A stretch of 40,142 bases of DNA from a virus: IMG/VR virus record IMGVR_UViG_3300045988_046223, positions 1 through 40,142 of that record. The stretch is one strand, 5' to 3'. Below the pieces are notes generated by a model, which did no database searches, was not told the origin of the DNA, and was given only the letters and a program-made list of their open reading frames with translations. Shown piece by piece: positions 1 through 40,142 of this stretch. Numbering within the stretch: the first letter of the stretch is position 1; every line of letters starts with the position of its first letter. Position numbers and translations under genes: made by a program.

Positions 1-24
1 GTGGAGGATGGGGGACTCGAACCC
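1..24. repeat. attL core (direct repeat, duplicated tRNA 3' segment)
   Basis: gtggaggatgggggactcgaaccc is identical to 40119-40142. The flanking sequence 25-90 does not fold into the rest of a tRNA, so this is the displaced partial copy. Confidence 0.85.
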
Positions 25-73
25 CGATTATTCTACGAAGCACGGTATTATATTCATTACTTATCGTAAAAAT

Positions 74-148
74 TGTGTACCGTATGTACTTACATCCCCA
101 TACCAAATACAGCCCGAGAATAAAAAATGTGTACTTTCACTGTGTACT
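74..148 (+). promoter_or_regulatory. Candidate integrase arm-type binding sites (P arm)
   Basis: Direct copies of TGTGTAC(T)/TATGTACT lie at 74-80, 83-90, 128-135 and 141-148. The same octamer occurs twice next to attR. Confidence 0.5.
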
Positions 149-1222
149 TTTTCCAGCTGCTATGGCTGCATCAAAAATGCCCTCGATGTTCTCTGCTATT
201 ACTTTATCCTGTCCGTTTATGGCGTGCGCGTATACGCCGTAAGTGTCCATATTCTGGCTGTGCCCTATCACCTGTTTAAGCTGGCCTGTTGGCAAATTGG
301 CTGCTATGCTGACAAACGTATGGCGCAACTCGTACAAGGTGCATTGCGTAATGCCGTTGGCGGCGCAGTATCTTTGCCACGCGCGGCGAATGTTCCGCTC
401 TTCTACCTGTGGAAAGACGCGCTGACACATTCCGGTCAAATCTTTTTGTGCGTTAAGTTCTTCCAGCGAACGAGCCGAAAGGATAACTGCGCGAGGGGCA
501 TTCTCATTCTTTCCCCTTGATTCTTTCCCGTATATGTTCACGGAGCGCTTGAGCCGAGCTACACCGCCCTCAATGTCTCCCCATTCAAGGCCCAGAAGTT
601 CACCGGGGCGCATCCCTGTGAAAACAGCTAATCTATAATAATGTATATACTTGTCAAATACCCTGTGTCCCCTGCTAAGGGTGGTATCGACGTTCAAAAG
701 CGTTATAATATCGGTCGGCTGCAAAATGGTTCGCTCTTTGAAACGCGCACCCTCTGGAACGTGCAGTTCCTCCGGCTCAAACGTTGTCCATCCAGAGCGG
801 CGGCAAAACTTGAAAAAGCTCCGCAGGTCGCCCGCAATGTTCTTAATTGTCTTTTTGCTGCGGCCTGCTGCAAAAGCATCATCCAGTATGTCTTGTACTG
901 CCTGCTCTGTTAGGGAAGTCAGGCGCGTGTCTCCGATGCGCGGGGCAATCCACTTGTTATATCGCCCCTGCATTGGCTTCCAGTTTCCTTCGGAAGAAAT
1001 CTTCATCTGGCGGGCCATGTATTGGACATATGCTTCGGAAACGGTCTGCTTGCGGTTCTGGATGCCTTTTTCAAGCCATGCGTCGGCCTTGGCGTTGGCT
1101 TCACGCTGCCCTGTCCTTCCCGGCTTGGCGCTGGTGAATGTCTTTCTCACGCCGTCTTTCTGCACATTGATTTGCCAACGGTTGGCAGATTCGACCCATT
1201 TTGCGGTATTTGTGCGTTTCAT
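137..1222 (-). CDS. int: Tyrosine recombinase / phage integrase
   Basis: 361-aa ORF with catalytic-signature regions MRPGELLGL, ELRHTFVS and GHSQNMDTYGVYAH. It is adjacent to attL. Confidence 0.95.
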   Translation of the reverse strand: MKRTNTAKWVESANRWQINVQKDGVRKTFTSAKPGRTGQREANAKADAWLEKGIQNRKQTVSEAYVQYMARQMKISSEGNWKPMQGRYNKWIAPRIGDTRLTSLTEQAVQDILDDAFAAGRSKKTIKNIAGDLRSFFKFCRRSGWTTFEPEELHVPEGARFKERTILQPTDIITLLNVDTTLSRGHRVFDKYIHYYRLAVFTGMRPGELLGLEWGDIEGGVARLKRSVNIYGKESRGKNENAPRAVILSARSLEELNAQKDLTGMCQRVFPQVEERNIRRAWQRYCAANGITQCTLYELRHTFVSIAANLPTGQLKQVIGHSQNMDTYGVYAHAINGQDKVIAENIEGIFDAAIAAGKSTQ

Positions 1223-1438
1223 ATTGCGTTGCCCCTTTCTTTGTGATAGAATAAGGGCGGGTTTAGAGCCTGTCCGCTTTTATAACCCACCTTTTAGCAG
1301 TTTCGATGTTACAGCATCGGAGCTGCTTTTTTCATGTTTTTTCGCGCTTGAAATGTGTTATAGTCCTATTAAAGGCATTGACAAATGAAAATTTTTGTGA
1401 AAGCGTTGAAGTACTACAAGAAGTTGTGTAAAATACAA

Positions 1439-2350
1439 TCAATGGTTGCTTGAAAACAACCTGCGGCAATCAATGTTGTAAGATTTCAAAACTCTTTGAG
1501 CGAGACCATCTTTTCCAAAAATGTAGGATGTTACAATACCTGCGGCATCTATCGCAGGAACAGTTGGGTTTTCAACAAGCATCTTGCCGTATCGTCCTTT
1601 GGCCATATCAAAAATTTGTTCTTCAGTAAAGCCAGCTTTTTTTTGGGCTTTCTTTAGTTCCTGCATAATACTAGGAGCTATAAAAGGATATTGGCAATTC
1701 ATATCATAAAAAGGTATTTCAAGTAGCATAGAAAAAGCCGTTTCAAACTTTTTTTCGTCTACCAAAAACTCATACATGGAATATCGTAAATCACGGCATT
1801 TTTTGGGAGACGAAATTGCTTCCATATATAGTTTATTGTATTTCCCCCATATTAAATCCCGATACGGTACGTCTCTTTTAGCGTTTACGGCGCGGCAAAA
1901 CTCTGGCAAGGAAAAAGCAGCACGAGCGTAAGCTTTTCTGTGCCAAAAATAAACATATTCGTTATTTTTTATTTCTTCTTTTCCCTTTTCGGTTAATTTC
2001 CCGTTTTCGGCGAAACCCATTGTTTCTAGCTTTTTAATAATTGGCCAAACGTCATCAACGCCATAATCATAATGCCAGAACTTTGCAACAGGCTTTCCGC
2101 TGGAATATTTCTCTAAATAAGAAAGCATTAAAATTTCTGTTGGTTTCAGGCCGTTTTTGTCTGCCAGGTCATCAGCGGAAAGCGCCAGAAAATTATCGTT
2201 TGCACGCTCTTCCTGTTCTGCATGCCGCTTTTCTGCTTGTGCTTTGCAGTAATTAGCATATTGCTTTGCAATTTCATCTTTAGGCGGCTCATGTGTAGTT
2301 ATGGAAACATTTACTTTTGGTTTCGGCTTCAAAAAGTCAAAAAAGCCCAT
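1439..2350 (-). CDS. Hypothetical protein, AT-rich cargo gene between repressor and integrase
   Basis: 303-aa ORF with no motif I recognise. It is co-oriented with the repressor and int. Hand-counted G+C of three 60-nt lines is 30-38%, against 52% for a line inside int. Confidence 0.8.
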   Translation of the reverse strand: MGFFDFLKPKPKVNVSITTHEPPKDEIAKQYANYCKAQAEKRHAEQEERANDNFLALSADDLADKNGLKPTEILMLSYLEKYSSGKPVAKFWHYDYGVDDVWPIIKKLETMGFAENGKLTEKGKEEIKNNEYVYFWHRKAYARAAFSLPEFCRAVNAKRDVPYRDLIWGKYNKLYMEAISSPKKCRDLRYSMYEFLVDEKKFETAFSMLLEIPFYDMNCQYPFIAPSIMQELKKAQKKAGFTEEQIFDMAKGRYGKMLVENPTVPAIDAAGIVTSYIFGKDGLAQRVLKSYNIDCRRLFSSNH

Positions 2351-2425
2351 AGTATCACAACCTTATTTGATTGGAGGAATCAGAAATGACGGACACAGAA
2401 AAACTTATTGAAATTGTTTCAACCT

Positions 2426-2869
2426 TTACGCCTGACCAGATGACCGATTTTGTAACTGCTGCGCAAGATTTAATAAAGCGCTTGCAAGCTGATGGCTCTC
2501 TTGGCAAAGAAAAATGAGCTTTTGTACATCTTGCGGCAAATCAGATATTAGCCCATCGCCTTGTACGGTGGGCTTTTTTGTAGATAGATTGTCGAGGTAT
2601 GTCAACATTTTAGCAGTATCAACCTCCCCGCCAGTATACACGCTGGCGGGGTTTTCTTTTTCCCCGGTCAGGTCGGCAACGGTGACTCCTAACTCGTTAG
2701 CTATTGCGACCAGTTTGTCATAAGGCGGGGAACTTGGCCTCTTCGCCATTTTGCCGATATACCCATTTGAAAAACCGAGCTTTTCCTCTAGCCTAGTCAA
2801 GCTAGTCTTTTTCTTTTTGCACAGGGCACGAATGGTTTCTACAGTTTTAACATTATCCACAAAAATCAC
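2426..2869 (-). CDS. CI-like repressor (XRE-family HTH)
   Basis: 147-aa ORF with a GTG start and an N-terminal HTH (LTRLEEKLGFSNGYIGKM). It is divergent from the Cro-like gene. Confidence 0.85.
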   Translation of the reverse strand: MIFVDNVKTVETIRALCKKKKTSLTRLEEKLGFSNGYIGKMAKRPSSPPYDKLVAIANELGVTVADLTGEKENPASVYTGGEVDTAKMLTYLDNLSTKKPTVQGDGLISDLPQDVQKLIFLCQESHQLASALLNLAQQLQNRSSGQA

Positions 2870-2891
2870 CTAGACTATTTGTGCATATTTT

Positions 2892-2927
2892 TAGGCGATA
2901 GCCTATTGACTACTAGGCGATAAGCTA
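2892..2927. promoter_or_regulatory. Candidate operator repeats
   Basis: TAGGCgataGCCTA lies at 2892-2905 (5-bp inverted repeat). TAGGCgataAGCTA lies at 2914-2927, inside the rightward promoter spacer. A related copy, GCATATTTTcTAGCAATA, lies at 3027-3044 inside the leftward promoter spacer. Confidence 0.5.
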
Positions 2928-2934
2928 GTATAAT
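2906..2934 (+). promoter_or_regulatory. Rightward (lytic) sigma-A-type promoter
   Basis: TTGACT (2906-2911), 17-nt spacer, TATAAT (2929-2934). Confidence 0.7.
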
Positions 2935-3020
2935 AGACAGCATAGAGGGCAACAAAGAACCAAGCCCCCTAAAATCCAGCGGACTAGCTAAAAATATGCT
3001 GTTATAAATCTCGCAAGTTC

Positions 3021-3049
3021 ATAGTAGCATATTTTCTAGCAATAGTCAA
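3021..3049 (-). promoter_or_regulatory. Leftward (lysogenic) sigma-A-type promoter
   Basis: On the minus strand: TTGACT (3049-3044), 17-nt spacer, TACTAT (3026-3021). It faces the rightward promoter. Confidence 0.6.
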
Positions 3050-3070
3050 CTAGAAAGGAGCTTTTGCTAG

Positions 3071-3265
3071 GTGAATATTTCGAAAATTGATGCGCTGTGC
3101 CGAAAAAACAATATTTCTCGCACAATCCTTGAGGAACGCGCCGGAATCTCAAACGGCGCACTTGGCAAGTGGGAGAAATCGCCTTACGGCCCCAGCATCA
3201 CGACGCTAAAGAAAGTGGCTGACTATTTCGGCGTGCCGATTGATTACTTGCTAGCCGATAACTAG
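3071..3265 (+). CDS. Cro-like XRE-family HTH regulator
   Basis: 64 aa with a GTG start after an AGGAG SD. HTH region: ISRTILEERAGISNGALGKWEK. Confidence 0.85.
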   Translation: MNISKIDALCRKNNISRTILEERAGISNGALGKWEKSPYGPSITTLKKVADYFGVPIDYLLADN

Positions 3266-3318
3266 AAAGATGGAGGCGTCTGTAAGTGAACTGATCGCGG
3301 AAAGAGAGGAGTGAGCGA

Positions 3319-4053
3319 ATGAACAACATTCAGATTTTTAAGTACGAAAACAACGATGTACGCACGGTTGAGATGAACGGTGAACCCTGGTTTGTGCTGA
3401 AAGACGTGTGCGTGGTACTTGGGCTTGGAACTGTCTCTAAAGTTGCTGACAGGCTGGACGCTGACGAAAAGGGTATGAATCAGATTCACACCCCTGGCGG
3501 TATGCAGGATGTAACGGTTATCAACGAATCCGGCCTGTACAACGTCATCCTGCGCAGCGACAAGCCAGAGGCAAAGCCTTTCCGCAAATGGGTCACCAGT
3601 GAAGTCTTGCCCAGTATCCGCAAAAACGGTGGTTACATCGCCGGGCAGGAACAGCTTACCCCATCCGAATTGATGGCTAAAGCCCTGCTGGTTGCCAACA
3701 AAACGCTTGCGGAACGTGAGGCGAGGATTTCGGAGCTGAAGGTTCAGAATGCTATTATGCAGCCGAAAGCTGAATACTTTGACGAGCTGGTAGACCGCAA
3801 CCTGCTTACCAGTTTCCGCGAGACAGCGAAACAACTTGGAGTTGAAGAGAAAAAGTTTATCTCTTTTTTGATGGAAAAGAAATACATCTACAGAGATAAA
3901 AAGGCAAAGCTGATGCCCTACGCCGATAAAAACAACGGATTGTTTGAGGTTAAAGAGTGCTTTAACGAGAAAACCAAGTGGAGCGGCACACAGACACTTA
4001 TCACGCCTAAAGGCCGTGAGACGTTCCGACTGCTGTGCTTGAATGCTTTATAA
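3319..4053 (+). CDS. Antirepressor (Bro-N domain plus KilAC/ANT-like C-terminal domain)
   Basis: N-terminus FKYENNDVRTVEMNGEPWFVLKDVC...KPFRKWVTSEVLPSIRKNG is typical of Bro-N. The C-terminal half resembles phage antirepressor domains. Confidence 0.85.
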   Translation: MNNIQIFKYENNDVRTVEMNGEPWFVLKDVCVVLGLGTVSKVADRLDADEKGMNQIHTPGGMQDVTVINESGLYNVILRSDKPEAKPFRKWVTSEVLPSIRKNGGYIAGQEQLTPSELMAKALLVANKTLAEREARISELKVQNAIMQPKAEYFDELVDRNLLTSFRETAKQLGVEEKKFISFLMEKKYIYRDKKAKLMPYADKNNGLFEVKECFNEKTKWSGTQTLITPKGRETFRLLCLNAL

Positions 4054-4163
4054 AAAGGAACAACCCAATGACACCTAAACTGTTTGTCACAATTGCTATC
4101 AAGGGCGCCGTGCTGGGCGGTGCGATATGCAATCTGGTTTTTACGTTCTACTTTGAACACTGG

Positions 4164-4430
4164 TTAAAAAGAGAGCGGGAAAATGCCGAGCGCTTCGCCG
4201 AAAAGAGAAATTGCAGCGATTATTACCGATACAATGGCAATAGCGTTTGCACGCTTTGCACTGGCATCGGCATCCTTTGCCTCCTGCTCAGCTTTTTGAG
4301 CACGGCGCTCCGCTAACTCTGCAAGGCGTTTGGCTTGTACGGCAGTTTCCGTTGATGATTTTTCAATATTTTTCAGCGGAGTGCTTTCAAAGTCAATGTC
4401 TTTTGTAAAATCTGGAATTTTTAAATCCAT
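4164..4430 (-). CDS. Tail-anchored small membrane protein, antisense to the early operon
   Basis: 88 aa from ATG 4430, preceded by an AAGGGGGA SD. It has a charged coiled-coil middle and a C-terminal TM segment (AIAIVSVIIAAISLFGEALGIF). It has its own promoter. The competing + ORF 4068-4316 looks like an antisense artefact. Confidence 0.6.
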   Translation of the reverse strand: MDLKIPDFTKDIDFESTPLKNIEKSSTETAVQAKRLAELAERRAQKAEQEAKDADASAKRANAIAIVSVIIAAISLFGEALGIFPLSF

Positions 4431-4451
4431 ACTATTTTCCCCCTTTCGCAC

Positions 4452-4480
4452 AGTATACAGCTTTGCGACAGCGGAGACAA
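4452..4480 (-). promoter_or_regulatory. Promoter for the 4164-4430 minus-strand gene
   Basis: On the minus strand: TTGTCT (4480-4475), 17-nt spacer, TATACT (4457-4452). Confidence 0.5.
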
Positions 4481-4492
4481 GGAGGGTTAAAG

Positions 4493-4786
4493 ATGTACCC
4501 AACATTCAACGACTACATCAAGTCAAAGGGCTGGAACCAGAAACGCCTTGCAGAAGCCGCCAGAATAAACCCCGGCGTGTTTTCGCACCGTGTAAACGGG
4601 CGGCAGGATTGGCAATGGGCGGAAGTTCGCAGAGTGTGCGAAGTTCTTAACATCACACTTGAGGAATTTGCCGAGTATTACCCGGCAGGAACCCGAATCC
4701 GCGTAAAGCGGCCACCAACGAATGAGGAACGCATCGACAGCGTTCTTTCAGAGCTAAGAAGTATTTTAATTCAAAGGAGTGTTTGA
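4493..4786 (+). CDS. Small DNA-binding (HTH-like) early protein
   Basis: 97 aa from ATG 4493 after an AAGGAGGG SD. HTH-like region: QKRLAEAARINPGVFSHRVNG. Confidence 0.7.
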   Translation: MYPTFNDYIKSKGWNQKRLAEAARINPGVFSHRVNGRQDWQWAEVRRVCEVLNITLEEFAEYYPAGTRIRVKRPPTNEERIDSVLSELRSILIQRSV

Positions 4787-4787
4787 A

Positions 4788-5042
4788 ATGACAGCAAAAA
4801 AAGAAGCCGCCCCGGTACTGGCATACCGGAACGGCAAAGGAAAAATGAGCAAAGGTAAAAGCTCTATTTGTATTTTACCACTTCCCCGCGCCGCCGTCAA
4901 GCTGGCAATCACCGCAGATTTGGTGCTGCTGCTGGCCGCGCTTGGCTCTCTCAACATCCCCGCCACCCTCTCCGCACTGCTGGCGCTGAATCTGCTGTGC
5001 GGACTGTATCCAAAGGAGGCATCCAGCCATGAAGAAATTTGA
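4788..5042 (+). CDS. Small hydrophobic protein
   Basis: 84 aa after an AAAGGAG SD. The C-terminal half is hydrophobic (LAITADLVLLLAALGSLNIPATLSALLALNLLCGL). Confidence 0.6.
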   Translation: MTAKKEAAPVLAYRNGKGKMSKGKSSICILPLPRAAVKLAITADLVLLLAALGSLNIPATLSALLALNLLCGLYPKEASSHEEI

Positions 5043-5691
5043 ACTGACCGCCGAATTTGTAACGAACGTTTTCGGGAAGAAGCTGTTCCGTATTAAGGCT
5101 CTCGTCGCTTTTGGCGACGTTGAGAAGGGAGAACTTGGCGGATTTATTGAGAAGGAAGATAACATCTCTCACTCCGGCAATGCGTGGGTCTCCGGCAATG
5201 CGTGGGTCTCCGGCAATGCGCAGGTTTCCGGCGATGCGCAGGTCTCCGGCAATGCGTGGGTCTCCGGCGATGCGCAGGTTTCCGGCGATGCGCAGGTTTC
5301 CGGCGATGCGCAGGTCTACGGCAATGCGCAGGTCTACGGCAATGCGCAGGTTTCCGGCAATGCGCAGGTCTACGGCAATGCGCAGGTCTCCGGCGATGCG
5401 TGGGTCTCCGGCGATGCGTTGGTCTCCGGCGATGCGCAGGTTTCCGGCGATGCAGACTTTGCCGTCGTTACAGGCTTTGGTCGATATTTCCGCGCGACCA
5501 CATTTTTCTGCTGCAAGGATAAAATTCTCCGCGTACAGTGCGGTTGCTTTTATGGTGATTTGGCGCAGTTCCGTGAGATCGTCAAGAAAACCCACGGCGT
5601 CAGCAAATACGCCAAAGAGTACCTTGCGATTGCCGACTTGATGGAGCTGCATTTTTCTGATGAGGAAGAAAAACAGGAGGCCGACGAATGA
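5029..5691 (+). CDS. Hexapeptide-repeat (predicted beta-solenoid) early protein, function unknown
   Basis: 220 aa with 16 consecutive [SY]G[ND]A[QWL]V hexapeptides flanked by non-repetitive N- and C-terminal domains. Confidence 0.85.
   Translation: MKKFELTAEFVTNVFGKKLFRIKALVAFGDVEKGELGGFIEKEDNISHSGNAWVSGNAWVSGNAQVSGDAQVSGNAWVSGDAQVSGDAQVSGDAQVYGNAQVYGNAQVSGNAQVYGNAQVSGDAWVSGDALVSGDAQVSGDADFAVVTGFGRYFRATTFFCCKDKILRVQCGCFYGDLAQFREIVKKTHGVSKYAKEYLAIADLMELHFSDEEEKQEADE
5173..5460 (+). repeat. 16 x 18-bp tandem repeat (coding)
   Basis: The unit is tccggc(a/g)atgcg(cag/tgg)gt(c/t), repeated head to tail. It leaves several frames open on both strands. Confidence 0.95.
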
Positions 5692-5891
5692 CCAGCTTCT
5701 GGGGGCATCAAGATAACCCCTTCCCGCCCTATGATGATGAACCGATTGGAACGGACGCTGACGGCGTACCGTACTACGAGGGCGACGAGATTGTAGACAT
5801 CGACGGCGCGATTTACCGCTACGATGACTTAGACGTTAAGACAGTTTTGACCGCGCTCGGCATCCCGATTGCGGTTGCAGCAGAGGGATAA
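5688..5891 (+). CDS. Small highly acidic early protein
   Basis: 67 aa with an ATGA overlap to the upstream gene. It is very D/E-rich. Confidence 0.7.
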   Translation: MTSFWGHQDNPFPPYDDEPIGTDADGVPYYEGDEIVDIDGAIYRYDDLDVKTVLTALGIPIAVAAEG

Positions 5892-5893
5892 AG

Positions 5894-6094
5894 ATGACTT
5901 GCGAGAGAATGAGAACCGCATTCAAGGACAACGCCCCTGATAAATACCAGAAACACTTTCAGGCTATGCAACAGATTATACATGACCGCTCTACGCCAGA
6001 CTTCATCAAATATCAGCAGATGCGAGACCTTACGCTTTCCGCTGAAACAGGGATGAGCCAGAGCATGCGCAGATTCGAATACATGGAGGTTTGA
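5894..6094 (+). CDS. Hypothetical early protein
   Basis: 66-aa ORF tightly packed between neighbouring genes. Confidence 0.6.
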   Translation: MTCERMRTAFKDNAPDKYQKHFQAMQQIIHDRSTPDFIKYQQMRDLTLSAETGMSQSMRRFEYMEV

Positions 6095-6097
6095 CAA

Positions 6098-6988
6098 ATG
6101 GAAACGAAATTACAGGTAATCACGCTGAAGCAGTTGCCCATTATCGAAGAGCATCTTCAGCTGGTTAAAGCCGATGTAGAGACCCGCACGAAGAACGCGA
6201 TGCAGCTTGTTTGCACGGAAGAAACGCGCAGCGACGTGAAGAAAATCCGCGCGGAACTGGGCAAAGAGTTTGCAGCGATGGAAGAACAGCGCAAACGAGT
6301 CAAAGAAGCCATCATGGAGCCGTACAACCGCTTCGAGGAAGTGTACAAGCAGTGCATCGCAGACCCGTATAAAAAGGCCGATGCCGAGTTGAAGCGCCGC
6401 GTTGACGAGGTCGAGACTGGCTTGAAAGCTGACAAGGTAAAGGAAATTCAGAGCTACTTCGCAGAGCTTTGCAAGGCGAACAACCTGCCGTGGCTGCGCT
6501 TTGAGCAGATGAATTTGAAAATCGGGCTTTCGACCAGTGTGAACGGCGTGAAAACGGCGTTGACTGCAACGGTGCTTAAAATCGCCGAAGAGGTGAAGGA
6601 ACTTTCCCGCCATGAGGACGCCGCAGAGTTGCTGGTTGAATATAAGAAATCGCTGAATGTTGCGCTGGCGTTGAGTACAGTTCGCGCCAGACACGCCATG
6701 ATCGAACTTCAAAAGCAGCGTGTCGCCGAGCGCCGCGCGGCACTGGAACAGCAGCATGCAGCAGAAGAAAAGGTACAGCAGGCCATCGAAGAAGCGCAGC
6801 AGGACGCCGCGCCGCCTGTTGAAGAGGTATCTGCACCTGAGGAAGAACAGCCCGCAGCCGTGCAGGAGCCGGAGGAAACACAGCCTGCCGTCTATGAAGT
6901 AAAGTTCGCCGTTCGCGGCACCATCGAACAGTTGAAGAAACTGAAACAGTTCATCTTACAGGAGGGTATGAGCTATGACGACATCTAA
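6098..6988 (+). CDS. DUF1351-like coiled-coil protein of the recombination module
   Basis: 296 aa, immediately upstream of and overlapping recT. This arrangement is typical of Firmicutes siphophages. The family name is from memory. Confidence 0.7.
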   Translation: METKLQVITLKQLPIIEEHLQLVKADVETRTKNAMQLVCTEETRSDVKKIRAELGKEFAAMEEQRKRVKEAIMEPYNRFEEVYKQCIADPYKKADAELKRRVDEVETGLKADKVKEIQSYFAELCKANNLPWLRFEQMNLKIGLSTSVNGVKTALTATVLKIAEEVKELSRHEDAAELLVEYKKSLNVALALSTVRARHAMIELQKQRVAERRAALEQQHAAEEKVQQAIEEAQQDAAPPVEEVSAPEEEQPAAVQEPEETQPAVYEVKFAVRGTIEQLKKLKQFILQEGMSYDDI

Positions 6989-7907
6989 TCAGCAGTTGGC
7001 ACAGAAGCCGAAGTTCAGCGTAATGATCACTACGCAGAGCTACCAAAACTTAATCAACAACACGCTGCGAGACCCAGACCGCGCACGAAGCTTTACCGCC
7101 AGCATCACAAGCGCGGTTGCTGTGAACCCCGCTTTGCAGGAATGCGACGCCGGTACGATTCTTGCCGGTGCGCTGCTGGGCGAGAGCTTGAAGCTCTCCC
7201 CTTCCCCGCAGCTTGGACAGTACTACCTCGTACCGTTTAAGAACAAACGGCAGCAGACCACGACGGCGCAGTTTGTGCTTGGTTATAAAGGTTATGTACA
7301 GCTTGCTTTACGCAGTGGGCAGTACAAAGACCTTGACGTTATGGTTATCAAGCAGGGCGAGTACATGGGCAAAGACCCGGATACCGGCAAGGCGCGTTTC
7401 AAATTTATTGAGGATGACGATGTGCGTGATGCACTTCCGACTGTTGGCTACATGGCTTATTTTGAGTACATGAACGGTTTCCGCAAGGTTCTGTATTGGA
7501 GCAAAGAAAAGATGATGACCCATGCAGACACCTACAGCCCGGCTTTCAGCCGTAAAGGCTATGAAGACCTGCTGGCCGGTAAAGTTCCGCAGAGCGAAAT
7601 GTGGAGGTACAGCTCGTTCTGGTACAAGAACTTCGATGATATGGCGAAGAAAACCATGCTACGGCAGCTGATTTCCCGCTGGGGCGTTATGAGTATTGAC
7701 ATTCAAACGGCACTCGAACATGACGATACCATCACGCATGACAACGACGGCCAGCTTATTGCAGAGCGCGTCGCGTCCGCAAAGGACGTCCGCCTTGAAG
7801 CTGCTGCACAGCCTGTACCGCAGATTGAACAGCCGCAAGCCGAACAGGCCGTTGAAGCCCAGACCACTGCTGCCGAGCCGAAGAAAATCGACTTGAGCAG
7901 CCTGTGA
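6975..7907 (+). CDS. recT: RecT-family single-strand annealing recombinase
   Basis: 310 aa. The region LVPFKNKRQQTTTAQFVLGYKGYVQLALRSGQY is typical of RecT. Confidence 0.9.
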   Translation: MTTSNQQLAQKPKFSVMITTQSYQNLINNTLRDPDRARSFTASITSAVAVNPALQECDAGTILAGALLGESLKLSPSPQLGQYYLVPFKNKRQQTTTAQFVLGYKGYVQLALRSGQYKDLDVMVIKQGEYMGKDPDTGKARFKFIEDDDVRDALPTVGYMAYFEYMNGFRKVLYWSKEKMMTHADTYSPAFSRKGYEDLLAGKVPQSEMWRYSSFWYKNFDDMAKKTMLRQLISRWGVMSIDIQTALEHDDTITHDNDGQLIAERVASAKDVRLEAAAQPVPQIEQPQAEQAVEAQTTAAEPKKIDLSSL

Positions 7908-7908
7908 G

Positions 7909-8562
7909 ATGGACTGCAAGATAATTTCAACTGGGAGCCAAGGGAACGCCGTACTCATTCAAAATTCAATACTGATTGATTGCGGCGTTCCATTTTCTCA
8001 GCTGACAGACGATTACAAAAGCTTGAAGCTCGTATTGCTCACACACATCCACGGCGACCACTTCAACCCCGCCACGCTGCGCAGGCTTGCCAGAGAGCGG
8101 CCTACATTGCGTTTTGCGTGTTGTGTTTGGTTATGTGCAGCCCTCGTGAATGCTGGCGTTAAAATGAGCCAGATTGACGTGATACGAACAGAACGCTGGT
8201 ACAACTACAAGAATCTATGCAGAATTAAGGCGCAGGAAACAAAGCATGATGTACAAAATTGCTGCTGGCATATAGAGCTGCCGCAGCCTCCCGTTGAAAG
8301 ATTGTTTTATGCTACCGACACGAGCAATCTGAACGGAATAACAGCCAAAGGCTATAATCTCTATCTCGTCGAAGCCAACTACACAGAAGCGGACATCAAA
8401 GACCGCATAGCCGAGAAGAAAATCAACGGCGAGTATGTGTATGAAAAGCGCGTGATGCGTGAGCATCTAAGTAAAGAGAAAGCCGACGATTGGCTATACC
8501 AGAACATGACAGCGCATTCCGAATACATCTATATGCACTGCCATCAAGAAAAGGACAACTGA
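7909..8562 (+). CDS. Metallo-beta-lactamase-fold hydrolase (possible recombination nuclease)
   Basis: 217 aa with the motif LLTHIHGDHF. Confidence 0.85.
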   Translation: MDCKIISTGSQGNAVLIQNSILIDCGVPFSQLTDDYKSLKLVLLTHIHGDHFNPATLRRLARERPTLRFACCVWLCAALVNAGVKMSQIDVIRTERWYNYKNLCRIKAQETKHDVQNCCWHIELPQPPVERLFYATDTSNLNGITAKGYNLYLVEANYTEADIKDRIAEKKINGEYVYEKRVMREHLSKEKADDWLYQNMTAHSEYIYMHCHQEKDN

Positions 8563-8564
8563 AT

Positions 8565-9311
8565 ATGGATAAAACAGCCTATATCAAATTATGGCTCGAT
8601 TACAGATGCTATTTTGAGACGCTCAGTGACGCTGAGGTAGGGCGTTTGGTGCGTGCAATGCTCGATTATGAGCTAGACGGAGCAACGCCAAAGTTCAGCG
8701 GGAGTGAACGTGTTCTGTGGCCTGTAATACGGCGAAACATTGATATTGACCATGAATTCTTGGAAAAGCAGGCGAAGAACGGTTCAAAGGGCGGTCGCCC
8801 TAGAAAACCCAAAGAAACCCAACAAAACCCAGAAGAACCCAAAGAAACCCAACAAAACCAAAAAGAGAAAATAGAAAATAGAAAACAGAAAATAGAATAT
8901 ATTACTACTACGACTACCGCGCAAGCGCGCGAAAGCTGGCAACAATGCGTAGATTGCTACGAGCAGAACATTGGCGCACTTCCTCGTGCTGCATTTGATA
9001 GCATTGTGGGATATCTGGAGCAGGTAGAGCCTGACCTTGTTTGCGAGGCAATCAAGCAGGCCGCTATCAACAATAAGCGCTCGTGGGGCTATGCGCAGGC
9101 AATCTTGCGCGACTGCCTGCAAAAGAAAATTACCACCCGCGCGGCGTATCTAGCCGAGAAAGAGGCCAGAAGTCAGCAGAAAGGAACTTCACAACGGAAG
9201 CAGATGAAAACCACACAAGAAAAGCTGCGCGAAATCGCAAAAGGAGGCATAGCAGATGACCTATCAGCAGACGGCGGCGCTCCTGTCGCTGGCTATGAAC
9301 TACTGGGATAA
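8565..9311 (+). CDS. Replisome organizer / DnaD-domain replication protein
   Basis: Starts at ATG 8565. The C-terminal region is DnaD-like (NKRSWGYAQAILRDC). A low-complexity K/E/Q/P linker is encoded by DNA repeats. Confidence 0.8.
   Translation: MDKTAYIKLWLDYRCYFETLSDAEVGRLVRAMLDYELDGATPKFSGSERVLWPVIRRNIDIDHEFLEKQAKNGSKGGRPRKPKETQQNPEEPKETQQNQKEKIENRKQKIEYITTTTTAQARESWQQCVDCYEQNIGALPRAAFDSIVGYLEQVEPDLVCEAIKQAAINNKRSWGYAQAILRDCLQKKITTRAAYLAEKEARSQQKGTSQRKQMKTTQEKLREIAKGGIADDLSADGGAPVAGYELLG
8801..8898. repeat. Phased 10-bp repeats plus AGAAAAT repeats (candidate origin iterons)
   Basis: Six tandem 10-mers (a/t)a(g/a/c)a(a/g)aacc(c/a) span 8801-8860. They include a 19-nt duplication at 8811-8829 and 8841-8859. 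The run gaaaatagaaaatagaaaacagaaaatagaa follows at 8867-8897. Confidence 0.6.
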
Positions 9312-9651
9312 CATTTGCAGCAAAACGAACGCCGAGGAAACTGCGAAAGCTTGGGCGGCATCGCTTTCTGACATTCCCTACAATGCCGCGCTGAAGGCTG
9401 TGCAGGAACTTTCCAAAACGCACCGATTCAAGCCAACTGTAAGCGAGGTGCGGGAAGCTGCTGTCAAATACAGCGCATACAACGTCGCCTATAACTGGTC
9501 TATGCGCCTTGCGTGGGACAGGTACACAGAACTCGGCATACCGCTGCCGGAATGGTTTGCTGCTGGCGTGTTACAACTTGGCAGCGCGGCTCCGGAGAGC
9601 TATAAACAGGTATTATTTGGGCATCGGACGCAAGAGAAAATTTCATGTTGA
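9256..9651 (+). CDS. Replication-module protein, possibly helicase-loader-like (SPP1 G39P-type)
   Basis: 131 aa after an AAAGGAGG SD. The call rests on its position after the organizer gene; the family assignment is tentative. Confidence 0.55.
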   Translation: MTYQQTAALLSLAMNYWDNICSKTNAEETAKAWAASLSDIPYNAALKAVQELSKTHRFKPTVSEVREAAVKYSAYNVAYNWSMRLAWDRYTELGIPLPEWFAAGVLQLGSAAPESYKQVLFGHRTQEKISC

Positions 9652-9660
9652 GGTGAAAAT

Positions 9661-10143
9661 ATGCTGAATGTTGTTGCTATCATTGGCCGCCTTGCGCGTG
9701 ACCCGGAGCTTCGTCAGACTACGACCGGCAAAAGCGTTGCCTCGTTCCGTATCGCTTGCGACCGCGGACGCCGTGACGCCAACGGACAGAGCCAGGCAGA
9801 CTGGCTTGACGTTGTTGCATGGGATAGAACCGCAGAGTTTATCTGCAAGTATTTCCAGAAGGGGTCGCTTATTGTGATTGATGGCCGTTTGCAGACCCGC
9901 CAATATCAGGACAAGAACGGCCAGAACCGCACAGCCGTTGAAATCGTGGCAAATAACGTGAATTTTGGGCAAAACAAGGAAAGTATATGCCATAGCACGG
10001 AAAACGCGCCAGAGAGTACCGCAGCCGCTCCACAGCGCACGCACAGCGCACAGCGCACAACGCAAAGTGCTGCACCGAGCTATTCTGCTGGCAACGATGA
10101 CGATTTCGCGCTCAGCGAGGATGAGGGCGACTTGCCGTTCTGA
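9661..10143 (+). CDS. ssb: Single-stranded DNA-binding protein
   Basis: OB-fold N-terminus (MLNVVAIIGRLARDPELRQT...WLDVVAWDRTAE) and an acidic C-terminal tip DEGDLPF. Confidence 0.95.
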   Translation: MLNVVAIIGRLARDPELRQTTTGKSVASFRIACDRGRRDANGQSQADWLDVVAWDRTAEFICKYFQKGSLIVIDGRLQTRQYQDKNGQNRTAVEIVANNVNFGQNKESICHSTENAPESTAAAPQRTHSAQRTTQSAAPSYSAGNDDDFALSEDEGDLPF

Positions 10144-10184
10144 TTATGAAACGCATTGAAATCATCACTAAAGGAGATTGTACC

Positions 10185-10850
10185 GTGAAAGTATTAGTTG
10201 CCTGTGAAGAATCGCAGACAGTCTGCAAGGCGTTCCGAGAACGCGGACATGAAGCGTACAGCTGTGACATCCAGGAACCGTCTGGTGGACACCCGGAATG
10301 GCATATTTTAGGCGATGCCATGAAAGCAATCGAGGGGGGGCAAATCGTAACGATGGACGGCAAAACGCACGAAATAAGAAAATGGGATTTGCTTATCGCG
10401 CATCCGCCTTGCACATACCTAACTGTTACCGGGAATCGCTGGTTTGATATTTCACGGTATGGCGGAAAAGCGGTTCAACGTTACAAAGACCGCGAAGAAG
10501 CCGCCGATTTCTTTATGCGGTTTGTTAAATGTAACTCCCCAAAAGTCGCTATTGAAAACCCTATTGGATATATGTCAACAGCATATCAAAAACCAACTCA
10601 AATTATTCATCCGTATATGTTTGGCGCCCCAGCAAGAAAAGCAACCTGTTTATGGCTGAAGGGTCTACCGAAACTAATACCAACCGATATAGTAGAGCCT
10701 GAGATTATTCACTACAAAAACGGTAACGGCACAGATAATCCGTGGCACATGGAAACTATGAAATTGCCACCAAAGGAGAGAGCAAAGGAGCGAAGCAAAA
10801 CCTTTCCCGGTATCGCCGCCGCAATGGCAGAACAGTGGGGCAGTTTATGA
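10185..10850 (+). CDS. C5-cytosine-methyltransferase-like protein lacking an obvious SAM-binding glycine loop
   Basis: GTG 10185 follows an AAAGGAG SD; ATG 10146 is an alternative start. Motifs present: HPPCTYL (PC-like), AIENP (ENV-like) and FPGIAAAMAEQW (motif X-like). Confidence 0.6.
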   Translation: MKVLVACEESQTVCKAFRERGHEAYSCDIQEPSGGHPEWHILGDAMKAIEGGQIVTMDGKTHEIRKWDLLIAHPPCTYLTVTGNRWFDISRYGGKAVQRYKDREEAADFFMRFVKCNSPKVAIENPIGYMSTAYQKPTQIIHPYMFGAPARKATCLWLKGLPKLIPTDIVEPEIIHYKNGNGTDNPWHMETMKLPPKERAKERSKTFPGIAAAMAEQWGSL

Positions 10851-11251
10851 GATGCAAGTACACTATTAGCCTTCCCCCCATCACCAAAAAGAACAGCCCC
10901 CGCATCGGATACGTTGGCGCTCACTGCCCGGTATGCCATAAGGGCAAGTACGCAAAAGTTCTGCCAAGCGCAGCCTACTTGAAGTACGCAAGAGCTGCCA
11001 AGATGTATTTAAACCCGGCACCAAAAAATCCGTTGGACGGCCGCTACAACGTCAAATGCTTGTACTACATGCCTACACGCCGCAAGGTTGATAAAACAAA
11101 CCTCGAAAGTGCCATCATGGATATTCTAGTTGATGCCAGGATTTTGAAAGATGACAACAGCAACATAGTAGCAGCAACAGACGGCTCCCGCGTACTGTAC
11201 GACAAAGAAAACCCCCGCACAGAAATTTTTATCGAAGAATTGGAAGTGTAA
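10847..11251 (+). CDS. rusA: RusA-family Holliday junction resolvase
   Basis: 134 aa with an ATGA overlap. The region KVDKTNLESAIMDILVDARILKDDNSNIV is typical of RusA. Confidence 0.8.
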   Translation: MRCKYTISLPPITKKNSPRIGYVGAHCPVCHKGKYAKVLPSAAYLKYARAAKMYLNPAPKNPLDGRYNVKCLYYMPTRRKVDKTNLESAIMDILVDARILKDDNSNIVAATDGSRVLYDKENPRTEIFIEELEV

Positions 11252-11254
11252 CCT

Positions 11255-11599
11255 ATGAAATGCTATGCCAAGCGCCACGCGCTGGCCTCCGACGCCATGA
11301 ACGCTGCACAGCTCGTCACAAAACAGCTTCTCGAGGAACAGTCAGACCGCATCGCGGCACGCTGCTATAACGAGGTCTGGTGCGCCATGCTGCAAGCCAA
11401 CCTGTCCCCTAGAACCATTGCCCATGTGCAGAAAGCCCTTGCAGAAGCCGTACTGCCTAAGCTCGATGGCATCTACACTCCGGAAAATAAAAAGCAGCTC
11501 GACAATGTGCAGAATGTCGCGGACGCTGATTTGTGGGTAAAAGCCTATTTGACCGACCATGGCGTGCAAGTCTGGGCGGCGAAGGAGAGAAGCAAATGA
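11255..11599 (+). CDS. Hypothetical protein
   Basis: 114-aa ORF, tightly packed. Confidence 0.65.
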   Translation: MKCYAKRHALASDAMNAAQLVTKQLLEEQSDRIAARCYNEVWCAMLQANLSPRTIAHVQKALAEAVLPKLDGIYTPENKKQLDNVQNVADADLWVKAYLTDHGVQVWAAKERSK

Positions 11600-11910
11600 T
11601 TTTTGTAACAAAACCATGCCAGTGTTGCGGCAACATTATGGTAAATGTCAATAGGCAGACTCGATTTTGTGAGGAATGCAAGCGCATCAAGAGCAACGCC
11701 GCCGCCCGTGCCGCATATCACAGAAACCGCGAGAAAGTTTTAGAGAAGCGCAGGGAAAGGCGCATTGCTAAAAATGCTGAAAAGCCAAAGAAAATCGTGG
11801 TGCCGAAAGAAATCAAGAGAATAAAACCGATCGAACAATGTGTCCGCGAAGCAGCCGCCCTGGACCTGACCTATGGGCAGTATGTAGCCCGCGGGCTGGA
11901 TAAGGAGTGA
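11596..11910 (+). CDS. Zinc-ribbon protein with basic tail
   Basis: ATGA overlap start. CxxC...CxxC arrangement (CQCCGN...CEEC). Confidence 0.65.
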   Translation: MIFVTKPCQCCGNIMVNVNRQTRFCEECKRIKSNAAARAAYHRNREKVLEKRRERRIAKNAEKPKKIVVPKEIKRIKPIEQCVREAAALDLTYGQYVARGLDKE

Positions 11911-11915
11911 TTGTA

Positions 11916-12251
11916 ATGGGATTTGATATTACAATAAGCCGCTACTATGTGGGCAAATGTCCGCACTGCGGAAAGCCAATCAAAGGCACACTCCGCGACC
12001 ATGTAGATTCTGGCGGCCGTGTCTGGAGAGAGTATCTCGAAAAAATCGGCTATTATGTGCCTTATGAAATACGAGAGAAAGAACCGGAAAGAGATTTTTA
12101 CGGAAAGGATATGACACTAACAACTGAACAGGCAAAACGGCTTGCTGCGTTTGCCAAAGTATACGAACTATACGACTGGGCAATAATTGCGGAGCTTGTA
12201 GATTGTGCCATAGAAAACGGAGATTTTGTAGTTATAAACGCAGATTGGTAA
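11916..12251 (+). CDS. Hypothetical protein (CxxC)
   Basis: AAGGAG SD 8 nt upstream of ATG 11916. Confidence 0.65.
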   Translation: MGFDITISRYYVGKCPHCGKPIKGTLRDHVDSGGRVWREYLEKIGYYVPYEIREKEPERDFYGKDMTLTTEQAKRLAAFAKVYELYDWAIIAELVDCAIENGDFVVINADW

Positions 12252-12262
12252 GGAGTGAGACT

Positions 12263-12937
12263 ATGGACGCAGTTGAATTTTTCCAGACGGTAAACAGGTT
12301 ATGCAAAAATCAAATATGCGCGGAATGTCCCATTTGTAAAAAGGGCATGATTAAGGATATGTGTATGGTCAGGCGCACGGTTATGCTCGGCGACGCTTCA
12401 GTTGAAAGCATTGAGAAAATGATTTCAATTGTCGAACAATGGGCAAAAGACAACCCCGTCAAGACCCGCAATTTCGCCGTTGAAAGTTTCCGGGCACTTA
12501 TCAAAGCAGAACCTACCGTGACCCCGTCGCCTGTCTACGCAAAGAGAGTCTTATTAGATCGGGAGGTTCGGCACGACCTGCAAAATGCGTTTCCGAAAGC
12601 GTTTTTAAATTTGCGTTTGGAGCTGATCGCTTACCCAGCCCGCAACACCACCGTACCGCTGTACGGTGCGGACACGCTTGACGAACTGAATGCCCGGATT
12701 ATTGAATGGTGCAGCCGTGAAGCCTGTAAGTCCAACAGTCCGGCAAGTATGAAATACCATCTGAACGGCATAAACCAGTTCTGCCACACAGACTTTACCC
12801 GTGACGGCATGGAATATATCTATACTAATCTGGGCAACGGTATCAACCATGATCTGTGCCTGCGCTTTGTCGGTGAAATGGACTTTAATCTGAACAAGCT
12901 GAAACACGAGATTGAGAAAATGGAGAAGCCGACATGA
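12263..12937 (+). CDS. Hypothetical protein
   Basis: 224 aa after an AAGGAG SD, with a Cys-rich N-terminal segment. Confidence 0.7.
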   Translation: MDAVEFFQTVNRLCKNQICAECPICKKGMIKDMCMVRRTVMLGDASVESIEKMISIVEQWAKDNPVKTRNFAVESFRALIKAEPTVTPSPVYAKRVLLDREVRHDLQNAFPKAFLNLRLELIAYPARNTTVPLYGADTLDELNARIIEWCSREACKSNSPASMKYHLNGINQFCHTDFTRDGMEYIYTNLGNGINHDLCLRFVGEMDFNLNKLKHEIEKMEKPT

Positions 12938-13368
12938 ACAGCGCCGTCTTTTACTCCAGTAAAACCGATATGTGGGCAACGCCGCAGGATTTCTTCGATG
13001 CCCTCGACGCCGAATTCCATTTCACGCTGGATGCCTGCGCAGTCAAGGAGAATGCAAAGTGCGAGGCCTACTATACCCCAGAGCAAGACGGCCTTGACCA
13101 GCCTTGGACAGGCCGAGTTTGGTGTAATCCACCATACGGGCGGAACGTTGGCCAGTGGGTCAAAAAGGCCCACGACACTGCTTCTGGGGGGGGATTTGTT
13201 GTTATGCTACTGCCTGCCCGCACTGATACACGCTGGTTTCACGATTACATCTATGGCAAAACGGAAGTCAGGTTTATCAAAGGTCGCTTGAAATTTGGCA
13301 GTTGTCAAAACGCGGCCCCGTTTCCAAGCATGGTTGTAATTTTCGGAGGTGAACGCAAAAATGAGTAG
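12934..13368 (+). CDS. Phage Dam-like N6-adenine DNA methyltransferase
   Basis: 144 aa with FTLDACA and WCNPPYGR (NPPY catalytic motif). Confidence 0.85.
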   Translation: MNSAVFYSSKTDMWATPQDFFDALDAEFHFTLDACAVKENAKCEAYYTPEQDGLDQPWTGRVWCNPPYGRNVGQWVKKAHDTASGGGFVVMLLPARTDTRWFHDYIYGKTEVRFIKGRLKFGSCQNAAPFPSMVVIFGGERKNE

Positions 13369-13555
13369 AACCCCATCTGAACCCCTGCGCTGTGAAACCT
13401 GCCTGTATTGGGAAGATTTCAACGGCGTATGCTTTTGCGGCGCAAGCCCCTATTGTGCCGACTTCACGGACGGCGATGACGGCTGCTGTTACTGGCAGCA
13501 GAAAGAGCCTGCTACACAATCTGAGGACGAGCAACTAGAGGAGGTATCAAAATGA
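13361..13555 (+). CDS. Small Cys-rich protein
   Basis: 64 aa after a GGAGGTG SD. It overlaps the MTase stop codon. Confidence 0.6.
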   Translation: MSRTPSEPLRCETCLYWEDFNGVCFCGASPYCADFTDGDDGCCYWQQKEPATQSEDEQLEEVSK

Positions 13556-13887
13556 GCACAACAATAGGCTGCCCGATTCCCGGCGCAAGCCAGCCGAAAG
13601 AACAAAGAAGATACATTGACAGGCCGATGCGGCTCATTGACGCAAGGGAAGTTATGATTGCCGTTTTTAACGCAATTGAGATGGACGAGGACGAATACAA
13701 CGCTATAAAAGCGGAAGTGGACGAGATACCTACCATCGACCCCGAATCCCTGCGGCCTACGGCACATTGGATAAGCGATAGCGGCGGAAGCACAAATGTT
13801 GTATGTTCACACTGTAATGCAATTTCTTTCGCTGCTTATAATTTTTGCCCGGAGTGCGGCAAAAGGATGGTGAGCGCAAATGAGTGA
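13552..13887 (+). CDS. Hypothetical protein with C-terminal zinc ribbon
   Basis: 111 aa with CSHC...CPEC. Confidence 0.65.
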   Translation: MSTTIGCPIPGASQPKEQRRYIDRPMRLIDAREVMIAVFNAIEMDEDEYNAIKAEVDEIPTIDPESLRPTAHWISDSGGSTNVVCSHCNAISFAAYNFCPECGKRMVSANE

Positions 13888-13945
13888 ATGGATAAGCGTT
13901 AAAGACAGGCTGCCACTCCCTGAACCCCCGGAGGCGACCCCATGA
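13880..13945 (+). pseudogene. 21-codon stub resembling the N-terminus of DUF551-type phage proteins
   Basis: Encodes MSEWISVKDRLPLPEPPEATP followed by a stop. The WISVKDRLP start is typical of DUF551 proteins (from memory). ATGA overlaps on both sides. Confidence 0.3.
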
Positions 13946-14130
13946 CAAAACAGCAGCTAGTTGATGAATACGCCCGCAAACATCTTTGCGCGACATGCGA
14001 GTGGAAGAATGGCGATATTTGCACGCTGCCGCGCTGCATGAAACTGGAAGAGAGGAGATACAATGACCAGAGAAGAATTCAACCAAAAGAAAGTGTGGCT
14101 ATGGAGATACCAACGCAGCAGGAATCATGA
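13942..14130 (+). CDS. Small Cys-rich hypothetical protein
   Basis: 62 aa. It overlaps the next gene by 68 nt, so its end and its reality are uncertain. Confidence 0.4.
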   Translation: MTKQQLVDEYARKHLCATCEWKNGDICTLPRCMKLEERRYNDQRRIQPKESVAMEIPTQQES

Positions 14131-14494
14131 ACGACAGCTGCGCCAGCAGATACAAAGCGAACGTGAACGGGCAACAGCGACCACTAAAGCATTATCCCCC
14201 GTGGTGGTGTCTGCTGGCGGTAAAAATAAAATCGAGGATGCCGTTTGCAGAATCATGGAGCGTCAGGAAGCTCTATACAAGCAGATTATTGAAACCGAAA
14301 TGCAAAGGGAAGAAATCGAAACCGCAATAAACTCTGTTCAAGACCAAATGCAGCGGGACGTTCTGCGGGAGCGGTATATTGTCGGCACCCCGTATTGGTG
14401 GAAAATTGCGATAAATCTAAATATTTCCGAGCGATGGGCAAAGAAATTACACCGCGCTGCAATTGAAAATCTGTGCACTCCAGTTCACTTTTAA
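14063..14494 (+). CDS. Late-gene regulator with sigma-70 region-4-like HTH (RinA/ArpU-type position)
   Basis: 143 aa after a GAGAGGAG SD. The C-terminus QRDVLRERYIVGTPYWWKIAINLNISERWAKKLHRAAIENL is region-4-like. It is the last gene before the packaging module. Confidence 0.7.
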   Translation: MTREEFNQKKVWLWRYQRSRNHERQLRQQIQSERERATATTKALSPVVVSAGGKNKIEDAVCRIMERQEALYKQIIETEMQREEIETAINSVQDQMQRDVLRERYIVGTPYWWKIAINLNISERWAKKLHRAAIENLCTPVHF

Positions 14495-14834
14495 CCTGCT
14501 ATTATAGATATGCTGGATGATGTAGGAACGGGGCAGCCTACGGTATAGCGAAAACCTCCTTTCTTTACCATTTTCATTTCAATTCTCCTGTTTTCATAGC
14601 TGGCAGCCGGGAAAGACCGGCATTTTATTTGCTGCATAGCTGACCATTTTGGTGACGTTACCAAGATGGTATGAGCGCTGCGTTCCAAAGCAACGGCGCG
14701 GCAAAGGTGCAAGACCTATGTGCAGCACCAACGCCGATGATGCTGGTAAATAGGCAAGTGCAAGCGCATTCCGTTCCCAGCTAGGCAACCACCGCAAGCC
14801 TACTAACAGTGCGTAACCTGCGGGGTTTTTATAT

Positions 14835-14892
14835 GCCCTTGTAGCTCAATGGCAAGAGCCTTGGTGTGCCGGTTCAAGTCCGGCTGAGGGCA
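14835..14892 (+). ncRNA. tRNA-like module lacking the anticodon arm
   Basis: - Acceptor stem 14835-41 / 14885-91 (7 bp, including 2 G-U pairs).
- TA at the positions of nucleotides 8-9.
- D stem GCTC/GAGC with loop AATGGCAA.
- 8-nt linker in place of the anticodon arm.
- T stem GCCGG/CCGGC with loop TTCAAGT.
- Discriminator A. Confidence 0.6.
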
Positions 14893-15283
14893 AAGGCTGG
14901 GTCGCTCCCACCGGTGAAAGCCCGGCGTAGGAAACGCGATAGATAACTGACACACCGGAAGAGCGACGGTGCACAGCCCACTACGAGAGGGCGCATACCC
15001 GATTGCACACCGATTTTGAAAGCGGAGAAGTTCTGGGACGTTTTTACGGTGACATCGAGAAAACCGTTCGGCATCTGCTTGTGCGGACTCCGTTACTGAC
15101 GCAGTTACGCATCGCCGGAACCCATAATATCAAAGCAGAGACCGCGACCAGCGGACGGGATATAAATAACGCTGGATTACGTTGCGGATTTGCTCCCCGC
15201 AACGGGTGAGGTCGGCACAGCATACACCGACAGGGCGGGAACGCGCTTTTCCTCCGGCGCAAAGGGGTTTAGGGGGAATATAA

Positions 15284-15309
15284 GCCTACACAAATTGTGT
15301 GGGCTTTTT
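15284..15309 (+). terminator. Intrinsic terminator just upstream of terS
   Basis: GCCTACACA aat TGTGTGGGC (9 bp, one G-U) followed by TTTTT. Confidence 0.7.
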
Positions 15310-15332
15310 GTGTTGTAAGGCGAGGTGATAAA

Positions 15333-15758
15333 GTGGCATCAAGAAAAAATCCGGTGGGCGCACCACCTAAATACAGAAGCGTAAAGGCAATGCAAGAAAA
15401 GATTGATGCCTACTTTGAAGCCTGCAAAGGACAGCCGTTCGTAGACGATAACGGCGAACCGATGAGAAATAAAAACGGCTATATCATCTATGACGATAAA
15501 AAGCCACCTACTGTGACAGGATTGGCGCTTGCACTTGGTTTTGCATCAAGGCAGGCTCTTTTGAATTACCAAAATAAACCAGAGTTCAATGACACGATTA
15601 CGCGTGCAAAGACCCGTTGTGAACAGTATGCCGAAGAAAGACTGTATGACAAAGACGGCTCAGGCGGCGCACAGTTCAGCTTGCGGGCAAATTTCGGATG
15701 GCAGGATAAGCCGGAACAACAGCAGGATAGCGAGGTGCTAATCATAGATGACTTGTAA
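15333..15758 (+). CDS. terS: Terminase small subunit
   Basis: GTG 15333 follows a GAGGTGA SD. It has an HTH-like segment (PPTVTGLALALGFASRQALLNYQ) and lies directly upstream of terL. Confidence 0.8.
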   Translation: MASRKNPVGAPPKYRSVKAMQEKIDAYFEACKGQPFVDDNGEPMRNKNGYIIYDDKKPPTVTGLALALGFASRQALLNYQNKPEFNDTITRAKTRCEQYAEERLYDKDGSGGAQFSLRANFGWQDKPEQQQDSEVLIIDDL

Positions 15759-17019
15759 GCTATCTGGCGTTGTTTCCCCTTGCTTCGCAAAAGTCCACCG
15801 TGAAATCAAGGAAGATAATGTAAAAGAGCTTGTCGCAAAGGGCGGGCGCGGCAGTACAAAATCCAGCTATATTAGCATAGAGCTAATTTTGCAGCTGCTA
15901 AAGCATCCGCAATGCCACGCGGCGGTTTTCCGCAAGGTCGGAAACACGCTGCGCACAAGCGTGTATGCGCAAATCGTCTGGGCAATCAATGAGCTTGGAT
16001 TGCACGACCATTTTCGCTGCACGGTCTCCCCGATGGAATGCACCTATTTGCCGACTGGGCAAAAGGTGCTTTTTTTCGGTGTTGATGACCCAGGAAAAGT
16101 AAAGTCAATCAAAGTGCCGTTTGGTTATATCGGCATTTGCTGGTTTGAAGAGCTTGACCAGTTTGACGGTGAAGAGCAAATCCGAAACGTGGAGCAGTCC
16201 TGCCTGCGCGGCGGTGATTGGTTCATTACGTTCAAGAGCTTCAACCCGCCAGCAATGGCACGGAACTGGGCAAACGGGTACGCACTGAAAGCCCGCGATT
16301 GGAAGCTAATACATCATAGCACCTACAAAACAACGCCCGCAGAATGGCTCGGAGAGCGGTTCCTGGCCGATGCTGAATATTTGCAGCGCACAAACGAAAC
16401 GGCATACCGACACGAGTATTTAGGCGAGGTTGTCGGAAGCGGCACGGCGGTATTTGAGAATCTACGCATTGAGAAAATCACCGATGAACAGATTGCAGGT
16501 TTTGACCGCATCAAGCGCGGCGTGGACTGGGGCTGGTACCCTGACCCGTGGGCATACAATGCGATGCACTATGATGCGGCGCGGCGCACGCTGTACATCT
16601 TCGATGAACTGACACGGCGTAGAACCAGCAACAGAGACACGGCGCAGTTGCTTTTGGATAAAGGGCTGACGCGTAATGATAAAGTCTGCGCGGATAGCGC
16701 CGAGCCAAAATCCATTGCCGACTATAACAAGTACGGCGTAAAAACATTCCCTGCCCGCAAAGGACCGAAATCGGTTCGATACGGCACAAAGTGGCTGCAA
16801 ATGCTGGAAGCTATTGTCATTGACCCGGAACGTTGCCCGGACACTGCAAAGGAATTCAGCGAGTACGAGTACGAGCGAGACGCGAAAACGGGGGAAGTGC
16901 TGGAAGGCTACCCGGATTTGAACAACCATCACATTGACGCGGTGCGGTATGCGATGGAAAGCACAGCAAATAAAGCCGGAGACAATACGGCAATGAAGTA
17001 TCAAAGCATTTACAGATAG
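15748..17019 (+). CDS. terL: Terminase large subunit (PBSX/Terminase_3-like)
   Basis: 423 aa with a Walker-A-like AKGGRGSTKSS and a nuclease-half acidic motif near the C-terminus. Confidence 0.92.
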   Translation: MTCKLSGVVSPCFAKVHREIKEDNVKELVAKGGRGSTKSSYISIELILQLLKHPQCHAAVFRKVGNTLRTSVYAQIVWAINELGLHDHFRCTVSPMECTYLPTGQKVLFFGVDDPGKVKSIKVPFGYIGICWFEELDQFDGEEQIRNVEQSCLRGGDWFITFKSFNPPAMARNWANGYALKARDWKLIHHSTYKTTPAEWLGERFLADAEYLQRTNETAYRHEYLGEVVGSGTAVFENLRIEKITDEQIAGFDRIKRGVDWGWYPDPWAYNAMHYDAARRTLYIFDELTRRRTSNRDTAQLLLDKGLTRNDKVCADSAEPKSIADYNKYGVKTFPARKGPKSVRYGTKWLQMLEAIVIDPERCPDTAKEFSEYEYERDAKTGEVLEGYPDLNNHHIDAVRYAMESTANKAGDNTAMKYQSIYR

Positions 17020-17053
17020 GCGGTGAGGGAAAATCAGAACATATCAAGACTTT

Positions 17054-18433
17054 GTGGCGGTCGGTGAAGATGAACGTTCCCGCATGGGGTTTGTGTTTGA
17101 CACCATAAACGATTTTAAAGGCCAGAAAAAGACGCGGGACATGCTGGACGCAAAGCTTTACTATTGGGGCGAAAATCCCACAATCAACCGCTATGAAAAA
17201 ATGGTGTACGACCTAGAGGGAAAAGCGCATCCAGATATGTACACAGCAAACCACAAGATTGCCAGCAAGTTTTTTGGATTTGTTGTAGACCAGGAAGTTT
17301 CTTACCTGCTGGGCAACGGCGTTGCGTTTAACAAGGACGCCACAAAAAAAGCGCTTGGCGCCACGTTTGATGAAGATATTATGGATGCTGCCCGCCATGC
17401 GTTGATTGGTGGGCAGTCTTTCGTATTCTGGAATCTTGACCATATTCAGGTGTTTGCGCCAGAGCAGTTTGTACCGCTATACGATGAAGAGGACGGCGCA
17501 CTGAAAGCCGGAATCCGGTTCTGGCAGATTGACCCGGACAAACCGCTGCGGGCAACGCTGTACGAGATGGACGGCTACACGGACTACATCAAGCCGCGAA
17601 ACGGTGAAGTGCGCAGTTTAAACGGGAAACTGCCGTACAAGCTGAAAGTGCGATACTCGGAGATTGACGGCACAGAAATTTATGACGGCGAAAATTATCC
17701 CGGATTCCCCATTATTCCGCTGAAAAACGGTGAACAGGCACGCAGCGAACTGTGCGGAAGGAAAAACACCGTTGACGCGCTCGACCTGGCCAGCAGCAAC
17801 ATGGTAAACAATGTGGATGAGGGCAACCTCATCTATTGGGTGCTGACGAACTGCGGCGGCATGGATGAAATTGACGATGCAAAGTTTGTGGAGCGACTTA
17901 AAACTACCCACGTTGCCCATGCTGACGGTGACGAGGGCGCAAAAGCCACGCCACAGAGCATTGAAGCACCGTTTCAGGGCACGCAGGCCACAATTGATAT
18001 GCTTACAAAAAAGCTGTACACGGATTTCCAGGCGTTTGACGCATCTGCCGTGAGTGCCGGAAACCAGACGGCAACGGCTATCAAGGCCAGTTATGTGCCA
18101 CTCGACCTGAAAACGGACAAGTTTGAAAGCTGCGTGACGCGCTGCATCAAGGGTATTTTGGCGGTTGCCGGGCTTGATGACGAGCCGACATATACGCGCA
18201 ACCAGATTATCAACAAGCAGGAAGAGTCGCAGACGGTCTTGCTCGGAGCGGAATATTACGACGACGAGTACATCACGCGCAAGCTATTGACCATTCTCGG
18301 AGACGCAGACCAGTACGAGGATTTGATGAAGCGAAAGGCGGCAGAGGAGTTAGACCGTACAATTACCAACAAGCCACCTAACGAGCCGCAGAACCAGCCG
18401 GGAGAAGGAATGAACGGCAATGGCGAAACCTGA
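17054..18433 (+). CDS. Portal protein (SPP1 Gp6-like)
   Basis: 459 aa immediately after terL. The start is uncertain (GTG 17054 or ATG 17084). Confidence 0.85.
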   Translation: MAVGEDERSRMGFVFDTINDFKGQKKTRDMLDAKLYYWGENPTINRYEKMVYDLEGKAHPDMYTANHKIASKFFGFVVDQEVSYLLGNGVAFNKDATKKALGATFDEDIMDAARHALIGGQSFVFWNLDHIQVFAPEQFVPLYDEEDGALKAGIRFWQIDPDKPLRATLYEMDGYTDYIKPRNGEVRSLNGKLPYKLKVRYSEIDGTEIYDGENYPGFPIIPLKNGEQARSELCGRKNTVDALDLASSNMVNNVDEGNLIYWVLTNCGGMDEIDDAKFVERLKTTHVAHADGDEGAKATPQSIEAPFQGTQATIDMLTKKLYTDFQAFDASAVSAGNQTATAIKASYVPLDLKTDKFESCVTRCIKGILAVAGLDDEPTYTRNQIINKQEESQTVLLGAEYYDDEYITRKLLTILGDADQYEDLMKRKAAEELDRTITNKPPNEPQNQPGEGMNGNGET

Positions 18434-20255
18434 TTATGCCCACAGAATGACCGACGCCGAGCTTGCACAGCTTGAACGTCGCATTTCTGCTATATACCAA
18501 CAGGCAGCAGACGAACTGTCAGACACGGTAAACGCTTACTTTGAGCAGTTCGAAAAGCGAGACGCCGCCATGAAAGACAAACTGGATGCAGGCGAAATTA
18601 CCGAGCATCAATACAAGCAATGGCGGATTGCGCAGATGGGCCGAGGCAAGCGCTATGAGGCGTTGCGTGATAAGGTGGCAAATAGATACACCAACGCCAA
18701 CGAAACGGCTGTAGCATACGTCAATGACGCCACGCCGGGCATTTACACGCTTAATCGCAACTATGCCGCATACAAGATTGAGCAGGTTTCAGACAGCGCA
18801 GACTTTACGCTGTGGGACGAACAGACGGTCAGACGGTTGGTCGTTGAACAGCCTGACCTTATGCCGTATTATCCACCGCAGCGTGCATTGCAGCGCGGCA
18901 TTGATTTGAAGTACGGAAAGCAGCAGATTACCGCCAGCGTGACAAGCTTCATCCTGCAAGGCAAAAGCATACCGAAAATCGCCAACGACTTACAAAGTCG
19001 TATGCAGGATATGAACCGCACGAGCGCCATTAGAACGGCGCGAACGGCCATTACAGCAGCGCAGAACGCAGGGCGGCTAGATACTTACCGCGCAGCGCAG
19101 GACATGGGCATAAAGCTGAAAAAGCAATGGCTGGCAACGCTGGACAACCGCACACGCCATACGCATGCAATGCTTGACGGGCAGACAGTAGACGTTGACA
19201 AGCCGTTTAAGGTGGACGGTTACGAGCTTATGTATCCGGGAGACAGTTCCGCACCGGGGTATCTTGTGTATAACTGCCGATGCACCCAAATTGCAGAGGT
19301 TGACGGTGAGGACACAAGCAGCGGCGGAAGACGCGCCAGAGACCCCGAAACGGGAAAATCTGTGCTTGTGAAAGATATGACCTATGCAGAGTGGGCGGGG
19401 TGGAAAAAAGAAGAAGAAAAAGCGCAGGAAAACATTGATCTACGAGGCAGAAAATCCATATGGAGTGCATGGGACGACTACAGAAAACGCTTTGTCGGTC
19501 ACGGTGTGGAGGTTAAAGCACAAGACATTGAAAATAATGCACTGCTTGATACCGTCAAAATTTCCAAACTTGACAAAAATGTTTCTGCTAGCATTGTAGA
19601 CGCAATAGACGACCTTGGAAACCGATATTATTCTCCGCTTACAAAGCTTACCGTAATGGACAAAACCGACAGTTTGCTTTCACACGCCTTTGCCGTTGTA
19701 AACCATCAATGGGGGCTTGGAAGCGCTGAAATGAGAATAAACCCGCTGAAAGTAACAGATTCTGGTCGGAAACATATTTTTGACCTTTCGCAAAAAGGGT
19801 ATTGTGTTAAATTTGCGTCGGGAGATGAAATAAAATATGTTATTACGCACGAATATGGACACAGCTTGTTAAATATCGGAGAAAAACTACCCGGAAAAGC
19901 GCAAAATTTTGCACTTGTTGATTTTACGGCAGTTAAAAAGGCGAGAAAAGAAATCGAACCGATTTGGGACGAATACTGTAACACAGTGCAAGCAGCAAAA
20001 GACAACTATGACAAAATCCGCAAACCGATTGAAGCCAAAATGATTTTTGGAACAGGTGAAGTGACGGACGCAGACAGAGAAGCAATTGCGACAGCAAAAA
20101 AGAAATACGACAGCATTAAAATCAGCGATTACTCTCTGACAAATGCGGATGAATTTGTTGCAGAATGCTTTGCCGATGCGGAAGTTGGCACAAATCCGAG
20201 CGAATATTCTTTTGCGGTTTCCAATATAATAAAAAAATATTTCGGGAAGGCGTAA
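18420..20255 (+). CDS. MuF/SPP1-gp7-like head morphogenesis protein fused to a C-terminal HExxH zincin-like domain
   Basis: The N-terminal half carries NRTRHTHAMLDGQ...YNCRCT (the Mu F signature). The C-terminal ~270 aa carry HEYGH (19848-19862) and ADEFVAECFA. Confidence 0.88.
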   Translation: MAKPDYAHRMTDAELAQLERRISAIYQQAADELSDTVNAYFEQFEKRDAAMKDKLDAGEITEHQYKQWRIAQMGRGKRYEALRDKVANRYTNANETAVAYVNDATPGIYTLNRNYAAYKIEQVSDSADFTLWDEQTVRRLVVEQPDLMPYYPPQRALQRGIDLKYGKQQITASVTSFILQGKSIPKIANDLQSRMQDMNRTSAIRTARTAITAAQNAGRLDTYRAAQDMGIKLKKQWLATLDNRTRHTHAMLDGQTVDVDKPFKVDGYELMYPGDSSAPGYLVYNCRCTQIAEVDGEDTSSGGRRARDPETGKSVLVKDMTYAEWAGWKKEEEKAQENIDLRGRKSIWSAWDDYRKRFVGHGVEVKAQDIENNALLDTVKISKLDKNVSASIVDAIDDLGNRYYSPLTKLTVMDKTDSLLSHAFAVVNHQWGLGSAEMRINPLKVTDSGRKHIFDLSQKGYCVKFASGDEIKYVITHEYGHSLLNIGEKLPGKAQNFALVDFTAVKKARKEIEPIWDEYCNTVQAAKDNYDKIRKPIEAKMIFGTGEVTDADREAIATAKKKYDSIKISDYSLTNADEFVAECFADAEVGTNPSEYSFAVSNIIKKYFGKA

Positions 20256-20256
20256 T

Positions 20257-20403
20257 ATGTTCCAAGATATGCCCTATTTTATGGAAAATGAAGAATGGTT
20301 CAGGTTTGACGCATCTGTCAAAAAGTATGTACTGACAAGTGACGCGCCACCAAAAGCAAAGGAATCCTATGAGTCGTTTTACAAAGCACTTGAAGAGGAT
20401 TGA
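20257..20403 (+). CDS. 48-aa protein immediately downstream of the MuF fusion
   Basis: The ATG lies 1 nt after the MuF stop. Sequence: MFQDMPYFMENEEWFRFD... It is below the ORF-track length cut-off. Confidence 0.5.
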   Translation: MFQDMPYFMENEEWFRFDASVKKYVLTSDAPPKAKESYESFYKALEED

Positions 20404-20409
20404 CGCGCA

Positions 20410-20820
20410 ATGAAAATCACACTTGAAGACCACAGCGATGAGGTATTGGAAGCGCTGGAATCCGCTTGCCAGCGGGCGCTGGAAAAATGCGGACTTGTGG
20501 CAGAGGGGTACGCTAAAAAACTATGCAATAGCCCCGGTAAATTCGGAACGGGCGCACTACGAAACAGCATTACACATATGGTAAACGACGGCGAAAAAGC
20601 CGCATATGTCGGCACAAATAGCGAATACGGCGTATACGTTGAGTGCGGCACTGGCATTTACTATCCGGGCGGCAGACAAACGCCGTGGGTGTACCAAGAT
20701 GCAAAAGGCGATTGGCATCTGACCCACGGCCAACGGGCAAAGCCTTTTATCAAGCCTGCCGTTGCCGAGCACGGCGAACAGTACAAAAGAATCATCGAAG
20801 CAGAGCTGAAAGGCAAATAA
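20410..20820 (+). CDS. HK97 gp10-like head-tail/tail-completion family protein
   Basis: 136 aa. The region GALRNSITHMV...AYVGTNSEYGVYVECGTG is typical of gp10. Confidence 0.75.
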   Translation: MKITLEDHSDEVLEALESACQRALEKCGLVAEGYAKKLCNSPGKFGTGALRNSITHMVNDGEKAAYVGTNSEYGVYVECGTGIYYPGGRQTPWVYQDAKGDWHLTHGQRAKPFIKPAVAEHGEQYKRIIEAELKGK

Positions 20821-20853
20821 GCCTCTCGGCTCTTTTTATTGGGAGGAAAACAC

Positions 20854-21237
20854 ATGAAAAAGATTATTTATATCGCAATCGCAGTTATGGCCTCAGTTTT
20901 GCTTTTATGTGGCTGTTCAGAAGCCTATAAAGCAAACGCAAATATTTCTAAACAGGCCGATTACTTTGAGAGTGAACGAAAAATCACCGTATATAACGCC
21001 AGAACAGACAAGGTCATTATGGAAGCTGAGGGGTATATGTCTATCTCCAACAATTCTAGCAACGAGCTTGTCTGCACTGTAAAGGTTGGCCCTGATACTT
21101 ACAGGAAAAATTACATCTACCTAAACAGTTACACGATGTATGTTGTCGAGGACATTACAGGAACACACACAGACCCGTACCATTACAAGCTGTATTTCCA
21201 CACAAATGTTCTGCCAAGCGTTGAAGTGAAACCGTAA
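20854..21237 (+). CDS. Lipoprotein (AT-rich insert in the head module)
   Basis: GGGAGGA SD. Signal peptide plus lipobox-like MKKIIYIAIAVMASVLLLCGC. A sampled 60-nt line has 37% G+C. Confidence 0.8.
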   Translation: MKKIIYIAIAVMASVLLLCGCSEAYKANANISKQADYFESERKITVYNARTDKVIMEAEGYMSISNNSSNELVCTVKVGPDTYRKNYIYLNSYTMYVVEDITGTHTDPYHYKLYFHTNVLPSVEVKP

Positions 21238-21252
21238 AAGACAAGGTTACCT

Positions 21253-21290
21253 AGCAACTACCGAGGCGTTCTCGGCGGTTGCTATTTTTA
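21253..21290 (+). terminator. Strong intrinsic terminator after the lipoprotein gene
   Basis: 13-position stem 21253-65 / 21271-83 (one mismatch, one G-U) followed by ATTTTTA. A weaker hairpin lies at 21300-21317. Confidence 0.7.
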
Positions 21291-21377
21291 TACGCAAAAA
21301 CAGCGAAGCACTGCTGTTTTGAATAAATAAAACTCAAATGGCGAAGAACCGCCACCGAAGAAAAGGAGAGAATCCTC

Positions 21378-22013
21378 ATGGCAAAATTTACACGCGCTGA
21401 AATCCGTAAAATTATTGGCGAAAGCTGCACTGACGAAATTGAAAATCAGCTTGTTGCACTCCATCTTGGAGTAGTTGACCCGCTGAAGGACGACGTCACG
21501 CGGTATAAAGCCGATGCAGAAAAGCTGCCGGGCGTTCAGAAGGAGTTGGACGACCTGAAAGCGCAGGGCGACGGCGGCTACAAGGCTAAGTATGAAGCAG
21601 AGCACAAGGCTTTTGTGGACTACAAGGCCAACGTAGACGCTGAAAAAACAACGGCTGCCAAAGAAAAGGCGCTGGAGACCGCCCTGAAAAAAATCGGTAT
21701 TGCCGATAAACGGATTGCCACTGTTGCCAAGATGGCAAGGGCAGATGGACTGCTGGACGCTTTGGAGCTGGACGAGAACGGCGCAGCAAAAGATGCAGCA
21801 AAGTTTGAAACCAGTTTGAAAGACGGTTACGGCGAATTTGTTGTAACTACCAGCACTCAGGGCGCGAACACACCGAACCCACCTGCCGGAAACGGCGGCA
21901 GTGGTTCCATCACGGCAGAAGCCTTTAAAAAGATGGGCTATGCCGACCGACTGAAACTCAAGAAAGAAAGCCCGGAACAGTATGCCGAGCTTGCAAACAA
22001 CAAAGGAGATTAA
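21378..22013 (+). CDS. Scaffolding protein
   Basis: 211 aa, K/E/A-rich coiled coil, directly upstream of the major capsid gene. Confidence 0.8.
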   Translation: MAKFTRAEIRKIIGESCTDEIENQLVALHLGVVDPLKDDVTRYKADAEKLPGVQKELDDLKAQGDGGYKAKYEAEHKAFVDYKANVDAEKTTAAKEKALETALKKIGIADKRIATVAKMARADGLLDALELDENGAAKDAAKFETSLKDGYGEFVVTTSTQGANTPNPPAGNGGSGSITAEAFKKMGYADRLKLKKESPEQYAELANNKGD

Positions 22014-22016
22014 CAC

Positions 22017-23015
22017 ATGGCAGATACTATTTTGACCAAACTCGCAGACCTGATTGACCCGGAAGTCATGGCCGATATGATTTCGGCTAAAATCCCTGAC
22101 AAAATCCGCGTGGCACCTTTTGCAAAGGTGGATGACACCCTTGCTGGTGTTCCCGGCGATACCATCACTGTGCCGTCTTACGGTTACATTGGCGACGCAG
22201 AGGACGTTGCAGAGGGCGTTGACGTTGACATCAACAAAATGAGCACCAAGGACAAGAAGTACAAGATCAAGAAGGCCATGAAGGGCGTCGGCCTGACCGA
22301 TGAAGCTGTTCTGTCCGGCTACGGCAACCCCGTGGGCGAGGCCAATGCGCAGCTGGCGCTGTCTATCGCTGCCAAAATCGACAATGACTGCATGGAAGCC
22401 TTGCAGGGCGCTACGCTGGTGTATGACGGCACTGCTGCCGCTATCAAGTACAGCGGCGTTGTGGACGCTATCGACGTGTTCAACGAGGAGATCAACAGCG
22501 ACAAGGTCATGTTCATCAACCCCAAGCAGATGGCGACCCTGCGCAAGGATGCTGACTTTATCAGCGCTGACAAGTATCAGGCTGGCGTTGCTGTCACCGG
22601 CGAAATCGGCAAGATTGCCAACACCCGCGTTGTGGCATCTCGCAAGGTTCCTTCTATCGAGTACGAGAAGGACAACAGCACCGGCACTATTGAGATTGTC
22701 GATGATGCTACCACCGAGACTGCCGCCAAGAAGCATCTTTCCACGATTCAGCCCCATTGCGCTGCTGCGCTGGTTGTCGGTGACAAGGTCAAGGCTGCTG
22801 CTACCGCCTACTACGCATGCCCCATCGTCAAGCTGAACGAGGACAGCGAGACTGAGGACGATGTTCCCGCCCTGACCATTTACCGCAAGCGCAGCATCAA
22901 CGTGGAGACCGAGCGCAAACCGCGTAACCGTTCCACCGAGATCACCGCTGACGAGTTTTACGTTGCGGCTCTGACCAACGAAGCCAAAGTCGTGCTGGCA
23001 AAGTTCAAAAAGTAA
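22017..23015 (+). CDS. Major capsid protein
   Basis: 332 aa. Called from its position after the scaffold gene and its size and composition. Confidence 0.85.
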   Translation: MADTILTKLADLIDPEVMADMISAKIPDKIRVAPFAKVDDTLAGVPGDTITVPSYGYIGDAEDVAEGVDVDINKMSTKDKKYKIKKAMKGVGLTDEAVLSGYGNPVGEANAQLALSIAAKIDNDCMEALQGATLVYDGTAAAIKYSGVVDAIDVFNEEINSDKVMFINPKQMATLRKDADFISADKYQAGVAVTGEIGKIANTRVVASRKVPSIEYEKDNSTGTIEIVDDATTETAAKKHLSTIQPHCAAALVVGDKVKAAATAYYACPIVKLNEDSETEDDVPALTIYRKRSINVETERKPRNRSTEITADEFYVAALTNEAKVVLAKFKK

Positions 23016-23030
23016 TAAGGGGGCAGCGTA

Positions 23031-23456
23031 ATGCTTGAAGAATTGATGCGAGAGTGCCGGAACTGGTTTAAGGTCCCGGATGGCGCGTACAGCGGCACAT
23101 TTACCATCAAGGACGGCAGCATTACGCTGCCTTTTTTAGTTGATGGGCAATATTTCCGCATTATAGGGAGCGTGTTCAACGATGGCGTGTACCAGTACGG
23201 TGCTGGCAGCTTGACCGATGAAACGTTTGACGGGACTGTGTGGGCGCTGGCTGTGCCTGCTGCCTTTATTTCTCTGGTTGAGGATGTGGAAGCATGGCGC
23301 GACAAGTATGAGAACGCCGCAAACAGCCCATTTCAGAGCGAGAGCTTTGCAGGATATAGCTACACTAAATCGAGCGCAAATGGCAATTCTGGTGGCTCTG
23401 TGACGGGCTGGCAGGGTGTGTTTGCGTCCAGGCTGAACAAATGGAGAAAGCTATGA
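23031..23456 (+). CDS. Head-tail connector/adaptor protein (by position)
   Basis: 141 aa, the first gene after the capsid gene. Confidence 0.6.
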   Translation: MLEELMRECRNWFKVPDGAYSGTFTIKDGSITLPFLVDGQYFRIIGSVFNDGVYQYGAGSLTDETFDGTVWALAVPAAFISLVEDVEAWRDKYENAANSPFQSESFAGYSYTKSSANGNSGGSVTGWQGVFASRLNKWRKL

Positions 23457-23818
23457 GCCTTTTAGATGATTTTTCGCACAGCTGCATCATTATGGACAAG
23501 CTGACAAAGCCTGACGGCGAGGGCGGCTATGCTACCGAGTGGCGCGATGGCGCAGAGTTTGCGAATTACGTTGCATTGGACAGCAGCCTTGAAGCACGGC
23601 AGGCCGAAGCGCAGGGTGTAACCAGCGTGTATACCGGAATTGTGCGGAAAGATGTGCCTATTGAGTACGGCAGCGTGTATAAGGACGCGACGACAGGGGC
23701 ATATTTCCGAGTTACCAGCCGCCCAAGTGAAAAACAGGCCCCGGCAAGCGCTTCCCCGATGCTGAACGGCCTAAAAAGTTTTACTGCTGAAAGGCTGCGG
23801 GAGGGATTGCCGACATGA
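23453..23818 (+). CDS. Head closure / head-tail joining protein (by position)
   Basis: 121 aa, ATGA overlap start. Confidence 0.6.
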   Translation: MSLLDDFSHSCIIMDKLTKPDGEGGYATEWRDGAEFANYVALDSSLEARQAEAQGVTSVYTGIVRKDVPIEYGSVYKDATTGAYFRVTSRPSEKQAPASASPMLNGLKSFTAERLREGLPT

Positions 23819-24183
23819 CAAAGGGCGCTGCATTACAGCAGTTTTTCGGGCAATTTATGACAGCATACGCCAGCAACGCCGTGCCGGATGACGCTGTACT
23901 CCCCTTCCTGACCTATGATGCCGTGTTTGACGCATGGGGCGGCAGTCCGGTGTCATTAACGGTTAATATGTGGTTCTATACCACGTCTGAGGCCGTACCA
24001 AATGCCAAAGTGCAGGAATTGTCTGAGGCATTGGGCATCGGTGGGAAAATGCTACCAATCGATGATGGTTATATCTGGCTTACAAGAGGTTCGCCATTTT
24101 GCCAATCATTGGCAGATGATACGGACAGAAATATCAAACGGAGGTACATTAACGTAACCGCCGATTTTTTATGCAAAAACTGA
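23815..24183 (+). CDS. Tail completion/terminator-like protein (by position)
   Basis: 122 aa, ATGA overlap, upstream of the major tail gene. Confidence 0.6.
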   Translation: MTKGAALQQFFGQFMTAYASNAVPDDAVLPFLTYDAVFDAWGGSPVSLTVNMWFYTTSEAVPNAKVQELSEALGIGGKMLPIDDGYIWLTRGSPFCQSLADDTDRNIKRRYINVTADFLCKN

Positions 24184-24192
24184 GGTGAAAAT

Positions 24193-24771
24193 ATGGGTAA
24201 ATTTACCGTTATTCCGCAGGAAACTTTTAATGGCTTGCAGATGGACGCTGGTGTTCTGCTGAAAAAATTCACACCGACCTCGCCCGCTGCACCTGATGAT
24301 GCAGATATTATCTGCGCTACCACTGGCGGCATTAATGCCACTTGTGTGCCCACTTACAGTGATCTTGGTGAAGATATCGACAACTGCCCGAACAACATGA
24401 AGGAGCTGAAGCATCTGGATAGTTGGGAGTGCAAGATGTCCTTTACCAGCCTGGGCATGGATGCAAACGCTATTAAGCTGGCATTGGGCGCGGCTGACAT
24501 TACCAGCACCGCTGCAAGCAAAAATGACGTTGTTACACCTAGCCGAGACCTGAAGCAGAGCGATTTTACTGATCTTTGGTGGGTCGGTGACCGCGCAGAT
24601 GGTGGCTGTGTGGCAATCCAGATAAAAAATGCACTGTCTACTGGCGGTTTTAGCTTGCAGACAACCAAAAATGGAAAGGGCCAGTTGTCTGTTGAGTTGA
24701 CTGGCCATGTCTCTATTGAAAATCAGGATACTATGCCGATGGTATTTTACAGCTTGGATGCGGAGGAATAA
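24193..24771 (+). CDS. Major tail protein
   Basis: 192 aa, immediately upstream of the chaperone pair and tape measure gene. Confidence 0.75.
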   Translation: MGKFTVIPQETFNGLQMDAGVLLKKFTPTSPAAPDDADIICATTGGINATCVPTYSDLGEDIDNCPNNMKELKHLDSWECKMSFTSLGMDANAIKLALGAADITSTAASKNDVVTPSRDLKQSDFTDLWWVGDRADGGCVAIQIKNALSTGGFSLQTTKNGKGQLSVELTGHVSIENQDTMPMVFYSLDAEE

Positions 24772-24774
24772 AAA

Positions 24775-25146
24775 ATGCGACTGCTTTCTCAGATGACTAC
24801 CGACGAGACATGCGATGTTTTGTGCATCGCCGCCCCTCATATCCAGAATATGGCCGACGATAAAAACCTAATTGCAGAAGTTCAACGCAAGCTTCCCAAA
24901 GGGGAACATACGCAGATTGAAGTCTATAGGTTCGGCCTTACGCGAGTTGTGAATCTTGTTCCTATCTTCTTGAAAGACCACAGAGAAGACGTATATGCGA
25001 TTCTTTCTCTGTTTAACGGCCTCACCCCAGAAGAATGCGGAAAGCAGGGGCTCTTAAGCACGTTGGCGCAGATTAACGAGCTTGTGAAAGACGAGGACTT
25101 CGTGAATTTTTTCAAACAATCTTTCGGTACGGCGCAGAAAGCGTAA
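24775..25146 (+). CDS. Tail assembly chaperone (gpG-like)
   Basis: 123 aa. It lies between the major tail and tape measure genes and has a slippery site near its 3' end. Confidence 0.8.
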   Translation: MRLLSQMTTDETCDVLCIAAPHIQNMADDKNLIAEVQRKLPKGEHTQIEVYRFGLTRVVNLVPIFLKDHREDVYAILSLFNGLTPEECGKQGLLSTLAQINELVKDEDFVNFFKQSFGTAQKA

Positions 25147-25421
25147 TAGTCGCAATCTTAAGCATGCCGAAACTGAGCGCCCGTGCGTTTATGTCGGCAC
25201 TGCCATACCGAATCAAAGAAAAAACGGATGAAGTGGCATATCGTGTTTATATGTCTGATGTACTTATCACGATTGCAAAAAACATGATAAAAACAAAAAG
25301 CGAGCCGAAAAGGTACTGGGATATAATCAACCCGCCACCAGAAGAAACACGAACAGCGGATGAAATCAAAGAATACATGAAGAACAAGCTGAGAAAACTG
25401 GAAGAGCCGCCCCAAAAATAG
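24775..25421 (+). CDS. Tail assembly chaperone G-T fusion made by -1 programmed frameshift
   Basis: A -1 slip at TTTTTTC (25107-25113) gives a frame that stays open into ORF 25164-25421. No stop occurs between 25113 and 25164. Confidence 0.65.
25107..25113 (+). promoter_or_regulatory. -1 ribosomal frameshift slippery heptamer
   Basis: T TTT TTC in the X XXY YYZ register of the gpG frame. A weak CTTTC/GAAAG hairpin starts 7 nt downstream. Confidence 0.6.
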
Positions 25422-25429
25422 GGCGGCTC
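25404..25429. terminator. Bidirectional hairpin terminator between convergent genes
   Basis: GAGCCGCCC caaaaata GGGCGGCTC (9-bp perfect stem) followed by ATTTT. Confidence 0.65.
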
Positions 25430-25432
25430 ATT

Positions 25433-25807
25433 TTAGAAGCAGTTTGTCATAATGGCTTTGTAGATTTTATCGTCTACCTCGATTAAAAAGCGTTTACCAC
25501 TTGCAACCCACTGTGGGTCTTCTTTCAGCTGAATTGCAATCTGATAAATGCCTTTTTGTTTTGCGGTGACTGCGCCAGCCACGAGACCAGCAGGCCCAAG
25601 AATGGCACCGCCAACAAGCCCGCGCATCACACCAGAAGACATAGACTTCTTCTGAGATTCATCCATAACAGAATAATCCGCAACGGTGCTTCTGTCTAAT
25701 GTGATTGCGGGCATCAATCCCATGTCGAGTTGAACCCGACCAAAAGAAAGATTGACCTTTTTCCCTACGTAATCTCCTGCGATAACTGCATTTTTAGCTT
25801 TTGCCAT
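25433..25807 (-). CDS. Reverse-strand small protein with glycine-zipper hydrophobic segment (moron)
   Basis: 124 aa from ATG 25807 after an AGGAGGTG SD. Hydrophobic segment: GVMRGLVGGAILGPAGLVAGAV. It is the only minus-strand gene in the structural region. Confidence 0.75.
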   Translation of the reverse strand: MAKAKNAVIAGDYVGKKVNLSFGRVQLDMGLMPAITLDRSTVADYSVMDESQKKSMSSGVMRGLVGGAILGPAGLVAGAVTAKQKGIYQIAIQLKEDPQWVASGKRFLIEVDDKIYKAIMTNCF

Positions 25808-25875
25808 AGCAAAACACCTCCTAAAGCTAGGATACAGCATGGCTAACAAAAAATCAACAAGAAAGGAGTGAAAAG

Positions 25876-28470
25876 TTGGACGTATTTAATCTAAACGCAA
25901 AATTAAGTCTTGATACAGATGATTATGAGCGGCAGTTAAACGATGCAAGCGGCAAAACAACATCTTTTTGGGACGTATTCAGCGGAACGTTTCTTGGAAA
26001 CGCAGTTTTTGATGGTCTGAAAGCTGTGGGCAGCACGATTGTATCTGTTGGCAAATCGGCAGCAGGTGCAGCTCTCGATATTGGCAAAGCATCCCTGAGC
26101 AGTTACGCAGACTATGAGCAGCTTGTCGGTGGCGTAGAAACCTTGTACAAGGACAGCGCAGGTATTATTGAGGGCTATGCAAAGGACGCGTACAAGAACG
26201 TTGGCCTGTCTGCAAACGAGTACATGGAGACATCAACATCGTTTGCTGCGGCTCTGGTTTCAAGTTTGGGCGGCGATACACAAAAAGCCGCTGAAATGGC
26301 GAATACTGCAATTTCGGATATGTCCGATAATGCGAACAAGATGGGCACCAATATTTCTTCCATCCAAGACGCATATAACGGCTTTGCGAAGCAGAACTAC
26401 ACCATGCTTGACAACCTAAAGCTCGGCTATGGTGGCACGCAAGCTGAAATGAAGCGGTTGATAAAAGAAGCCGCTGCCATGAAGGACACGCAAGCAGAAC
26501 TTGGCGTGACGGTTGATGCAACCAGTATGTCTTATGCGAATATTGTACAGGCGATTCACGTCGTACAGGCAAACATGGACATTATGGGAACAACCAGCAA
26601 AGAAGCTGCAACTACCATCCAAGGAAGTACAGCTTCTATGAAGAGCGCCTGGGAAAATCTGCTTACAGGCATTGCAGACCCAGAACAGGATGTTCAGCAG
26701 CTAATCAATAATTTCGTAGACAGTCTTCTTACTGCTGCTCAAAACATTTTGCCGCGTATTCAAGAAATTGTCCCAACGCTGATCAACGCCATGACCGAGA
26801 TAGGTGCACAGTTGGCCCCTGTAGTCAGCACTGTTATCGAAGGCATGATGCCAACCGTCGTAGAAGGGATAGAGGCACTATTTAACGGCCTTGGATTTTT
26901 GGCAGACGAGTTACAGCCAATCATTGATGAATTATTTTCTTTTTTTGGTGATGCGATAGTAAATACGCTGACAAGCGCAATCGAAAATTCTGATTTTAGT
27001 GTAATTTTTGATATTTTCGATGAAGTCAAAGAGGCGGTCAACGAAGTAATCCCTGTTATAGAAGCCTTGGCTCCTTCCATTGGCGCGGTTGGCACTGCTA
27101 TTGCTGGATGGCAAATTGGAACGAAAATCCAAAAGATGGTAACTGCTTTCGACGAGGCTAAAGTTGCCGTATCTCTGTTCAGCATGGGGCTTTCTGATTC
27201 AGAAGTTGCACAGGGCGCTTTGGATGGCACGCTCAAAGGGTCGGAAGTTGTCGTTGGGCTGCTTACTGGAAAAATTGATTTGCTTTCTTTGGCGCAAGGC
27301 AAACTCAAGGCTGCGCAGGCTGCACTAAACGCCGTTATGTCAGCTAACCCGATTGCAATCGTAATAACGCTGATTGCGGCTTTGATTGGCGTGTTTGTCA
27401 CTCTGTACGCAACGAACGAAGATTTCAGAAATAAAGTCAACGAAATTTTTGAGTTCGTAAAGACCACTGTTGTTACATTCTTTACAGAGACCGTTCCAGA
27501 GGCGATTAACAGTGCGATAGAGTGGTTTCAACAGCTCCCCGATAAAATATCTGAGTTCATGACAAACGCCGTGCAGAGCGTCGCAGATTGGGCGACACAA
27601 ACAGCAGAGAATGCTCGTCAAGCTGGCAGCAATTTTATCAATGCTGTTGTAGAATTTTTCTCGCAACTCCCGTATAACTTAGGCGTATTTCTCGGCACGG
27701 CGCTTGCAAACATCGTAATTTGGGCGGTGGAAACGGCAGAGAATGCGCGGCAAGCTGGCTCCCAATTCTTGCAAAACGTAGTTGAGTTCTTTACGCAACT
27801 CCCCGGCAACGTTTTAACGTTCCTGTCTACCACGATCGAGAACGTCATTGCATGGGCTGGGCAAATGAAGTCCAACGCAATCGACGCGGCATCTACGTTC
27901 CTGAATAACGTAATTGAGTTTTTTACTCAGTTGCCCGGAAACATTGCAGAGTGGTTCACAAAAACGATTGAAAAAGTCGTAGAGTGGGCAGTTGAGCTAA
28001 AAAACAAAGGAACGCAAGCAGCAAAAGATTTGCTAGATGCTGTTGTTACGGGCCTTGCGGAATTACCCGGCAAAATCTTTGATTTAGGCGTGAACGCGGC
28101 AAAGAACTTGCTCGAGGGTATTAAGAGTATGGGCGGCTGGCTGAAAGAACAGGTCGGAAATTTCGTAGACGGCATTGTCTCCGGCTTTACCGGCACGGTG
28201 CAGACAAACGGCTCCCACGCAGGCGGTCTGGACTATGTTCCCTATAACAACTACGTTGCAAACCTGCATCGCGGCGAAATGGTGCTTACAAGCGCAGAGG
28301 CGACGGAATACCGCAAAGGCAACGCAAACGCGGCTGGCGGCATGACGTTCAACATCAATATTAACGGCATTCAGTTTGACGATGTAAATTCCATGGCACA
28401 CGCGCTGGCAAATCAGATTTCGTATGAGCTTCAGGCGCAAAGCAACAGAAAGGCGGCTGTATATGCTTAA
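25876..28470 (+). CDS. Tape measure protein
   Basis: 864 aa with a TTG start after an AAAGGAG SD. It contains internal repeats of about 43 aa (AENARQAGS.F...VVEFF.QLP). Confidence 0.92.
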   Translation: MDVFNLNAKLSLDTDDYERQLNDASGKTTSFWDVFSGTFLGNAVFDGLKAVGSTIVSVGKSAAGAALDIGKASLSSYADYEQLVGGVETLYKDSAGIIEGYAKDAYKNVGLSANEYMETSTSFAAALVSSLGGDTQKAAEMANTAISDMSDNANKMGTNISSIQDAYNGFAKQNYTMLDNLKLGYGGTQAEMKRLIKEAAAMKDTQAELGVTVDATSMSYANIVQAIHVVQANMDIMGTTSKEAATTIQGSTASMKSAWENLLTGIADPEQDVQQLINNFVDSLLTAAQNILPRIQEIVPTLINAMTEIGAQLAPVVSTVIEGMMPTVVEGIEALFNGLGFLADELQPIIDELFSFFGDAIVNTLTSAIENSDFSVIFDIFDEVKEAVNEVIPVIEALAPSIGAVGTAIAGWQIGTKIQKMVTAFDEAKVAVSLFSMGLSDSEVAQGALDGTLKGSEVVVGLLTGKIDLLSLAQGKLKAAQAALNAVMSANPIAIVITLIAALIGVFVTLYATNEDFRNKVNEIFEFVKTTVVTFFTETVPEAINSAIEWFQQLPDKISEFMTNAVQSVADWATQTAENARQAGSNFINAVVEFFSQLPYNLGVFLGTALANIVIWAVETAENARQAGSQFLQNVVEFFTQLPGNVLTFLSTTIENVIAWAGQMKSNAIDAASTFLNNVIEFFTQLPGNIAEWFTKTIEKVVEWAVELKNKGTQAAKDLLDAVVTGLAELPGKIFDLGVNAAKNLLEGIKSMGGWLKEQVGNFVDGIVSGFTGTVQTNGSHAGGLDYVPYNNYVANLHRGEMVLTSAEATEYRKGNANAAGGMTFNININGIQFDDVNSMAHALANQISYELQAQSNRKAAVYA

Positions 28471-29176
28471 TGGATTTTGGCTTGACGGTGTATGCAGCCT
28501 CGATGTTGGAATTAGGCTGCAAAATGCAATTACTTTTGGGAAACCGACGCCAAGAGTAACCGCCACGACCATTTCTGGACGCAGTGGAGACCTGACAGAA
28601 TGGGATGGAAGCTACTCAAATATTAGCGCCACAGCAAAATGTTTTGCGCTGACTGGCGCTGATGTAAGCGACACTTTACCAACGATTGCGGCTTTTCTGC
28701 GTGGAACTACTTTTAGCTATCGCAGGCTTGAAACAGAGGAAGAACCAAATGTGTACAGAATGGCGCGGGTGGTTAATTTCCCGGAAACTGATATCCGGGC
28801 AAACCACCTTGCGCCATTTACAATTTCGTTAGATTGCAAACCACAGAAATACTTAAAAGACGGCGAAAATACTGTTGAAGTCAAAAGCGGTGATTCTCTG
28901 TATAATCCAACTGTATTCCCTTCCCTGCCGCTTATCGCACTAACCGTTACTGACGATGCCAAATTACAAGTTGGTGGCACACAAATAAGTATTACAGGTT
29001 ACACCGGGCCTATGTACCTAGATTGTGAAATGATGGACGCTTACAGAGAATCTACAAACTTAAATAAATATGTAACTGCGCCTGAATTTCCTGCTTTGGG
29101 GGCAGGAGCTACACAAATTAGTTGGAGTGGCGGCATTAGCAAGTGCGAAATCACACCTAGATGGTGGACGTTGTAG
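28463..29176 (+). CDS. Distal tail protein (Dit)
   Basis: 237 aa. It overlaps the tape measure stop. N-terminus: MLNGFWLDGVCSLDVGIRL. Confidence 0.8.
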   Translation: MLNGFWLDGVCSLDVGIRLQNAITFGKPTPRVTATTISGRSGDLTEWDGSYSNISATAKCFALTGADVSDTLPTIAAFLRGTTFSYRRLETEEEPNVYRMARVVNFPETDIRANHLAPFTISLDCKPQKYLKDGENTVEVKSGDSLYNPTVFPSLPLIALTVTDDAKLQVGGTQISITGYTGPMYLDCEMMDAYRESTNLNKYVTAPEFPALGAGATQISWSGGISKCEITPRWWTL

Positions 29177-29188
29177 GAGGTGTAAATC

Positions 29189-31051
29189 ATTAGTTATCCG
29201 AGATATTACGACGGCACGACCGGCTTGCAGGGCAACGGCGTGGGGGTGCTGCGGGATGCTGTGCGCTGCACCGTGACCGAAGAGCGAAACGGCGCGTTTG
29301 AACTGGAAATGGTCTATCCCATTACTGGGCAGCATTACAGCAGCTTGGCGCTGCGCGGGCTGATTCTGGCAAAGCCAAACCCCTACGGCGAGGCACAGTA
29401 TTTCCGCATTTATAAAATCAGCCGCCCCATCAATGGACAGGTGACGGTCAACGCGCAGCACATCAGCTACGATTTGAGCGGCATTCCGGTGGGGCCTTGT
29501 AAGGCGTTGAACGCAGTCGACGCCTTGCAGCAGCTCAAAAGCCATGCGGCGGTAAGTTGTGATTACTCATTCTGGACAGACATTCAGACGGTGGCAGACT
29601 TTGCCGTGGCTGTGCCCAGCAGTCTGCGCAGCCTGCTGGGCGGCGTGGAGGGCAGCGTGCTGGACGTCTATGGAGGCGAGTATGAGTGGGACAACACCAC
29701 CGTCAAGCTGCACAGCCAGCGCGGCACCGACCGCGGCGTGACGATCCGCTACGGAAAGAACCTGACAGACCTGACCCAGGAGGAAAGCTGCGCCGAAGTC
29801 TACACCGGCGTTTATCCCTACTGGGTGGACAGTGATGGCAACGTGACCCAGATCACCGGCAGCCCGGTTGTCAACGTGCCGGACGGCCAGTATGACTTTG
29901 TGCGGGTGCTGACGCTGGACGTGAGTCAGGACATAAAAGAGCAGCCCACCGCCGCCCAGCTGCGGCAGGCCGCGCTGGATTATATCAGCGCCAACAAGGT
30001 AGGCGTGCCGAAGGTGAGCCTGACATTGAGCTTTGCCCAGCTGGAACAGACCGCCGAATACGCCGACATGGCCCTGCTGGAGCGGGTATGTCTGTGTGAT
30101 ACCGTTCATGTGCAGTTTGCAAAGCTGGGCGTGAGCGCGGATGCCCGGTGCATCAAAACGGTCTATGACGTGCTGCTGGAGCGGTACGACAGCGTAGAGC
30201 TGGGCGACGCCCGCAGCAGCCTGGCCAACACCGTGGCCGACATGGGCAAAACCGTACAGAGCACCGTAAACAAGACGCGCAGCGACCTGGAGCGGGCCAT
30301 TGACCGCGCCACACAGCTTATCACCGGCAACCTGGGCGGCTATGTGGTGCTGCACAGCTCCACCGGCGCGGATGAGCCGGACGAAATCCTTGTGATGGAC
30401 AAGCCGGAAATCGCCAAGGCCACAAAGGTCTGGCGGTGGAATCTGGCCGGTTGGGGGTACAGCAGCAGAGGCTATGGCGGGCCGTACCGACTGGCCGCCA
30501 CGATGGACGGTGCAATCAACGCCGATTTCATCACGACCGGCAGTTTGAGCGCCAACCTCATTAAAGCCGGGACGATGAGCGCAAATCTTATCCGGGGCGG
30601 CGTGCTGCAATCCACCAACGGAAAGTTCGTGTCCAATTTGGACACGGGAGTCACTACTTTTAACGGCGGGCTGGTGGTGAACAGCGACAATTTCAACATC
30701 GGCTCGGACGGATCGGTGGATATCACCGGTAAATTCACTTCGACGGTGTCGGAGAGCAAGTGCGTCATAGACGACGCAAAAATTGAAATGTACCGAAAAA
30801 CCAATGACGGCAACTGGCACATGGGCGCTTTCATGTCCACGTGGGGGTCGAACAATGCCGTTGGCCGACTGGTGCTGTACGGCCCTGCGGCCAGCAACAC
30901 CAACGATATGATTGCCAACGTCACGATGGCTGGACAGTATTCCGGCGGCGCTATCGCGATAAGCGACGCGAAAGGCAACGTGAAGGTGCAGCTGGGCGTG
31001 GACGGCGCGGGCGACGGCTATGTGTTGGTCAACGGCAGAATGATACAGTGA
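29189..31051 (+). CDS. Tail-associated lysin-like / prophage tail endopeptidase-family protein (Tal)
   Basis: The N-terminus ISYPRYYDGTTGLQGNGVGVLRDAVRCTVTEERNGAFELEMVYP matches typical Tal N-termini. The apparent start is ATT, 6 nt after AGGAGGTG. The first canonical start, TTG 29225, has no SD. Confidence 0.85.
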   Translation: MSYPRYYDGTTGLQGNGVGVLRDAVRCTVTEERNGAFELEMVYPITGQHYSSLALRGLILAKPNPYGEAQYFRIYKISRPINGQVTVNAQHISYDLSGIPVGPCKALNAVDALQQLKSHAAVSCDYSFWTDIQTVADFAVAVPSSLRSLLGGVEGSVLDVYGGEYEWDNTTVKLHSQRGTDRGVTIRYGKNLTDLTQEESCAEVYTGVYPYWVDSDGNVTQITGSPVVNVPDGQYDFVRVLTLDVSQDIKEQPTAAQLRQAALDYISANKVGVPKVSLTLSFAQLEQTAEYADMALLERVCLCDTVHVQFAKLGVSADARCIKTVYDVLLERYDSVELGDARSSLANTVADMGKTVQSTVNKTRSDLERAIDRATQLITGNLGGYVVLHSSTGADEPDEILVMDKPEIAKATKVWRWNLAGWGYSSRGYGGPYRLAATMDGAINADFITTGSLSANLIKAGTMSANLIRGGVLQSTNGKFVSNLDTGVTTFNGGLVVNSDNFNIGSDGSVDITGKFTSTVSESKCVIDDAKIEMYRKTNDGNWHMGAFMSTWGSNNAVGRLVLYGPAASNTNDMIANVTMAGQYSGGAIAISDAKGNVKVQLGVDGAGDGYVLVNGRMIQ

Positions 31052-31062
31052 GGTGGTTTTAA

Positions 31063-32214
31063 ATGGCGGCAGCCAATTACAGCCCGCCCACAGCAGCGCT
31101 TATCAAGGCGACGCGGGCGGATTTTGACCGGCGTGACGTTGTGCAGCCGGTACATCTGGTACAGTACGACGATACGCTCCCGGTGCTGGCCGTGGCCCTG
31201 TACAAGGGCGGGCAGCCCTGGACACTGCCAACCGGCGCGGATGTCAACCTGCGGATGGATAAAAAAGACGGCCACTATGTCTACAACCCGGCGCTGGGCG
31301 TGAGCAGCGACCGCGCCACGGTCTATTTGGCCGTGACGGCCCAGATGACGACCGGCTACGGCACGTTTGCCCCGGTGGTAGAGGTGCTGGCGGGCGGTGG
31401 TGTGGCCGGTATGGCCGCCCTGCGGCTGGAAATTGACCGGAACCCGGTGCAGGATGGAATGCTCGAAAGCACTGACGAATACAAGACCGTGCAGGCGCTG
31501 GCCGCTGAGGTGGCTGCCAACGCCAAAATCGTGCGGGATAATGAAGCGGGCATCCAGGACGTGCACGAAAACATCGAGGCCATCAAGGCCGCGCCTGCCA
31601 ACGCCACGGCCGCTGCGGCCAGTGCGAAAGAGGCCCGCAGCTGGGCGGTGGGAGATACAGCATCCCGCCCCGGCGAGGGCATGGACAACGCCAAATACTA
31701 CGCTGCGCTTGCCCAGCAAGTCAGCCAGGGCGCGGTTGGGTGGTATCCCAACTACGAGGCGCTGTACGCGGCCCACGATACTGGTTATGATGGCAACTGG
31801 GCGATTGTGGGAGATACCGATACTATCTGGGTTTGGGACAGCAATACCGGGGTTTGGAAGGACACCGGCGAGAGCAGCAAGTTTGCGAATTACTACGACA
31901 AGACCCAAATCGACGCCATGCTGGCCGCTATGAAATCGAAGTTGAAGACCGTAACGGTGGCGGCATCAGCCTGGACAACCGGCGATTATACCGTGGCATG
32001 GGACGATGGAACCAGCACGAGTTATACGCAGTGCGCCACTGTCACAGTTTCCGGGGTGACGGCAGACAGCCATATCGTCGTATCTGACCGCACGAGAGTT
32101 ACGGATGCGGTGCGTATTGTAGCCGCGCTGGAACCCGGCGCGGGGGTTGTTAAGTTTTATGCGAACAGTGCGCCAAGCGCTGCGGCGGTGTTTGTGGTGG
32201 AGGTGAGCCAGTAA
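31063..32214 (+). CDS. BppU-like baseplate upper protein / tail fibre
   Basis: 383 aa. The N-terminal region resembles BppU_N (DVVQPVHLVQYDDTLPVLAVALYKGG). A central A-rich coiled coil is present. Confidence 0.65.
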   Translation: MAAANYSPPTAALIKATRADFDRRDVVQPVHLVQYDDTLPVLAVALYKGGQPWTLPTGADVNLRMDKKDGHYVYNPALGVSSDRATVYLAVTAQMTTGYGTFAPVVEVLAGGGVAGMAALRLEIDRNPVQDGMLESTDEYKTVQALAAEVAANAKIVRDNEAGIQDVHENIEAIKAAPANATAAAASAKEARSWAVGDTASRPGEGMDNAKYYAALAQQVSQGAVGWYPNYEALYAAHDTGYDGNWAIVGDTDTIWVWDSNTGVWKDTGESSKFANYYDKTQIDAMLAAMKSKLKTVTVAASAWTTGDYTVAWDDGTSTSYTQCATVTVSGVTADSHIVVSDRTRVTDAVRIVAALEPGAGVVKFYANSAPSAAAVFVVEVSQ

Positions 32215-32978
32215 TGAGTGGGGCAACAAATAACCCGTACCTTGAAGCCGGTAGAGACGACCTGCTGCGAATCATGACGGCCCCCAACGCTGGGGCGCAT
32301 AACGCGGTTTACCGTGGCAAGGCGCTTGGCGGAGAGGCGACGGATGCGCAGTGGGCGGCGATTGCGGCGGGCACATTCGATGATTTGTACATAGGTGACT
32401 ACTGGACGATGGGCGGGGTCAACTACCGTCTTGGGGCGTTCGATTACTTCCTCAACAGTGGTAATGGTAACAAGATTTGTACAACACACCATGCGGTTAT
32501 TATTCCTGATACTTCTCTTTATCAAGCACAGATGAATACCAGTAATGTTACCACTGGTGGTTACACTGGTTCTGCCATGTATAAGTCGAATCTGGCGCAG
32601 GCTAAGACTATTATCAAGGCAGCGTTTGGTTCCGCTCATGTTCTTACAAAGAGAGAACTTCTGACCAATGCGGTAACTGGCAACACCCCTTCGGGTTGGG
32701 CATGGCTCGACTCTGATGTTGAGTTAATGAACGAAGTGCAGGTTTATGGTTCTGTGGCATGGGGCGCACATGATGGCAACGGTTTCAACGTTGCTTCTAG
32801 TGACGGTCAGTTCCCGCTCTTCATGTTTGATCGTACTAAGCTGCATAATCGAGAGGACTACTGGCTGAGAGATGTATCTTCCACTACTCACTTCGCCAGT
32901 GTCGACTACGACGGTTATGCGGACAGCCGCAGCGCTTCTCTCTCTCTTGGCGTTCGCCCGTTTTTCTGCATTTACTAA
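32214..32978 (+). CDS. Putative receptor-binding protein (mosaic)
   Basis: 254 aa with N-terminal MSGATNNPY. A GC-rich N-terminal part is joined to an AT-rich C-terminal part. Confidence 0.7.
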   Translation: MSGATNNPYLEAGRDDLLRIMTAPNAGAHNAVYRGKALGGEATDAQWAAIAAGTFDDLYIGDYWTMGGVNYRLGAFDYFLNSGNGNKICTTHHAVIIPDTSLYQAQMNTSNVTTGGYTGSAMYKSNLAQAKTIIKAAFGSAHVLTKRELLTNAVTGNTPSGWAWLDSDVELMNEVQVYGSVAWGAHDGNGFNVASSDGQFPLFMFDRTKLHNREDYWLRDVSSTTHFASVDYDGYADSRSASLSLGVRPFFCIY

Positions 32979-32990
32979 GGAGAAAAAATT

Positions 32991-33089
32991 ATGAATGCAA
33001 CAAATAATCCTTATGCTGTCACCCCCCCCACTGATACGACGCTGACGCAGGAAGGCGCGGCCGCTAATGCTAAGGGGGTGGCGGTATGA
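32991..33089 (+). CDS. 32-aa stub carrying the shared N-terminal fibre motif
   Basis: AAGGAGA SD. Sequence: MNATNNPYAVTPPTDTTLTQEGAAANAKGVAV. ATGA overlap with the next ORF. Confidence 0.45.
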   Translation: MNATNNPYAVTPPTDTTLTQEGAAANAKGVAV

Positions 33090-33556
33090 GTGCAACCCGC
33101 AATCCCTATTACCAGCTGCCCGGTGGGGCTGACCTGCCCGGAGACGTGCGTGTGAGCGATACGGCAGATGCCAGCAAGACTGCTGCGGACGGCTGGGCGG
33201 CCAGCCCGGCAGCGGTGGCGAGTGCAGCTGCCACATTATCTAGTTTAGTTTGCCGCTTCGATATAGGAGACAACTCCGTACATTTCCAATTCACACCAAC
33301 TTTCGGAAAAAGGGCTAGTTTTGTATTGATTTCGATTATGCAAGGCTCTGGCATATGCTGTAACAGCCTTGTTGTGCACAACGATGATGGAACTAATGCT
33401 TGTACCGAGTTCGTTTCTAAGGGTCTTTCGGTAAATAAAATCGCTACAAGCAAGTCTGGAGACATCATTGATGTCTCCATTAGTTACGTCTACAACAGCG
33501 TTTGGGGACATCTGTTTGTCTTTCCGTCTGATAACATCACAAACATCGGACAATAA
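33086..33556 (+). CDS. Putative second receptor-binding protein (mosaic)
   Basis: 156 aa with N-terminal MSATRNPY. Composition switches abruptly near 33240. Confidence 0.7.
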   Translation: MSATRNPYYQLPGGADLPGDVRVSDTADASKTAADGWAASPAAVASAAATLSSLVCRFDIGDNSVHFQFTPTFGKRASFVLISIMQGSGICCNSLVVHNDDGTNACTEFVSKGLSVNKIATSKSGDIIDVSISYVYNSVWGHLFVFPSDNITNIGQ

Positions 33557-33611
33557 TTACGAACAACAAAAAACCATAATTTGAAAAGAGAAACACACTT
33601 GGAGGTGCTAT

Positions 33612-33692
33612 ATGTCTGAAAAAGATACGATTTTGACCCCGGAAATGGGTGAAGAACTTTCCAACGGCAAAGGAGACGACGACGATGAGTGA
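33612..33692 (+). CDS. 26-aa acidic peptide upstream of the endolysin
   Basis: GGAGGTG SD. Sequence: MSEKDTILTPEMGEELSNGKGDDDDE. It overlaps the endolysin start. Confidence 0.4.
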   Translation: MSEKDTILTPEMGEELSNGKGDDDDE

Positions 33693-34827
33693 TTCCGCAC
33701 TTGCCGTTTATACGGCCATTAGCCCAAACTGCAACAGACCCCGCAGCCAGCCCATCAGCAAGATCACGGTGCACCATATGGCGGGCAATACCACGCTGGA
33801 AGCGTTCGGTTCTATCGTTGGCAAAGCATCCCGCCAGATGAGCGCAAACTACGCCATCGATTCCAACGGCCGCATCGGTCTGTTTTGCCACGAGGCCGAC
33901 CGTTCGTGGTGCAGCTCGTCGCCGTGGAACGACCAGCGCGCCGTCACGATCGAGGTCGCCAACGACGGCGGTGAGCCTGACTGGCACATCAGCGACAAGG
34001 CCTATGCCGCGCTGCTCGACCTTTGCACCGACATCTGCCGCCGCAACGGCATCAAGGAGCTGACCTACACCGGCGACAAGAACGGCAGCTTGACCATGCA
34101 CTGCTTCTACGCCGCCACGGCCTGTCCAGGTCCCTACCTCAAGAGCAAGTTTCCCGACATTGCGGCGCAGGTCACAACGCGCCTGAAGGGCGACGTGGCC
34201 GACGCTGCACCCGCAAAGACGCAGGAGCAGACGTTCATCGACGTGATGGTCGAGAAGTGCCGGGAGCACTGCCTGAGCGCCCATCTGCTGCCGTCGCTCT
34301 GCATTGCGCAGGCGTGTTTGGAGAGCGCTTACGGCACCAGCGAGCTTGCTGTACAGGCCAACAACCTGTTCGGCATCAAGGCAAGCAACTGGAGCGGTCG
34401 CGTCTACAACAAGACCACCAAGGAGTGGGACGGCGGAAAGTACATCACCATCACGGCGGGCTTCCGCGCCTATGACACGATGGTCGCCTGCGTAGAGGAC
34501 TACATCAAGAAGCTCACTACCATGAGCCGCTACTCAAACCTTGTCGGCTGCACCGACATCAACAAGGCGTGCGAGTACATCCGCGCCGACGGCTGGGCGA
34601 CCAGCCCGACCTACACGTCGAGCTTGCTGGCGGTCGTGAAGCAGTTCAATCTGACGCGGTATGATGCCGCCATCAAAGAGGATAAGCCCGCTGCGCCGAC
34701 GCATCAAGAGGTCTGGCTTGACCACGTTGTGCTTCCAAACGCCGCAGCAATGGAGTTTTACGCCGTTGCCAAAAAGTACAACCTCGATAACGATAGGGCG
34801 TATCATGCAAAATACGTGGAGGGTTGA
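33685..34827 (+). CDS. Bifunctional endolysin: N-acetylmuramoyl-L-alanine amidase plus glucosaminidase domain
   Basis: Amidase_2-like ITVHHMAGN...SANYAIDSNGRI...AVTIEVAND. Glucosaminidase-like LCIAQACLESAYGTSELAVQANNLFGIKA. Confidence 0.9.
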   Translation: MSDSALAVYTAISPNCNRPRSQPISKITVHHMAGNTTLEAFGSIVGKASRQMSANYAIDSNGRIGLFCHEADRSWCSSSPWNDQRAVTIEVANDGGEPDWHISDKAYAALLDLCTDICRRNGIKELTYTGDKNGSLTMHCFYAATACPGPYLKSKFPDIAAQVTTRLKGDVADAAPAKTQEQTFIDVMVEKCREHCLSAHLLPSLCIAQACLESAYGTSELAVQANNLFGIKASNWSGRVYNKTTKEWDGGKYITITAGFRAYDTMVACVEDYIKKLTTMSRYSNLVGCTDINKACEYIRADGWATSPTYTSSLLAVVKQFNLTRYDAAIKEDKPAAPTHQEVWLDHVVLPNAAAMEFYAVAKKYNLDNDRAYHAKYVEG

Positions 34828-34829
34828 GC

Positions 34830-35144
34830 GTGCCGGAGTGGATTGTGAAATACTGGGTCGAGTGGGCTTTTGGCGTACTCGCCGCGGGATTACTGGTCGT
34901 TTATAGGCGGCTGGCGAAAAAAATCAAGGACGACGCAGAAGAGAGGGCCGCCATCAAGGCGGGGATGCTGGCAATCCTGCACGACCGCCTGTACCAGGTC
35001 TGCACGTTTTATATCGCGCAGGGCTGGATCGAGACGGCGGGCCTTAAAAATCTGGAATATCTGTACAAGAGCTACCATGCGCTGGGCGGCAACGGAACAG
35101 GCACAGAACTGTACAACCGGGCGCGGGTGCTGCCGATTCATTAA
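34830..35144 (+). CDS. Membrane-anchored lysis-cassette protein
   Basis: GTG 34830 lies 6 nt after GGAGGG. A single N-terminal TM segment is present (WVEWAFGVLAAGLLVVY). Confidence 0.65.
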   Translation: MPEWIVKYWVEWAFGVLAAGLLVVYRRLAKKIKDDAEERAAIKAGMLAILHDRLYQVCTFYIAQGWIETAGLKNLEYLYKSYHALGGNGTGTELYNRARVLPIH

Positions 35145-35159
35145 GAAAGGAGCTAAACT

Positions 35160-35456
35160 ATGAACATCGACTACATGAACTACATCAAGCCTGAACTGCT
35201 GGTACTGATCCCGGCGCTGATTTTCGTTGGGTATTGCCTGAAAACCAGCACGGCAGTGGCTGACAAGCTCATCCCGGCGGTGCTGGCCGCAGTGGGTATT
35301 GTGCTGGCCGCGCTGTACGTTTTGGCGACGTCGCCCATCGGCGGCGGGCAGGACGCGGCCATGGCGGTTTTTACTGCCATCGTCCAGGGCGTGCTGTGCG
35401 CAGCGGGGGCGGTCTACGCCAACCAGTGCGTGAAGCAGAGCACGAAGGATAAATAA
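35160..35456 (+). CDS. Holin
   Basis: 98 aa with hydrophobic segments PELLVLIPALIFVGYCL, IPAVLAAVGIVLAALYVL and FTAIVQGVLCAAGAVYA, and a charged C-terminus. Confidence 0.8.
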   Translation: MNIDYMNYIKPELLVLIPALIFVGYCLKTSTAVADKLIPAVLAAVGIVLAALYVLATSPIGGGQDAAMAVFTAIVQGVLCAAGAVYANQCVKQSTKDK

Positions 35457-35464
35457 TCCACTGC

Positions 35465-35662
35465 GTGCGCCGGTTTGATTTTTGTGTTGACCTGGCGACG
35501 TATAACAGAATTTGCTTTTTGCTGACCGACGATGAGCGGGCTGTGCTGGATTACAGGCGGCGCGGCCTGGGCAACGCGGAGATCGCTGCGGAAATGAACT
35601 GCAGCGAGCGCACGGTCAATCGGTTGGTGCGGGCGGTCGTGGATAAAATCAGGAAGATATAA
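35465..35662 (+). CDS. Small sigma-70 region-4 / LuxR-type HTH protein
   Basis: LTDDERAVLDYRRRGLGNAEIAAEMNCSERTVNRLVRAVVDKI. The start codon is uncertain; no good SD is present. Confidence 0.6.
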   Translation: MRRFDFCVDLATYNRICFLLTDDERAVLDYRRRGLGNAEIAAEMNCSERTVNRLVRAVVDKIRKI

Positions 35663-35663
35663 A

Positions 35664-35710
35664 ACAGCGGTCGTGCTGGGCGTTTGCCCGGTACGACCGC
35701 TGTTTTTTTT
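35664..35710. terminator. Long bidirectional terminator hairpin
   Basis: ACAGCGGTCGT...ACGACCGCTGT (11-bp outer stem plus an inner CTGGGC/GCCCGG helix). It is flanked by AAAA and T8. Confidence 0.8.
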
Positions 35711-36179
35711 ATTCTGTTTTTATAAAAAATACAATGCCACAGGAGTAGTAGACCTGGAAGCAACCCTCGACCGTTTCGGCGACTGTGCTGCCACAATCGT
35801 AGTCGTAGATGTTGAATTTACCAGAAATCAGCGTGAAGTAGGTAAGGGGCGCGGTGTCTATCTCGCCGTCGTTATAGATGCAAAACGCGGAGTCGCCGTC
35901 GCCTGCGCCGGTGGGAATCAGAACGGAGAAGGAATCATTGGCGATTTTGACCGCGCCCGCGTCGCTGATGGTGTCGCAGCGGCGGCCGCTGGTCAGCAGC
36001 CACAGGTCCGGCGGTGGGGGTGCGGCAAGTCGGTTGTCGGTGTAGGGTTCATCTTCGTCGATGAGCCAGTCACGACCGACGCGGCGGGCTGTTTTGAAAC
36101 CGCCGCGCAGGGCCTTTTGGCGGACGGTGACGGGGCTGCGGTTGTGGCGGGCAGCGTATTCGGTAATTGTAATTTCCAT
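35709..36179 (-). CDS. HTH (excisionase/MerR-like) protein with unknown beta-rich C-terminal domain
   Basis: 156 aa. N-terminus: MEITITEYAARHNRSPVTVRQKALRGGFKTARRVGRDWLIDEDE. Confidence 0.7.
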   Translation of the reverse strand: MEITITEYAARHNRSPVTVRQKALRGGFKTARRVGRDWLIDEDEPYTDNRLAAPPPPDLWLLTSGRRCDTISDAGAVKIANDSFSVLIPTGAGDGDSAFCIYNDGEIDTAPLTYFTLISGKFNIYDYDCGSTVAETVEGCFQVYYSCGIVFFIKTE

Positions 36180-36193
36180 GGGGGCCTCCTTAA

Positions 36194-36529
36194 TTAAAGT
36201 TCGATGTTGACGTCCACAGTGATTTCTACGCCTACCGGGTTGCCGGCCTTTACAAAGGCAGAGCTGGCGGAGCGGGGCAGGATGTGGATGCTAAGGAGCG
36301 TTATGGTCTCATCAGACTGGATCAGTTCGCCGTTTTCGTCAAGCTCATCCTCTCGGTTGTAGTCGACGTAGTACTCCCAGCGACACAAGGCGTCATCCTG
36401 GCCAGTGACCCACTGCTTGCCGTTGTCCATGGCGGCGCTGGAAATTGCCTCGCGGATTTCATCGATAACATCGTTGCTGTTGACGGAAGTGTTGGTGGCG
36501 GCGTAGATGGCATTAGAAATAGTGGTCAT
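36194..36529 (-). CDS. Hypothetical acidic protein, first gene of the minus-strand cargo operon
   Basis: 111 aa after an AGGAGGAAAATAAA SD context. It lies downstream of a consensus promoter. Confidence 0.7.
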   Translation of the reverse strand: MTTISNAIYAATNTSVNSNDVIDEIREAISSAAMDNGKQWVTGQDDALCRWEYYVDYNREDELDENGELIQSDETITLLSIHILPRSASSAFVKAGNPVGVEITVDVNIEL

Positions 36530-36578
36530 TTTATTTTCCTCCTGTTGTGTGCGGTTGCTTATCTCTTACTGTGTCTAT

Positions 36579-36607
36579 ATTATACATCGCTAGAGATGTA
36601 ATGTCAA
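36579..36607 (-). promoter_or_regulatory. Perfect consensus sigma-A promoter driving 36529->35709
   Basis: On the minus strand: TTGACA (36607-36602), 17-nt spacer, TATAAT (36584-36579). Confidence 0.75.
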
Positions 36608-36720
36608 GGGCTTTTGCAAAGACTTTTTAGAATTTTCTGCAAAAAATGGCGTAAAGTCGGCGTATATGTGGCGCACGCGAAATTGTGTAAAATATTACAA
36701 TAAATATAGAGGATAAAGCC

Positions 36721-37095
36721 ATGTACAGAGAATTAAACCTGAATCCAGAACATAAGCGCGTCGGCGATTGTACCGTAAGAGCCATTGCAGCAGCCACCTT
36801 GAAACAATGGGAGACCGTATATGCAGACTTGGCTGTTGAGGGTTTGTTATTACATGATATGCCGACTGCTAATTACGTATGGGGACATTACCTGCGTCGG
36901 TGTGGGTGGAACCGTTCGGCAATTCCGAACAATTGCCCGGACTGCTACACGGTTGCGGATTTCGCGTCGGAGCACCCAAGCGGGACGTATATTTTGGCTC
37001 TTGCAACGCACGTTGTCTGCGTGCGTGATGGGGACTGGCTTGACACATGGGACAGCGGCGACGAGACGCCACTGTATTATTGGCAGAAAGGATGA
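36721..37095 (+). CDS. Putative papain-fold cysteine peptidase-like protein
   Basis: 124 aa after a GAGGA SD. It has an ordered Cys (GDCTVRA), His (ATHVVCV) and Asp (DTWDSGD). Assignment by motif order only. Confidence 0.45.
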   Translation: MYRELNLNPEHKRVGDCTVRAIAAATLKQWETVYADLAVEGLLLHDMPTANYVWGHYLRRCGWNRSAIPNNCPDCYTVADFASEHPSGTYILALATHVVCVRDGDWLDTWDSGDETPLYYWQKG

Positions 37096-37101
37096 TTGAC
37101 T

Positions 37102-37572
37102 ATGGCGTTTGGCGTACCGTATCAGCCCGGATTTGCGCCGGGATATTACCCGATGGGGCAGCAGATGCCGTCGGCCATGCCCGACCAGCTTGCACAGCTT
37201 CGACAAGCGGCGTATCCGCAGCAGCAACAGACTGCACAGCAGACTGCGCCTATTATTTGGGTGCAGGGAGAAGAAGCGGCGAAGTCGTATCTTTGTGCGC
37301 CGGGGAACAGCGTGCTTTTGATGGACAGCGAGAAAAGTTCGTTCTATATCAAAACAGTGGATGCAAGCGGGATGCCGCAGCCGTTGCGAATCTTTGATTA
37401 CACGGAGCGCACAGCAGCACAGAAACAGCCCACACAGGCCGTGCAAGCACAAGCCGGGGAGTTTGTCACCCGTGCAGAGTTTGACGCGCTGGCGGCACGC
37501 TTTGACGCGCTGACAGCAGACAAACCGCTGACAAAGAAAAAGGAGAGCGAAAATGCCAAATCCACTGTTTAA
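37102..37572 (+). CDS. P/Q-rich protein with globular C-terminal half, unknown function
   Basis: ATG 37102 follows AAAGGA. It has an N-terminal low-complexity P/Q/G/Y region, then IIWVQGEEAAKSYLCAPGNSVLLMDSEKSSFYIKTVDASGMPQPLRIFDY. Confidence 0.65.
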   Translation: MAFGVPYQPGFAPGYYPMGQQMPSAMPDQLAQLRQAAYPQQQQTAQQTAPIIWVQGEEAAKSYLCAPGNSVLLMDSEKSSFYIKTVDASGMPQPLRIFDYTERTAAQKQPTQAVQAQAGEFVTRAEFDALAARFDALTADKPLTKKKESENAKSTV

Positions 37573-37771
37573 TGCTTTAGGCGGCGGGCGTATGCCCGGC
37601 CCGATGGGACAATTTCAGCAGATGATGCAGCAGTTTCAGCAGTTCCGGGCAAATTTTCAGGGAGACCCCAAAAAAGAAGTAGAAAAGCTGTTGCAATCCG
37701 GGCAGATGAGCCAAGCTCAGCTAAACCAGCTGCAAGCGATGGCGCAGCAGTTTCAGGGCTTTTTAAAATAG
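37553..37771 (+). CDS. 72-aa Q-rich helical protein
   Basis: AAGGAG SD. Q/M-rich sequence (QFQQMMQQFQQFRANFQGDPKKEVEKLLQSGQMSQAQLNQLQAMAQQFQ). Confidence 0.6.
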   Translation: MPNPLFNALGGGRMPGPMGQFQQMMQQFQQFRANFQGDPKKEVEKLLQSGQMSQAQLNQLQAMAQQFQGFLK

Positions 37772-37825
37772 GTTCAAACCGTGCGCACGGTGAACAATAA
37801 AATCAACTTTTGAAAGGAGTTAAAT

Positions 37826-38602
37826 ATGAGTCTTTCTTCGGACGGCACTGTGATGACAATGCCTGTTCAGCCCGCGAATACGGGCAATGGCAACGGCTGG
37901 GGCTTTGGCGGCGATGGTGCGTGGTGGATTATTATTCTCTTCCTATTCGTTTTCTGCGGTTGGGGCGGCAGCTGGGGCAACAACGGATTTGGCGGCGGTA
38001 ATGGTGCTGGCGCTGTCGATGGCTACATCCTCACCAGCGACTTTGCCAACATCGAACGCAAAATCGACGTCGTGAACAACGGCCTGTGTGACGGTTTCTA
38101 TGCTCAGGCACAGCTTGTCAACGGTGTGCAGAACGCTATGCAGCAGGGCTTTATGAGCGCCGAAATCAGCCGCGCAAACCAGCAGGCCGCATTTATGCAG
38201 CAGCTTAACGCCATGCAGATGCAGCAGGCTAATTGCTGCTGCGAGACCCGCGAGGCGATTCAGGGTGTAAACTACAACCTTGCTACGCAGGCTTGCGACA
38301 CGCGCCAGACCATCCAGAACGGTACGCGCGACATCATCGAGAACCAGAACGCCAATGCGCGTGCGGTGCTTGACGCACTGACCGCCCAGCGTATCGAGGC
38401 AAAGGATGCCAAGATTGCCGAGCAGAACCAGCAGATTTTCGCTGCACAGCTTGCCGCTAGTCAGGCTGCGCAGAATGAAACGCTGAAAGCCTATATGAGC
38501 GGGCAGCTTGCTTACTACAACCCCCGCCCTGTTCCTGCTTTCCCTGTTCCCGCACCGTATCAGTATGGGAATTGCGGCACCTGCAACGGCTGCGGATGCT
38601 AA
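37826..38602 (+). CDS. Gly/Trp-rich membrane-anchored, Q-rich coiled-coil protein with Cys clusters
   Basis: 258 aa after a GAAAGGAG SD. It contains NGWGFGGDGAWWIIILFLFVFCGWGGSWGNNGFGGGNG, an internal CCC, and a C-terminal NCGTCNGCGC. Confidence 0.75.
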   Translation: MSLSSDGTVMTMPVQPANTGNGNGWGFGGDGAWWIIILFLFVFCGWGGSWGNNGFGGGNGAGAVDGYILTSDFANIERKIDVVNNGLCDGFYAQAQLVNGVQNAMQQGFMSAEISRANQQAAFMQQLNAMQMQQANCCCETREAIQGVNYNLATQACDTRQTIQNGTRDIIENQNANARAVLDALTAQRIEAKDAKIAEQNQQIFAAQLAASQAAQNETLKAYMSGQLAYYNPRPVPAFPVPAPYQYGNCGTCNGCGC

Positions 38603-38665
38603 AAACGAATACGGCAACTTGTCGGAGCATCTGACATGTTCGGCCCCGTGCCGATAGTGCAAAAT

Positions 38666-38701
38666 GTGGCGGGGCAATCGTCCCGCCACTATCTTTTTTT
38701 G
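38666..38701 (+). terminator. Intrinsic terminator inside the cargo cassette
   Basis: GTGGCGGG gcaatcgt CCCGCCAC followed by a T-run (38694-38701). Confidence 0.75.
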
Positions 38702-38715
38702 AAAGGAATGATTTT

Positions 38716-39138
38716 ATGGCTGAATTTACAAACGCCAATACCGTGAGCGTGGCAGCAGGCCAGAACGTGCCGTTGACAGAAACGGCAGTAGCGGGTAAGG
38801 GCTGTGTCGTACACAGAGAGGGCGCGGGCATCGTTACACTGCGCGGCATCACGAACCAGTGCAAAGCTCGTTTCAAAGTGGGATTTGGTGCAAATGTTGC
38901 TATCCCTACCGGCGGCACAGTGGAAGCTATTACTGCTGCGCTTGCCATCAACGGTGAACCGCTGAACAGTGCGACTGCAACCGTGACACCGGCAGCAGTA
39001 GAAAACTTCTTTAATATCTATGTGACGTCTTTTGTTGAAGTTCCGCGCGGCTGCTGCCTGACCGTTGCCGCCGAAAATACAAGCACACAAACCGTTTTGT
39101 TTGCGAACGCAAACTTTGTGGTCGAGAGAGTGAGCTGA
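38716..39138 (+). CDS. Small beta-rich protein (jelly-roll-like pattern), unknown function
   Basis: 140 aa after a GAAAGGAA SD. It shows an alternating hydrophobic pattern, a CC pair (PRGCCLTV) and no signal peptide. Confidence 0.7.
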   Translation: MAEFTNANTVSVAAGQNVPLTETAVAGKGCVVHREGAGIVTLRGITNQCKARFKVGFGANVAIPTGGTVEAITAALAINGEPLNSATATVTPAAVENFFNIYVTSFVEVPRGCCLTVAAENTSTQTVLFANANFVVERVS

Positions 39139-39150
39139 AAGGAGTAAACC

Positions 39151-39546
39151 ATGAGTAAAAGAGTTTTGTATGACTTGAAAGACATGCTGTGCGCAGAACT
39201 GGACGAAATCGGAAAGAAGGGTGAAATGTCTGCCGGTGACTTGGAAACTGTTCACAAGCTGACTGACACCATCAAGAACATCGACAAAATCACCATGCTG
39301 GAAGAAGGCGGCTACAGCCGCGATGAAGATTACAGCCGGGATGGTGATTGGAGCGCTAATATGCACGGCAATTATGGACGCGGCAGCAGCTATGCGCGGC
39401 GCGGTTCGCATTATGTGCGTGGCCATTACAGCCGAGACGATGCGCGAGACAGCATGATGCGAAAGCTGGAAGACATGATCCGAAACGTTGATGGATACGA
39501 CCGCGAGACTATCCAGCATTGCATCGATGAACTGAAAAACATTTGA
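39151..39546 (+). CDS. Helical protein with central Y/S/R/D/G low-complexity region
   Basis: 131 aa after a GAAAGGAG SD. Central region: GGYSRDEDYSRDGDWS...GRGSSYARRGSHYVRGHYSRDD. Confidence 0.7.
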   Translation: MSKRVLYDLKDMLCAELDEIGKKGEMSAGDLETVHKLTDTIKNIDKITMLEEGGYSRDEDYSRDGDWSANMHGNYGRGSSYARRGSHYVRGHYSRDDARDSMMRKLEDMIRNVDGYDRETIQHCIDELKNI

Positions 39547-39560
39547 CGGAGGTGGCGGCT

Positions 39561-39914
39561 ATGGTTGACGTGCGAGAGATTGACGGCGCTATAGCCGAAA
39601 TCGAAAATAGCGAACTTACCATGACCAGAGTTAAAAATTTAGCGGCGCTGTATGTTGTGAAAAATCAGCAGCTTGCAGATGTATCCCCTGCCCCACAAAA
39701 AGCAGAACGGCAAGAGACAGTTCGCTACTACGAAGCGGCAAAGCCGTCTACAAGGGCTGCTGTTGGCAGCAGTGACTTTTTACGAGCTGTGTCAAATGTA
39801 GACCTTACGGATGCGCTGAACGTGCTGGATGAGCTTATGTCGGCTTTATATGTGGCGAACCCTAAAGTTTATAATGGCGTTATGCGGAAATTGGAGCGTT
39901 TACAGGATGAGTGA
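39561..39914 (+). CDS. Hypothetical helical protein
   Basis: ATG 39561 follows GGAGGTGG. The C-terminal motif LNVLDELMSALYVANPKVY is shared with the next ORF. Confidence 0.6.
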   Translation: MVDVREIDGAIAEIENSELTMTRVKNLAALYVVKNQQLADVSPAPQKAERQETVRYYEAAKPSTRAAVGSSDFLRAVSNVDLTDALNVLDELMSALYVANPKVYNGVMRKLERLQDE

Positions 39915-40059
39915 ATTTTTGGAGATTGTAAACAAGGCTGATACCGGTAGAGTGTGGCGCGTGCTGGACGAGTTTATGGATGCGCTGAAAGAAGCAAAGC
40001 CGGAATTGTATGCAGAACTGCTGCACAATCTGCGTAAAAAATATGCAAGTGTGTACTAA
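39907..40059 (+). CDS. 50-aa helical protein, paralogous motif to the preceding ORF
   Basis: Contains VWRVLDEFMDALKEAKPELY. It overlaps the preceding stop and is the last gene before attR. Confidence 0.5.
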   Translation: MSEFLEIVNKADTGRVWRVLDEFMDALKEAKPELYAELLHNLRKKYASVY

Positions 40060-40069
40060 AGTGTGTACT
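40050..40069 (+). promoter_or_regulatory. Candidate integrase arm-type sites (P' arm)
   Basis: TGTGTACT at 40050-40057 and 40062-40069, in the same orientation as the left-end copies. Confidence 0.5.
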
Positions 40070-40080
40070 GCATAAAGAAA

Positions 40081-40115
40081 ACAGCGTAGATTCCGACGAA
40101 TCTACGCTGTTTCTA
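40081..40115 (+). terminator. Intrinsic terminator at the right prophage end
   Basis: ACAGCGTAGATT ccgacg AATCTACGCTGT (12-bp perfect stem) followed by TTTCTATT. Confidence 0.8.
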
Positions 40116-40116
40116 T

Positions 40117-40142
40117 TGGTGGAGGATGGGGGACTCGAACCC
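40117..40142 (-). tRNA. 3' portion of a tRNA gene (T-loop, T-stem, acceptor 3' strand, encoded CCA); the 5' part is outside the window and the isotype is undetermined
   Basis: The reverse complement of 40117-40142 is GGGTTCGAGTCCCCCATCCTCCACCA. Confidence 0.65.
40119..40142. repeat. attR core (direct repeat)
   Basis: Identical to 1-24. The window ends inside it, so the repeat could be longer. Confidence 0.85.

What the first reader, a model, noticed from the sequence alone, without database searches (positions are those of the whole stretch)
14495..15309. ORF-free ~0.8 kb densely base-paired region between late regulator and terS: candidate large ornate ncRNA
**Seen.** Almost every gene junction in this phage is an ATGA-type overlap or shorter than about 60 nt. 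Between the late-regulator stop (14494) and the terS start (15333), however, no frame holds more than 73 codons.

I could hand-pair many GC-rich local and nested helices on the + strand:
- 14643-53 / 14660-70 (11 bp)
- 14675-78 + 14681-84 with 14692-95 + 14696-99
- 14706-10 / 14725-29
- 14901-07 / 14961-67, enclosing 14911-16 / 14953-58
- 14969-73 / 15004-08, enclosing 14976-79 / 14989-92
- 15046-50 / 15063-67
- 15091-98 / 15102-09
- 15180-87 / 15197-15204
- 15211-15 / 15227-31

The region ends in a clean intrinsic terminator (15284-15309).

**Established knowledge.** The large ROOL and GOLLD RNAs occur mostly in Firmicutes prophages and are often next to, or embed, tRNAs.

**Inference.** This is either a member of such a class or an undescribed large phage RNA. 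I cannot assign the class by eye. I also found no sigma-A-type promoter, so it may be late-transcribed.
Basis: partly seen in the sequence, partly recalled or inferred. Interest (0 to 1): 0.85.

Follow-up and report, generated by a model that had tools for sequence, protein, structure and literature searches.

The report
Mosaic phage leader of small RNAs
The 0.8 kb gene-free gap before the DNA-packaging genes of this gut phage is real structured non-coding RNA. It is not one giant ornate RNA but a patchwork of small units: two tRNA look-alikes, several hairpins, the already catalogued D12-methyl motif and two terminators. These units are shuffled among hundreds of related phages.

Summary
The gap 14495-15332 is non-coding. 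No open frame matches Pfam or PHROGs, substitutions show no codon periodicity, and indels are frequent.

Rfam gives no ROOL, GOLLD, HEARO, tmRNA or RNase P match. It does find D12-methyl (RF02950, 15180-15243, 92 bits) and a 58-nt tRNA-like element lacking the anticodon arm (14835-14892).

Comparison with more than 120 related IMG/VR contexts shows a + strand mosaic of independently present or absent modules:
- a candidate extended -10 promoter (14497-14505);
- terminator T1;
- a 100-nt cloverleaf ending in ACCA (14631-14730);
- the armless tRNA mimic;
- a chain of local hairpins;
- D12-methyl;
- terminator T2.

Relatives carry true tRNAs at the same place. Some lack 14643-15179 altogether.

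D12-methyl always precedes the first packaging-block gene, whichever gene that is.

Best reading: this is a late-operon leader and tRNA-island-type cassette array that is processed into several small RNAs.

A single large RNA of about 420 nt (14893-15312) is not excluded. Interest is moderate.

The parts
14063..14494 (+). Late transcriptional regulator gene. It belongs to the Ltr superfamily (DUF1492/LtrB type, with a weak RinA match). This is context, not part of the RNA.
   Evidence: Pfam PF07374 at 4.9e-08 and PHROG 36/248 'transcriptional regulator/activator'. TIGR01636 RinA at 25.8 bits, below its cutoff. DUF1492 is the LtrB family in PMC3753634.
14497..14505 (+). Candidate extended -10 promoter TGCTATTAT with no -35, 3 nt after the regulator's stop codon. 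The predicted start is near 14512.
   Evidence: It is the only + strand match in 14400-15340, and there are 7 in the whole 40 kb + strand. TGNTATTAT is kept, with N varying (C/G/T), in 52 of 68 related contexts, 95-125 nt upstream of the T1 U tract and behind two different regulator genes. Function is inferred.
14606..14630 (+). T1: a terminator-like hairpin GCCGG-GAAAGA-CCGGC followed by AUUUUAUUU, ending exactly where the cloverleaf RNA begins.
   Evidence: Found by the terminator scan. The hairpin has compensatory CGG/CCG to CCG/CGG changes and is replaced by unrelated hairpin-plus-U-tract sequences in other relatives.
14631..14730 (+). M1: a 100-nt cloverleaf-shaped RNA. It has an 8-9 bp acceptor-like closing stem, a long variable arm 1 (14643-14670), arm 2 (14675-14699) and arm 3 (14705-14717), and an encoded 3' ACCA tail. 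It is not a canonical tRNA because it has no T-loop.
   Evidence: MFE z -5.1 on + against -1.45 on -. In 43 sequences, 10 of 34 pairs have compensatory changes. Arm 1 is swapped between three unrelated hairpins. ACCA is kept in 40/43. There is no Rfam or ARAGORN hit. Present in 46/103 contexts.
14733..14834 (+). M2: a variable spacer ending in a hairpin plus GGGGUUUUUAUAU directly before the tRNA-like element.
   Evidence: Present in only 10/103 contexts. 55% of columns vary among colinear relatives. MFE z -0.6.
14835..14892 (+). M3: a 58-nt tRNA mimic with acceptor stem, D arm (with GG) and canonical T arm (GGTTCAAGTCC), in which 4 nt replace the anticodon arm. No CCA is encoded.
   Evidence: Rfam tRNA 40.9 bits (gathering score 29) with 18 model positions replaced by 4 nt. 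ARAGORN finds no tRNA. The same 58-nt form recurs in 50/103 contexts at median 100% identity. Acceptor variants turn wobble pairs into Watson-Crick pairs.
14893..14950 (+). M4a: the most widespread module after D12-methyl. It always starts within about 3 nt of the 3' end of a tRNA or tRNA-like element and contains the local hairpin 14911-14/14922-25.
   Evidence: Present in 91/103 contexts. It always directly follows a tRNA(-like) 3' end, whichever one that is. A D12-methyl motif lies 220-280 nt downstream in nearly all further loci. There is a compensatory C-G to A-U change in the hairpin.
14951..15068 (+). M4b ('beta body'): a chain of local hairpins (14953-57/14967-71, 14976-79/14989-92, 14998-15001/15033-36, 15010-12/15023-25, 15046-50/15063-67). 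Most relatives have an unrelated 'alpha body' here instead.
   Evidence: Present in 19/103 contexts; the alternative alpha body is seen. The local structure is 98.8% paired with 4 compensatory pairs and 0/500 shuffles.
15069..15140 (+). M5: a nested hairpin (15081-89/15103-12 enclosing 15091-94/15098-101) inside stem 15069-72/15114-17. An invariant 7-nt pair of complementary segments (15074-80 and 15133-39) would make a pseudoknot with that stem.
   Evidence: Present in 63/103 contexts. In 49 sequences there are compensatory changes in 4 inner pairs and 2 outer-stem pairs (GC to CG x8, GC to AT x9). The 7-bp pairing never varies, so it is untestable.
15141..15179 (+). X module: stem 15148-53/15170-75 around a 16-nt loop carrying the conserved GACGGGATATAAATA core. 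Relatives have 1-3 copies just 5' of D12-methyl.
   Evidence: At least 5 unrelated stem sequences of 5-9 bp flank the same core. All within-type variants are G.U, never A.C. 42% of instances have stems of 6 bp or more, against 13% with a shuffled flank.
15180..15243 (+). D12-methyl RNA motif (Rfam RF02950): hairpin 1 15180-87/15197-204, linker GGGUGAG, hairpin 2 15211-15/15227-31, tail AGGGCGGGAACG.
   Evidence: 92.2 bits against a gathering score of 57, full length 1-64. In 78 sequences, both hairpins show compensatory changes, for example G-C/A-U/C-G at one pair.
15244..15281 (+). Class-A extension containing an anti-Shine-Dalgarno-like UUCCUCC that can pair with GGGGGAA (15249-55/15272-78), or be looped out by GCGC/GCGC.
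   Evidence: Conserved in 84/103 contexts together with T2. Only wobble changes are seen and no compensatory pair, so the structure is unproven.
15282..15312 (+). T2: an intrinsic terminator with an 11-bp stem, a 3-nt loop and a U tract, 20 nt before the terS start codon (RBS GAGGTGA 15322-28, GTG 15333).
   Evidence: Found by the terminator scan. MFE z -3.6. Two pairs have compensatory changes in 5 sequences. It is absent in class-B relatives, where D12-methyl lies about 30 nt before the start codon.

Best explanation
The gap is a mosaic, + strand non-coding leader of the late (packaging) operon, built like a phage tRNA island.

**Proposed course of events**
1. Transcription starts at a -35-less extended -10 promoter directly behind the Ltr-type late regulator gene (14497-14505). 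I infer that this promoter is Ltr-assisted.
2. Transcription then runs through a string of self-contained RNA modules:
   - terminator-like hairpin T1;
   - a 100-nt cloverleaf ending in ACCA;
   - a 58-nt tRNA mimic without an anticodon arm;
   - a chain of small hairpins (M4a, M4b, M5, X);
   - the D12-methyl motif;
   - terminator T2, 20 nt before terS.
3. The two tRNA-like elements keep what RNase P, RNase Z and the CCA-adding enzyme recognise: acceptor stem, T/D elbow or an ACCA end. I therefore infer that the primary transcript is cut there. That would release small stable RNAs and a 3' piece (about 14893-15312) that begins right after the tRNA mimic, carries D12-methyl and ends at T2.
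4. Transcripts that pass T2 become the terS mRNA with D12-methyl in its 5' leader.

**Shown:** non-coding status, + strand RNA structure of the modules, modularity, the D12-methyl assignment, and the fixed position of D12-methyl before the first packaging-block gene.

**Inferred:** the promoter, co-transcription, processing, and what the RNAs do.
For: **Non-coding**
- No Pfam or PHROG hit for any open frame.
- Variable sites fall 66/59/57 over the three codon positions and there are 87 indel columns. The flanking genes give 3/1/15 and 6/1/21.

**RNA on the + strand**
- Compensatory changes occur in M1 (10 pairs), M4 (4 pairs), M5, D12-methyl and T2.
- Stem variants are G.U, never A.C.
- M1 is stable on the + strand only.

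**Modularity**
- Modules occur in dozens of presence/absence patterns over 103 contexts.
- 14643-15179 is absent in L004, L007 and L058.
- True tRNAs (Thr, Trp, Met, Ser) lie on the same strand in the same gap in relatives.

**Junctions follow tRNA logic**
- M4a always starts at the 3' end of a tRNA or tRNA-like element.
- Every tRNA(-like) unit examined (two in the window, three in L201) is preceded by a hairpin plus a U-rich run.

**Leader position**
- D12-methyl lies on the same strand, 20-260 nt before terS (61 contexts), a terL-like gene (15), a ParB-N gene (15), a D12 methyltransferase gene (8), a portal gene (8) or a PLD-like gene (2).
- In L006 a deletion fuses M4a directly to the terS ribosome-binding site. 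There terS can only be transcribed through the array.

**Promoter**
- The conserved TGNTATTAT is described.
- Ltr proteins act on promoter regions just distal to their own gene and upstream of terS (PMC3753634).
Against: - There is no expression or end-mapping data. The promoter is only a consensus match.
- Two good terminators (T1, T2) lie between that promoter and terS, so late expression would need read-through or antitermination. I found no alternative (antiterminator) pairing.
- M1 lacks a T-loop, so RNase P/Z processing of it is uncertain.
- M4a and D12-methyl co-occur at a roughly constant spacing of 220-280 nt. That would also fit one functional RNA rather than independent pieces.
- Most relatives come from one metagenome collection and are close (mean column identity about 90%). 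Covariation therefore rests on few independent events.
Confidence: 0.55

Rival explanations
1. One large functional ncRNA of a new class. The stretch from the 3' end of the tRNA mimic to T2 (14893-15312, about 420 nt), or the whole 0.8 kb, acts as a single folded RNA. D12-methyl is its conserved 3' domain, M4a its conserved 5' domain, and the middle domains are variable. A tRNA-like element sets its 5' end, as with the tRNA-linked GOLLD and ROOL RNAs.
For: - M4a (91/103 contexts) and D12-methyl (103/103) are the two most widespread modules.
- They keep a spacing of about 220-280 nt in further loci.
- M4a always abuts a tRNA(-like) 3' end.
- GOLLD likewise has a conserved 3' region and a variable 5' region and lies near tRNA islands (PMC12286853).
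- M5 and X may form pseudoknots.
Against: - No supported helix joins different modules. All compensatory pairs are local.
- The middle can be absent (a 48-114 nt spacer in L171, L007 and L058) or replaced by an unrelated alpha body.
- D12-methyl can follow a tRNA directly (L113) or be missing altogether (L006).
- The whole-region MFE is not exceptional.
Confidence: 0.17
2. A cis-acting antitermination or attenuation leader. D12-methyl (two hairpins plus conserved single strands) or the Ltr protein makes RNA polymerase resistant to T1, T2 and later terminators. This would resemble HK022 put RNA or lambda Q at PR'-tR'. The small RNAs would then be passengers.
For: - The architecture is regulator gene, then promoter, then terminators, then late genes.
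- D12-methyl is always at the head of the packaging block, whatever the first gene is, with T2 (class A) or without it (class B).
- T2 is conserved, with compensatory changes, only 20 nt before terS, so late transcription must cross it.
- The comparison with put and lambda Q rests on my own knowledge.
Against: - There is no sequence or structural homology to put, and no test of termination.
- L006 and L009 lack both D12-methyl and T2.
- L292 and L293 carry a D12-methyl with hairpin 2 deleted.
- Published Ltr proteins are described as activators of initiation, not antiterminators.
Confidence: 0.15
3. A decaying tRNA island. M1 and M3 are tRNA pseudogenes and the hairpin chain is recombination debris with no function. 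Only D12-methyl and the terminators matter.
For: - The composition is mosaic and relatives carry true tRNAs at the same place.
- M3 looks like a tRNA with its anticodon arm deleted.
- Most modules have ordinary folding energies.
Against: - The 58-nt armless form is identical or nearly identical in 50 contexts whose flanks differ.
- M1 keeps its shape through compensatory changes and arm swaps, and keeps ACCA in 40/43.
- M4a and M5 are conserved more widely than any single tRNA.
Confidence: 0.08
4. A DNA-level element. The repeated CGCGGGATATAAATA cores, and the similar core inside M4a, are binding repeats for the Ltr activator or a pac-site array for the small terminase, not RNA.
For: - Ltr proteins bind direct DNA repeats upstream of terS (PMC3753634).
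- The core recurs 1-3 times just upstream of D12-methyl and contains a -10-like TATAAAT.
Against: - The cores are flanked by inverted repeats whose sequences differ between types but stay complementary, with G.U variants only. That points to a + strand RNA hairpin.
- The cores occur behind at least two unrelated regulator genes and before operons that start with different genes.
Confidence: 0.04
5. A decayed protein-coding gene.
For: None beyond the presence of short open frames.
Against: - No family hits.
- No codon periodicity and many non-triplet indels.
- Relatives carry tRNAs and RNA modules there, not a conserved gene.
Confidence: 0.01

Closest known systems
D12-methyl RNA motif (Rfam RF02950; from the Weinberg et al. 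2017 motif survey, PMC5737381)
   Same: 15180-15243 matches the whole 64-position model at 92 bits. It has both hairpins, the GGGUGAG linker and the AGGGCGGGAACG tail, and both hairpins covary in 78 relatives. In 8 related contexts the next gene is a D12-class adenine methyltransferase, the gene class that gave the motif its name.
   Different: - It covers only 64 of the 838 nt.
- In this window the next gene is terS.
- Across relatives the common denominator is 'first gene of the packaging block', not the methyltransferase.
- Its function is unknown. I could not retrieve the original description: the main text has no mention and no supplement is held.
GOLLD and ROOL large ornate RNAs
   Same: They are phage- or prophage-borne, non-coding, and next to or embedding tRNAs. 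GOLLD has a conserved 3' part and a variable 5' part (PMC12286853; PMC5737381).
   Different: - No match to either Rfam model even at E<=10.
- No large conserved core and no supported long-range helices.
- The middle of the region is dispensable in relatives.
Phage tRNA islands with co-transcribed small stable RNAs of unknown function (for example the phage T4 tRNA cluster with its species 1 and 2 RNAs; own knowledge)
   Same: A same-strand array of tRNAs or tRNA-shaped RNAs plus other small structured RNAs, with unit borders at tRNA ends.
   Different: - There is no sequence relation.
- This window has no canonical tRNA at all.
- Co-transcription and processing are not shown.
tRNA mimics used as processing or enzyme-recognition handles (mascRNA at the MALAT1 3' end; the bacterial Y-RNA-like YrlA tRNA-like domain; own knowledge)
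   Same: M3 keeps the acceptor stem, the D-loop GG and a canonical T arm but cannot decode. The downstream RNA starts at its 3' end.
   Different: It comes from a different domain of life or has a different architecture. In YrlA the acceptor end is closed and the anticodon side is open, whereas here the reverse holds. No enzyme assay has been done.
Ltr-controlled late promoter regions of Gram-positive phages (RinA, ArpU, LtrB/DUF1492, LtrC; PMC3753634)
   Same: [quoted passage not shown]
   Different: - Described regions are short: the transcription start lies 28 or 118 bp before terS.
- Here the interval is 838 nt, full of RNA modules, with a strong terminator 20 nt before terS.
- The direct repeats that bind Ltr were not identified here.
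Lambda Q / PR'-tR' late leader and HK022 put RNA (own knowledge)
   Same: A regulator gene is followed by a promoter, then terminators ahead of the late genes. put is a two-hairpin RNA of about 65-70 nt acting in cis.
   Different: There is no homology and the idea is untested. It is an analogy only.

Membership tests
D12-methyl RNA (RF02950) | Covariance-model score at or above Rfam's gathering score over the full model | tested here: met
   92.2 bits against 57, model positions 1-64 of 64, at 15180-15243 on the + strand.
D12-methyl RNA (RF02950) | Two hairpins maintained by compensatory changes, with a conserved linker and 3' tail | tested here: met
   In 78 sequences, hairpin 2 pairs are GC:46/AU:28/CG:3 and UA:45/CG:32. 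Hairpin 1 has GC/AU/GU pairs. The linker and tail are invariant or nearly so.
D12-methyl RNA (RF02950) | Location upstream of a D12-class N6-adenine DNA methyltransferase gene (the name-giving context, recalled from memory) | tested here: inconclusive
   In the window the next gene is terS. In 8 of about 120 related contexts it is a PF02086 methyltransferase. Context is not part of the Rfam model.
ROOL (Rfam) | Match to the Rfam covariance model | tested here: not met
   No hit at the gathering threshold in the window nor at E<=10 in 14300-15500.
GOLLD (Rfam) | Match to the Rfam covariance model (conserved 3' region) | tested here: not met
   No hit, nor in 30 related loci at the gathering threshold.
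HEARO, tmRNA, RNase P RNA (Rfam) | Match to the Rfam covariance models; for tmRNA also ARAGORN | tested here: not met
   No hits.
tRNA | Covariance-model score above the gathering score | tested here: met
   14835-14892 scores 40.9 bits against 29.
tRNA | An anticodon stem-loop with an anticodon | tested here: not met
   18 model positions are replaced by 4 nt. ARAGORN reports no tRNA in the window. It is therefore filed as a tRNA mimic, not a tRNA.
tRNA | Cloverleaf with a canonical T-loop, tested for the 14631-14730 element | tested here: not met
   The element has a closing stem, three arms and ACCA. However, arm 3 is a 4-bp stem with a 5-nt GCAAG loop, and there is no Rfam tRNA hit at E<=10.
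Intrinsic (Rho-independent) terminator | GC-rich hairpin directly followed by a U tract; activity in vivo | tested here: inconclusive
   The sequence features are met for 15282-15312 and 14606-14630, and both hairpins show compensatory changes. Termination itself cannot be tested with these tools.
Ltr-dependent late promoter region (PMC3753634) | Promoter just distal to the ltr gene, with direct repeats bound by the Ltr protein and an Ltr-dependent transcription start | tested here: inconclusive
   A conserved extended -10 lies 3 nt after the stop codon. I found no clear direct repeats. Binding and the transcription start cannot be tested here.

The most novel reading that the evidence does not exclude
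The stretch from the tRNA mimic to T2 (14835-15312), together with the CCA-ended cloverleaf, is an undescribed class of modular, tRNA-linked phage RNA, and D12-methyl is merely its most conserved 3' domain.
- Its anticodon-less tRNA mimic and its ACCA-ended cloverleaf would be made in bulk late in infection.
- They would act on the host tRNA machinery or on tRNA-targeting defences, for example as decoys for enzymes that recognise the acceptor end or the tRNA elbow.
- The D12-methyl domain would couple their production to read-through into the packaging genes.
Probability: 0.2. Interest if true: 0.75.

Novelty: new variant of a known kind. Interest (0 to 1): 0.5.

Why it matters
D12-methyl is an orphan Rfam motif. 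Placing it in the leader of the packaging operon, directly behind an Ltr-type late regulator and a tRNA-type RNA array, gives it a testable job: control or marking of late transcription.

The same locus offers two conserved non-decoding tRNA look-alikes. One lacks the anticodon arm. The other is a 100-nt cloverleaf with an encoded ACCA end. Both occur in more than a hundred gut-phage contigs.

If these RNAs are made and are stable, they would add to the short list of phage RNAs that imitate tRNA without decoding. They would also be candidates for interference with tRNA-processing or tRNA-targeting host systems.

The locus is also a caution. A long ORF-free, GC-rich gap with many hand-drawn helices need not be a single ornate RNA.

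Tried and rejected
- **Known large RNA classes.** Rfam at the gathering threshold on the whole window and at E<=10 on 14300-15500 gave no ROOL, GOLLD, HEARO, tmRNA or RNase P hit. Weak hits (Plastid-ycf2, snoR113, RsmY, a group II fragment and others) are far below their gathering scores and are treated as noise.
- **Sequenced phages.** blastn of 14400-15400 against 50,697 GenBank phage records gave no match.
- **Literature.** 'D12-methyl' is in none of the searchable papers. The 2017 survey's main text does not mention it and its supplements are not held.
- **Decayed CDS.** Rejected.
Rejected in favour of local hairpins.
- **Riboswitch-type antiterminator.** I looked by eye in 78 aligned sequences for a segment able to pair with the 5' arm of T2 and found none. 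The extension hairpins show only wobble changes.
- **Sigma-70 two-hexamer scan.** It found no + strand promoter in the gap. A separate extended -10 scan did find one.
- **X cores as a promoter.** I considered the X cores (TATAAAT) as the late promoter, with D12-methyl at the 5' end of the transcript. I did not adopt this, because the flanking arms covary as an RNA hairpin and the left arm would then not be transcribed. It is not excluded.
- **Regulator structure.** The regulator has no relative among PDB sequences.
Full report
**Setting.** The window is a siphovirus-type phage genome.
- Upstream of the gap lies a 143-aa protein with DUF1492 (PF07374) and PHROG 'transcriptional regulator/activator' matches, plus a sub-threshold RinA match.
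- DUF1492 is the LtrB family of the Ltr late-activator superfamily. [quoted passage not shown]
- Downstream lie terS (GP3_package, GTG at 15333), terL and an SPP1-type portal.

- The gap 14495-15332 has no start-to-stop ORF above 73 aa.
- None of its open frames matches Pfam or PHROGs.
- In an alignment with five colinear relatives, the flanking genes show the expected third-position excess (3/1/15 and 6/1/21 variable sites). The gap shows 66/59/57 and 87 indel columns. It is non-coding.
Folding energy for the whole stretch is unremarkable and not strand-specific (z -1.9 and -2.2).
- Split into pieces, only 14631-14732 (z -5.1 on +, -1.45 on -) and the terminator region (z -3.6) stand out.

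**Known families.** Rfam finds two things at gathering threshold.
- D12-methyl (RF02950) at 15180-15243, at 92 bits against 57.
- The tRNA model at 14835-14892, at 40.9 bits against 29, with the anticodon arm missing. ARAGORN calls no tRNA.
- Nothing resembling ROOL, GOLLD, HEARO, tmRNA or RNase P appears even at E<=10.

**Relatives.** The region has no match among GenBank phages.
- Scans of IMG/VR with terS and with a D12-methyl pattern returned 199 loci, giving 123 distinct contexts. Two more scans added about 90 loci.
- Among GTDB species representatives, true matches occur in a Gemmiger sp. and a Bulleidia sp. genome.

**The region is a mosaic.** BLAST against these loci breaks the gap into blocks with sharp borders. 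Over 103 contexts with full flanks the blocks occur as follows:

| Block | Contexts (of 103) |
|---|---|
| D12-methyl | 103 |
| M4a (14893-14950) | 91 |
| Extension plus T2 | 84 |
| M5 (15069-15140) | 63 |
| Armless tRNA mimic (M3) | 50 |
| M1 (14631-14730) | 46 |
| M4b (14951-15068) | 19 |
| X (the window's type) | 11 |
| M2 | 10 |

- There are dozens of combinations.
- L004, L007 and L058 lack 14643-15179 altogether.
- L171 has only 48 nt between T1 and D12-methyl.
- Many relatives carry genuine tRNAs (Thr-UGU, Trp-CCA, Met-CAU, Ser-GCU) on the same strand in the same gap.
- This is the behaviour of a cassette array, not of one RNA with a fixed architecture.

**Module by module.**
- *M1.* This is a cloverleaf with an 8-9 bp closing stem, three arms and an encoded ACCA tail, kept in 40 of 43 sequences. 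Ten of 34 pairs show compensatory changes. Arm 1 exists as three unrelated hairpins. It has no T-loop and no Rfam hit, so it is tRNA-like in outline only.
- *M3.* It keeps U8, the D-loop GG and a canonical T arm (seen directly in the sequence). It recurs nearly unchanged in 50 contexts.
- *M4a.* It always starts within about 3 nt of the 3' end of whatever tRNA or tRNA mimic precedes it.
- *14893-15068.* The local-hairpin model is 98.8% paired, with four compensatory pairs and 0/500 shuffles reaching it.
- *M5.* The nested stems and the outer stem have compensatory changes.
- *X.* A conserved CGCGGGATATAAATA-like core sits between arms that differ completely between types yet stay complementary (at least five stem families of 5-9 bp). 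Within-type variants are G.U only.
- *D12-methyl and T2.* Both D12-methyl hairpins and T2 covary. The extension between them does not.
- *Strand.* Across all modules the wobble variants are G.U on the + strand, with no A.C counterparts. This points to + strand RNA.

**Where D12-methyl sits.** In every context it lies on the coding strand, 20-260 nt before the first gene of the packaging block. That gene may be any of six kinds:
- terS (61 contexts)
- a terL-like protein (15)
- a ParB-N-domain protein (15)
- a D12-class methyltransferase (8), the association behind the motif's name
- an SPP1-type portal (8)
- a PLD-like protein (2)

Most contexts (class A, including the window) have the extension and T2. 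Class B has no terminator, and the motif lies about 30 nt before the start codon. D12-methyl is therefore a late-operon leader element rather than a methyltransferase-specific one. Exceptions exist:
- L006 and L009 have a deletion joining M4a directly to the terS ribosome-binding site.
- L292 and L293 have lost hairpin 2.
- In a Bulleidia genome an M1-like cloverleaf replaces hairpin 1.

**Promoter.** The two-hexamer scan found nothing on the + strand. An extended -10 (TGCTATTAT) lies at 14497-14505, 3 nt after the regulator's stop codon.
- It is the only such + strand match between 14400 and 15340, and one of seven in the 40-kb + strand.
- It is kept as TGNTATTAT, with a variable N, in 52 of 68 related contexts behind two unrelated regulator genes.
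- A promoter with a good -10, no -35 and a position just distal to the ltr gene fits what is published for Ltr-dependent promoters.
- If it is the late promoter, the whole gap is the late-operon leader, and both T1 and T2 must be crossed to reach terS.

**Most likely mechanism (inference).**
1. Late transcription starts near 14512.
2. The tRNA-shaped elements are recognised by RNase P and RNase Z, as in any tRNA operon. This releases M1, M3 and a 3' RNA that starts at 14893 and ends at T2.
3. Read-through of T2 yields terS mRNA with D12-methyl in its leader.

I put 0.55 on this array-and-leader reading. The alternatives are:
- one functional RNA of about 420 nt with D12-methyl as its 3' domain (0.17);
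- an antitermination device analogous to put RNA or lambda Q (0.15).
- inert tRNA-island debris, a DNA-level repeat element, or a decayed gene (small remainders).

**Comparison and novelty.**
- The D12-methyl part is already known as a motif of unknown function.
- tRNA islands and tRNA-adjacent phage ncRNAs are known kinds.
- To my knowledge, and by absence from Rfam 15, three things are new: the composite architecture, the armless tRNA mimic and the ACCA-ended cloverleaf as conserved units, and the reassignment of D12-methyl to the head of the packaging operon behind an Ltr regulator.
- I rate it a new variant of a known kind, with interest 0.5. It is well above background because it makes an orphan motif and two tRNA mimics experimentally approachable.

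**Limits.**
- There are no expression data.
- The relatives are close (about 90% column identity) and mostly from one metagenome collection, so compensatory 'events' are few.
- The promoter, the processing and every functional statement are inferences.

Noticed in passing
L293:5141-5193 (+): A RAGATH-5 self-cleaving ribozyme candidate (RF02685, 52.3 bits against a gathering score of 50) lies in a related phage contig, a few kb from the RNA array.
   Followed up: no
L015:2459-2544, L028:2467-2552, L065:2468-2553 and others: At the position of the window's armless tRNA mimic, other relatives carry an 84-86 nt element. ARAGORN calls it 'tRNA-His (atg)'. It has an 8-bp acceptor stem, a poor anticodon stem and a long extra arm, and scores 40-45 bits on the Rfam tRNA model. 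It shares only the T arm and 3' acceptor strand with the 58-nt form. It is probably another non-standard tRNA-like RNA.
   Followed up: partly
L201:7129-7303 (Bulleidia sp. genome contig CAVKDR010000004.1): An M1-like cloverleaf ending in UCCA is fused directly to the GGGUGAG linker of D12-methyl and takes the place of hairpin 1. Upstream lie a tRNA-Thr and a 66-nt tRNA-like element with a reduced anticodon arm. Each of the three units is preceded by a U-rich run, two of them by a clear hairpin + U run.
   Followed up: partly
window 10146-10850 and 12934-13368: Two DNA methyltransferase genes (PHROG 757; Dam PF05869) lie in the early block of this phage. In eight relatives a third kind, a D12-class PF02086 methyltransferase, is inserted between T2 and terS.
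   Followed up: partly
L185 (context around 7620-8700): The 'alpha body' that follows M4a is split by an insertion of about 700 nt containing small ORFs. D12-methyl then lies 987 nt from M4a instead of about 250 nt.
   Followed up: no
window 14932-14946 compared with 15154-15169: The 3' half of M4a (AAACGCGATAGATAA, flanked by short complementary arms in most relatives) resembles the core of the X module (GACGGGATATAAATAA). The same kind of loop may therefore recur up to four times between the tRNA mimic and D12-methyl (by eye).
   Followed up: partly
window 14553-14562 and 15249-15255: Anti-Shine-Dalgarno-like CCUCC tracts occur in the leader before T1 (AAACCTCCTTT, also kept behind the second regulator type in L006) and in the extension after D12-methyl (TTCCTCC).
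   Followed up: no
alpha-body relatives, e.g. L001:2660-2700: The alpha body contains CGCAACGGGAC, which resembles the 3' strand of D12-methyl hairpin 1 plus the start of its linker (CGCAACGGGTGAG). It may be a degenerate duplicate (by eye).
   Followed up: no
window 15124-15132 (- strand): An extended -10-like TGATATTAT lies on the - strand inside M5, pointing away from terS. It may be a chance match.
   Followed up: no
window 29200-32400: G+C rises to 57-63% against about 50% elsewhere, in the region of the large late ORFs after the tape-measure gene. This may mark a horizontally exchanged tail or host-range module.
   Followed up: no
L018, L006 and about 15 further loci, gene just upstream of the array: A second, unrelated 129-aa protein (PHROG 11237, unknown function, no Pfam or NCBIfam hit) occupies the place of the DUF1492 regulator. 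It is followed by the same TGNTATTAT, T1 and M1. It may be an undescribed late-regulator family.
   Followed up: partly

What the first reader, a model, noticed from the sequence alone, without database searches (positions are those of the whole stretch)
14835..14892. Embedded tRNA-like module with acceptor, D and T arms but no anticodon arm
**Seen.** The 58-nt sequence GCCCTTG TA GCTC AATGGCAA GAGC CTTGGTGT GCCGG TTCAAGT CCGGC TGAGGGC A folds as follows:
- a 7-bp acceptor stem;
- U8/A9-like spacer nucleotides;
- a 4-bp D stem whose loop contains GG;
- a 5-bp T stem with a canonical TTCAAGT loop;
- a discriminator A.

An 8-nt linker replaces the whole anticodon arm, so the module cannot decode.

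**Inference.** The elbow and acceptor/T minihelix are what RNase P, RNase Z and the CCA-adding enzyme recognise. The module could therefore act as a processing punctuation mark that splits the surrounding long RNA into 5' and 3' products, in the manner of mascRNA. It could also be a structural tRNA mimic inside a larger RNA.
Basis: partly seen in the sequence, partly recalled or inferred. Interest (0 to 1): 0.7.

Follow-up and report, generated by a model that had tools for sequence, protein, structure and literature searches.

The report
Anticodon-less tRNA mimic in phage leader
A gut phage keeps a 58-base tRNA that has lost its anticodon arm, but is still conserved as a tRNA shape, inside the long untranslated RNA ahead of its DNA-packaging genes. 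It most likely serves as a cutting site for the host's tRNA-processing enzymes, and similar elements turn up in many unrelated phages.

Summary
Window 14835-14892 (+) is a cloverleaf without its anticodon arm. Rfam's tRNA model scores it 40.9 bits (gathering score 29), with 18 model positions replaced by 4 nt. ARAGORN calls nothing.

It is conserved and real. I found 95 copies (22 variants) in gut-phage contigs. 99.1% of stem cells pair, and 4 pairs show compensatory changes.

It sits at the same position as a phage tRNA-Thr(UGU) gene, in a tRNA/tRNA-like array. That array lies in a ~0.8-kb non-coding leader between an ArpU-like late regulator gene and terS. Three bases downstream begins a conserved two-hairpin block. 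The leader ends with the Rfam orphan motif D12-methyl. The slot before that block holds a tRNA-shaped element in nearly all of ~122 related loci, and most of those elements cannot decode.

A second tRNA-like element with an encoded CCA lies at 14631-14730.

A generic pattern scan shows that elements without an anticodon arm (8-9 nt linker) are widespread in unrelated phages. They are often preceded by a hairpin and followed by a gene start.

Best reading, inferred and not shown: an RNase P / RNase Z punctuation module. Rival readings are a released tRNA decoy or a structural domain of a large RNA. I found no description of this class in the literature I could search.

The parts
14835..14892 (+). 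T1: a 58-nt tRNA-like element without an anticodon arm. Acceptor stem 14835-14841/14885-14891. D arm 14844-14859. Linker 14860-14867. T arm 14868-14884. Discriminator A at 14892.
   Evidence: Sequence read. Rfam tRNA 40.9 bits with the anticodon arm deleted. ARAGORN calls nothing. Covariation on 22 variants from 95 copies. A covariance model of it scores 90.6 bits on the window and on 5 of 6 contigs chosen only by the neighbouring protein.
14893..14895 (+). A 3-nt spacer (AAG) between the discriminator and the conserved downstream block. It occupies the place where a CCA end would be.
   Evidence: In most of the 95 T1 copies the block GCUGGGUC... starts 3 nt after the discriminator. The commonest spacers are CAU (47), AAG (16), AGC (9) and CGU (7). 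Only 3 copies encode CCA.
14896..14947 (+). C1: a conserved block that follows the tRNA slot. Hairpin H1 is 14898-14901/14907-14910 (UGGG-UCGCU-CCCA). Hairpin H2 is 14911-14914/14922-14925 (CCGG-UGAAAGC-CCGG). The block continues as GCGUAGGAAACGCGAUAGAUAAC.
   Evidence: Mean pairwise identity is 0.905. H1 covaries to GGGG/CCCC. H2 covaries to CAGG/CCUG and to UCCG/CGGA.
14631..14730 (+). Element A: a second tRNA-like module. Its 7-bp acceptor stem is GCUGCAU/GUGCAGC. Its T-arm-like hairpin is AAAGG-UGCAAGA-CCUAU at 14703-14719. The discriminator is A at 14727, followed by an encoded CCA at 14728-14730. Variable hairpins replace the D and anticodon arms.
   Evidence: Found in 98 loci. Acceptor pairs 3 (UA/CG) and 4 (GC/AU) covary. 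NCCA is encoded in 97 of 98. Length ranges from 82 to 121 nt, and L013 has a minimal form of about 70 nt. Neither Rfam's tRNA model nor model R1 finds it.
14606..14630 (+). Hairpin GCCGG-GAAAGA-CCGGC followed by AUUUUAUUU, directly 5' of element A. It looks like an intrinsic terminator.
   Evidence: The terminator scan lists it. It is conserved in 99 loci.
14731..14834 (+). Variable spacer between element A and T1. It ends in ...CCUGCGGGGUUUUUAUAU, with U at position -1 of T1.
   Evidence: Relatives swap this spacer for other sequences in a mosaic pattern. Its fold is not better than shuffles (z = 0.35). Position -1 is T in 95 of 95 T1 copies.
14948..15179 (+). Variable set of hairpin modules in the leader. 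One is the conserved module 15070-15143, in which AUCUGCUU may pair with AAGCAGA.
   Evidence: Modules are present, absent or swapped between loci. Minimal leaders join C1 to D12-methyl after 86-110 nt. Hairpin-level covariation is visible, for example ACCG/CGGU to AUCG/CGAU. RNAalifold predicts the pairs 15074-15080 with 15133-15139, all invariant in the 9 sequences used.
15180..15243 (+). D12-methyl RNA motif (Rfam RF02950), the constant 3' domain of the leader.
   Evidence: 92.2 bits against a gathering score of 57. It is present in every related leader tested.
15282..15311 (+). Intrinsic-terminator-like hairpin (11 pairs) with a U run, between D12-methyl and terS.
   Evidence: Found by the terminator scan. 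Some relatives lack it, and there D12-methyl runs straight into the ribosome-binding site of the next gene.
14063..14494 (+). ArpU/DUF1492-family late transcription regulator gene. It bounds the leader on the 5' side.
   Evidence: Pfam PF07374 and PHROG transcription regulator families. On six metagenomic contigs that encode the identical protein, it is followed by 650-1570 nt with almost no called gene.
15333..15758 (+). Small terminase subunit gene (terS). The likely start is GTG at 15333, after GAGGUG. It is the first gene of the packaging operon.
   Evidence: Pfam GP3_package and PHROG terminase small subunit. Sequence read.

Best explanation
**What it is (shown).** T1 derives from a phage tRNA-Thr(UGU) gene whose anticodon stem-loop was replaced by 2-3 nt, so it cannot decode. 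Selection still maintains it as an RNA with a tRNA shape. It lies in an array of tRNAs and tRNA-like elements, inside the ~0.8-kb untranslated leader that runs from the late regulator gene to terS.

**How it most likely works (inferred).**
1. The leader is transcribed as one RNA.
2. Host RNase P cuts at the 5' end of T1, between U14834 and G14835.
3. RNase Z cuts after the discriminator A14892. T1 encodes no CCA, which fits the 3' pathway that Bacillota use for precursors lacking an encoded CCA.
4. These cuts remove T1 and split the leader. The upstream RNA is released.
5. The downstream RNA carries C1, the hairpin modules, D12-methyl and terS. It gains a defined 5' end about 5 nt before hairpin H1.
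6. That 5' end could fix the fold or stability of the late mRNA.

In this reading the element is operon punctuation that borrows the host's tRNA-processing enzymes. Only the parts those enzymes recognise have been kept: the acceptor/T minihelix and the D/T elbow.
For: **Shown here.**
- Cloverleaf without an anticodon arm: Rfam 40.9 bits, ARAGORN none.
- Selection at the RNA level: 95 copies, 22 variants, 99.1% of cells paired. Compensatory changes occur in the acceptor stem (2:71 CG/AU), the D stem (13:22 CG/AU) and the T stem (two pairs). 0 of 500 shuffles match.
- T1 is the most conserved stretch of the leader: pairwise identity 0.97, against 0.74-0.76 for the variable flanks. This figure is partly inflated, because many loci were selected by a T1 pattern. 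Samples not selected on T1 agree. 28 of 49 loci found through D12-methyl carry T1, and 21 of those are identical. 5 of 6 contigs found through the ArpU protein carry an identical T1.
- Nucleotides needed for the tRNA elbow are present: U8, A14, A15 with a U at the position of 48, G18 G19, G53-C61, U54, U55, C56, A58 (read).
- Same position as tRNA-Thr(UGU): the same upstream flank carries an ARAGORN-callable tRNA-Thr in L119, L121 and L158.
- The slot just before C1 holds a tRNA-shaped element in nearly all of ~122 loci. There are 28 callable tRNAs: Trp, Thr, Gly and an odd 86-nt form that ARAGORN labels 'His'. The rest are non-callable tRNA-like elements of about 8 types with short or tetraloop central arms.
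- Where a real tRNA sits in the slot, the leader must be cut there by the tRNA-processing enzymes. T1 keeps what those enzymes need and has lost what decoding needs.
- The spacing is tight: position -1 is U in 95 of 95 copies, and C1 starts 3 nt after the discriminator in most.
- A natural deletion variant (L036) keeps T1 plus H1/H2 directly ahead of the terS ribosome-binding site.
- T1-like copies in two other phage contexts again follow a hairpin and precede a gene, one an HNH endonuclease and one scaffold-like.
- Across 61 distinct elements of the same architecture in unrelated phages:
  - A stable hairpin lies just upstream in 26%, against 5% of controls.
  - The next same-strand ORF starts within 40 nt in 15 of 54, against 5 of 49 on the opposite strand.
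  - The previous ORF ends within 40 nt in 15 of 56, against 2 of 51.
  - Downstream genes include TerS-like and portal-like ones.

**From established knowledge (not tested here).** The acceptor/T minihelix is sufficient for RNase P, RNase Z and the CCA-adding enzyme. A bacterial tRNA-like domain with a 7-bp acceptor stem, in M. smegmatis YrlA, is cleaved by RNase P and receives CCA (PMC4201824).
Against: - There is no RNA-end or cleavage evidence of any kind. Processing is an inference.
- Generic punctuation does not obviously explain why this one 58-nt sequence is nearly invariant in its loops and linker (GGUGU). It also does not explain why T1 has moved into other phage contexts. Both facts would fit a function of the released RNA equally well.
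- The slot does not strictly need a tRNA shape. L154 has a plain hairpin there, and L120 has a T arm with a deletion.
- Spacing to C1 is 19-24 nt in a few loci.
- In this window the hairpin upstream of T1 is no more stable than shuffles.
- No promoter was found by the sigma-70 scan, so the extent of the transcript is assumed.
- 24 of 74 generic elements lie inside stop-free stretches of at least 100 codons.
- The host is only inferred to be a gut Bacillota, from 46-48% TerL identity to Blautia and Clostridium phages.
Confidence: 0.5

Rival explanations
1. The selected function belongs to the released RNA, a free tRNA mimic or decoy. After excision, and probably CCA addition, the ~58-61-nt RNA binds a factor that recognises the tRNA body rather than the anticodon. 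Candidates are a tRNA-targeting defence nuclease or toxin, a tRNA-modifying or CCA-end enzyme, or an aminoacyl-tRNA synthetase. It could do this without entering translation. This reading is compatible with processing, but places the selected function elsewhere.
For: The loops and the linker are nearly invariant, as well as the stems. The same element occurs in at least three unrelated genomic contexts, one of them with an encoded CCA. The slot holds at least 10 interchangeable tRNA-like types among otherwise similar leaders, a turnover typical of arms-race loci. Several types have independently lost a normal anticodon loop. The architecture is widespread in unrelated phages.
Against: No partner is known, and nothing in the window suggests one. 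Tight coupling to an upstream hairpin and to a downstream block or gene start is not needed for a decoy. Only 3 of 95 T1 copies and 3 of 74 generic elements encode CCA. I found no literature on such decoys.
Confidence: 0.25
2. T1 is an uncleaved structural domain of one large, ornate leader RNA running from about 14600 to 15310. In this reading it resembles the tRNAs embedded in the linker of GOLLD RNAs. The tRNA shape would serve as a folding or docking module for the whole RNA or for a multimer of it.
For: The leader is about 0.8 kb with no credible ORF. It is more widely conserved than the flanking genes and is built of hairpin modules with covariation. Its layout parallels GOLLD: a variable 5' part, a tRNA slot and a conserved 3' part. 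GOLLD RNAs sometimes carry tRNAs in their linker (PMC12286853). The distance from T1 to C1 is short and fixed.
Against: Rfam's GOLLD and ROOL models do not match, even at E <= 10. T1 occurs without C1 or D12-methyl. C1 and D12-methyl occur with quite different tRNAs, and real tRNAs in the slot must be excised to work. The modules between C1 and D12-methyl can be absent altogether, which does not fit one fixed tertiary fold. No covariation links T1 to any other part of the leader.
Confidence: 0.15
3. T1 is a functionless relic: a tRNA pseudogene left by a deletion and carried along by linkage, or kept only as a DNA-level feature such as a recombination linker between modules or part of a pac site.
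For: It clearly derives from a tRNA gene by an internal deletion. Mosaic breakpoints often coincide with the ends of the tRNA-like elements. The region lies upstream of terS, where pac sites can be found.
Against: Substitutions preserve pairing in all three stems, and four pairs change on both sides. The element is the best-conserved part of the leader. It is the majority allele in samples not selected on it. The same architecture, with an 8-9 nt linker, recurs in at least 61 unrelated sequences. T1 lies next to different downstream genes in different phages.
Confidence: 0.06

Closest known systems
mascRNA at the 3' end of MALAT1, MHV68 tRNA-like/pre-miRNA transcripts (TMERs) and plant mitochondrial t-elements. 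All are tRNA-like processing signals. (From my own knowledge.)
   Same: Each is a non-decoding tRNA-like fold inside a longer transcript that keeps the acceptor/T minihelix and the elbow. Each is recognised by RNase P and/or RNase Z, which sets the ends of the neighbouring RNAs. The released piece can receive CCA.
   Different: Those systems are eukaryotic, nuclear or organellar. mascRNA keeps a shortened anticodon stem-loop, whereas T1 has an 8-nt linker and no arm at all. Cleavage has been shown for them and not for T1. T1 lies in a bacteriophage operon leader, in a slot that real tRNAs occupy in relatives.
Canonical phage-encoded tRNAs, and tRNA arrays in phage late leaders
   Same: T1 sits at the same position as tRNA-Thr(UGU). 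Its D arm, T arm, acceptor stem and discriminator are tRNA-like. It passes Rfam's tRNA gathering score. It lies in an array with other tRNA(-like) genes on the strand of the late genes.
   Different: It has no anticodon arm, so it cannot decode. ARAGORN rejects it. It encodes no CCA.
GOLLD and ROOL, large ornate phage RNAs associated with tRNAs (PMC12286853; PMC5737381)
   Same: They are large non-coding RNAs of (pro)phages, located at or near tRNAs. GOLLD has a variable 5' region and a conserved 3' region, and sometimes a tRNA embedded in the linker. This parallels the layout variable 5' part / tRNA slot / C1...D12-methyl.
   Different: Neither Rfam model matches at E <= 10. The middle of this leader is modular and dispensable. 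The embedded element here is usually a tRNA that cannot decode.
D12-methyl RNA motif (Rfam RF02950)
   Same: The motif is present 288 nt downstream on the same strand (92.2 bits), and in every related leader tested.
   Different: D12-methyl is a 64-nt, two-hairpin motif listed in Rfam as an sRNA gene. Here it is only the 3' end of a much longer conserved leader that starts with tRNA-like modules. T1 itself is not part of the motif.
The tRNA-like domain of bacterial and phage Y RNAs (YrlA) (PMC4201824)
   Same: It is a bacterial or phage non-coding RNA module that mimics the D/T elbow and acceptor stem of tRNA. The M. smegmatis version, with a 7-bp acceptor stem, is cut by RNase P and receives CCA.
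   Different: In YrlA the tRNA-like domain is joined to a Ro60-binding stem and is encoded next to rsr. I found no such stem or gene here. In T1 the acceptor stem carries the free ends, as in a tRNA.
The tRNA-like domain of tmRNA
   Same: It has an acceptor stem and a T arm, no anticodon, and a reduced D region.
   Different: In tmRNA the two halves are separated by about 300 nt that include a tag reading frame, and a G3.U70 pair allows charging with alanine. T1 is contiguous and has C3-G70. ARAGORN's tmRNA search is negative.

Membership tests
Canonical tRNA (RF00005 / ARAGORN-callable) | 7-bp acceptor stem with a discriminator base | tested here: met
   14835-14841 pairs with 14885-14891, and the discriminator is A14892. 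98.7% of cells pair across 22 variants.
Canonical tRNA (RF00005 / ARAGORN-callable) | D arm and T arm with the conserved elbow nucleotides (G18 G19, U54 U55 C56, A58, G53-C61) | tested here: met
   D stem GCUC/GAGC with loop AAUGGCAA. T stem GCCGG/CCGGC with loop UUCAAGU. Both stems covary.
Canonical tRNA (RF00005 / ARAGORN-callable) | Anticodon arm: 5-bp stem with a 7-nt loop carrying an anticodon | tested here: not met
   An 8-nt linker stands in its place. Rfam aligns 4 nt against 18 model positions. ARAGORN makes no call.
Canonical tRNA (RF00005 / ARAGORN-callable) | Score above the curated family threshold | tested here: met
   40.9 bits against a gathering score of 29. An automatic Rfam annotation would therefore label it 'tRNA' even though it cannot decode.
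tRNA-like processing signal (mascRNA / t-element type) | A non-decoding tRNA-like fold embedded in a longer transcript | tested here: inconclusive
   The non-decoding fold is confirmed. It lies in an 838-nt gap with no credible gene, on the strand of the flanking genes. No transcript data are available.
tRNA-like processing signal (mascRNA / t-element type) | Cleavage by RNase P at the 5' border and by RNase Z at the 3' border | not testable with these tools
   This needs RNA-end mapping or in vitro cleavage. Indirect support only: position -1 is U in 95 of 95 copies, CCA is encoded in only 3 of 95, and real tRNAs occupy the same slot in relatives.
tmRNA | A split tRNA-like domain flanking a tag reading frame, with a G3.U70 pair | tested here: not met
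   ARAGORN finds no tmRNA. The element is contiguous and has C3-G70.
GOLLD / ROOL large phage RNAs | A match to the family covariance model | tested here: not met
   The Rfam search of 13800-15800 at E <= 10 lists neither family.
D12-methyl RNA (RF02950) | A match to the family covariance model | tested here: met
   This applies to the neighbouring feature 15180-15243, not to T1: 92.2 bits against a gathering score of 57.
Group II intron | Domain 1 scaffold plus catalytic domains V and VI | tested here: not met
   There are only sub-threshold hits of RF02003 (23-27 bits against a gathering score of 49), over C1 plus the next module, in five related loci. The window has no such hit. No Intron_gpII (D5/D6) match was found anywhere.
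Bacterial Y RNA (YrlA) | A tRNA-like domain joined to a Ro60-binding stem, encoded next to rsr | tested here: not met
   No Y RNA family appears among the Rfam hits. The proteins scanned in the window gave no Ro60/TROVE hit, though not every ORF was scanned.

The most novel reading that the evidence does not exclude
tRNA-like elements without an anticodon arm may be a widespread class of phage RNA element that has gone unrecognised. Their architecture is acceptor stem, D arm, a linker of about 8-9 nt (position 26, then 2-4 nt, then the 5-nt variable loop) and T arm. T1 would be one family of this class. One narrow pattern found at least 61 distinct, mostly unrelated sequences from many biomes. 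None is called by ARAGORN, and one lies unannotated in a cultured Bacteroides phage. These elements tend to lie between a stable hairpin and the start of a gene, often a packaging or structural gene. In this reading phages have repeatedly stripped tRNAs down to the part the host's tRNA-processing enzymes recognise. They would use the result either as operon punctuation or as decoys for factors that bind tRNA.
Probability: 0.4. Interest if true: 0.8.

Novelty: new variant of a known kind. Interest (0 to 1): 0.65.

Why it matters
**If the processing model holds.** These phages would split and shape their late transcripts with the host's tRNA-maturation enzymes. They would do so through a minimal tRNA mimic that cannot interfere with translation. 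That would be a bacterial-virus counterpart of mitochondrial tRNA punctuation and of MALAT1/mascRNA.

**Context for an orphan motif.** D12-methyl turns out to be the 3' end of a leader of about 0.8 kb. The leader starts with tRNA-like modules and sits ahead of the packaging genes in phages that are abundant in human gut metagenomes.

**Annotation.** Rfam-based pipelines will label these elements 'tRNA', and ARAGORN will skip them. Counts of phage tRNAs are therefore affected in both directions.

**A wider question that becomes testable.** The architecture recurs in many unrelated phages, which raises the question of why phages keep tRNA bodies without anticodons. A cultured Bacteroides phage carries one, so the question can be tested at the bench.

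Tried and rejected
- **BLAST of the 841-nt leader** against GenBank phages (near and distant modes) and complete E. coli genomes found no match.
I judged them chance matches to a GC-rich gapped pattern. It gave no host information, and the scan was wasted.
- **Sigma-70 promoter scan** of 13900-15500 found no sites. The AT-rich run before T1 (UUUUAUAU) does not fit promoter geometry, by my own reading of the sequence. A relative (L121) does have a clear TTGAAA-17-TATAAT promoter ahead of its array.
- **tmRNA, RNase P RNA, GOLLD, ROOL, Y RNA and self-cleaving ribozymes:** nothing credible in the Rfam search at E <= 10. The only ribozyme hit was one 13.9-bit twister-sister match (E = 6) in a relative, which I dismissed.
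- **Group II intron:** there is a recurrent weak match of RF02003 to C1 plus the next module (shared GGUGAAAGyCC and GCAGGyCGyAACGnGA). I rejected membership because the scores are half the threshold, no D5/D6 is present, and the window's own variant does not match. The resemblance remains unexplained.
- **Global MFE and RNAalifold folds** of the leader used sequences too similar to test long-range pairs. I used only hairpin-level covariation.
- **The MFE alternative to the D stem** is less well supported than the cloverleaf.
- **Hairpin upstream of T1 in the window as a terminator:** it is not more stable than shuffles.
- **Literature:** five full-text searches for anticodon-less tRNA-like elements in phages and for 'D12-methyl' found no description. 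The library lacks most subscription-journal papers.
Full report
**1. The observation.**

They form:
- a 7-bp acceptor stem, followed by U8 A9;
- a 4-bp D stem with loop AAUGGCAA;
- an 8-nt linker, CUUGGUGU;
- a 5-bp T stem with loop UUCAAGU;
- a discriminator A.

Rfam's tRNA model matches end to end at 40.9 bits (gathering score 29, E = 2e-5 for the window). The 18 model positions of the anticodon arm are replaced by 4 nt. ARAGORN calls no tRNA or tmRNA anywhere in the window.

Folding energy alone is weak evidence (z = -1.85). The MFE fold replaces the D stem with a different hairpin. Across homologues that alternative hairpin has no compensatory change and several breaks, while the D stem has one compensatory change.

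**2. The setting.**

The window is a temperate siphovirus-type genome. On the + strand it encodes:
- an integrase, repressor, antirepressor, RecT, a DnaD-like protein and SSB;
- two DNA methyltransferases;
- an ArpU/DUF1492 late regulator (14063-14494);
- terS, terL and an SPP1-type portal.

Between the regulator gene and terS (likely start GTG at 15333) lie 838 nt with no credible ORF. Besides T1, Rfam finds the orphan motif D12-methyl at 15180-15243 (92.2 bits). A terminator-like hairpin follows at 15282-15306.

The closest isolate TerL proteins are only 46-48% identical, from Blautia and Clostridium phages. The ArpU protein is known only from metagenomes. It is very common there: the index lists it in 966 blocks of the collection, mostly human gut assemblies. 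The host is therefore probably a gut Bacillota, but this is inferred.

**3. Homologues and conservation.**

Pattern scans of IMG/VR found:
- 91 loci with the T1 pattern;
- 49 loci with the D12-methyl core;

Region 14600-15310 is shared by more of these loci than the flanking genes are. It is a mosaic of modules that are swapped between phages.

T1 occurs in 95 copies as 22 variants, 64 of them identical to the window. On their alignment:
- 99.1% of stem cells pair;
- 4 of 16 pairs change on both sides (2:71 CG/AU, 13:22 CG/AU and two T-stem pairs);
- no shuffle of 500 reaches any of the five measures;
- slid controls pair at only 24-55%.

T1 is the best-conserved part of the leader (0.97 pairwise identity, against about 0.75 for the variable flanks). 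Selection of loci by a T1 pattern inflates that number, but samples chosen independently agree:
- 28 of 49 loci found through D12-methyl carry T1, and 21 of those are identical;
- 5 of 6 long contigs found only through the ArpU protein carry an identical T1, and the sixth has another tRNA-like type.

**4. Origin and the slot.**

Three bases after the discriminator begins a conserved block, C1 (14896-14947). It has two hairpins, H1 (UGGG-UCGCU-CCCA) and H2 (CCGG-UGAAAGC-CCGG). H1 covaries to GGGG/CCCC. H2 covaries to CAGG/CCUG and to UCCG/CGGA.

In about 122 loci anchored on C1, the position directly before it almost always holds a tRNA-shaped element:
- T1 is the commonest.
- 28 loci hold ARAGORN-callable tRNAs: Trp-CCA, Thr-UGU, Gly-UCC and an odd 86-nt form that ARAGORN labels 'His'.
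- The rest hold about eight further types with good acceptor and T arms, but a tetraloop hairpin or other non-canonical stretch where the anticodon arm should be.
- The exceptions are L154, which has a plain hairpin, and L120, whose T arm carries a deletion.

T1 itself sits at the same position as tRNA-Thr(UGU). In L119, L121 and L158 the same upstream flank (...CUCACAAAyGAUGACAA...CCGCACAU|G) carries a callable tRNA-Thr with the same D arm and T loop.

Some relatives have a whole array: a clear sigma-A promoter, then tRNA-Met, an element-A-like module, tRNA-Thr, the slot element, C1 and D12-methyl.

The window has a second tRNA-like module, element A (14631-14730). It has:
- a 7-bp acceptor stem that covaries at two pairs;
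- a T-loop-like hairpin;
- an encoded NCCA in 97 of 98 loci;
- variable hairpins in place of the other arms.

After C1 come optional hairpin modules, then always D12-methyl. The next gene then follows, either through a terminator-like hairpin or directly. That gene is terS, a ParB-N/methyltransferase gene (which explains the motif's name) or a TerL-like gene.

**5. T1 is a unit of its own.**

T1-like copies occur without C1 or D12-methyl in two other phage contexts:
- One lies after a hairpin plus UAUUUUUAU, about 65 nt before an HNH endonuclease gene.
- The other is a variant with an A2-U71 pair, a changed T stem and an encoded CCA. It lies after a long hairpin and about 120 nt before a scaffold-like gene.

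A different element without an anticodon arm sits 3 nt after a real tRNA-Arg in an unrelated AT-rich phage (L002).

**6. A wider class.**

One generic pattern was a common D-arm 3' half, followed within 3-14 nt by a T-arm consensus.
- 74 of the hits parse as complete cloverleaves minus the anticodon arm (acceptor at least 6 of 7 pairs, D at least 3 of 4, T at least 4 of 5). Their acceptor sequences are unrelated. Their linkers cluster at 8-9 nt, that is position 26, then 2-4 nt, then a typical 5-nt variable loop.
- A second scan for gaps of 15-22 nt found few complete elements with 12-17-nt linkers. Counts rose at 18-19 nt, which are shortened anticodon arms.
- None of the 74 is called by ARAGORN, and 3 encode CCA. 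22 of the 74 loci hold another tRNA, 20 of those on the same strand.

Among the 61 distinct elements:

| Measure | Elements | Control |
|---|---|---|
| Stable hairpin in the 45 nt upstream (MFE <= -15 kcal/mol) | 26% | 5% (shuffled; also 5% for the 45 nt downstream) |
| Next same-strand ORF starts within 40 nt | 15 of 54 | 5 of 49 (opposite strand) |
| Previous ORF ends within 40 nt | 15 of 56 | 2 of 51 (opposite strand) |

Downstream genes include TerS-like and portal-like ones.

An isolate also carries such an element. Bacteroides phage BF1-TP2 has an unannotated 61-nt element of this architecture after a hairpin. ARAGORN calls nothing there.

**7. How it most likely works.**

These points are shown:
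- T1 is an RNA-level, selected, non-decoding derivative of a tRNA.
- It occupies a fixed place in an operon leader.
- In that place relatives carry real tRNAs, which must be excised by RNase P and by 3'-processing enzymes.

The mechanism is inferred. What has been kept is what those enzymes recognise:
- the acceptor/T minihelix;
- the D/T elbow nucleotides;
- U at position -1 in 95 of 95 copies;
- a trailer that lacks an encoded CCA, suited to RNase Z.

What has been lost is what decoding needs. Excision would split the leader. The C1...D12-methyl...terS RNA would then have a 5' end about 5 nt before hairpin H1. The natural deletion variant L036 keeps just T1 plus H1/H2 ahead of terS.

I give this reading 0.5. 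The main rival (0.25) is that the released RNA is itself the functional product, a tRNA-body mimic or decoy. That would better explain three observations:
- the invariant loops and linker;
- the spread of T1 into other contexts;
- the turnover of types in the slot.

A structural role inside one large RNA, similar to GOLLD (0.15), and a functionless relic or DNA-level role (about 0.06) are less likely, for the reasons listed under each rival.

**8. Comparison with what is known.**

- In function it resembles the tRNA-like processing signals: mascRNA, MHV68 TMERs and plant mitochondrial t-elements.
- In layout it resembles GOLLD RNAs with tRNAs in their linker (PMC12286853).
- It is not a member of the tmRNA, GOLLD, ROOL, Y RNA or group II intron families.
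- It passes Rfam's tRNA threshold but fails the defining anticodon arm.
- The precedent that a bacterial tRNA-like domain with a 7-bp acceptor stem is cut by RNase P and receives CCA comes from YrlA (PMC4201824).
- Five literature searches found no description of phage tRNA-like elements lacking the anticodon arm, and none of D12-methyl as part of a larger leader. The library is incomplete, so an earlier description cannot be excluded.

**9. Verdict.**

- Novelty: a new variant of a known kind (tRNA-like processing or mimic elements), probably one family of a wider phage class.
- Interest: 0.65.

Noticed in passing
window 15180-15243 (and the whole of 14600-15311): The Rfam orphan motif D12-methyl is only the 3' end of a conserved, modular leader of about 0.7-0.8 kb. 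It always lies just before the first gene after the ArpU-like regulator. That gene is terS here, and a ParB-N/N6_N4 methyltransferase or TerL-like gene in relatives. Some phages have a terminator-like hairpin in between and others do not.
   Followed up: partly
window 14631-14730: A second tRNA-like module, element A. It has a covarying 7-bp acceptor stem, a T-loop-like hairpin (UGCAAGA) and an encoded ACCA, with variable hairpins in place of the D and anticodon arms. Length ranges from 82 to 121 nt across 98 loci. Neither Rfam nor ARAGORN detects it.
   Followed up: partly
L116:640-745, L100:2860-2966, L150:2254-2360, L149:809-915, L130:1228-1330: The block after the tRNA slot gives a recurrent sub-threshold match to Rfam group-II-D1D4-4 (23-27 bits against a gathering score of 49). 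The shared strings are GGUGAAAGyCC and GCAGGyCGyAACGnGA. There is no D5/D6 match, and the window's own variant does not match. The motif CGCAACGGG also recurs in D12-methyl. This is unexplained.
   Followed up: partly
IMG/VR loci L192-L311 (for example L232, L197, L214, L249): tRNA-like elements without an anticodon arm, with 8-9 nt linkers and unrelated acceptor stems, occur in phage contigs from many biomes. They often lie between a stable hairpin and a gene start (TerS-like, portal-like). None is called by ARAGORN.
   Followed up: partly
L431:1194-1254 (Bacteroides phage BF1-TP2, PQ571263.1, about 67159-67219): A cultured phage carries an unannotated 61-nt element of the same architecture after a hairpin: GCTCCCT TA GCTC AGATGGCCA GAGC CTTTAGGGTC GCCGG TTCAAGC CCGGC AGGGAGC A. 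About 150 nt upstream there appears to be another module with an acceptor stem, a T arm and a 3' end reading ...GGCTACCACA.
   Followed up: partly
window 15074-15080 with 15133-15139: AUCUGCUU in an internal loop of a conserved hairpin module can pair with AAGCAGA about 55 nt downstream. Both strings are kept in an alternative version of the module whose stems differ (CGGCA.../...GCCG against CCACA.../UGUGG). This suggests a pseudoknot or a three-way junction.
   Followed up: partly
L121:12100-13100 (- strand); also L158, L167, L139: Some relatives have a clear TTGAAA-17-TATAAT promoter followed by an array: tRNA-Met, an element-A-like module, tRNA-Thr and the slot element, spaced about 300-360 nt apart. 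The window's own leader has no sigma-70-like promoter by the scan.
   Followed up: partly
L039, L165, L055, L013, L030, L084 (between T1 and C1): A 19-24-nt insert, (A)GCATTGCTCATCTGGTAGAAAT, separates T1 from C1 in a few loci. It looks like the remnant of the D arm of another tRNA.
   Followed up: no
window 7909-8562: A metallo-beta-lactamase-fold protein is encoded directly after RecT. RNase Z has the same fold. The position next to RecT suggests a recombination nuclease instead, but I did not examine it further.
   Followed up: no
window 10146-10850 and 12934-13368: Two DNA methyltransferase genes lie in the early region, one matching PHROG 757 and one a Dam-type (PF05869). The phage therefore carries methyltransferases, but not directly downstream of its D12-methyl motif.
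   Followed up: no

Follow-up and report, generated by a model that had tools for sequence, protein, structure and literature searches.

The right arm of the viral DNA analyzed here (the window, 40,142 nucleotides) carries a run of small open reading frames downstream of the lysis genes, which raises the question whether these genes form a single functional system and what such a system might do. The window comprises the whole ~40 kb genome of a temperate siphophage whose host is probably Gemmiger. Its last 23 nt are identical to its first 23 nt, the integrase is encoded on the minus strand at 137–1222, and the att site is the 3' end of the tmRNA gene, the core of which lies at 40117–40142 on the minus strand (Rfam tmRNA 3' end, E 3e-5). 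All eight plus-strand frames listed by a first-pass annotation, hereafter O1 to O8, are present where it had placed them, as are its Cys clusters and both of its terminators. The strong Shine–Dalgarno motif that it ascribed to every frame precedes O1 to O7 (AGGA/GGAG-type motifs), whereas that of O8 is weak. It had recognised no characterised family among the products, and Pfam, NCBIfam, PADLOC and PDB sequence searches likewise place none of the O1–O8 proteins in one; their PHROGs matches are all of 'unknown function'.

We found the gene order repeated in about 150 related loci. It recurs in 80 loci from genomes and in some 50 viral contigs, and the O4 and O5 families each hold more than 7000 member clusters (7988 and 7032 homologous clusters, respectively). 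Close relatives keep the order O1-O2-O3-O4-O5-O6-O7(-O8), while distant relatives show (HTH)-O2-like-O3-like-O4-O5-O6-O1; O4 is accompanied by O5 in 51 of 64 loci, by O6 in 46 of 64 and by O1 in 40 of 53. The carriers have unrelated backbones, with endolysins of the Amidase_2+Glucosaminidase, PGRP, C39-like and L-Ala-D-Glu peptidase types. Whether the block co-occurs across genomes had been posed as a check on its unity: it recurs in the same order inside phages and in a few genomic islands, where it adjoins Rha and ImmA-like genes, and this co-occurrence on many backbones and in some non-late contexts upholds the suggestion of one functional block. Taken together, these results show that O1–O8, a small HTH gene upstream and an RNA element between O4 and O5 constitute one self-contained module, which travels between temperate phages of gut Firmicutes, is retained as a unit and is carried by thousands of such phages.

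The usual site of the module is between the lysis genes and attP/integrase, and at all loci it is oriented as the late genes are, often directly 3' of the holins. In another abundant lineage (Dulem virus 35/L091), it lies within the head operon, with a MuF-like minor capsid gene on one side and the scaffold and major capsid genes on the other. The interval between lysis genes and att is where morons and lysogenic-conversion cassettes reside, such as the HK97-type morons and the Sa3int immune-evasion cluster of S. aureus. Similar to these, the module sits beside attP/integrase, has its own terminators and is mosaic among related phages: where lysins are ~90% identical, O6 identity ranges from 38 to 95%, and one such phage (L118) carries an entire variant module. 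In contrast to morons, it has six to eight co-adapted genes, together with a candidate regulator of its own and an RNA element, and is near-universal in its lineage rather than sporadic. Thus, the moron-like position proposed in the first-pass annotation is indeed the usual one, but the notion of optional cargo is doubtful, because nearly all close relatives with enough sequence 3' of the lysin have the module or an allelic variant, and because it is found elsewhere inside a head operon.

Near-universality, late-gene orientation, holin adjacency and the head-operon site would fit a late lytic function as well. In such a scenario, the module would be an accessory for lysis or egress, activated by the HTH protein as the late programme closes. 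It would act alongside the holins, either on the membrane or on envelope layers outside it, e.g. an S-layer, with O4 as a spanin-type membrane-anchored rod and O1 as a hydrolase. In most lineages, the module does directly follow the holin/endolysin genes, and the head-operon copies are preceded by the HTH gene and by small proteins hydrophobic towards the C-terminus; we read these as putatively XhlA/holin-like, although Pfam gives no XhlA/holin match for them. However, the endolysin type varies independently of the module, the module of Dulem virus 35 is far away from the endolysin, island copies have no lysis genes among the ORFs seen, and terminators part the module from the lysis genes. Moreover, we know of no precedent among lysis cassettes for a set of six to eight genes that includes a TNF-like protein, and we regard a lytic role as rather unlikely.

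The module is usually preceded by a terminator and, 5' of this, by a small HTH gene of the GerE/LuxR type. In the window, this gene (35465–35662, plus strand) encodes a 65-aa, sigma-70 region-4-like HTH protein (Pfam GerE 1e-9, Sigma70_r4 5e-6), which is a candidate for a regulator travelling with the module; homologues are found upstream of the module in Gemmiger prophages, Dulem virus 35, Bajarodcaudo virus 5, L091 and viral contigs. The lysis/HTH transcription unit ends at a strong intrinsic terminator with a 20-bp stem and a T-run, located at 35662–35705 (35664–35710 in the first-pass annotation). Equivalent HTH-then-terminator arrangements are present in L003–L008, L009 and L091, and the order HTH-terminator-module is preserved even within the head operon. 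Overall, 24 of 37 lineages have a terminator-like hairpin in the 220 nt preceding O1, compared to ~7% of equally sized random windows.

In the window, a two-gene unit on the minus strand (35709–36607), which lies outside the module, is inserted behind this terminator. Its genes span 35709–36529; one product has 156 aa, with an N-terminus weakly resembling HTH_17/excisionase, and the other has 111 aa. A perfect TTGACA-17-TATAAT sigma-70 promoter on the minus strand (36607–36579) is predicted to drive them. The unit is shared with a sub-lineage (L092, L093, L095, L097, L140, L141) and is absent from L003–L008. The divergent region once thought to insulate the cassette does hold a consensus minus-strand promoter, but the minus-strand genes are an insertion missing in the closest Gemmiger prophages, where the HTH gene and terminator are directly 5' of O1. 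The 5' control region of the module itself (36610–36720, plus strand) is conserved between the window and L003–L008 although the insertion parts it from the terminator. It contains the stretch CGTAAA..CGTATA..TGGCGCAC..TG.GTAAAAT and a -10-like TAAAAT (36688–36693) followed by the Shine–Dalgarno motif, has no recognisable -35, and putatively acts as a promoter.

The first gene, O1 (36721–37095, plus strand; phrog_3754, 4e-28), encodes a minimal papain-fold protein of 124 aa, whose family has 1251 representatives at 50% clustering. The papain-like Cys...His...Asp order noticed earlier is borne out: in the family alignment Cys17, His97 and Asp108/Asp111 are conserved, and in the AlphaFold2 model (pLDDT 97.4) the Cys is at a helix N-terminus, with the His and the Asp on strands that come after it. 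This layout is shared with clan CA peptidases (Josephin deubiquitinases, C39) and transglutaminases (Tgl). The top Foldseek match in the PDB is Josephin-2 (prob 0.87, E 0.087), and BFVD returned many uncharacterised phage proteins together with weak C39 and Josephin matches. O1 differs from the small papain-fold enzymes in having no PDB match with E <0.001 and no Pfam family, in being shorter than known members, and in having uncharacterised proteins of many phages as its relatives. Its putative chemistry is that of a peptidase or a transglutaminase, which are indistinguishable from sequence. O1 remains part of the module even where the genes are reordered, and is fused to O2 in one protein (P0362). 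In three loci the O1 slot is taken by a 107-aa protein with an HExxH-like 'HELC' motif, which has no Pfam match and which we take to be a putative Zn peptidase. The tie of O1 to the module may nevertheless be loose, because O1-like folds occur in many unrelated phages without the module.

The deubiquitinase-type folds at the top of the O1 matches would suit a prophage-encoded system for superinfection exclusion, anti-phage defence or counter-defence, in which O4 would sit in the membrane and O1 would serve as the effector, a Josephin-like enzyme acting by deconjugation or proteolysis. The att/integrase-adjacent site and own terminators resemble those of lysogenic-conversion and exclusion genes, and the swapping of module alleles among close relatives points in the same direction. 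On the other hand, a known defence system, as considered in the first-pass annotation, is not supported, because PADLOC finds no match. Nor do Pfam and NCBIfam reveal a nuclease, an NTPase, an NADase or any other domain typical of effectors or sensors. The strong conservation of O5 extends to its loops, which is unlike an arms-race protein, and one lineage keeps the module in its head operon; we therefore consider defence improbable.

O2 (156 aa, 37102–37572, plus strand, with an alternative TTG start at 37096; phrog_21718, 3e-32) is P/Q-rich as described before (15% Ala, 12% Gln, 8% Pro) and has no match in PDB or Pfam. It begins with a P/Q/Y-rich stretch and ends in an amphipathic helix, with a small conserved segment (V.GE..AK....D.....Y.K..D..G...R.F) between them, a layout that is retained in distant loci. 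It overlaps by 20 nt with O3 (72 aa, 37553–37771, plus strand; phrog_22984, 1e-22), which at 24% Gln is Q-rich as annotated and whose slot holds a gene of similar small size in most loci.

O4 (258 aa, 37826–38602, plus strand; phrog_16490, 5e-55) is the sole module protein with a candidate transmembrane segment. The composition noted initially, a Gly/Trp-rich anchor in a Q-rich protein with CCC and CxxCxxCxC clusters, holds: a Gly/Trp-flanked hydrophobic anchor is located at residues ~32–47 (best 19-mer at residues 27–45, Kyte-Doolittle 1.78), with no charged residues beside it and hence no topology cue. It is followed by a conserved Cys-containing region with Q/N/A-rich stretches, in which Cys88, Cys137–139 and Cys157 are invariant in the family alignment. 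The 10 Cys include CCC at residues 137–139, and the Pro-rich tail ends in the C-terminal cluster CGTCNGCGC (CxxCxxCxC). Pfam, NCBIfam and PDB searches gave no match. In sitting behind holin and endolysin genes and in combining conserved Cys with an anchor at the N-terminus and a tail rich in Pro, O4 recalls i- and o-spanins (Rz/Rz1, unimolecular), and this feature set adds to the case for the lytic role discussed above. Unlike spanins, O4 has no lipoprotein partner, no lipobox being found among the translations read, shares no sequence similarity with them and has at least five other conserved genes beside it. Apparently, the hosts are monoderm Firmicutes, in which a spanin is not needed.

The spacer between O4 and O5 (38602–38718, plus strand), i.e. 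the O4 3'UTR and O5 leader, is a new structured RNA with strong covariation. It folds into three hairpins (HP1, 38620–38636; HP2, 38640–38654; HP3, 38666–38689, followed by a U-run), of which HP3 is the internal terminator reported earlier after O4, with the O5 Shine–Dalgarno motif and ATG directly 3'. Paired cells amount to 93.6%, compared to 78% in shuffles and 42–58% in slid controls; compensatory changes are seen at 22 of 23 pairs, and the folding z-score is -3.15. The covariance model (R1) detected the element in 41 loci, once per locus and on the plus strand; at every locus checked for position, it lies 3' of O4. A terminator-like hairpin is found 3' of O4 in 49 of 83 loci versus 4.5% of random windows. 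An alternative pairing of the HP2 loop with the terminator is possible, without covariation support. Like leader/attenuator RNAs and 3'UTR-derived small RNAs, the element is a sense-strand structure that sits between two genes of one operon, ends in an intrinsic terminator and has the next Shine–Dalgarno motif directly after it. It differs from them in that no Rfam family matches it.

O5 (140 aa, 38716–39138, plus strand; phrog_20016, 2e-57), described before as beta-rich, is a stand-alone TNF/C1q-like jelly roll, with an all-beta AlphaFold2 model of 10 strands (pLDDT 85.5, pTM 0.81). The top Foldseek match is the C-terminal domain of F-BclA (9h38, TM 0.74, E 2e-6); others include EDA-A1, ExsFA (7r1m), BclA (1wck), BxpB (8d02) and the central spike knob of phage phi812. 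O5 thus has the same jelly roll as the BclA C-terminal domain and ExsFA/BxpB (TM 0.65–0.74, E 2e-6 to 8e-5), and like the latter is a ~15 kDa stand-alone domain without a signal peptide. It lacks the collagen-like stalk of BclA, and the window's protein has no sequence-level family membership in Pfam; the L118 allelic variant scores there on BclA_C (2e-5) and C1q (1e-3), both below threshold. Conservation of O5 is higher in the loops than in the strands (0.33 vs 0.49 bits), which suggests protein–protein contacts and not a fast-evolving receptor site.

These matches bear on the spore-surface assembly envisaged in the first-pass annotation, which would be exosporium-like and formed in sporulating hosts. 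Cys-rich, Gln-rich and R/S/Y-rich partners, a GerE-type regulator and the lack of a signal peptide on any module protein would be in line with it, as coat proteins made in the mother cell also lack signal peptides; in Lachnospira intestinalis (L090), the module adjoins a truncated sigG/sigF-like gene. However, the likeness of the phage-borne O5 to exosporium proteins is at fold level only, because mammalian TNF ligands match it equally well, and the Pfam name GerE covers the whole LuxR-type HTH family. Module relatives are also found on contigs labelled Subdoligranulum, Christensenella and Ruminococcus, genera which we take to be non-sporulating. Since these contigs carry it and Gemmiger has been described as unable to form spores (PMC11724591), a role specific to spores is unlikely, and of all the functions considered we judge it highly improbable; what stands of this proposal is the fold match to BclA/ExsFA/BxpB.

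The phi812 match, in turn, raises the question whether the products are virion-associated accessories, i.e. head or tail decorations, fibres or ejected internal proteins, with O5 as a trimeric knob. TNF-like knobs are common on virus fibres, the head-operon copies lie among capsid genes, and almost all close relatives have the module. In contrast, the same module is found on unrelated backbones at differing positions, island copies have no virion genes among the ORFs seen, O5 has no N-terminal attachment extension in its AlphaFold2 model, O4 bears a very hydrophobic segment, and the unit is flanked and split by terminators. As the module is independent of virion and lysin type, we argue against a structural role; its products would not be part of the virion, and a place in the particle seems very unlikely.

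We tentatively favor a model, possible but well short of probable, in which the module specifies a membrane-anchored multiprotein envelope assembly. Since there is no homologue of known function for its proteins, their roles are deduced from fold, composition and context. O4 would insert in the membrane through its Gly/Trp-flanked segment, and its remainder would form an elongated stalk whose conserved Cys residues may serve in cross-linking or metal binding. The O5 jelly roll, probably trimeric, would be the globular head or a partner of O4, the Gln-rich or low-complexity O2, O3 and O6–O8 may act as adaptors or matrix, and O1 would process or cross-link partner proteins. Because a terminator lies upstream, the module would be transcribed apart from the late operon, probably under control of the HTH protein, and the three-hairpin RNA may set the output of O5–O8 relative to O1–O4. 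The outcome would be an altered envelope or surface of the lysogen or infected cell, e.g. in adhesion or exclusion. As the soluble proteins have no signal peptide, an assembly outside the cell would depend on the holins or on lysis for its release; otherwise, it would sit on the cytoplasmic face. Of the interpretation first put forward, the single block, the lack of a characterised family and the papain order are supported; a known defence system is not, a spore role is unlikely and optional cargo is doubtful.

Downstream of O5, O6 (131 aa, 39151–39546, plus strand; phrog_28802, 2.5e-8) has an R/G/S/Y/D-rich center of low complexity, flanked by segments at both termini that are conserved in the family alignment. 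Its homologue in Dulem virus 35 has 741 clusters, none informatively named, and variant modules have a DUF7841 protein in this slot. The last three products had been described as related helical proteins; O6 is unrelated to O7, and a detectable relationship is confined to O8 and the C-terminal ~43 residues of O7 (37% identity, E 5e-8). O7 (39561–39914, plus strand) is a small protein with an ATG start at 39561 and a TTG at 39543, and is syntenic in close relatives. A 14-bp terminator-like hairpin with a weak T-run (40080–40111, plus strand), read from the sequence and missed by the consensus terminator scan, follows O8. This 50-aa paralogue of the O7 C-terminus (39907–40059, plus strand) lies within a longer frame beginning at 39829, and its start overlaps the O7 stop, so that the two may be translationally coupled.

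The window represents the whole genome of a temperate siphophage, with head and tail genes for a large terminase, an SPP1-type portal, a MuF-like protein, a major capsid protein, a tape measure and a tail endopeptidase, together with an integrase, an Amidase_2+Glucosaminidase endolysin and holin-like genes. Its last 26 nt (40117–40142, −) are the 3′ end of tmRNA, which forms the att core (ARAGORN found no tRNA at this end), and the integration target is ssrA. The first 23 nt of the window are a repeat of its final 23, and with the tmRNA 3′ end this argues that the window is a circular genome or else a prophage with att repeats at its two ends. Near-identical proteins are encoded in Gemmiger formicilis assemblies, where the prophages abut host Rnf genes.

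The first-pass annotation had described a cassette of eight small plus-strand ORFs (36721–40059) between the lysis genes and att, and this location was borne out: the lysin (33649–34827) and holin-like genes (up to 35456) lie to the left, and with the att core at the right end the cassette stops at the attachment site and would adjoin the integrase in the circular form. All eight ORFs (hereafter O1–O8) are present in the ORF table, at 36721–37095 (O1), 37102–37572 (O2), 37553–37771 (O3), 37826–38602 (O4), 38716–39138 (O5) and 39151–40059 (O6–O8). The strong Shine–Dalgarno (SD) sequence previously attributed to every ORF is found at O1–O7 (AGGA/GGAG-type), whereas that of O8, whose start lies inside the O7 stop, is weak; O3 overlaps O2 by 20 nt. 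The unusual compositions were likewise recovered, with O2 rich in Ala, Gln and Pro, O3 containing 24% Gln, and O4 carrying ten cysteines, including CCC at 137–139 and a C-terminal CxxCxxCxC, as well as a best hydrophobic 19-mer of 1.78. O6, O7 and O8 had been read as three related helical proteins; this trio was dropped, since kinship extends only to the C-terminus of O7 and O8 (E 5e-8), O6 being unrelated to O7. A palindromic hairpin, GTTCAAACCGTGCGCACGGTGAAC, occupies the short O3–O4 spacer (37775–37798).

Both terminators noted earlier are present, the long one as a 20-bp stem 3′ of the lysis region (35662–35705), directly after a 65-aa GerE/LuxR-type helix-turn-helix (HTH) gene (35465–35662), and the internal one as a 10-bp stem after O4 (38666–38689). 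On the insulation of the cassette a correction is needed: the two minus-strand genes at 35709–36529, which are served by a perfect consensus promoter (TTGACA-17-TATAAT, 36607–36579), form an insertion missing from the closest prophages. This insertion, whose two products have 156 aa (the N-terminus being weakly excisionase/HTH_17-like) and 111 aa, sits between the HTH-gene terminator and the cassette in a sub-lineage only, and may be a separate moron. In one locus (L118), an unrelated gene of 218 aa takes the place of the second minus-strand gene. An extended −10 promoter upstream of O1 was seen inconsistently, in 9 of 37 lineages, and was set aside as evidence.

Co-occurrence across genomes, proposed as a check of the first-pass annotation, was analyzed next to these local features, and the same genes were found to recur together on several phage backbones. 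Gemmiger prophages show, in this order, lysin, holin, HTH gene, terminator and the eight genes (124, 149, 72, 258, 140, 129, 107 and 45 aa), after which come host DNA or the integrase. The block of Dulem virus 33 is placed between a PGRP lysin and the integrase, and in Bajarodcaudo virus 5 the O2-, O3- and O4-like genes come after a holin, a C39-like lysin, a small helical protein and the HTH gene. Dulem virus 35 and a related locus (L091) carry it between a MuF-like gene and the scaffold/major capsid genes, as O1, small hydrophobic-tailed proteins, HTH gene, terminator and O2–O6, the endolysin of Dulem virus 35 being located elsewhere in the genome. Dulem virus 33 (L001) further has an annotated homing-type endonuclease gene (8876–9427, −) between its O3 and O4 homologues, an insertion which apparently leaves the block undisrupted.

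Using an O4 alignment to scan 185,579 species genomes, we obtained 230 relatives and kept 80 loci. Contig labels included Oscillospiraceae, Lachnospiraceae, Ruminococcus, Acutalibacter, Christensenella and Bacilli-class MAGs, many of these loci being phage-sized contigs binned into unrelated taxa. Iterated searches placed O5 next to O4 in 51 of 64 loci; the corresponding figures are 46 of 64 for O6 and 40 of 53 for O1. The order O1-O2-O3-O4-O5-O6-O7 is kept in close relatives, and distant ones show O4-O5-O6-O1 with upstream genes of O2 and O3 size. Three loci, in Lachnospira intestinalis, Clostridium sp. CAG:510 and a Clostridiales MAG, have the block among Rha, ImmA-like and toxin-antitoxin-like genes, its neighbours there not being late phage genes. 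A role in the virion, which we regard as distinctly unlikely, conflicts with this mobility and with the hydrophobic segment of O4.

Of the viral contigs with an endolysin of at least 88% identity, almost all that reach 4.2 kb or more downstream of the lysin have the module or an allelic variant of it; the two exceptions are loci where a large insertion displaces the region to outside the DNA examined. The alleles are mosaic (77–100% identity for O5, 38–95% for O6 and 81–100% for O4), and in L118 the entire module is a variant. A terminator upstream of O1 was found in 24 of 37 lineages, compared to a background of about 7%. The block is thus mobile between backbones, yet it is not dispensable ‘cargo’ of the usual, sporadically occurring kind. 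In two loci otherwise closely related to the window phage (L142 10676–16933, and L123), an insertion separates the holin genes from the HTH gene; it carries a 2085-aa ORF that follows a 284-aa Q/N/A-rich protein.

The module resembles moron cassettes in part. Its place between lysis genes and att is shared by the window and Dulem virus 33 but not by the Dulem virus 35 lineage. Its upstream and internal terminators are clear, and the one promoter-like element recovered upstream of O1 in the window is a −10-like TAAAAT without a −35. Moron cassettes are sporadic, whereas the module occurs in almost all close relatives. The same near-universality, together with adjacency to holins, the order of HTH gene, terminator and module, and an orientation matching the late genes, speaks for a late role in lysis or egress, the main rival to the reading favoured below, though in our estimation a doubtful one. 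The lineage with the block in the head operon (L091 4177–4473; L009 3934–4666) has a Phage_holin_5_2 gene between its portal and MuF-like genes, and the small proteins with a hydrophobic C-terminus before the HTH gene were read as XhlA-like; holin-type genes therefore seem to have moved with the module. O4 was also compared with spanins: it lies near the holin/endolysin genes and, by hydropathy, has an N-terminal hydrophobic segment that may be a transmembrane domain. Spanins differ in their outer-membrane lipobox lipoprotein partner, no module ORF having a lipobox, and in their diderm hosts, the module loci being assigned to Firmicutes, which we take to be monoderm.

The internal terminator proved to be the last of three hairpins in a conserved O4–O5 spacer of about 115 nt (38602–38718). 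Of 83 distinct loci, 49 have a terminator-like hairpin after O4, compared to 4.5% of random windows. A covariance model built from 27 spacers found a single plus-strand copy per locus in 41 loci, 14 of them outside the model-building set, and wherever the position was checked the copy lay downstream of O4. Paired cells amounted to 93.6%, against 78% in column shuffles and 42–58% with slid partners, with compensatory changes in 22 of 23 pairs and a covariation score of 0.437 (against 0.19 and 0.10–0.13), figures to be read with the qualification that the alignment was fitted to the model and somewhat favours the structure. The folding energy of the spacer also beats that of shuffled sequences (z −3.15), and frequent G–U pairs on the plus strand indicate a sense RNA. 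The best Rfam hit was rpsL_pseudo (24.6 bits, threshold 70), and no Rfam family matches. Taken together, these results provide strong support, through covariation, for the O4–O5 element as a new RNA motif. As the O5 SD directly follows the U-run, O5–O8 can only be expressed by read-through or from a start site within the element.

Two other interpretations of the spacer were discarded. A leader peptide lacks an SD, and the compensatory changes would alter its amino acids. An antiterminator formed by the loop of the second hairpin and the 5′ arm of the terminator could pair in 90% of cells, compared to 89% in shuffles, with only three cells compensatory. A group of distant loci (e.g. L064 10730–10815) has a different sequence at this place, again with three hairpins (z −3.75).

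Sequence searches bore out the earlier statement that no characterised family is recognisable. Pfam, NCBIfam and PADLOC gave zero matches above threshold for O1–O8 and both upstream minus-strand ORFs, single-sequence or profile searches of PDB chains with O1, O2, O4, O6 and a DUF7841 variant found no match, and homologues of the O6 family carried no informative names. In PHROGs, O1–O6 fall into six families, each labelled ‘unknown function’. The O5 and O4 families comprise 7032 and 7988 clusters, respectively, from human and animal gut metagenomes, with no names, Pfam domains or solved relative. Literature searches on DUF7841, phage BclA_C, prophage exosporium/TNF-like and Clostridia C1q-like proteins returned nothing relevant. 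We thus rate the families, the module and the RNA, undescribed in the searched libraries and literature, as lying outside known kinds, a rating that rests on the lack of a match and not on demonstration of a new mechanism. The same searches bear on the defence or exclusion system that the first-pass annotation had raised, and which now appears unlikely: the usual effector domains are missing, and PADLOC gave no credible match to its defence-system models, its only hit linking O3 to a DRT model at 0.0026 through low-complexity sequence.

Structure prediction was more informative. The AlphaFold2 model of O5 (pLDDT 85.5, pTM 0.81) is a 10-strand jelly-roll beta sandwich matched by Foldseek to the C-terminal domains of F-BclA and BclA, to ExsFA/BxpB and to the mammalian TNF ligands EDA-A1 and 4-1BBL (TM ≤0.75, E down to 2e-6; probability 1.00 for the BclA C-terminal domain, ExsFA and both ligands), and on this model we confidently assign O5 a predicted TNF/C1q-like jelly roll. 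No Pfam family matched O5 at the curated threshold, and the O5 variant of L118 gave sub-threshold scores for BclA_C (24.7 bits, cut-off 38) and C1q (19.8 bits, cut-off 23.7). Comparison of the O5 profile with this variant and with an alternative Cys-rich protein of the O5 slot by hhalign was uninformative, the profile being too shallow (Neff 1.3). O5 is a putative head protein that probably forms trimers. Unlike BclA-type exosporium fibres, in which a collagen-like GXY stalk precedes the head, its jelly roll begins at residue 2, and none of O1–O8 has GXY repeats. Within the close family, conservation is higher in the loops than in the strands, which points to fixed protein partners and away from an evolving receptor site; a fast-evolving receptor-binding head was rejected for this family on the same ground. 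At least 11 loci have a different 136–139-aa protein in the O5 position (L010 6734–7153; L087 10619–11029; also L039, L041, L048, L051, L056, L057, L061, L070, L071 and L086), with an N-terminal CxxxCxxC (MSCKPVCKLC...), no Pfam match and a much shorter preceding spacer.

These matches also bear on the proposal of a spore-surface assembly. The O5 fold does resemble exosporium proteins, and one related element (L090) abuts a truncated sigG/sigF-like gene; TNF ligands, however, fit the fold equally well, and the host genus Gemmiger is described as non-spore-forming (PMC11724591), so that this proposal is now very unlikely.

The papain-like Cys...His...Asp order reported for O1 was confirmed as a set of conserved residues in the papain arrangement of its predicted fold. 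In the AlphaFold2 model (pLDDT 97.4), Cys17 opens a helix (17–26), and His97 and Asp108 are placed on the following strands (98–102 and 105–108); Cys17, His97, Asp108 and Asp111 are each at least 90% conserved. The best PDB structure match is Josephin-2, a weak one (E 0.087, probability 0.87, TM 0.47), and a C39 match was obtained in BFVD (probability 0.91). We are confident that the modelled fold is papain-like, with a putative peptidase, transglutaminase or deconjugase activity. Folds of this type are common in uncharacterised proteins of many phages, including those of Gram-negative hosts, and 42 diverse O1 relatives matched no Pfam family, one member reaching FV_peptidase at 0.003. Single examples, each of which could be an assembly or gene-calling artefact, join an O1 domain to a complete O2-type protein (P0362, 290 aa) or place two O1 domains in tandem (P0315). 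In three distant loci (L090 13258–13581; L063 3441–3761; L068 12293–12616), a 106–107-aa protein with an HExxH-like ‘HELC’ motif and no Pfam match fills the O1 position after O6, and may be a non-homologous replacement of one peptidase by another.

Other module proteins are also maintained. O4 relatives down to 43% identity keep Cys88, Cys137–139 and Cys157 invariant, along with a ‘GLCDGFY’ motif, a Pro-rich stretch and the terminal Cys cluster, and the architectures of O2 and O6 persist in distant loci, a DUF7841 protein taking the O6 position in some variant modules.

From context and fold, we tentatively favour a membrane-anchored envelope assembly as a possible role of the module, because it is independent of virion and lysin type, is insulated by terminators (upstream of O1 in 24 of 37 lineages), contains a single hydrophobic anchor protein and encodes a head protein, probably trimeric, whose surfaces are conserved. 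A fuller version of the envelope reading, which we offer as speculative, would be a previously unrecognised phage apparatus, present in thousands of gut Firmicutes phages, that assembles itself into a membrane-anchored structure of the envelope with a TNF/C1q-type head and has its own HTH regulator, papain-fold maturation or cross-linking enzyme and riboregulator. It would resemble, by analogy, the exosporium nap, yet be made outside sporulation, and if true it would alter the interactions of lysogens, or of their lysates, with other phages or the mammalian host.

With O4 and O5 families each exceeding 7000 protein clusters, a module so common and conserved must contribute something important to temperate phages of gut bacteria, the hosts concerned being Oscillospiraceae, Lachnospiraceae and related gut bacteria, including abundant butyrate producers. 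What were ‘hypothetical proteins’ become a defined unit of HTH gene, terminator, O1–O4, structured RNA with terminator and O5–O8, and this unit, with two folds and an RNA motif, makes the question of function directly testable.

In Lachnospira intestinalis, the sigG/sigF-like gene next to the related element (L090 8173–8661, −) lacks region 2. It ends abruptly at ‘..AIPMIIGEIKRYLRD’, at the very point where the module-bearing element starts (the one end of the element covered by the examined DNA), which suggests that the element inserted into a sporulation sigma gene.
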